Assembly (NCBI RefSeq): GCF_001194135.2 | Contig: NC_068997.1 | Location: 17,485,190-17,532,086 of the forward strand | DNA length: 46,897 nucleotides | Reading direction: 5' to 3' | Source of the DNA: Octopus bimaculoides | Lineage: Eukaryota | In this document: one piece after another, positions 1-46,897 of the stretch | How positions within the stretch are numbered: position 1 is the first letter of the stretch | Layout: each line of letters opens with the position of its first letter | Notes under the pieces: model-generated | Seen by the model: the letters and a program-made list of their open reading frames with translations, nothing else | The model's database searches: none | What the model was told of the DNA's origin: nothing | Position numbers and translations under genes: made by a program

Positions 1-459
1 ATATATATACATACACACATACATACATATATATATATATACATATATATCGCACATTTCTATGTTTTTCAGTACACACGCACGTACATATAAACACACA
101 CACCTATGTATGTATGCATGCATGTACATATATATATATATGTACTTATGTGTTTCCGTTAAGTAGGGTGGTGGGTAGAAATGTATGTATATGTATAGAT
201 AAGTGCGTGAGTGTAAATACGTTCCTAGAAATCTATTTATATGCTATGTATATACATATATCCGTATGCCTAAATATCATATGTATGTATGTGGATGAGT
301 GTGCACGCGTACGTGCTTGTGAATGTCTGTTTGAGAGTCTATGTTGCCCCAATTGTGTGTGTGTGTGTGCGTGTGTGTGTGTGTGCGTGTGTGTATGTTA
401 AAACATCTCTTTCGTGTAAGAAATGAGCTCGATTTTTTTTTTGTGTTTGCTTTTTTCAG

Positions 460-533
460 AGGCCGTCAACAAACTGTGATAAGACGAAGATAATACCGGG
501 GTACGGCTCGGTTTCTGAGTTGGGAGAGGGTAG
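460..533 (+). CDS. Candidate internal exon of an unidentified gene (alternative end at 529)
   Basis: Long pyrimidine tract ending ttttttcAG at 459. One open frame reads RPSTNCDKTKIIPGYGSVSELGEG; the other two frames have stops. Two tandem donors follow: G|GTAGGT at 530 and AG|GTAAAA at 534. No homology recognised. Confidence 0.45.
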
Positions 534-811
534 GTAAAAAAGAAATGATTAAATACCCTCTCAGACAATTCCAGCTAACGAGAAAGAAATATATAATTAG
601 AATATATTCGCCAGATAACCGAGTATTTTTCTTATACTTCCACCAATGTATGCTACTAATTTATTTATACATTCAAATTGTTTATGTAATACTTTGTTAT
701 TTATTGTAATTATTTGTTTCCTACTTTAGAATTTAGTTCATAGTATGTGTGTGTACTAAAGTTGTGTTGGTTAGAATGGTACTACACCTTTTCCTTAATT
801 TTAATCTTAAT

Positions 812-1096
812 TACTCTCTTTAGTCATTGGATTGCAGTCATGCTGCGCACAGCATTGAAGGGTTTTAGTCAGCAAAAATTGGGCCCAGCTATTCCTCTTG
901 GTCCTCTTTATTTTGCAATCGTTCCCTTTCTCCCGAACTGCTAGTTTACAAGGCAATTAGTGAACCAACAACAGCTGTTAAATTATGGTAGTACAAACAC
1001 GCACACATGTATCTATATATGTGTATTATATATACATAAATACACACACATATATATATATATATACATGCGCGCGCGCACATACACACACACATA
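812..1096 (-). mobile_element. tRNA-derived SINE type 1, 3' half, running into its internal CA/TA microsatellite
   Basis: Aligns by eye to the fuller copy at 17926-18311 (agtcatt..tgc.g.catgctg, ccgaactgcta..ttacaagg, accaaca). Confidence 0.65.
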
Positions 1097-1098
1097 TA

Positions 1099-1800
1099 CA
1101 GGGGTTGGACAAAATAATAGAAACACCAACCATCATAGCATCATAATTCTAAAATATCTATAAAATCGTCAAAGGCTTGTTTTTTGTTTGTTTATTACTA
1201 GTGTTGCTGAATATGTTTTGCAAAAATTGCTTTTTCCTTTCGGATATCATCAGAAAAAGTTAATTAAAATTCATTAAAATAACAGATCTATCGGACTTTC
1301 AAAGAGGACAAATAGTTGGTTCTCGTACGGCAGGTACTAGCGTAACGATAGCAGCCGAAATATTTGGTTTATCAAGAAGTACTGTCTCGAAAGTATCTGA
1401 TCAAATGCATCTTATGGTTGCGGAACCCTTTCCGGAGAGAAACGCAATCTTAATGGATGATAGTGCACCAATTCACTGAATAGCTCGAGAAACATTCTAT
1501 TGAATTTGAACGTCTTATCTGGTCACCACCGTCCCCAGATCTGAATATTATTGAACATTTATAGTGCATTTTCGTAAAACAAATACGGAGTTGATATCCT
1601 CCACTATCATCACTACATGAACTGGAGACTGTTTGAGCTGAAGCATGGACAAAAATTCGCTTGGGAACAATTCAAGCTTTATGCGAGACCATAGCTTGTA
1701 GAATTCAAGCTGTAATTACTGCCAAAGGTGGTCCTGCCCCATATTAAAATTAATTTGTTTGAAATTGTTAAGGTGTCTCCATTACTTTGTCCATCCCCTG
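1099..1800 (+). mobile_element. Non-autonomous Tc1-like DNA transposon, internal-deletion derivative (702 bp)
   Basis: 29-bp TIRs (CAGGGGTTGGACAAAATAATAGAAACACC and CAGGGGATGGACAAAGTAATGGAGACACC on the other strand, 25/29), with TA at 1097-98 and 1801-02. Relic peptides: TDLSDFQRGQIVG...SRSTVSKV, then DDSAPIH, W.PPSPDLNIIEHL and RIQAVITAKGGP. Several stops and frameshifts. Confidence 0.93.
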
Positions 1801-1941
1801 TATATATTATCGTGGAGCATTCCGTTAAGAACGTCTTAGAGTACAAAATAGAGCTCGTTCACTCTTAGAAACATGTGTAGTCGTCATTAAACAGCTGTCG
1901 AATCGTACTCCTTCTTCCTTCTGACTGTATTTATTCTTACA

Positions 1942-1983
<42 letters not shown>

Positions 1984-2044
1984 GTAGTACATATGAAATA
2001 TGATACTCTACCAACTGAATTATGCGGGCAACTATATACATGTG

Positions 2045-2190
2045 TGTCTATGACGAGCTTCGGCTGATTTTCTCTCTGCCAAATTCCTACAGATGGCCTT
2101 CGGATGGCTTATATTAAAAGACACTTGTTCGAGGTGCCACGCAACGGGTCTGAAACCGAAAACACGTTTCTGCAGAACTCATCATTGTTT
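2045..2190 (-). mobile_element. tRNA-derived SINE type 1, 5' head
   Basis: aagacacttgttcgaggtgccacgcaacgggtctgaaaccgaa matches the head region of the copies at 18210-18310 and 26911-27052. Confidence 0.7.
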
Positions 2191-2314
2191 GCGCCTATTC
2201 AATTTGCTAAGAATTTTATTCCTAGAATTTGCTTCCTAGTTTGGAAGTCTAGGTTACAGGATGTACGTTCGTATACTGCATTTGTCTTTATCTGGTCTTG
2301 TTTCGTTTGTATTA

Positions 2315-2632
2315 GTGTGGGTTAGTGTTTAGGGTATTCGGCTCACTTTTCTAAGATACGAAGTTCGATTGACAACAGTGCGTCGCATCATTGAGACAGA
2401 AATTCTATTTCATGTTACTTCTGTCCACTTAGATTGCAAAGAAGAGCTGTATTTCTTATTCTAGTGCCAAGCTTTGTCATATTTTGTGTCACACTTAATC
2501 TACCTGCGAACTACGTTCATGGTATGCATGCCTGTGGAACGCTCAGCCACTTGCATATTCAGTTCAGAAGGTTGTGCGGTACATTTGATCAGATCAACTG
2601 TAACGCCCGTCCTCGTAAGAGACGGAGTACCA
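2315..2632 (+). mobile_element. tRNA-derived SINE type 2 (central core plus RTE-LINE-like 3' tail), decayed
   Basis: The head ttagggtattcggctcac...gaagttcgatt has a B-box-like motif. The core tatttcatgttacttctgtccact resembles the reverse complement of 15720-15770. The tail is gaactacgtt...gctcagccacttgca...gatcagatcaactg...gacggagtacca; its RTE origin is from recalled consensus. Confidence 0.6.
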
Positions 2633-2912
2633 GTTTCTTTTTTTCGGTCATTTTTTTAAAATTTCGAGTTCTATTCTCCGTATTCATCTTTTCTATAATG
2701 TGCATGCAAGCATAGATACGAATACATACTACAAATACGCAGACATGCATCTCTACAAACATTTATATACATATACATGTATGCATACACACATATGAAT
2801 ATATGTGTGCATATATATGCATATGTATATATGTGTGTATATATAAATATATATCTGTGACATATGTGTACACATATAGGTATACACACATACATTACAT
2901 ATACACATACAT

Positions 2913-2957
<45 letters not shown>

Positions 2958-3214
2958 ATATGCAGTTATATGCATGGATATGAGTGAGAGGAAGAGGGTG
3001 AAATTTTATTGCCACGTTTATCATCTGAAGATAACATAGGCGTTTCCAGAATTGCTAGAAAAATGAAGTTATGCAGGACGTTTGGGTTAGCTTTCATTAG
3101 TCGAAAACAACACTTCTGCTTGTTTCCATCGGATTCTCTTTCTTATTTCTTCAGGCTCTCTTCTATATTGTCATGCATGTCATTCTTCCCTTCCTCTTGT
3201 TGTTACTGTTTTTA

Positions 3215-3300
3215 TTTTTGTTGTTGATGTTGTTGTTCTTCTTCTTCCTCTTCTTCCAATTCTTCTTCCATTCCTCCTCCTCCTCCTCCTCCTCCTCCTC
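3215..3300. repeat. (TTG)n/(TTC)n/(TCC)n trinucleotide compound repeat
   Basis: Directly visible. Confidence 0.9.
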
Positions 3301-3678
3301 ATGCTACTTTTTCCACATGGGTTTTTCTTCTGTCCTGAGGTCTCATTATTTTTGTCTGGTCCTGTATGAGATTTCCACTTATTATTTTACTATTTATCCA
3401 TAAATGCTGTTGCCCTTTTGTGAGTACTGATCTCTAGCAGGTCAACAGAAAAATTGTTGCAGTCGAGAACTGGAATCGAAGTTACCCACAAATTTACCAT
3501 TATAATTTTGGTGTCCTTTCGTCAAAATTACAAAGAATTACTTTTAGACTATACTGAGATTTTAGGGTAACTTAATATTCAAACGGCAGATTCAAACTGA
3601 TCTTTAATATTTTATATTCCCTCTTCTTAACCCCTTGTTCCTTCACACGCTCACTCAAATTCATATAGTCACACACAG

Positions 3679-3800
3679 GCGCTTGCACACTGCCAAGTCC
3701 ATTAAATATGAGAACCAGCAGAAATGCAGTTGCAGGGCGCTTCTTTTCCGGATTTCAAGACCTGGACATGATACGAGGTCCAAGGATGGCATAATTCAGA
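3679..3800 (+). CDS. Weak candidate exon (122 nt)
   Basis: Bounded by acacacAG and GTATGT in a GC-richer island. One frame is open end to end (RLHTAKSIKYENQQKCSCRALLFRISRPGHDTRSKDGIIQ). The acceptor has a poor pyrimidine tract. Confidence 0.25.
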
Positions 3801-3872
3801 GTATGTCAGTTCGAGAGTATATAAGCACTTGAAACAAAGAACGAAAGTGCTTTATACACAGATCTTTGTGTG

Positions 3873-3908
<36 letters not shown>

Positions 3909-4746
3909 GTGTGTAGCTACTAATTTTCCCCAGAAATTCTTTGCGCAATAGATATTTTTCTTACTGCTTGTTTTGTTAAAACTATGAAAAAATGAAACTG
4001 CCCCTCGCTCTATTCGAACTCACCATCAACTGGTTTGACCTAAATGAGCATTGCCAGATTTATGCGTGTGTATGTGTGTACGTGTGTGCGTGTGTGTGTA
4101 TGCCTTTGTGTGCGTGTGTATGTATGTTTAATAATAACTGCTTATATATTTCTTGAAATTCTTGTTTCTTGGAATTTTATATCTTGAGAAAGGTACGCAG
4201 TAGGTAAACCGTGTAACAGTATAGATTCAATACTATTGCGGACTACTCGAAATATCATTTGTCAACAGTACATCGGGAGTTCAATATTAACAGAAAAGTT
4301 CTTTAAAGTGCGGGACATACTATGTCATACATTGATCACACCCAAAGTACGAGTTCTTTTTTTTTAGTAAATTCAGCACTTCACGTGAATGATTTGATAT
4401 CCTGTGTATCATAATTGCATATCACACGTAAGGAACTAAACTACGTGTGCGTGAATATATACATACGTATCATTTTCTCGTTCTCTCGCTCTCACCGTCT
4501 CACTATATGTATATATGTGTATAGGTCTACATATATGTCTATGTATATATATATGTGTGTGTCTGTGTCTGTGTGTGTATGTATATAAGTGTGAGTTTGT
4601 GTGTGTGTTGGATTATTAATTATATACAGCAAGCTTTGAATATATGGGAAAACCATTATGTGGGAGTAAAATTTACTAGGCATTTGGTATGTGGAAGTGT
4701 CAGCAAGAATTCAACAATTCTGATCTATTATTTACTATTCCCCAAG

Positions 4747-4808
4747 AGTGAAACCTGATACCATAAATCTCGCTGACAGAAAAATCACACTCCTCAAGTG
4801 TTACGGAT
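4747..4808 (+). CDS. Candidate exon (VKPDTINLADRKITLLKCYG)
   Basis: Acceptor ctattatttactattccccaAG at 4746 and consensus donor GTAAGT at 4809. In frame with exon 460-533 if spliced directly (AG+A = Arg). Confidence 0.45.
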
Positions 4809-4868
4809 GTAAGTGCGAGCGTCTGTTGTATGAGTGCAATGTGTTTTATAAAACCATCATCCTTTCAG

Positions 4869-4895
4869 ATCCAGATATGATTGGAGAGATCCGTG
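4869..4895 (+). CDS. Candidate short exon (Y/PDMIGEIR); alternative end at 4926
   Basis: Follows a 60-nt intron GTAAGT...catcctttcAG (4809-4868). Candidate donors are GTAACA at 4896 and GTAAAT at 4927. Confidence 0.4.
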
Positions 4896-4969
4896 GTAAC
4901 ACATTATGGAATATTTCCGCAACAATGTAAATGTGATTGATTATCTGCGCGCGGCTATGCGTGTGTGCT

Positions 4970-4976
<7 letters not shown>

Positions 4977-5058
<82 letters not shown>
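4977..5058. repeat. (GT)n microsatellite; one of dozens of (GT)n/(AT)n/(GA)n/(TATG)n tracts in the window
   Basis: Directly visible. Other large tracts lie near 13040-13118, 17420-17486, 22230-22305, 25890-25965, 30519-30577, 33389-33438 and 46190-46278. Confidence 0.98.
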
Positions 5059-5059
<1 letters not shown>

Positions 5060-5941
5060 CGCGTGTGTGTGCGTGCGTGTGTGTGTGCAGATAGATCGGT
5101 AGGTAGATAGATAGCTTGATAGATATCGGTAGGTAACGACACAGTGATAACGGTTGATCGATAACTGACGAGTCCTGAAGAATATTTTTCTGTATTGTGT
5201 CTCCTGTTTTTCTGTATTTTTTTTCTCTTATCCGCCTGTACCATATCTTAGCTGATAAATATAATTTACTGAATTACATATATAAAAGTAACAATGCTTT
5301 TCTTACAACAATATGTAAAAAAAAAAAAAATATCGATTCACAGTGTTGATGATCCAGAATCTCCTAGTTCGTATTTAACTTTTAAAGGGGGAGATTAAAC
5401 TCTGGTTTCTCGTGCTATTTCTGCTTCGAAATTTAGAAAGCTTGCGTTATTTTACAAAGAAACAAGAAATGAGAAAAATAATGAGTAATACAATATTTAT
5501 ATAATACGGATCGCTTCGAAAATTCATTCCTAAATCATTTGTTTTTCTAATACAGAGCTCCACCTCCCTCTCTCTCTCTCTGTCTCTCTGTCTGTCTCTG
5601 TCTCTCTCTGTCTCTCTCGCTCTCTCTCTCTCACTCGGTGTATATATCAATCTCATCTAACAATAAACAATGTGTGTCTGTCTGTTTTTTGTTATGTATA
5701 TTCACTTGTTTTTAATTACTTGAATTGTTCTTGTGTAAAAAGGAGCTGGTTTCTCACACAAATACAGAGCTCTGTTGTTGCAACACAGCTATCAAACTCA
5801 ATGTCACATCTTGAACTTTAGAAAACACTTGCACAATTTTACTGTTCTGCTTACAAATTGTATTTAAAAAGCATTAGTTTTAAAATCGCCCTTTAGATAT
5901 ATATGCGTAAACATACACACACAAACGCACACACACACACG

Positions 5942-5979
<38 letters not shown>

Positions 5980-6975
5980 NNNNNNNNNNNNNNNNNNNNN
6001 NNNNNNNNNNNNNNNNNNNNNNNNNNNNNNNNNNNNNNNNNNNNNNNNNNNNNNNNNNNNNNNNNNNNNNNNNNNNNNNNNNNNNNNNNNNNNNNNNNNN
6101 NNNNNNNNNNNNNNNNNNNNNNNNNNNNNNNNNNNNNNNNNNNNNNNNNNNNNNNNNNNNNNNNNNNNNNNNNNNNNNNNNNNNNNNNNNNNNNNNNNNN
6201 NNNNNNNNNNNNNNNNNNNNNNNNNNNNNNNNNNNNNNNNNNNNNNNNNNNNNNNNNNNNNNNNNNNNNNNNNNNNNNNNNNNNNNNNNNNNNNNNNNNN
6301 NNNNNNNNNNNNNNNNNNNNNNNNNNNNNNNNNNNNNNNNNNNNNNNNNNNNNNNNNNNNNNNNNNNNNNNNNNNNNNNNNNNNNNNNNNNNNNNNNNNN
6401 NNNNNNNNNNNNNNNNNNNNNNNNNNNNNNNNNNNNNNNNNNNNNNNNNNNNNNNNNNNNNNNNNNNNNNNNNNNNNNNNNNNNNNNNNNNNNNNNNNNN
6501 NNNNNNNNNNNNNNNNNNNNNNNNNNNNNNNNNNNNNNNNNNNNNNNNNNNNNNNNNNNNNNNNNNNNNNNNNNNNNNNNNNNNNNNNNNNNNNNNNNNN
6601 NNNNNNNNNNNNNNNNNNNNNNNNNNNNNNNNNNNNNNNNNNNNNNNNNNNNNNNNNNNNNNNNNNNNNNNNNNNNNNNNNNNNNNNNNNNNNNNNNNNN
6701 NNNNNNNNNNNNNNNNNNNNNNNNNNNNNNNNNNNNNNNNNNNNNNNNNNNNNNNNNNNNNNNNNNNNNNNNNNNNNNNNNNNNNNNNNNNNNNNNNNNN
6801 NNNNNNNNNNNNNNNNNNNNNNNNNNNNNNNNNNNNNNNNNNNNNNNNNNNNNNNNNNNNNNNNNNNNNNNNNNNNNNNNNNNNNNNNNNNNNNNNNNNN
6901 NNNNNNNNNNNNNNNNNNNNNNNNNNNNNNNNNNNNNNNNNNNNNNNNNNNNNNNNNNNNNNNNNNNNNNNNNNN

Positions 6976-7021
<46 letters not shown>

Positions 7022-8444
7022 ATGATTAGATATATATATATCTATATATATATATATGTCTATGCACACACAAATGTATGTATATAGTGTTATGTGTATA
7101 TATGTGTATGTGTACATGCGCACGCACAAAGACACACTCATATACATACCTACATATATTTCATATAGACGTATTGATAACTATTATACGCTTACATTGG
7201 TATCCACCGGAGTGTAATAATAAACATATAAATGCTTATATTACGAATATCACAAGACGTATAGTTGGCATTACGAAGCTTCAATATAGAACACCGAAAA
7301 GAAATACCAAAACTAAAGAAATCTAGGCACCCACGTATATACATGTATGCGTTAATACATGCCTTTCTATCACTTTCTCTATATGTGTGTCTGAGCGTGT
7401 ATGCTTGTGTGTATGTGTATGGCTGTATGAGTATGTTATAATAATAAAGACTTTGTTTTGATTAGAAAAGTAGATTTCGAAACAGTATGTAATATAATGT
7501 GTTTTCTGAGTTTTTCTGTCTCATTTGTTTTGTCTTGTGTGTGTTTTTTTTTTTGCTTCTTTTTTATGCTTTTGTTTCTTATTGGAAGAAATTGGATATT
7601 TAACTTGTTGACATTTCTCTTTGTTATTGCTATTTGCATTTCTGTCAGTCTGTAACCAGCCTTGCTCCTCTATTTTCTTTTCGTTTTACATTCTTCTCTT
7701 TACTTGATTAATATGCATTCTTCATTTTGTTTGTCTTTTTTTTTTATTTATCTAATTATTTTGTTTTAATTTTCATGCATTTTTTTTTATTACGTCATCT
7801 TTAAGTTTATAACGCTTACAAATAAAATACACAAAGCACCGGCAGATTGGCAGTGAGACATAGAGTGCGGAAAGCGAAAAGAAAAAGAGAGAGTGAAGAA
7901 CAGAGGTGGCGAAGAGAAGGATAGAGAGATCGGCAGAGAAAGATTGGGAGAGTTAAGGAAAGAGAGTGTGTGGGGGGAGGGAACAAAGGTAAACAGGAGG
8001 CTGAGATATACAGACGTAGAGGTGAGAGATTGATGCAGGGGAAAGATTGAATGGGTAGAAACATACGAGTGGGTGCTAAAAAGTTCTTGGCTTTGAGCAA
8101 AAGAATATACAGTAGGATCAGTTAATAATGGATTTTATTTAACATATTCATCTCTCATATTCACACGCGTATTTTGGCCGTCCTCCAGTTTTACCGAAAC
8201 CCTGCAAATGAACTTCAAAGGTTGGGAGTCCATATAATATTGTCGCGATATCCTTAAAGCCAGGGACAGTGCAGTGCCCTCCCACACCATCACCCTTTAA
8301 ATTGCTTATATAAAAACGAAATTGGAGGATTTTTTAAAATATAAGGTCTGAGGAAACGAATTCTTGAAAGAAGGATAGGAAGATATTTCAGATGTAATCA
8401 GTAAAAATACTGTGCTGGAAAGAAGCCTATTACATATGTGTGTG

Positions 8445-8478
<34 letters not shown>

Positions 8479-8611
8479 AGTGTGTGTATGTATGTGTGTG
8501 TGTGCGTGCGCGTGCGTCCGTGCATGTGTGTGTGTATGTGTGTGTATGTGTGTGTGCAAATATTGAGATAACTAGCTTGTTCGGTGGATAGATGCACATA
8601 TTTATACACAC

Positions 8612-8860
8612 TCATGGTTGTATGTTAAGGGGCTTCAAAACATTATGATTCAGGGTTCAGTCCCACTGTCTGACATCCTGGGAAAGTATATTCTACTATA
8701 GCCACGGGTCGACCAAAACCTTATGAGTAGATTTGGTAAACGGAAACTGAAAGAAGCCCATCGCATATATATATATATGTGTGTGTGTGTCTGTGTGTCT
8801 CTGTGTGTATCTGTGTGTGTGTTTTTACGTCTATGTGTGTTTATGTCTGTGTTTGATTCC
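8612..8860 (+). mobile_element. tRNA-derived SINE type 1 (5' two-thirds)
   Basis: B-box GGGTTCAGTCCC, then ttctactatagcc.cgggtcgaccaaa.ccttatgagtagatttggtaaacggaaactgaaagaagccc, followed by the internal AT/GT microsatellite. Confidence 0.85.
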
Positions 8861-9500
8861 TAGAAGAACAGCTTTAATAATTCCACCCACTTAGTGACCA
8901 ATTAACTCACTTTAATGAACTAAATATTTACTAGTTTTGCATATTGTGGGTTATGTAATATAAGCCATCAGCCACAAATACAAACAAACACACACACACG
9001 CACACGCACACATACATATACACTCACAGATACACATACACACACACACGCACACAGACAAACACACATACATGTCTGCAACTGAGTGTTCAACAAATGG
9101 GTTATTCATAATTTCATTTAACAAGTTAATTTATGCATATAATTTTTTAAAACGTTTTGCATAAACTTCATCTTCAGCTATCATTTACAGATAGCAGATA
9201 ATTTATGTGAACCATCTCTAAGTTGCCGCCCAAAATGACTCCACAGTTCTATTTGAGAAAAGGATGCATAATGGAATAATAAATTAAACACATCAACAAC
9301 TAATCGTTAACGTTATCCTAATTTTAACACATCAAACAATCGTTCTTTAGTATTATATTTTTAGTCCACAAAGTTGTTATATATATATAATACTCTTTAA
9401 TAGCACATGTGTGTATGTATATATGTATGTTATGTATGTGTTTGTATATGCATGTATGTGTGTGTATTTGTGTGTGTGTGTGTTTGTCTTTGTATGTAGT

Positions 9501-9635
9501 CGGAGACGTGGCTGTGTGCTATAAGAAGTTTAACTAAGGGCCACATAGTTTCGGGTTCAGTGACATTGTGTGGCATCTTGGATAAGTCTCGTTAGCTGTA
9601 GCTTCGGAACGACCAAAATATTGAGCGGATGAGTA
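9501..9635 (+). mobile_element. tRNA-derived SINE type 1 head, truncated at a mariner insertion
   Basis: A-box-like TGGCTGTGTGCT and B-box-like GGGTTCAGTGAC. Homology stops at the TA at 9634-35. Confidence 0.7.
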
Positions 9636-10685
9636 GGTCTGATTGAGTCGATGAGTAGTTTTGATACTCAGCAACTGAAAAAAAAATTGCAATTAGAATC
9701 GTTTTATGGTCGCTACCTTTGGAAGAAAGGATTTACTGTAATGGCAGCGGCAAAAGAAATTAATTATATGAAAGGCCCAGCAACTGTCAACGAACCTGTA
9801 GCGCAAAACTCGTTCAAAAGTTTCAAGGAAGAGGACACCAACCTCGAAGACAGGCTGAGTTCAAGAAAACCTATTGTGGAAAGTGTGGCCTTTCTTAAAA
9901 TGCTTGAGAAACAATCAAGCTCAAGGATTCGTACATTATCGGCAGATTTTGGTCTTTCAGAAAGCAGCATCAGTTGACACCTCCTTAAGCTCAGCCCTGT
10001 GAACAGACGCTATTGAGAAGGTCCTCATGAACAAACCGGTGATCAGGCTCAAAGACGTGTGAATATTTACAAACAACTGACAAATACTGAAGAAGTCTAT
10101 TTGTGACGTCAAATTGTAAGTAGAGATAAAAGATATGGATTTATGTAAGCGTCCAAATAAGATATATCAGTGGCTTCGTTCAGGTCAGGCTCCAAAAACG
10201 TGTTTCAAATGAAGGCAGTTTGAGCAGAATGTGATGTTGTGTGATTGGTGGAATTTCGAGGGGGCGTTGCCCTTTGAGCTTGACACAGATGTGAATAGTA
10301 AGCTTTATGCTTAACAGCTACACTGAATACATAATTCTTTGATAGGCTGCTAACCAGTTGGGCCAATCGAAGAGCACGCTTCAGCAGCTTGACAATGTCT
10401 TAGCACAAATTGCCTACAGTCCACACCTTGCTCTATCAGAATTCCAACTTCTCCGAACAATGGTTTATTCCATGCACGGACGGTGGTTCAACAATGTGGA
10501 TGAGGCGGAAAACGGGCGAAGGAAATTTTAGCCTCTAACCCAGCTGAATATCATAAGCGTGGAATTGATAGCAGACAAAACAATACAACGGGATATATTT
10601 TGATGAATAAAAGCTTTTCGTGTTTAAGTTGTTTGAATTAATAATTAAAGATCACAGCACAGAAAAATCATTTGACTCAACCAAC
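9636..10685 (+). pseudogene. Decayed mariner transposon (DD34D-type clade) with imperfect TIRs
   Basis: N-terminal HTH-like ORF 9651-9977 (KKGFTVMAAAKEIN...LEDRLSSRKP). Also EGPHEQT (WVPHEL motif), VMLCDWWNFEG, QQLDNV and AYSPHLALSEFQLLRTM (YSPDLAPSD motif). The ends share TTGAGTC.ATGA in inverted orientation with TA outside. Many stops and an internal deletion. Confidence 0.88.
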
Positions 10686-11023
10686 TATGTGCCGATGCGA
10701 GTGTTTCTGAATTAAGAGATTACTAATATTAAACTGGAGCATTATTCTCACGCAATATTTTGTAATTCTTGATTTAAAATTTCATAACGGTTTCTTATTT
10801 AATCTTTCTGTTTACAATATTCAAGAACATGACTTTGATAGCAGTTGAGTATCTCGAGGCTATCCGGATTTCTTTCGAAGACAAAAGTAACATTTACATA
10901 AATCTAAGTTTTACGGAGGATGTACAATTTTTTTTCTGGTGCTAAAAAAAAATTTAAATACACCACATTAATTTCATGCATTTCTTTGCTTTAGAGTTTT
11001 TATATATACACACACATATATAC

Positions 11024-11074
<51 letters not shown>

Positions 11075-11079
11075 GGTGG

Positions 11080-11274
11080 CGTGGAAAATAGCGAAATATG
11101 AGCGCCAAGAAGTGTTTCGGCATAAGCAAAGTTTCGGTTAGTTAAAACATATTTGTAACATATTTCAACTGCTAAAAGACAAATTTACTGCAGTTACCAT
11201 AAAGAAAATATTTTTCTTATATTAAAAAGGTGTAAAAACACACTATTGGCGCTAATCTTTCGTTATTTTCCACG
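11080..11274. mobile_element. MITE-like element with 29-bp TIRs
   Basis: CGTGGAAAATAGCGAAATATGAGCGCCAA at 11080 versus TTGGCGCTAATCTTTCGTTATTTTCCACG ending 11274 (26/29 complementary). No clear TSD. Confidence 0.65.
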
Positions 11275-11452
11275 ATCGGGCGATCTCCCAACGCAAATCG
11301 GTCAACATTGTTGACTATAATTTACATAAAGCAATTGCTTTACAGGATTTGTTCAGAGTTTCCTCTCTTAGGTACTTCTCATTGATAAAAGCCAACTATC
11401 TTGGAACATTGCTGTTTGGGTATCCTGATAAATGGTGACAATTAAGAAATGG

Positions 11453-11578
11453 GGTGTTTACACACCTTTTTACCGCAAGAGAAATAATTTCTCTACGGTA
11501 ACTGCTGTGAATTTGTCTTTTAGTAGTTGAAATATGACACAAACATGTTTTACTTAACCTAAATTTTGTTTGGCGCTA
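11453..11578 (-). repeat. Inverted copy of the interior of the 11080-11274 element
   Basis: About 80% ungapped identity over about 120 nt to the reverse complement of 11124-11243, ending in TTGGCGCTA, the inner part of the TIR. Confidence 0.8.
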
Positions 11579-11719
11579 GCAATGGGAATGAACCTGAAGC
11601 CAAGTCTTTGCAAAGCGTGTTTCATTACCATATAGGCGTGCTTGCACCTATTATTTCATCTTATTTCTCAATAAAATTTATAAACACATCGATCTACTTT
11701 TCATATATTTAATTACTTA

Positions 11720-12480
11720 AACTAATACATCCATATAGTTATTTTAACCAACCATTACTTTTCTTTCCATTTTTGTTTTCAAATTTCCTTTCTTCGATAA
11801 AATTTGCGACAATTTTAATTAAGTCAATTATTTCCCTTTACCCGACTCTCCGATCCACTTAACAATTTAGAAAAGAAATTTAGTCAGTCTCCTTTACATA
11901 TTTAGTATTTGACAATGTTTTCCATAGGTAAAAATCTTAAATTTACATTTATATACATTAATTTATTTTATTTTAATTCAAGTATTATATACCATACTTA
12001 ACGCTCTTATATCACAAACATACATAATCGTCTTAATTTCTTAATGTACATTAAAGACTTTATACATTTTCTTCTTAGAGTTCTGTAACCGTTTTAAAAT
12101 TTCTACTTTCGTATCATAAATTATTATTTTACATTTATTTAGTCATATTATGAAAGTTCCTTCAAAAATTATTTCATACATTTACACAAAATTACATTTT
12201 AATTAGGCTAAATTAATTTTCATATCAACAGTTCTCACTAACAATTAACTGTTCTCAACATAGTAACAAATTTATTCCCTCTCCAACAATATCTAGCTTC
12301 CTACATCTGTTTATAATGAAATTTATTAAATCTGATTCTTCCAAGACTTCTAACTCTAATGGCTAACTGTTTTCAAACCTATCCTTCATAGATATTACAT
12401 TAATGTAATTTCTTCTCTTATACTCTTGCTAAGTCTTCTTTCTCTGAATGAGGAATTATCGGATTTTCTTTCTGTATTTA
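11720..12480 (-). mobile_element. Highly decayed L1/Tx1-like LINE ORF2 3' region (tentative)
   Basis: A-rich minus strand. Frameshifted relic ..DFYLWKTLSN..(Y)*ICK/ETD*ISFLNC resembles the C-terminal K.F.W motif and C..C..ET..H.F..C zinc knuckle of L1/Tx1 ORF2. Confidence 0.35.
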
Positions 12481-12987
12481 GTCTCATCTATTCATTCTCT
12501 TGATATGAAACAGATTGTATACTCACAAAATAGTTATTTTACATAAACCAGCTATGACTTGATCTGAGAAATTTATTTTGCATTTAGTTTGGCTTACTTA
12601 GTGCCTGAGAACTTAAAATGTCATCACTACCACTTCTCATTTTCTGCATATATATATACGTGCAATTGCTTAAACACATAAGCATATTGGAGAAAAATAT
12701 AAACATAAGCATATATATACGCAGACGCGCCTATATGTATATATTTCATCAGTCAATCTTTTGCCCTCTTCGTCTCTCATCCACTGTTATAAGTAAAGAA
12801 AATTGAAAATATCGATTGTAATAAAGCAAATGAAAGAAAAGAACAAATATTATGAGCCATGAGCGGTTCTCTCCCCTTCGGGGAAAACTCTTCTTCTCTT
12901 CTGTTTCTTTGCAAATTCTCTTTCTTTCTACTATAGTCGACAGCACCAACAATCGCCAGTCCAAATTCCCACGTATACACACACACA

Positions 12988-13021
<34 letters not shown>

Positions 13022-13034
13022 CATACATACATAC

Positions 13035-13121
<87 letters not shown>

Positions 13122-13269
13122 TGTGTCTGTGTATGTGTCTGTGAGTGTGTAAGCAAAATTAGAGAGTGGTGTAGGATTAAACCCAGGGTGCATATTTCAT
13201 AGTTAGCAGAACCTGGGTAGTAGTAACTGCCCAAAACGAGTGGTAATTTTTCTTCCCTAATTCCGTGCT

Positions 13270-13420
13270 TTCTATGCAGTTTCGATCGAATCTCCAGCGA
13301 GTAAACATGGAATTCCTTGACGACAATATAAACTTCATTTGATTAAGGTATCTTTGGCCTGACGTGAATCTACCAGATTACCCCTCTTCTGGATAATTCT
13401 TACTTCCGAGGTTCTGCTAG
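13270..13420 (+). pseudogene. Tc1/mariner transposase fragment, maT/DD37D-like C-terminal motif
   Basis: Translates QRVNMEFLDDNINFI*LRYLWPDVNLPDY, then frameshifts to LFW. This compares with the WPP.SPDLNPLDY..W motif and the clearer copy at 45746. Confidence 0.5.
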
Positions 13421-14719
13421 CAATGAAACATATGTAGCGTTTATTTTATCTACTCTGATACTTCAGTTTGGATTTTTATTCGCATACACAGCAAAATCAG
13501 CTGCTAAACTGTAAGCTATAAAATAACATTTTTCAGCTCATCGAACTTCGGTAGGGGAAAGATTTACAAGCTTCTACGTCAATAAACTATTATTGTTCAT
13601 GAAAGTTGTTTTTATAACTTCTACGGACCGCAAGAAGCTTACTAACTGCCTACACCGTGANNNNNNNNNNNNNNNNNNNNNNNNNNNNNNNNNNNNNNNN
13701 NNNNNNNNNNNNNNNNNNNNNNNNNNNNNNNNNNNNNNNNNNNNNNNNNNNNNNNNNNNNNNNNNNNNNNNNNNNNNNNNNNNNNNNNNNNNNNNNNNNN
13801 NNNNNNNNNNNNNNNNNNNNNNNNNNNNNNNNNNNNNNNNNNNNNNNNNNNNNNNNNNNNNNNNNNNNNNNNNNNNNNNNNNNNNNNNNNNNNNNNNNNN
13901 NNNNNNNNNNNNNNNNNNNNNNNNNNNNNNNNNNNNNNNNNNNNNNNNNNNNNNNNNNNNNNNNNNNNNNNNNNNNNNNNNNNNNNNNNNNNNNNNNNNN
14001 NNNNNNNNNNNNNNNNNNNNNNNNNNNNNNNNNNNNNNNNNNNNNNNNNNNNNNNNNNNNNNNNNNNNNNNNNNNNNNNNNNNNNNNNNNNNNNNNNNNN
14101 NNNNNNNNNNNNNNNNNNNNNNNNNNNNNNNNNNNNNNNNNNNNNNNNNNNNNNNNNNNNNNNNNNNNNNNNNNNNNNNNNNNNNNNNNNNNNNNNNNNN
14201 NNNNNNNNNNNNNNNNNNNNNNNNNNNNNNNNNNNNNNNNNNNNNNNNNNNNNNNNNNNNNNNNNNNNNNNNNNNNNNNNNNNNNNNNNNNNNNNNNNNN
14301 NNNNNNNNNNNNNNNNNNNNNNNNNNNNNNNNNNNNNNNNNNNNNNNNNNNNNNNNNNNNNNNNNNNTATATATATATGTATCTATGTATGTATCTATGT
14401 ATGTATGTATGTATGTGTATATCATAACAAGATATAATGGGAAAAATTAATATGTGAAATCATTCAAAACTATAGATGGCTGCCAAATAAAAAAATTCTT
14501 GGATGGAGAAATGTGTGTGTCTGTGTGTGTGTGTGTGTGTCTGTGTGTGTGTGTGTGTTTGTGTGTCTACGTGATTATATATATTTATTCAGTTACTGAG
14601 TTTGTTTAAATGTCATTGAACCAGATAAGTACCAGATTCTGTTCCTACTAAATAGATTTCACTCTTCAATTAAATTCAAGATGTTGTAAGAAATACAGGT
14701 GGTGCCAGTAGCAGAATGT

Positions 14720-14985
14720 GTGCAGACAATGATAATGAAGGCGGTTGTAATGAAGATGATGATGAGGAGGAGGAGGGGAGGAGGAGGAGAAAAAGGAGGG
14801 TGCATTTGAGGATGATGATGATTGTCATAGTTGTGTTTGTGCTGGCGGCGGTGATGATACAGATGACAGTGACGACGACGATGACGATGGTGATGAATGA
14901 TGAGGCGATGGCGATGACGATGCTGAAGATTATGATTATGATGATAATGGTATCAGTAATTATGATGATGGTGACGACATCGATT
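14720..14985. repeat. Compound (GAT)/(GAC)/(GAG) trinucleotide low-complexity tract
   Basis: Directly visible. Confidence 0.9.
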
Positions 14986-15267
14986 TCAAGGAAGTGGAAC
15001 ACGCAGAATTGATTTTTGGAAGAAATAACGGATTGTTGAACGAGTAACTACATATAAAGTACGGCTTGAAAAACATTAGTGGTAATAAGTGTCAGCTAAG
15101 AAGCAAAACTGCGTCCTTGCTATTCACGCCATCTTCAGAGAAGATATAAGCATTGGATAAAACGTCCAAAAATATTCATGAAATTAGCATAAATGGGTAA
15201 TGTTTACCAAACTTCTGATTGCACGAATGATTTTGTGCGCGTGGGTGTGTGCGTATCTGCGTCTCTT

Positions 15268-15302
<35 letters not shown>

Positions 15303-15609
15303 ACGAGTGTGTGTTTGTATGTGTGTTTGTATGTGTGCGTGTGTGTGTGTGTGCTTGCATGTGCGTGTGTGCACGTGCGCGTGCGTGTGTATTTAATCGT
15401 TGTCTTCACAAACACATCAAAAAAAGAATATTGGGAAGGATGTGTCGAAATGAAGTTTATAGAGTACGACATTTCCTTTCCCATTAATAATTTTAATTGG
15501 GAGTAGTGACACATAGATATACAATCAAATTGATTTCATCTTCGATATCGAATCTAGTTATAACGTAATAATAAGACAGGGAAGGATCTTGTTGATGTTT
15601 ACTTATTGG

Positions 15610-15881
15610 GCCGAAACGGTAAAGTTACTTTCTCGAGTCATACCGACTCTTGAGGGTCGGATTCCTGGTTTCATGGCAAATGTATCCCTCACCTGCACAA
15701 GACGCCGGTCTGTCGCAGAATTACTCATTTTTGCCAGATGAGTGGACTGGAGCGACGTGAAATGAAGCGTTTTACTCAAGAACATAATGCGTCGCCCGGT
15801 CCAGGAATCGAATCAACAATCGAAACTACAATCATACGATCATAAGTCCAACACCCTAACCACTAAGCCAAGCCCCTCCAC
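15610..15881 (-). mobile_element. tRNA-derived SINE type 2 (same core as 2315, different 3' tail), near full length
   Basis: The minus strand begins GTGGAGGGGCTTGGCTTAGTGGTTAGGGTGTTGGACT (A box), then GATTCGATTCCTGGACC (B box). The core is CATTTCACGTCGCTCCAGTCCACTCATCTGGCAAAAATGAG and the tail GAAACCAGGAATCCGACCC..GACTCGAG. Confidence 0.85.
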
Positions 15882-15977
15882 CAATTGAGCAGAAGGGTTA
15901 GATAAACTAATAGAAAATATTAAGAATAACCATTAGTTAGGATATCCATGTTATTTTTGTATTTATACAGTTTACAG

Positions 15978-16015
15978 TAGTGGTTCTCAATCGGGTTCCT
16001 CGTGACCTTTGTGGG
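15978..16015 (+). mobile_element. Possible hAT-type left terminus fragment
   Basis: TAGTGGTTCTCAATCGGG resembles the CAGTGGTTCTCAAC termini of hAT-Charlie MITEs. No partner end found. Confidence 0.3.
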
Positions 16016-16346
16016 TCTCCGTAAGCTTTCGTTAAATGTTTTGTGCAATAAACCAATTATACTTCTATAAAACAATAAATATATATTTTTAATACAATTC
16101 CTCCTAATATTTATTTTTTTAAAAATATATTAACAGGATTATGTCATATGTAAACAAACATAAGTTCGTTTTTGAAGCATTGAAATGTACTGTAGAACAC
16201 GCAGAAAGATAAATTTTTTTTCTTCAGGTAAATACTGAACATAGCTGGTTGCCGGCAAATTTTTCTTCTCTTGAAATGATTTTATCCTTTGTTCAGTATT
16301 TACGTGTTGAAAAAAAATTATCCTTCTAGTTGTTCTTCAATAACAG

Positions 16347-16409
<63 letters not shown>
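16347..16409. repeat. (GATA)n tetranucleotide microsatellite
   Basis: Directly visible. Confidence 0.97.
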
Positions 16410-17115
16410 GTGTATCCAGGAGTGTGTTTGGTGATGTGTCTGTTGTGTGGGGGCTGGAATTTATATGCCTGTATGCGTGTAGGATTGTAACATGGTTAAT
16501 TGCAGACATAGATAGTGAATGCAAACAATACGTTTATGATCTGCCAATGATCCAAAGTCTCGCATAGTCACGAGAAGAAATTTGACTAATACAAACCAAG
16601 GAGTGAAATATGAAACATTTAAATTTATAAATTTAGACAGAAAACCAATTCACTTTAGACGAAAAAATATATCTATATATAAGAACGTATATTTCTACCG
16701 TATATATTCTTGTCATTTGTTCTTACTTAGCTTAGGGCTAAGCTTTAGAACTATATTAAAAATTGCCGATATTTCTTGACGCTTGCAATATTGTGATATT
16801 GCACCGACAAACGAACACACACGCATACATATATACACACATATATGTACATATATATATATATATATATATATANNNNNNNNNNNNNNNNNNNNNNNNN
16901 NNNNNNNNNNNNNNNNNNNNNNNNNNNNNNNNNNNNNNNNNNNNNNNNNNNNNNNNNNNNNNNNNNNNNNNNNNNNNNNNNNNNNNNNNNNNNNNNNNNN
17001 NNNNNNNNNNNNNNNNNNNNNNNNNNNNNNNNNNNNNNNNNNNNNNNNNNNNNNNNNNNNNNNNNNNNNNNNNNNNNNNNNNNNNNNNNNNNNNNNNNNN
17101 NNNNNNNNNNNNNNN

Positions 17116-17166
<51 letters not shown>

Positions 17167-17426
17167 CACACATATGTATTAAACTACATATATTGATATA
17201 TGTATGTGTGTTTATATATATTAAGTCCAACTCTATATATGATATCGGACTACAGAAATGCCTGGACACACCCTGTATTTGTGTGTATGTATACAAGCAT
17301 ATGTGCAAATCTACACAAGTAAATATATGTGTACTGGTACATACGCTTATATGTATATAATCATATAATTGTGTGCACACACATGTATATATAAACATAT
17401 ACGTGTATATATGTGTATGTGTGTGT

Positions 17427-17489
<63 letters not shown>

Positions 17490-17925
17490 TGTGTATGTAA
17501 TTGTGTCAAAAAACATACATCTGTGCGTAGCACTTTGTCTATAACAAGTCATAGATTCATTAAATGTTTCCCGAGGCAATTGTGCGGATTCTTTGTAGAA
17601 TTTTTCAGATTCGGGTCTGCAGAAAATTTCTGAAATTGTGTGATTATATTAATAATTTGCAACAGTGATTGCTGAGAAGATATAACAAAGAAACATGGTA
17701 AAATATAAGGGCGCAAATATAATGGTGATATTTTCGAAGAAATTCTTTAAAGATTGAAATGTGTGTCGTATCTGTTTAGAAATAAAATAGAATATATATC
17801 TGCAAGTTGCGTGAAATATATTTATTGAATTCATATATAGACAGACAAAGACATATACGGGGAAATTGTTTCGTCAAATCGTAATTGAAGTACATGCGTA
17901 CATACACACACACATATATATATAG

Positions 17926-18311
17926 TCTTTTACTTATTTCAGTCATTTGACTGTGGCCGTGCTGGAGCACCGCCTTTAGTCGGACAAATCGACCCCAAAG
18001 ACTTATTCTCTGTAAGCTTACTACTTATTCCAACCCTCTTTGCCGAACTGCTAACTTACAAGGAAACAAACACACCAACATCGGTTACCAAGCGATAGTG
18101 GGGGCAAGAACAGACACAGACACACAAGTACATGCATATATATGCACGATAGTCTGCTTTCAGTATCAGTCTACCAAATCCCCCCACAAGGCTTTGGTCG
18201 GCCCGAGGCTACAGTAGAAGACACTCTCCCAAGTTGCCGCACAGTGGGACTTTAAACGAAACCATGTGGTTTGAGAAGGAAGGTTCTCGCCACACAGCTA
18301 CCCCTGCTCCC
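17926..18311 (-). mobile_element. tRNA-derived SINE type 1, full length
   Basis: Best-preserved copy: head (plus strand cagtgggac..aaccatgtggtt..cacacagc), body ctaccaaatc..acaaggctttggtcggcccgaggct, internal microsatellite, and 3' end agtcatttgactgtggccgtgctggagcaccgcctttagtcg. Resembles octopus OK/OR-type SINEs; exact family not assigned. Confidence 0.92.
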
Positions 18312-18328
18312 CTAATATATATATATAT

Positions 18329-19052
18329 GGGTTGGAAAAAATAATGGAAACACCTTAAGATTTGAAGCAAATTTATTTTAACATTACAGCTTGAATTATA
18401 CAAGCTATGGACTCATACAAAGTTTGAACTGTTTCCAAAGGAATTTTTATTTATCCATTCTTCTGCTAAAACAGTCTCCAGGTCTTGTAGTGATTATGGT
18501 GGAGGATATTGACTAATTATATGTCTTTCTAAAATGCACCAGATATGTTCAATAGTTTTGAGATCTGAGGACTGTGGTGGCCAGATATGATGTTCAACTT
18601 CACTAGAATGTTTCTCGTGCCATTCAGTACCAAATTTAACTGTATTAATTGATGCATTATCATCCTGCGAAACTGCGTTTCCCTCTGGAAACAGTTCCGC
18701 AACCATAGAATGAATATGATTAGATAAAATGCTTAAGTAGTCTTGAATATTAATTCTGCCATAAATAGAAACCATTGGACAGGCGGTTTCCAAGTTATAG
18801 CTACCTTAATCATCGCAGATCATTGAAAGTACTGTTTATCTGATTGCAGCCCTCCCACGAAATCCGGCTTTGTGCAACTTTCGGCGAACAGTCTTTTGGG
18901 AGTTGTATTTTTGTGATCCTTTCTAACAATTCGCGTAAGAGTCCGACGGTCCCTATCCGAAAGTTTTGGTTTTCTTCCGGAATTTTGTTTCGACGAGGAG
19001 GTTTTTCCCACTTTCTCAAAGGCTGTCATTACTTTTGAGACAGTACTTCTTC
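18329..19052 (-). pseudogene. 5'-truncated Tc1-like transposon, same family as 1099-1800, D-x36-E spacing
   Basis: TIR GGGTTGGAAAAAATAATGGAAACACC at 18329-18354. Relic peptides: RSTVSKVMTAFEKVGKTSSSKQNSGRKPKLSDRDRRTL; KTVRRKLHKAGFRGRAAIR; PMVSIYGRINIQDY...QDDNAS...WPPQSSDLKTIEHIW. Two internal deletions. Confidence 0.93.
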
Positions 19053-20005
19053 CATAATATCGCTCCACCCGCTTCATATCCTTTCCATATACAGATCACA
19101 TCGTACTGTACTGCGTAGACTTCTCACTGACTTTCCGGGAAGTAGTTAACATTCGTATTGCCCAGTAGTTACAATAAAGTAGTTATAAACGTCTCAAAAC
19201 TCAACTGCTCGTCCGGAAAGTTTTTATTGAAAGGATATATATTCATCACCTCACAATTGTATGGAACTTAATACGGAATGTCTTCTGACTTGCATGCCGC
19301 AAAGATTTTCTTGAGTTCTAGTAAGTTTCTATAAGTTGTAGTAGGTTCCTTACTTTCAGAGCAATGTATTTTACCAGAAAGATTCTTAGAGATTCTGAAC
19401 CGCTCAATCCGCTACAAACATTCTTACTCGAATGAGGGTGAATTGCGTTGGTCGATAAGTTTGTATTAACGCCCAAACTATCTTCACATTTATTCTGCAC
19501 TTTCAATGTCCCTGTGTGTTAAGAAAATTTGGACTGGCTTCCATCTTTAGTTGTAAGCTACGGGTTGATAGACCACCGGGCACATCAGAGACCATTGCAA
19601 TGTTGGCGTTTTTCTTATTTTGATATTCGCAAGGCACTGGTTATATTTACTGTGAAGTTAATTATCTCCCCTGTGTTCTTCGCTGTCTTTTTCTAAATGC
19701 GCTTTTTCATTATAAAGTCATTTGCATCGGACGCAGTTAACAAAACTCGTTGTTGTTTCTAACAGCTTGATAAACTGCGAAGTAATTAATTTTCGTCCAG
19801 GAAAGCTTGGGTAGCTCTATTTCGCAAGACTTGAGGCTTTTATTATGATAACAGACAGATAGACAGAAAAAAACACACGCACGCACGCCCACGTACACAC
19901 ACACATTCATACGTACATACAAACACACACATACACATACACACACACATATATACATATGTATGTATAGATGTACAGAGGGAAAATATTAGAGACTGAT
20001 GAGAA

Positions 20006-20410
20006 CTTTTATCTTGTACGTGTCTTTCAATCATTAGACTGCGGTCATGCTGGGGCACCACCTTCAAGAATTTTAGTCGAAAGAATCGACCCCACAGCTT
20101 ATGTTCTTTAACCCTGTTATTTATTCGATCACTTTCTTTTGCTGAAGCGCTACGTTACGGGGACTTAAACGCAGCAGTATTGGTTGTCACGTGGTGGTGG
20201 TGGTGGTGGTGGGCAAACGCAGACACAAAGACACATGCACAAACATACACATTCACACACAGACACACAATACATAGGACAGGGTTCTTTCAGTCTCCAC
20301 CTACCAAGTTCACACCAGCAAACGCATATTGAAGTTGCCATGCTGTGGGACCGAACCTGGAAGTATATGGTTGCGAAACAAAAGACGCACCGCACAGGCA
20401 AGCCTGCGAC
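20006..20410 (-). mobile_element. tRNA-derived SINE type 1, near full length with internal deletion
   Basis: Collinear with 17926-18311 from the 3' end (tttcaatcattagactgcggtcatgctggggcaccacc) to the head (ctgtgggaccgaacctggaa). Confidence 0.88.
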
Positions 20411-21457
20411 TGTTCAGATTAAAGTTCACAAAATGCTACACTATTTTTCAAGAGTTTCTTGAACGCGAATTTTCTTGTTAATTTGGAAATCGTTAAATAA
20501 AGTTTACGCTGAAAATATTACTATACAGATGCCATTAATTCTTTTTGTCCGCCATAATGTTTTCAATGTTATATTGTCGCCATCGTCTTTATAATGAAGC
20601 ATGATTAATGTGATCTTTCGATTTCCACTACACTCTTATTATCACAATCTTTATGATCAAAATGGGGATATTATATACACAATAAATATCATCTTAGTTA
20701 CTGTCGAAGTGATAATTAGTTAATCATTGTAATGCAGTTGTCATATGGCGAAATAGAAATGCATCGAATTTCTTGAGTTTACGAATATAGAAAATATATT
20801 TGTATGTGTGTATTTATATATGTGGCTGCGTATGCGTGTGTGCCCTTGTGTGTGTATGTATGTGTATGCTTGATTATGAGAGTAAATGTATCAGTTTGGT
20901 ATGATGACAGGGTGAGTTAGAAAACTTAAGGCAGAGATTGATAGAGAGTCCGAGAAAGAGAAACACAAATCAGCGAAAATGACTGAGAAGGCAGGGCAGA
21001 GTATGATAAGGATGAGGAAGGGAAGCGGAGTGAAATTTTTTATGAGAGATGACATTTCAGTAGAAATCTAATCATGATTATTAGATGTCTCTGAAACTTA
21101 AATGAATAGTTTTATATCTTTCAGTATTGTGGTAACAAAGGAAATTAGTTGATACAATTTGCAAAGAAGAAAGTAAACGGTTGCAGAAGAAATTTAAACA
21201 TTATTTACGATTTACTAGATATCTCAAAATTGGTTTATGCCACTATAAGCAGAACAAACTATACCACTGTTTTCATGTACATATTCATCATTGAATTTCT
21301 AAACGTCTCAGCCGTTCAGATACTAATAAGATGGTATATTTTGAGATTCATTATATGCATACATACATACATATATGTATATATATATATATATATATAT
21401 GAAATTGAAGAAACTAGAGTCAGCAAGAATGAGTACGCTGGGACAGTTATTTTTTAA

Positions 21458-21680
21458 TCCCTACAATTGTTTCGACGCAACGTACTTCTCCATGAACTGC
21501 GTTGTAGTTGATTATGCATCTGTTTGTTTCCATAATGAAGTGTAGTTTTGATTCCTCAGGCGATATGCGAGAGTTGTCTCCCTTAGCAAATTACCTAGAT
21601 CTCATTATGCAAGCAAGCAGTTGCATAATCCAATACCTGTATTCCTCATGACCTACATTGCGTCGAATCAATTGTAGAGA
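21458..21680. mobile_element. TTAA-flanked fold-back MITE (223 bp), piggyBac-like by TSD
   Basis: TTAA at 21454-57 and 21681-84. The terminal 26 bp are inverted (TC[C/T]CTACAATTG[T/A]TTCGACGCAA[C/T]GTA, 23/26). A second inner inverted block GATTATGCA.CTG.TTG.TT.CATAATGA extends the arms to about 90 bp. Confidence 0.8.
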
Positions 21681-21789
21681 TTAAAAAGTAAATGTCCAAC
21701 CGTACTCTTTGTTGACTCCAATTTCTTCAATTTTAAATTCACACACGCCGAATGCACAAACTTAAACATGGAAGTATATAATAATACTA

Positions 21790-21918
21790 TCGGATATTTC
21801 TGACCTTGCAATTAAGTACCAGTTACGCACTGGGGTTGATATAATCGACTTAATCCATTTGTCTGTCGTTCTTCGTCCCCTCGGTGTGTAGCCTCTTGTG
21901 GGTAGTAGAGAAATAAGG
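21790..21918 (+). mobile_element. tRNA-derived SINE type 3, 3' half
   Basis: aattaagtaccagttacgcactggggttgatataatcgacttaatcc...cttgtgggtagtagagaaataagg matches a recalled octopus SINE consensus and, inverted, 23405-23450. Confidence 0.75.
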
Positions 21919-22257
21919 AAATGCAGGAGGATCAATTAATCACGATTTGATTCAACGCATTCTCTTCTCAGATTCACAAAGCTATTCTAGTGGATCTTTA
22001 GTTTTTCTGAAGCCCTGTAAAAGAACGCGGAATGCTGGTCTTCCAGCCAGGCCTTTCGCGAGACCCTTAAAACCAGGATATTTTCCCCACCCCACCTATA
22101 TGGATTATTTGTTTGTTTTATTACATTTATTTTATTGAAACGTCGCAAGCTACGAATATAAATTTCATTTCACTAATTAGTTTTCGTAATTTTCTTTCTC
22201 TTTCAAGCTCATCATCATCATCATCTCTTTCTCTCTCTCTCTATTTCTCTCTCTCTC

Positions 22258-22306
<49 letters not shown>

Positions 22307-22397
22307 TTCTTACTCCCTCCTTCTCATGCACACATATGTATGTATGTATGTATGCATATATATANNNNNNNNNNNNNNNNNNNNNNNNNNNNNNNNN

Positions 22398-22449
<52 letters not shown>

Positions 22450-23377
22450 ATCATTCTATTCAGATCATACAAATGTGCACTTAATGAGAAAAACACATTA
22501 ATTTCTGTACATAAAATACATTCTACTAGTTGTCAATTGGAGTTCTGTTTCAACACGATACTCCAGGTCCATAATACCCTCCTACAATTCCTCACCTCCT
22601 ACTCCTTGAAGCTTCTTCTCTCTCCCTATCACTGTCTCTCCTCCTTCTCTTTCTCTCTCTCCGTACAGAATCCTATGTCTCTCATTCGGTATATACATAT
22701 ATGCATACAGAGAATCATACAAGAACACACGTACATATAAATATTCATATATACATAAACATGCACATATGTAAATATACACAAATACCCCCCCACACAC
22801 ACACATAAATTTATAAGTATGCATACACACATATATATGCACACACACACGCAAGCACACATATATATATATGTGTATATACGCACTAATAATATAGCAA
22901 GACGTATAATGTGCCTACATAATTACCTCTTCATAATTTACATGTAATTTAAGGTTATAAATCATAAATCTATTGAAGTGTAAGTGTCGTTATGAGCATT
23001 CGTGTGTATATATATGTATGTGTATACATTGACACATGGAAACATATGTGTGCGTAGAAGTCTAAGTGTGTGGCCATGTGAATCCATCTGTTGCTTCGTT
23101 CGAAAATCTTGAAAGTTTGTTATTCAAATACTGAATCCACAATGATTAGATCATGAACATATTTCCACACAGATACATTTTCTTGAATTCTTGTAGAATT
23201 CCGTGCGTGCGTGCGTTCGGGCGTGTGTGTTTGTTTGTGTGTGTGTATTGTGTATTAATATATGAAAAACAAAATCACGTTAAATTCTTGCAACTAAAGG
23301 AAAACTACGGCATATCAACTTCAAATATTCCGCGAGAGCCTTTGTTGCCGCAGAAGGTATTGGTTTCAAACTTTGGT

Positions 23378-23560
23378 ATAAGGCCAGGAATTTTGGTGTT
23401 GGGGTAAATCGATTACATCGACACCAGTGTTCAATAATAATATTATCGATTCCCAAATGATGAGAGGCAAACTTAAAACTCAGTGATTTTTTATTATCTC
23501 AGAATATAAAGACGGACGAAATTCCACTAAGCCTTACGACCGGCGTGCTAGTTCTATAAT
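23378..23560 (-). mobile_element. tRNA-derived SINE type 3
   Basis: aatcgattacatcgacaccagtg...gatgagaggcaaa...ctcagaatataaagacggacgaaattccactaagc...ccggcgtgcta. Confidence 0.75.
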
Positions 23561-24147
23561 ACAACACGTCAGAGATATAAAGACTTCAATAGCACCTGCG
23601 TTTAACATTTCACCAAAACCAGGAGTTTCTACCTTTATAAGTAACTAGGCATTAGGAATATATATATATATATATANNNNNNNNNNNNNNNNNNNNNNNN
23701 NNNNNNNNNNNNNNNNNNNNNNNNNNNNNNNNNNNNNNNNNNNNNNNNNNNNNNNNNNNNNNNNNNNNNNNNNNNNNNNNNNNNNNNNNNNNNNATATAA
23801 GAAATCTGGATATCCTTCTTACTACTAAACATTTAACTTCAAATTACAATTGTTAATTGTTGGAAGTGAAGTAGACTGAGACGTACATATAGTGTAATCG
23901 TAAAGAGTGGAAGTTCTGTACGGAGTTTTTAACTTACTATCTTGTGGTTAGCAATCCATTACCTTCAATTTGAATCCATTAAATATTTAAACATTATTTT
24001 ACTGGGTTTAATCTTTCGACTGTTGCCATCATGGGGTATTACATTCAAAAATTTGCGTATTTCAATCTGGCATTTATTTTATAGATTCCTGCTTGATGAA
24101 CTGCTAACTTTGAGACATAGTGGAACGCAATACTAGCTGCAAGAATT

Positions 24148-24280
24148 ACTGTGTGGTAGAGAAGTTTGCTCCCCAGTCTCCACGTTCAGTCCCTCTATAT
24201 GGTACCTCGGGCAAGGTTTTTCTACTATGCTCTAGGTCAACAACAGACTTGCGACTGAATTTGGTATACAGAAACTACAG
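24148..24280 (+). mobile_element. tRNA-derived SINE type 1 head, decayed
   Basis: ctgtgtggtagagaagtttgct...gttcagtccct..ggtacctcgggcaagg..ttctactat...gaatttggta. Confidence 0.7.
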
Positions 24281-24414
24281 CGTTGTTCATCAGAAAATGA
24301 CCGAAGAACGCTTTTTATAGAGAAGAGTTGTTTGCTTCATAATCCTCGTGTGCCGATTGTGCCCATAAGAAAGGAACAAACAATACAATGTGGCCGTAGG
24401 TCATGGCCATAAGA

Positions 24415-24443
24415 CCCGGGCAACGCCGGGGCATTTTACTATT
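24415..24443 (+). mobile_element. Helitron-like 3' terminal signature
   Basis: GC hairpin CCCGG-GCAACG-CCGGG, followed 8 nt later by CTAT (canonical CTRR) and then T. The 5' end was not located. Confidence 0.45.
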
Positions 24444-24607
24444 ATATACACAAGACACACATTGATCTACACATATGTTTATACGTTAATTTCGATGTGG
24501 ATGATGCGAGCGCGTGTGCGTGCGTACGTGTGCGTTGTGTTCATATATCTCCGTATACATATCTATTAATTATCTTAGTTTTCATATATATATATATATA
24601 TAATATA

Positions 24608-24654
<47 letters not shown>

Positions 24655-26084
24655 NNNNNNNNNNNNNNNNNNNNNNNNNNNNNNNNNNNNNNNNNNNNNN
24701 NNNNNNNNNNNNNNNNNNNNNNNNNNNNNNNNNNNNNNNNNNNNNNNNNNNNNNNNNNNNNNNNNNNNNNNNNNNNNNNNNNNNNNNNNNNNNNNNNNNN
24801 NNNNNNNNNNNNNNNNNNNNNNNNNNNNNNNNNNNNNNNNNNNNNNNNNNNNNNNNNNNNNNNNNNNNNNNNNNNNNNNNNNNNNNNNNNNNNNNNNNNN
24901 NNNNNNNNNNNNNNNNNNNNNNNNNNNNNNNNNNNNNNNNNNNNNNNNNNNNNNNNNNNNNNNNNNNNNNNNNNNNNNNNNNNNNNNNNNNNNNNNNNNN
25001 NNNNNNNNNNNNNNNNNNNNNNNNNNNNNNNNNNNNNNNNNNNNNNNNNNNNNNNNNNNNNNNNNNNNNNNNNNNNNNNNNNNNNNNNNNNNNNNNNNNN
25101 NNNNNNNNNNNNNNNNNNNNNNNNNNNNNNNNNNNNNNNNNNNNNNNNNNNNNNNNNNNNNNNNNNNNNNNNNNNNNNNNNNNNNNNNNNNNNNNNNNNN
25201 NNNNNNNNNNNNNNNNNNNNNNNNNNNNNNNNNNNNNNNNNNNNNNNNNNNNNNNNNNNNNNNNNNNNNNNNNNNNNNNNNNNNNNNNNNNNNNNNNNNN
25301 NNNNNNNNNNNNNNNNNNNNNNNNNNNNNNNNNNNNNNNNNNNNNNNNNNNNNNNNNATATATATATATATATATATACACAGTTTTTTTTTACATATGA
25401 ATATGTGTGTATATATACACAATCGTATGCAAGTGTTAACGTATGTATATGTGTATGCCTGCATGTATTTCTACATACATATAATAGCTTTTATATATGA
25501 TAATTTTTTACGCCCACCCATGAAACGAATTCAGTAATAATGAATTCCTGAGGAATGTCAGTAATATATTTCTCCACATTTAATTATCTCGAGAGCGTCA
25601 ACAAATAAATAATAATTCGGAAGAAGTTAGCAAGGCTAAACGATATCTATATCATCTCTGGCTAAAACCGCGGTGAAGGAGAAAATATAGGTACGTTAAA
25701 TGCTCCTGAAGGAGTAAAAGGCAAAGCGTTTTCATTCGTGGTTTCGCGGCAAATATCGTTTCTTTTGTGACGACTTTAGACAATGAATCTCGCACCTCAA
25801 GCTCCAAGAATTGAATGCATTTAACGTTTGGAAAATTTCTACAGTACACAAACTCATAATGCGCGTGCGTACATAAGCTTAATATGTATGTGTGTATGTA
25901 TGTATGTATGTATGTATGTATGTATGTATGTATGTATGCATGTATGTATGCATGCATGTATGTATGTATGTATGTGTGTGTGTGTATGTATGTATAAATG
26001 TATTCATGTATATATGTATATATGTATGTATCGATGTATGTATGTTATATATATATATATATAACTATATATATNNNNNNNNNN

Positions 26085-26135
26085 AACTTTTGTCGGTGTA
26101 TCTGTTCTTGTAACTTAGCGGTTCGGCAAAAGATA
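26085..26135 (+). mobile_element. SINE type 1 3'-body fragment at a gap edge
   Basis: gtaacttagcggttcggcaaaaga matches the body of the 32512-32867 copy and the inverted 17926-18311 copy. Confidence 0.7.
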
Positions 26136-26739
26136 TATAGATAGATATAGATATTGATATAGATATATATACATATAAAGAGAGAGAGAGAGTGAGAGAG
26201 AGAGAGAGAACGAAAGGGGGGGTAAGGGAGAGAGAGAGAGAGAGAGAGAGAGATGTAAATTTATATGGTTGTATGTATGTATGTATGTACATTGTAAATA
26301 TGTTGTCAAGTAGCAATTTAAGTAGTTATGAGCATGAGGAAATGTGTGCATCTTGAATTATTGAATAAGCATCTTGATAGAAGGACCTTCATCCCCATAC
26401 TTTCACATCAGCATTTATGGCTTCTTTGCTTTTGCAGCATACACACTTTGGAACTTACCTCAAACAAGTATTCAGCATCTGTCTCCATATGGGTCAGTCT
26501 ATGTATCTATGGTCTATCCATCTACATATATATCTACCTACTTATATGTATGATGTGTGTTTGTGCATGTGTGTTGACGATTTCGAACGTCGAAGGAGAA
26601 GTATGTGCGTTCAGCCATTGCCGAACAACCGGTTCAAATGATTTCTGTCTATTGATCACATGTTGGTGCCACACATTAGCTCGCTCTCTCCGTCAAATCG
26701 ACGTTGCTCAAACTGGTTCACTGTGTAGCACGCGTAAGA

Positions 26740-26865
26740 TCAAAACCCTAAGTAATCGGGGAGTAACGTAAGGTGATGTGTTATGCTCAAGCACACTTCG
26801 CACTCCCTTTTCTAGAAAATGAACTCACGGTCGCTGGACCCTAACCGCTAATGCAAGTGCTCTCA
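26740..26865 (-). mobile_element. SINE type 2 head/core fragment, strongly decayed
   Basis: gtgttatgctcaag...gaactcac...ccctaaccgcta parallels 15765-15870. Confidence 0.45.
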
Positions 26866-26910
26866 CTACATGCACACACACACATGCACACACACACATA
26901 CACATTTACA

Positions 26911-27052
26911 CAGGGCTTCTATCAGTTTCCACTCACAAGGCTTTGGTAGGCCCGAGGCTATTGTAGAAGACACACGCTGGAGGTGAAACGCAGTGGGACT
27001 GAACCCGGAACCATGTGGTTGCGACGGAAGATTCTTACTACACAACTAGGCC
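26911..27052 (-). mobile_element. tRNA-derived SINE type 1 head
   Basis: ccactcacaaggctttggtaggcccgaggctattgtagaagacac...gcagtgggactgaacccggaaccatgtggtt; well preserved. Confidence 0.9.
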
Positions 27053-27374
27053 AATNNNNNNNNNNNNNNNNNNNNNNNNNNNNNNNNNNNNNNNNNNNNN
27101 NNNNNNNNNNNNNNNNNNNNNNNNNNNNNNNNNNNNNNNNNNNNNNNNNNNNNNNNNNNNNNNNNNNNNNNNNNNNNNNNNNNNNNNNNNNNNNNNNNNN
27201 NNNNNNNNNNNNNNNNNNNNNNNNNNNNNNNNNNNNNNNNNNNNNNNNNNNNNNNNNNNNNNNNNNNNNNNNNNNNNNNNNNNNNNNNNNNNNNNNNNNN
27301 NNNNNNNNNNNNNNNNNNNNNNNNNNNNNNNNNNNNNNNNNNNNNNNNNNNNNNNNNNNNNNNNNNNNNNNNNN

Positions 27375-27462
<88 letters not shown>

Positions 27463-27750
27463 TTGTGTGTGTGTGTTATATCCTGCAATGCGGTGTTGAA
27501 CACTCATTTTCATTATTCGACATTTCAGTATCAAAACTGCCGCCAGCAATAAACACCGGTTAAACACCTAAAACGAACATAGAACCATGTGATCGGGTGA
27601 TCGGTTAGAAAAATTGGAGACCAGGATATTTTCCTACTGTTCTTAACATGAGACCAATGATGGCCTTAATTCGGAAATACAGAAATTATATCCACCAATG
27701 TGGAGTTCAGCACTCATTTCTATAGTTCGATATTTACCTATACACATACA

Positions 27751-27782
<32 letters not shown>

Positions 27783-29091
27783 ACACACGCACACACACAC
27801 ATATATATATATATATATGTTTTGTATTCCTTAAGTTGGCGTACACATGCACTCAAAGCACATAAGCACCCATACATATCTGCTTACATCTAAAAAAATA
27901 TGTGGTAAACAAAAGTACATTACCAAAATAATGTAACCCTTTCTACATATGTATATATACATATGACTGTGTCTGCGTTTGTGAGTGTGTGTGCCTGTGT
28001 GCATGTAAATATCGATATGCTTAAGTATGACTGTATACACACATTCACACACGCACGCACGTACATTCACGCGGACACACTCACATACAGACACACGCGT
28101 ACAAAGGCATGTATAAGTGTATTTGTACATAAGTTTGTGTGTAATATGTTGTAGGATACGTCAGAGTCCTGTCTCACCTAACCACTAAAAGTCCTTCAAA
28201 AAGAAAATTTCAGAAATGCTTTGCGAAGCTCATAAATCGTATATCTACTTTGCATGTAGATATACTCTACAGTTAAATAGGTAGGCAGTTAGTCGGATGT
28301 CTATATTAATATGGTATGATATGCGCATACAACCACCATTTTGTGCTGCCAGAACTCTCTCGCTATTTTTTCTCCCATGCTCTCTCCCATGTGCACATAC
28401 ATCTATGTATATACACACACATATACATACATATATGGAAACATATGTCTCGTCATATATATATATATATATATATANNNNNNNNNNNNNNNNNNNNNNN
28501 NNNNNNNNNNNNNNNNNNNNNNNNNNNNNNNNNNNNNNNNNNNNNNNNNNNNNNNNNNNNNNNNNNNNNNNNNNNNNNNNNNNNNNNNNNNNNNNNNNNN
28601 NNNNNNNNNNNNNNNNNNNNNNNNNNNNNNNNNNNNNNNNNNNNNNNNNNNNNNNNNNNNNNNNNNNNNNNNNNNNNNNNNNNNNNNNNNNNNNNNNNNN
28701 NNNNNNNNNNNNNNNNNNNNNNNNNNNNNNNNNNNNNNNNNNNNNNNNNNNNNNNNNNNNNNNNNNNNNNNNNNNNNNNNNNNNNNNNNNNNNNNNNNNN
28801 NNNNNNNNNNNNNNNNNNNNNNNNNNNNNNNNNNNNNNNNNNNNNNNNNNNNNNNNNNNNNNNNNNNNNNNNNNNNNNNNNNNNNNNNNNNNNNNNNNNN
28901 NNNNNNNNNNNNNNNNNNNNNNNNNNNNNNNNNNNNNNNNNNNNNNNNNNNNNNNNNNNNNNNNNNNNNNNNNNNNNNNNNNNNNNNNNNNNNNNNNNNN
29001 NNNNNNNNNNNNNNNNNNNNNNNNNNNNNNNNNNNNNNNNNNNNNNNNNNNNNNNNNNNNNNNNNNNNNNNNNNNNNNNNNNNNNNNNNNN

Positions 29092-29124
<33 letters not shown>

Positions 29125-30518
29125 TTATTTATTTATTTATTTATACACATGTATGTAACACAACAGTGTACATATATATACACATATGTAAGTATTCAAA
29201 ATACAGTCATCCATACTTACACATATGCACCTACGTCATCACTACATGTGTACGTATATATGATAAATGAACCCCCATTTCATCTTTAAATCACTCGATG
29301 CTCGTATAGATCAGACGCCTGCATAAAGCTTTTCGTGTCTTATATTTTTGGCAGATCAAGTCTGGTGACAATGTACTTACCCACGCAGGATTGTTTGTTT
29401 AGAAATAAGGACCCACATGAAAAAAGTAATATGCTCTTAAACGTTTGCGAACTTCAATATATATTTGACCACTGATATAGTTCCATCCAAAGAAAACTGA
29501 CAATATCCCCAAAGAAAATACTTGTAGCCACACACAAACACTTCCATGTGAGTGTGTATAACAATATATATGCGTGTTCGTGTGTGTGTAGATACCTAGC
29601 TTGCTATATATATATATATATATNNNNNNNNNNNNNNNNNNNNNNNNNNNNNNNNNNNNNNNNNNNNNNNNNNNNNNNNNNNNNNNNNNNNNNNNNNNNN
29701 NNNNNNNNNNNNNNNNNNNNNNNNNNNNNNNNNNNNNNNNNNNNNNNNNNNNNNNNNNNNNNNNNNNNNNNNNNNNNNNNNNNNNNNNNNNNNNNNNNNN
29801 NNNNNNNNNNNNNNNNNNNNNNNNNNNNNNNNNNNNNNNNNNNNNNNNNNNNNNNNNNNNNNNNNNNNNNNNNNNNNNNNNNNNNNNNNNNNNNNNNNNN
29901 NNNNNNNNNNNNNNNNNNNNNNNNNNNNNNNNNNNNNNNNNNNNNNNNNNNNNNNNNNNNNNNNNNNNNNNNNNNNNNNNNNNNNNNNNNNNNNNNNNNN
30001 NNNNNNNNNNNNNNNNNNNNNNNNNNNNNNNNNNNNNNNNNNNNNNNNNNNNNNNNNNNNNNNNNNNNNNNNNNNNNNNNNNNNNNNNNNNNNNNNNNNN
30101 NNNNNNNNNNNNNNNNNNNNNNNNNNNNNNNNNNNNNNNNNNNNNNNNNNNNNNNNNNNNNNNNNNNNNNNNNNNNNNNNNNNNNNNNNNNNNNNNNNNN
30201 NNNNNNNNNNNNNNNNNNNNNNNNNNNNNNNNNNNNNNNNNNNNNNNNNNNNNNNNNNNNNNNNNNNNNNNNNNNNNNNNNNNNNNNNNNNNNNNNNNNN
30301 NNNNNNNNNNNNNNNNNNNNNNNNNNNNNNNNNNNNNNNNNNNNNNNNNNNNNNNNNNNNNNNNNNNNNNNNNNNNNNNNNNNNNNNNNNNNNNNNNNNN
30401 NNNNNNNNNNNNNNNNNNNNNNNNNNNNNNNNNNNNNNNNNNNNNNNNNNNNNNNNNNNNNNNNNNNNNNNNNNNNNNNNNNNNNNNNNNNNNNNNNNNN
30501 NNNNNNNNNNNNNNNNNN

Positions 30519-30581
<63 letters not shown>

Positions 30582-31060
30582 AAGACATTTATACAGAATA
30601 AATATATGTATATATACAGTCATTCACATATTTTGTATATACACATATACACATATTTATACATGTATATGCATTTATAGATATATATACTTATGCGTGC
30701 GAATTTTTCGCTTGTGCGAATGCATGTGTATGTATGTGAGTGTTTGTGTATGCGTGTGTGTGTGTGTGTGAGTGTGTGTATGTCATATGTTTTCCCTTTT
30801 GTTTCCTATGTGTACCGTTTCTCATATATGCATAGCCTTTGTAACACGTTTTCTTGATGTTTTTGGTGTCACGACATTATGCACATAATGATGCAAAACA
30901 AACACAGACACACACACATGCACACAAACAAAAACACGCACACACATACACACAAACACACAAAGAAATAGAGAGACAAAGGGTGAAATAAATAGATAGA
31001 TAGATAGTGATAGAGAGAGGGAGAGAAAGATATTTATGTGTGTACATCACATACACACAG

Positions 31061-31103
<43 letters not shown>

Positions 31104-31160
31104 ATATATGATCACATATATAAAAAAAAACTCCGCACCGAAAGCACACANNNNNNNNNN

Positions 31161-31239
<79 letters not shown>

Positions 31240-32003
31240 CATATATATATATATTGTCCACATGCACATGCAATTATGCTATTGTTTTTTATGTGCAATA
31301 CATCAAATCCTGCACCTTAGCTGTAAGTGAATAACTCAACTCAACATACGTCTCCGTGCATTCATGTCGACCCAATCTGATGTAATGTGTCAGATAAGAT
31401 TTCGTCGATATGTTGTATATTCTATGACCAGTCTGTAGCTATTACATCACCTCAGATTCATGCAATCTCTTCGAGTGGGTTACTGCACATACGTTATTTT
31501 TCTTAATATTTTTATTGTGTTTCTGTTTTCCCCTGCTTGTTTTATGCAAAAACCATACTCTTTTTGCTACTGATTTTAATGATTGGTGATATATCATGTA
31601 CACGAAGGCGATTAAATTCCAAGAATACTTCTAAACTTTGGCTGAAACGTATTTCTGTATTTAAATCAAATATGTCCTGAAACTCATTTTCAATCCGTTG
31701 TTGTAAATCAGATTAGTTTTGTCTTACCTTGAATTCATAAAATAATTTCCAGTAATTAACTGTTCGATTGTTATAAACATTCATTATTGATATACACTAA
31801 CCACCTACGTCTAATTCGTCACGTTCTGAAAGTATCATTATGAAATATTTCTGTGCTGTGTAAGTCCGATAAGTAACAGGAGACCTTGTTAGAATTGAGA
31901 GGTGAAATATTCAGGGAATATCCTTCCCACCGAGTAGAAACGGCAGGAGCAACTCATAAATTATCCTTATTCTAAACCCATCACAGCATTGCACATTTTT
32001 CAG

Positions 32004-32062
32004 TATCATCTGCAGATATCTCAAGGTCTAAATTGTTTCAGCATTTAACGTGTACTCTTCCA
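32004..32062 (+). CDS. Candidate exon (59 nt; SSADISRSKLFQHLTCTLP)
   Basis: Acceptor gcacatttttcAG and donor CCA|GTGAGT. Exactly one frame is open (phase 1 in, phase 0 out). No homology recognised. Confidence 0.3.
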
Positions 32063-32511
32063 GTGAGTGGAACCCTAATAACTGAATCAGTCATTTCTAC
32101 GGAAAGGTTCCACTTGCTGCTCTTATCGAAATCCAACCTCATTGAGTAGGTTTCAACTGCCTTGCTTCTCTACTCGATAGCTTATCAACAGATCAGAATT
32201 TGGAACTAATTTTTACCTAACTCTAAAAGGAAGCAAATCGCATATGTGTTGAGCTATTATTTCAAATGAAAACTTTTAAAATATCCGACCTTCACTTACG
32301 ATAAAGTAAAGTATGTTAAAAATATGTGTCTGTTTCTAAGAAAGCTACAAAAATCATATGGTAGTATTTTCCTGCTAACATTCAGAACTTATAAATGATT
32401 AAGAATATATATTGTTCCCTAATTGCTTCTAAACGAAAAGCCACTCTGATGTGTAACGATGTCGCATCGTATCTGACTAATTGAATATATCTTTTTGACA
32501 AAATAAACAGC

Positions 32512-32867
32512 AGGAGTGAGCGTGTGATAAGACTGAGCGTGTGGTTGCTTCTCAACCACATGGATCTAGGTTCAGTTACTATATCTACGGGCCAAGTGGA
32601 TCTGCTAGATAACTTAAAGAAGCCCGTCGTATGTGTGTATGTGTGTGTATACGTGCGTGTGTGTGTGTGTTGGGGGGAGGGGGTCTGTGTTTATCCCGAA
32701 CATCGCTTGACAACCAGTGTTGGTGTGTTTACGTCTCCGTAACTTAGCATTTCAGAAAAAGATATGTACAGTATGTACAGGAGTCCAATTATTCGACTAA
32801 AAATTCTTCAAAATACTGCCCCAACATGGCCGCGGTCTAATGACTGAAACAAGCGAAAGATAAAAGA
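32512..32867 (+). mobile_element. tRNA-derived SINE type 1, full extent with internal deletions
   Basis: ttctcaaccacatgg..ggttcag...aaagaagcccgtcgtatgtgtg...catcgcttgacaacc.gtgttggtgtgtttacgtctccgtaacttagc...catggccgcggtctaatgactgaaacaagcgaaagataaaaga. Confidence 0.88.
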
Positions 32868-33002
32868 TGAAAGCTAATCTTATGTTTTAACATCTAAAGT
32901 AAAGTTTGCGAGTCTCCAGATAAACGACATCAATGTTTCGTATGTGTATTTCGTGTGCAAGATTCTTGATGTGGATACGTGTGTTGAAAGAAATACAATT
33001 AA

Positions 33003-33302
33003 ACCTTGGGAGAGGCATTATGCCGGTAATGAACACACGCACTGGTTCAGTCCTTTATTAATTTAATTTATATAGTTTTTTGTTAAATTATTTCATTGCA
33101 CTCTTGCAATCTCTTCAGTAACTTGTCTCTCCACTTCCATTTATTTTGAATATATTCAAAATAAATGGAAGTGGAGAGACAAGTTACTGAAGAGATTGCA
33201 AGAGTGCAATGAAATAATTTAACAAAAAACTATATAAATTAAATTAATAAAGGACTGAACCAGTGCGTGTGTTTATTACCGGCATAATGCCTCTCCCAAG
33301 GT
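33003..33302. mobile_element. 300-bp spacerless hairpin (fold-back) element between TTAA duplications
   Basis: 32996-33152 is the reverse complement of 33153-33309 with a single G/T mismatch (33031/33274). TTAA lies at 32999-33002 and 33303-33306. The palindrome itself is certain; the transposon origin is inferred. Confidence 0.8.
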
Positions 33303-33386
33303 TTAATTGACATCAATGTTGTTTTACGTCATTGCAAGCATTTAATAATTGACGATTATCCAAGGGTACTCCTCTCCATATCATCA

Positions 33387-33441
<55 letters not shown>

Positions 33442-33559
33442 ACTTCCCTTACTTTCTCCTTTATCTGACCTCCCGTTTTTGCCAACTACGGTATCTTTGT
33501 ATCTCCTCTGCTGCAAAACACCTGTTTCTGCCTCTCAAACCTCGTCGAGACGACACTCC

Positions 33560-33870
33560 AACTCTGTCGAGGGTTCTTTTTCTGGTGCTGAAGCTGTACC
33601 ACATAGAAAACAAAATCACTCAATACACCCTGAAAAAATATTGGCGTTCATGAGGAACACCCCGCCGTGGAAAACGTGACAAGGCATACCGATCTCTGCG
33701 CAATCCTTCGGCTCGCCAACTCCTATAAAACTTTCCAGCCCACGCGGCCTTGGAAAAACTAGGTTAAATGATGTGGTTGATGATGATGATGACGATGACG
33801 ACAACAATAATGATTGTGACGACAACGATGATGATGATGATAATGTAATCGACGACGATGATGATGATGA
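33560..33870 (+). mobile_element. SINE/LINE-tail type 4, 3' part ending in a (GAT)n tail
   Basis: attggcgttcatgaggaacaccccgccgtggaaaac...ccagcccacgcggccttggaaaaactaggttaaatgatg resembles the recalled octopus SINE tail (ttggcgttaggaagggcatccagccgtagaaac...ccaacccatgccagcatggaaaacggacgttaaatgatgatg). It runs straight into GAT/GAC repeats. Confidence 0.65.
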
Positions 33871-34409
33871 TAAGCCCGTTATGATGTGTAATGGACGGTC
33901 AGTTTCAAACCATGTCTGCTTAATGATTGTTGTTTTGTCTTTTAAATTTATGTTTTTGCCTCTTGATGCTTTCATCTTATCAGGGAAATGGTCAAGATTA
34001 TGTAATTCCACGAATGTGATAATATATTCAAGAATATATTCTGAAATCGATAGAATCTACAAAAGTTACCCGGAACTGACGAAATACCTATCACATTATG
34101 TTTTGAACTGCTAGAAATAGCAGCCATTTATGTCACATCACAATTAAGTGCAGAACTCTTTGGATTAAATTGTTCTGGACACTTTGCGATTGGGAGAATG
34201 AGAGAAACTGAAGGATTACGATATTTATGTAAATGTGGACTTTGCACTTCGTTATTCCAAGGTTGAAATTGGACATGCCAAAGTAGTAGGGTGAATATAA
34301 TCGACTATATATAAGTTGAAGACAGTATTTCCAAATGGTCACGGCCCAATTAATGAAAAAATAGTAAAATGATTTACACGGGAGCGATTATAACAAATAT
34401 GGCGACAGT

Positions 34410-34600
34410 ATCTAATATAGGCACAAGGCCATGTATTTACGTGAAGGGAACAGTCGATTATATCTAGCTTAGTACTTGATTGGTGTTTTATTTTATCGAT
34501 ATATGCAGGATGAACTGGAAATTCTGCCTCAGTGAGATCTGTACGAAAGTCGCAATAAGCTAAGCCCTAAGACATTTGTTCGACGGCATATGAAACACTG
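34410..34600 (-). mobile_element. SINE type 3, decayed
   Basis: taggcacaaggcc...cagtcgatta...agtacttgattggt..ttttatcga...aggatgaa parallels 23378-23560. Confidence 0.55.
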
Positions 34601-34689
34601 CTAATCCTCACACTCGATGTATATTATGCAATAGCCCTGTCTAATATCTGCTAAGACTAGTTTGGGAGGCATATATTGGATTTAAATGA

Positions 34690-34830
34690 TCCTTGTACTT
34701 CACTGAACGCAAAGAGGATGAAATAAAGATAAGGGTTGGGAAAGTAAAGTTACCCTCGGTGGGATTTGAAATTTAAACGTCTAATGCGGTAGCAAAATAA
34801 CACAAGACACTGCGTCGGATGTTTTAACTG
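34690..34830 (-). mobile_element. SINE type 3 fragment, decayed
   Basis: aaagaggatgaaa...aaagtaaagttaccctcggtgggatttgaa.tt.aaacgt resembles the type 3 core/head. Confidence 0.5.
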
Positions 34831-35396
34831 TTAAGCGATTTCACATCCCCTTGAACAATAAGTGTAATGATAGCAAAAATATGCTATCCCACGTTGCATA
34901 TTAATGGAAAATGTATGCTGATGCATATGGAGAAAAGTTATGATGATAAATTATAATGAAAATAATGTTGTGTAGAAAATATAATACAACTGATAAATGC
35001 ATGGCACCTCCATTATATATTCGTTGAGTGTCTTCTAATTGTAAAGTATGTTGTTTCGTCTCATACAATAATACTCAATACATTATGGAGTTATATTGTG
35101 CAGAGAGGTGGTTATTAATAAACTATCTGGAAATATAATTTATACGAGAGCATTCATATTAATGGTATAACCCAGCCGCACAGCATTTTGTGTTGAACCT
35201 TTTGAATGTGTACATGGTTACCTAATGTAGGATAAATGTTTCATCGGCAATGCAATTATATGATAGCGGATCTTAACAATCATAGGTTTTTTTTTCTGGG
35301 AGGAAATTCCGTGTATGTGTGTGTGAGTGCTCACCCACCATCCATGCACATGTATGCTCATATGTATATATCTGTATGTATATATATGTTTGTGTT

Positions 35397-35449
<53 letters not shown>

Positions 35450-46897: not shown

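What the first reader, a model, noticed from the sequence alone, without database searches (positions are those of the whole stretch)
32996..33309. 314-bp spacerless, near-perfect palindrome (156/157 bp), parsed as a 300-bp TTAA-flanked hairpin element
Seen: the arms meet with no loop at 33152/33153 (TTTTGAATA|TATTCAAAA) and differ at one position, a G-T pair. The outer bases read CAA-TTAA-[ACCTTGGG...CCCAAGGT]-TTAA-TTG, so removing the element and one TTAA leaves CAATTAATTG, a self-palindromic target. Flanks on both sides are unique and gap-free. Established: long spacerless palindromes extrude cruciforms and are unstable, so near-identity implies recent origin or arm-to-arm conversion. A roughly 150-bp perfect RNA stem is an ideal Dicer (endo-siRNA/hpRNA) and ADAR substrate. 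Inference: a young fold-back transposon, possibly supplying dsRNA from either strand inside a host intron. This is the best novelty candidate in the window.
Basis: partly seen in the sequence, partly recalled or inferred. Interest (0 to 1): 0.78.

Follow-up and report, generated by a model that had tools for sequence, protein, structure and literature searches.

The report
Spacerless 314-bp palindrome, probable fold-back transposon
A real, almost perfect 314-bp DNA palindrome sits in repeat-rich non-coding DNA of an unidentified invertebrate-like genome; it most likely is one copy of an already known kind of small hairpin-shaped transposon, but its mobility, its reality in raw reads and any RNA role could not be tested here.

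Summary
Arms 32996-33152 and 33153-33309 are 157 nt each, have no spacer and differ at one position (33031 G / 33274 T). Complementarity stops at both outer edges, and the nearest assembly gaps are more than 1.8 kb away.

The interpretation remains open. TTAA is only one of four symmetric duplication parses (TTAA, AATT, TA, AT). Because the palindrome runs 3 bp past TTAA, the boundary is at best about 4:1 evidence for a TTAA-specific insertion. The ends (5'-ACCTT...AAGGT-3') fit neither the piggyBac signature (CCCTT-type) nor the Kolobok signature (RR..YY) exactly.

No second copy exists in the window. Copy number, empty sites and read support are therefore untested. No exon, transposase or viral gene lies nearby, and Rfam gives only sub-threshold generic hairpin hits.

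Best reading (about 0.5): a young whole-element fold-back MITE of the known PALTTAA/Hairpin kind. Rivals are a locus-specific inverted duplication made by fold-back repair (about 0.25) and an assembly artefact (about 0.1). The dsRNA and intron ideas have no support yet. Interest is modest.

The parts
32996..33152 (.). Left arm of the palindrome (157 nt)
33153..33309 (.). Right arm of the palindrome (157 nt), the reverse complement of the left arm with no spacer
33003..33302 (.). Putative 300-bp element under the TTAA parse (5'-ACCTTGGGAGAGG ... CCTCTCCCAAGGT-3'). Under the TA parse it would be 33002-33303.
   Evidence: (enumeration of duplications)
32999..33002 (.). Left TTAA, a candidate target-site duplication. 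It lies inside the palindrome, so it is not independent evidence.
33303..33306 (.). Right TTAA, a candidate target-site duplication
33031..33031 (+). The only non-complementary position: G here opposite T at 33274, a transition difference between the arms
33274..33274 (+). Partner of the mismatch (T)
33137..33168 (.). AT-rich centre: 81% A+T over 32 bp and 90% over the central 20 bp. This composition favours cruciform extrusion.
33056..33095 (.). Very AT-rich block inside the left arm (5-10% G+C), mirrored at 33210-33249. The outer 60 nt of each arm are 40-55% G+C.
33309..33320 (+). Second copy of the 12-bp direct repeat GACATCAATGTT (first copy 32926-32937). It abuts the right edge of the palindrome. 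Significance uncertain.
   Evidence: (D6)

Best explanation
It is one copy of a small, non-coding, whole-element fold-back DNA transposon (a palindromic MITE). Its two roughly 150-bp terminal inverted repeats meet head to head. It is inserted at a TTAA (less likely a TA) in non-coding, repeat-rich DNA.

Elements of this kind are moved in trans by a transposase encoded elsewhere, which binds the two identical ends, cuts the element out and pastes it into a new target. A perfectly symmetric element is thought to arise when repair synthesis that is copying one end of a parent transposon switches template or folds back on itself. One end plus its subterminal sequence is then duplicated in inverted order.

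The 0.64% difference between the arms means a recent origin or insertion, or arm-to-arm correction.

Shown: the palindrome, its sharp edges, the flanking TTAA/TA, the lack of coding capacity, and the transposon-rich surroundings. Inferred: that it is multi-copy and mobile, which transposase moves it, and how it arose.
For: - The palindrome is perfectly symmetric with sharp edges and unrelated unique flanks.
- The 300-bp size, absence of an ORF and absence of protein relatives fit a MITE.
- TTAA, or the nested TA, flanks a G+C-richer terminal segment, with an AT-rich interior.
- The first five bases under the TTAA parse, ACCTT, differ by one base from the commonest piggyBac end motif CCCTT (PMC10813416).
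- The window is full of DNA-transposon debris: Tc1/mariner remnants and a second, older long-inverted-repeat element at 11124-11571.
- MITE families whose whole sequence is a fold-back and that carry TTAA or TA duplications are already documented: PALTTAA1_CE, PALTTAA3_CE, PALTA1/2/4_CE and Hairpin. Template switching during gap repair has been proposed as their origin (PMC3814204).
Against: - No second copy was seen anywhere. This is weak evidence: only 41 kb of this genome was available, and the species is missing from the collections.
- The ends ACC...GGT match neither the piggyBac CCC...GGG signature nor the Kolobok RR...YY signature.
- The palindrome runs 3 bp beyond TTAA. That needs a coincidence seen at 3.8% of TTAA sites here, so the TTAA evidence is at most about 4:1 and about neutral once the free choice of offset is allowed for.
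- There are no repeated sub-motifs within an arm that could mark transposase-binding sites.
- A 12-bp direct repeat brackets a larger 383-bp unit and does not fit a simple TTAA insertion.
Confidence: 0.5

Rival explanations
1. A locus-specific inverted duplication that is not mobile. A double-strand break or stalled fork exposed a short AT-rich self-complementary stretch (...GAATATATTC...). The 3' end folded back and copied about 150 nt of its own strand, or a hairpin-capped end was replicated. It then rejoined the chromosome. TTAA near the edge is coincidence.
For: - The centre is spacerless and lies on an AT-rich self-complementary core, as expected for fold-back priming or replication of a hairpin-capped end (review PMC7999016).
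- The palindrome is single-copy in everything that could be searched.
- The termini lack the piggyBac and Kolobok signatures.
- The TTAA boundary is statistically near-neutral.
- A 12-bp direct repeat abuts the right edge, the kind of microhomology or duplication that repair events leave.
Against: - Fold-back repair normally yields large inverted duplications with loss of the distal sequence. It does not normally yield a neat 157-bp insertion between two intact unique flanks, which would need two precise template switches.
- The exact symmetry ends on a TTAA/TA next to a G+C-richer end, which resembles a transposon terminus.
- The flanks show no other homology.
Confidence: 0.25
2. An assembly or sequencing artefact. 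A chimeric fold-back read or a gap-filling step wrote an inverted copy of a real 157-bp segment into the consensus.
For: - The scaffold is fragmented, with 14 N runs that all lie beside microsatellites.
- Palindromes are hard to assemble and sequence (PMC4940405).
- No reads could be inspected.
Against: - The palindrome lies more than 1.8 kb from any gap, inside an 8.7-kb contiguous stretch.
- Missed-adapter or fold-back chimeras give read-length palindromes or contig-end inversions. They do not give a 157-bp arm joined to an unrelated unique right flank.
- The arms differ at one base, which an artefactual copy of the same reads would not normally produce.
Confidence: 0.1
3. A functional hairpin-RNA gene (endo-siRNA or miRNA source, or ADAR substrate), whatever its origin. 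Transcription through the palindrome would give a 157-bp perfect stem that Dicer processes.
For: - The predicted RNA stem is -265 kcal/mol with one G.U on the + strand.
- Long-hairpin miRNA models of Rfam align to it by structure alone.
- Palindromic MITEs are known sources of small RNAs, for example MADE1 and miR-548, as are the Drosophila hpRNA loci (my own knowledge, not tested here).
Against: - All Rfam matches are below their gathering scores and match both strands equally, so they reflect generic hairpin shape and not family membership.
- No evidence of transcription, a host gene or an intron was found.
- No conservation data exist.
- A structure this young has had little time to be selected.
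Confidence: 0.07

Closest known systems
Whole-element fold-back MITEs: PALTTAA1_CE and PALTTAA3_CE (TTAA duplication), PALTA1/2/4_CE (TA), and Hairpin of Arabidopsis
   Same: A small non-coding element whose entire sequence is a fold-back, with a TTAA or TA duplication, and no relation between arm length and the short ends of autonomous relatives (PMC3814204).
   Different: No sequence similarity was tested or is expected. Those elements are defined as multi-copy families, whereas only one copy is seen here. This one has no central loop and its arms are 99.4% identical.
piggyBac-superfamily non-autonomous elements
   Same: A TTAA on each side. The first five bases, ACCTT, resemble the commonest end motif CCCTT. 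Long inverted ends (up to 528 bp) occur in some invertebrate piggyBac elements (PMC10813416).
   Different: The first base is A, not C, so the ends are ACC...GGT instead of CCC...GGG. No piggyBac transposase remnant lies in the window. There are no repeated subterminal binding motifs of the kind seen in piggyBac and piggyBat.
Kolobok superfamily
   Same: TTAA-specific 4-bp duplication (PMC9587614).
   Different: Kolobok ends are 5'-RR...YY-3', whereas this element has 5'-AC...GT-3'.
Human palindromic AT-rich repeats (PATRR11, PATRR22 and others)
   Same: Nearly perfect palindromes of several hundred bp without a spacer, not known to be transposons, cruciform-prone, and difficult to sequence (PMC4940405).
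   Different: PATRRs are more than 90% A+T. This palindrome is 67.5% A+T, the same as its surroundings.
Drosophila FB (Foldback) and Galileo elements
   Same: Very long inverted ends that can make up most of the element.
   Different: From my own knowledge, FB ends are built of tandem sub-repeats with a 9-bp duplication, and Galileo has a 7-bp duplication. Here there are no sub-repeats and no 5-12-bp duplication at any boundary.

Membership tests
Whole-element fold-back MITE (PALTTAA/PALTA/Hairpin type) | The entire element is an inverted repeat; it is small (under about 800 bp) and non-coding | tested here: met
   Two arms of 157 nt with no spacer. All frames carry stops and there is no protein relative.
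Whole-element fold-back MITE (PALTTAA/PALTA/Hairpin type) | A short target-site duplication flanks the inverted ends | tested here: inconclusive
   TTAA, AATT, TA and AT are all possible. All of them lie inside the palindrome, so none is independent evidence. The likelihood ratio is at most about 4.
Whole-element fold-back MITE (PALTTAA/PALTA/Hairpin type) | Multi-copy dispersed family with different flanks, and empty sites in relatives | not testable with these tools
   No second copy in the 41 kb of non-N window. The species is absent from the searchable collections.
piggyBac superfamily (non-autonomous member) | TTAA target-site duplication | tested here: met
   TTAA at 32999-33002 and 33303-33306.
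piggyBac superfamily (non-autonomous member) | Ends 5'-CCC...GGG-3' (motifs CCCTT, CCCTC, CCCAT or CACTA) | tested here: not met
   The ends are ACCTT...AAGGT, which is one base off CCCTT (motifs from PMC10813416).
piggyBac superfamily (non-autonomous member) | An autonomous partner with the same ends that encodes a piggyBac transposase | not testable with these tools
   None in the window. The transposase fragments in the ORFs I scanned are all Tc1/mariner-type.
Kolobok superfamily | TTAA duplication together with 5'-RR...YY-3' ends | tested here: not met
   TTAA is present, but the ends are AC...GT (definition from PMC9587614).
Tc1/mariner-derived (Stowaway-like) MITE | TA duplication and ends similar to a Tc1/mariner element of the same genome | tested here: inconclusive
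   A TA parse is possible, giving the element 33002-33303. The arm shows no similarity to any Tc1/mariner remnant in the window. The rest of the genome was not available.
Drosophila-type Foldback (FB) element | Inverted ends made of tandem sub-repeats, with a 9-bp duplication | tested here: not met
   No repeated 7-9-mers in an arm beyond the shuffle level. No duplication longer than 4 bp at any boundary.
Palindromic AT-rich repeat (PATRR-like fragile palindrome) | Spacerless near-perfect palindrome of several hundred bp | tested here: met
Palindromic AT-rich repeat (PATRR-like fragile palindrome) | More than 90% A+T | tested here: not met
   The arm is 32.5% G+C against 35% for the window. 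Only the central 20 bp reach 90% A+T.
Known hairpin RNA family (Rfam miRNA or other) | Score at or above the family's gathering threshold | tested here: not met
   There are 0 hits at gathering. The sub-threshold hits match both strands equally.
hpRNA / endo-siRNA locus | Transcribed, and yields 21-22-nt duplex small RNAs | not testable with these tools
   No sequencing runs were available.

The most novel reading that the evidence does not exclude
The palindrome is single-copy and not a transposon. It would be a germline-transmitted, spacerless 314-bp palindrome of ordinary base composition, created recently by fold-back repair and still intact. That would make it a natural invertebrate counterpart of the human PATRR fragile sites, and possibly a newborn hairpin-RNA locus.
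Probability: 0.12. Interest if true: 0.55.

Novelty: new member of a known kind. Interest (0 to 1): 0.27.

Why it matters
If it is a fold-back MITE, it is one more family in a well-known class. It would matter mainly for repeat annotation of this genome, and as a marker that a TTAA-specific transposase was active recently.

It would be of more interest if it proved to be single-copy. A long spacerless palindrome is expected to be unstable. A fresh one caught in a germline genome would show how such structures are born, and whether they seed hairpin-RNA genes or chromosome breakage.

Either way, it is a useful test locus for assembly accuracy at palindromes.

Tried and rejected
- **Read support.** I did not try to get round this.
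- **Exact-word scans.** I scanned four different 20-28-mers of the arm in metagenome contigs, prokaryotic genomes and viral contigs. All gave 0 hits.
- **Protein search with the arm.** All three frames of the palindrome joined as one query found nothing at E <= 10.
- **Identifying the species.** A single Tc1 fragment found no candidate. A composite transposase query found only 63-71% relatives: an unnamed metaclust protein, Oratosquilla oratoria and Octopus bimaculoides. The species is therefore unidentified and not in the collection.
- **The look-up of encoding contigs.** Two ORFs next to or overlapping the palindrome are not on record.
- **Paralogous empty site.** The left flank contains an old interspersed repeat (32683-32866), but it ends 130 bp before the palindrome, so it gives no empty-site comparison.
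- **tRNA or SINE origin.** No tRNA-like sequence was found.
- **Virus hairpin end or nearby transposase.** No Pfam domain was found in ORFs within about 3 kb.
- **Literal search of papers for the terminal 12-13-mers.** The only notable hit is the Meloidogyne hapla chromosome-end 16-mer, which shares CCCAAGGTTTAA. I judge this a coincidence, because that sequence is a tandem telomere-like repeat in an unrelated genome type.
- **Degenerate extension of the palindrome, or homology between the flanks.** None was found.

Full report
**1. Observation**

- Positions 32996-33152 and 33153-33309 are reverse complements of each other over 157 nt with no spacer.
- The single exception is G at 33031 opposite T at 33274. 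This is a transition difference, which pairs as G.T on the + strand and as A.C on the - strand.
- Complementarity ends abruptly at 32995/33310.
- As single-stranded DNA the region folds at -189 kcal/mol, against -35.7 +/- 3.5 for shuffles (z = -43). As RNA the stem is -265 kcal/mol.
- The nearest runs of N are at 31151-31160 and 39924-39933, so the palindrome lies in an 8.7-kb uninterrupted stretch.

**2. Setting**

- The window is 35% G+C, and 9.9% of its non-N bases are short tandem repeats. It is broken by 14 N runs, all beside microsatellites.
- It holds several decayed Tc1/mariner transposase fragments.
- It also holds an old interspersed repeat with three copies and a second, older long-inverted-repeat element at 11124-11571.
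- I found no host exon, transposase or viral gene within about 3 kb of the palindrome. Rfam gave no hit at gathering thresholds and ARAGORN found no tRNA anywhere in the window. 'Inside a host intron' is therefore unsupported.
- The organism could not be identified. The best protein relatives of the transposase fragments are only 63-71% identical, from a mantis shrimp, an octopus and an unnamed metagenomic protein.

**3. Boundaries**

- Four symmetric parses give a direct duplication next to inverted ends: TTAA (element 33003-33302), AATT, TA (element 33002-33303) and AT. Nothing longer than 4 bp works.
- All of these lie inside the palindrome, so they are not independent of it.
- Under the TTAA model, the three further complementary bases (CAA/TTG) must be a coincidence of the target. 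In this window 11 of 291 TTAA sites (3.8%) have such flanks.
- Under a no-transposon model, TTAA at a fixed offset has probability 0.7%.
- The boundary therefore favours a TTAA insertion by about 4:1 at most. It is about neutral once one allows that any offset in the outer 8 bases would have been accepted.

**4. Superfamily signatures**

- piggyBac elements start CCCTT, CCCTC, CCCAT or CACTA (PMC10813416).
- Kolobok elements, the other TTAA-specific superfamily, have 5'-RR...YY-3' ends (PMC9587614).
- This element would start ACCTT and end AAGGT. That is one base from the commonest piggyBac motif, but it fits neither signature.
- An arm contains no repeated 7-9-mers above the shuffle level. 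There are thus no visible arrays of binding motifs such as piggyBac and piggyBat have, and none of the tandem sub-repeats that build Drosophila FB ends (my own knowledge).
- Each arm has a G+C-richer outer 60 nt (40-55% G+C), a 40-nt block of 5-10% G+C, a moderate inner part, and an AT-rich centre (90% A+T over the central 20 bp).

**5. Copies and empty sites**

This is the decisive question, and it could not be answered.
- The arm and its 17-nt end occur nowhere else in the window.
- Four different exact words from the arm gave no hit in the metagenome, prokaryotic-genome or viral collections.
- The arm's translations have no relatives, and flanking ORFs are not on record.
Because the species is absent from the protein collection and none of the DNA collections gave a match, these negatives carry little weight.
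- The old repeat in the left flank stops 130 bp before the palindrome and offers no paralogous empty site.

**6. An unexplained detail**

GACATCAATGTT occurs at 32926-32937 and again at 33309-33320. The second copy starts on the last base of the palindrome. A 12-mer abutting a block in this way has an upstream copy at 0.45% of positions in this window. It was noticed after the fact, and the flanks are otherwise unrelated. If it is meaningful, it brackets a 383-bp unit (58 unique bp plus the palindrome). That would point to a repair-associated event and away from a clean TTAA insertion.

**7. Mechanism**

My preferred reading (about 0.5) is a young whole-element fold-back MITE.
- Such families are documented with TTAA and TA duplications: PALTTAA1_CE, PALTTAA3_CE, PALTA1/2/4_CE and Hairpin.
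- They are thought to arise when gap-repair synthesis copying one transposon end switches template. This duplicates the end and its subterminal region in inverted order (PMC3814204).
- The product has two identical ends, so a transposase encoded elsewhere can move it.
- One difference in 157 paired positions (0.64%) means a recent origin, or correction between the arms.

The main rival (about 0.25) is the same fold-back chemistry acting on ordinary chromosomal DNA at this locus, with no mobility. The spacerless centre on an AT-rich self-complementary core fits fold-back priming or replication of a hairpin-capped end (PMC7999016). However, a neat 157-bp insertion between two intact flanks would need two precise switches.

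An assembly artefact (about 0.1) is disfavoured by three things: the distance from gaps, the unrelated right flank, and the one-base difference between the arms. Without reads it cannot be excluded.

A functional hairpin-RNA role (about 0.07, and not exclusive of the others) has only the structure in its favour. All Rfam hits are below threshold, match both strands equally, and are to generic long-hairpin miRNA models.

**8. Comparison and novelty**

- In its working it resembles the palindromic MITEs. It meets their structural definition, but the multi-copy criterion is untested.
- It is not a canonical piggyBac or Kolobok member by its ends. It is not a Drosophila-type FB element.
- It is not PATRR-like in composition: 67.5% A+T against more than 90% (PMC4940405).
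- If the preferred reading holds, it is a new member of a known kind.
- The most novel reading still open is a single-copy, newly born spacerless palindrome in a germline genome (about 0.12).

**9. Verdict**

The intron and dsRNA parts are unsupported. Interest is modest (0.27). A whole-genome blastn of one arm, plus a look at spanning long reads, would settle it.

Noticed in passing
window 11124-11571: A second, older fold-back-like element. Its arms are about 11124-11250 and 11448-11571, 81% complementary, with a spacer of about 200 nt. It has no clear target-site duplication and no similarity to the 314-bp palindrome.
   Followed up: partly
window 32926-32937 and 33309-33320: Exact 12-bp direct repeat GACATCAATGTT. 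The second copy abuts the right edge of the palindrome. Its empirical frequency is 0.45% per position, but it was noticed post hoc. It might mark a larger 383-bp inserted unit.
   Followed up: partly
window 32683-32866 (+), 17926-18147 (-), 20006-20256 (-): Three diverged copies (66-80% identity) of an unclassified interspersed repeat. The two minus-strand copies lie in direct orientation about 2.1 kb apart and bracket a Tc1-like remnant.
   Followed up: partly
window 1264-1476 (+), 18497-19095 (-), 9633-10528 (+), 43380-43559 (-), 45728-45973 (+): Decayed Tc1/mariner transposase fragments (weak Pfam DDE_3, Transposase_1 and HTH_23 hits). The copy at 1264-1476 joins the HTH region directly to the C-terminal DDE region, so it is an internal-deletion derivative.
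   Followed up: partly
window, all 14 N runs (for example 5980-6975, 29624-30518): Every assembly gap is bordered by a microsatellite, mostly (TA)n or (TG)n types. Three gaps are exactly 10 N and the others are sized. This suggests contigs broken at simple repeats and at least two scaffolding steps.
   Followed up: no
window 33390-33439 and 33778-33871: A perfect (CT)25 microsatellite lies 80 bp to the right of the palindrome. An imperfect (GAT)n tract creates the spurious poly-Asp and poly-Ser ORFs at 33616-34114.
   Followed up: no
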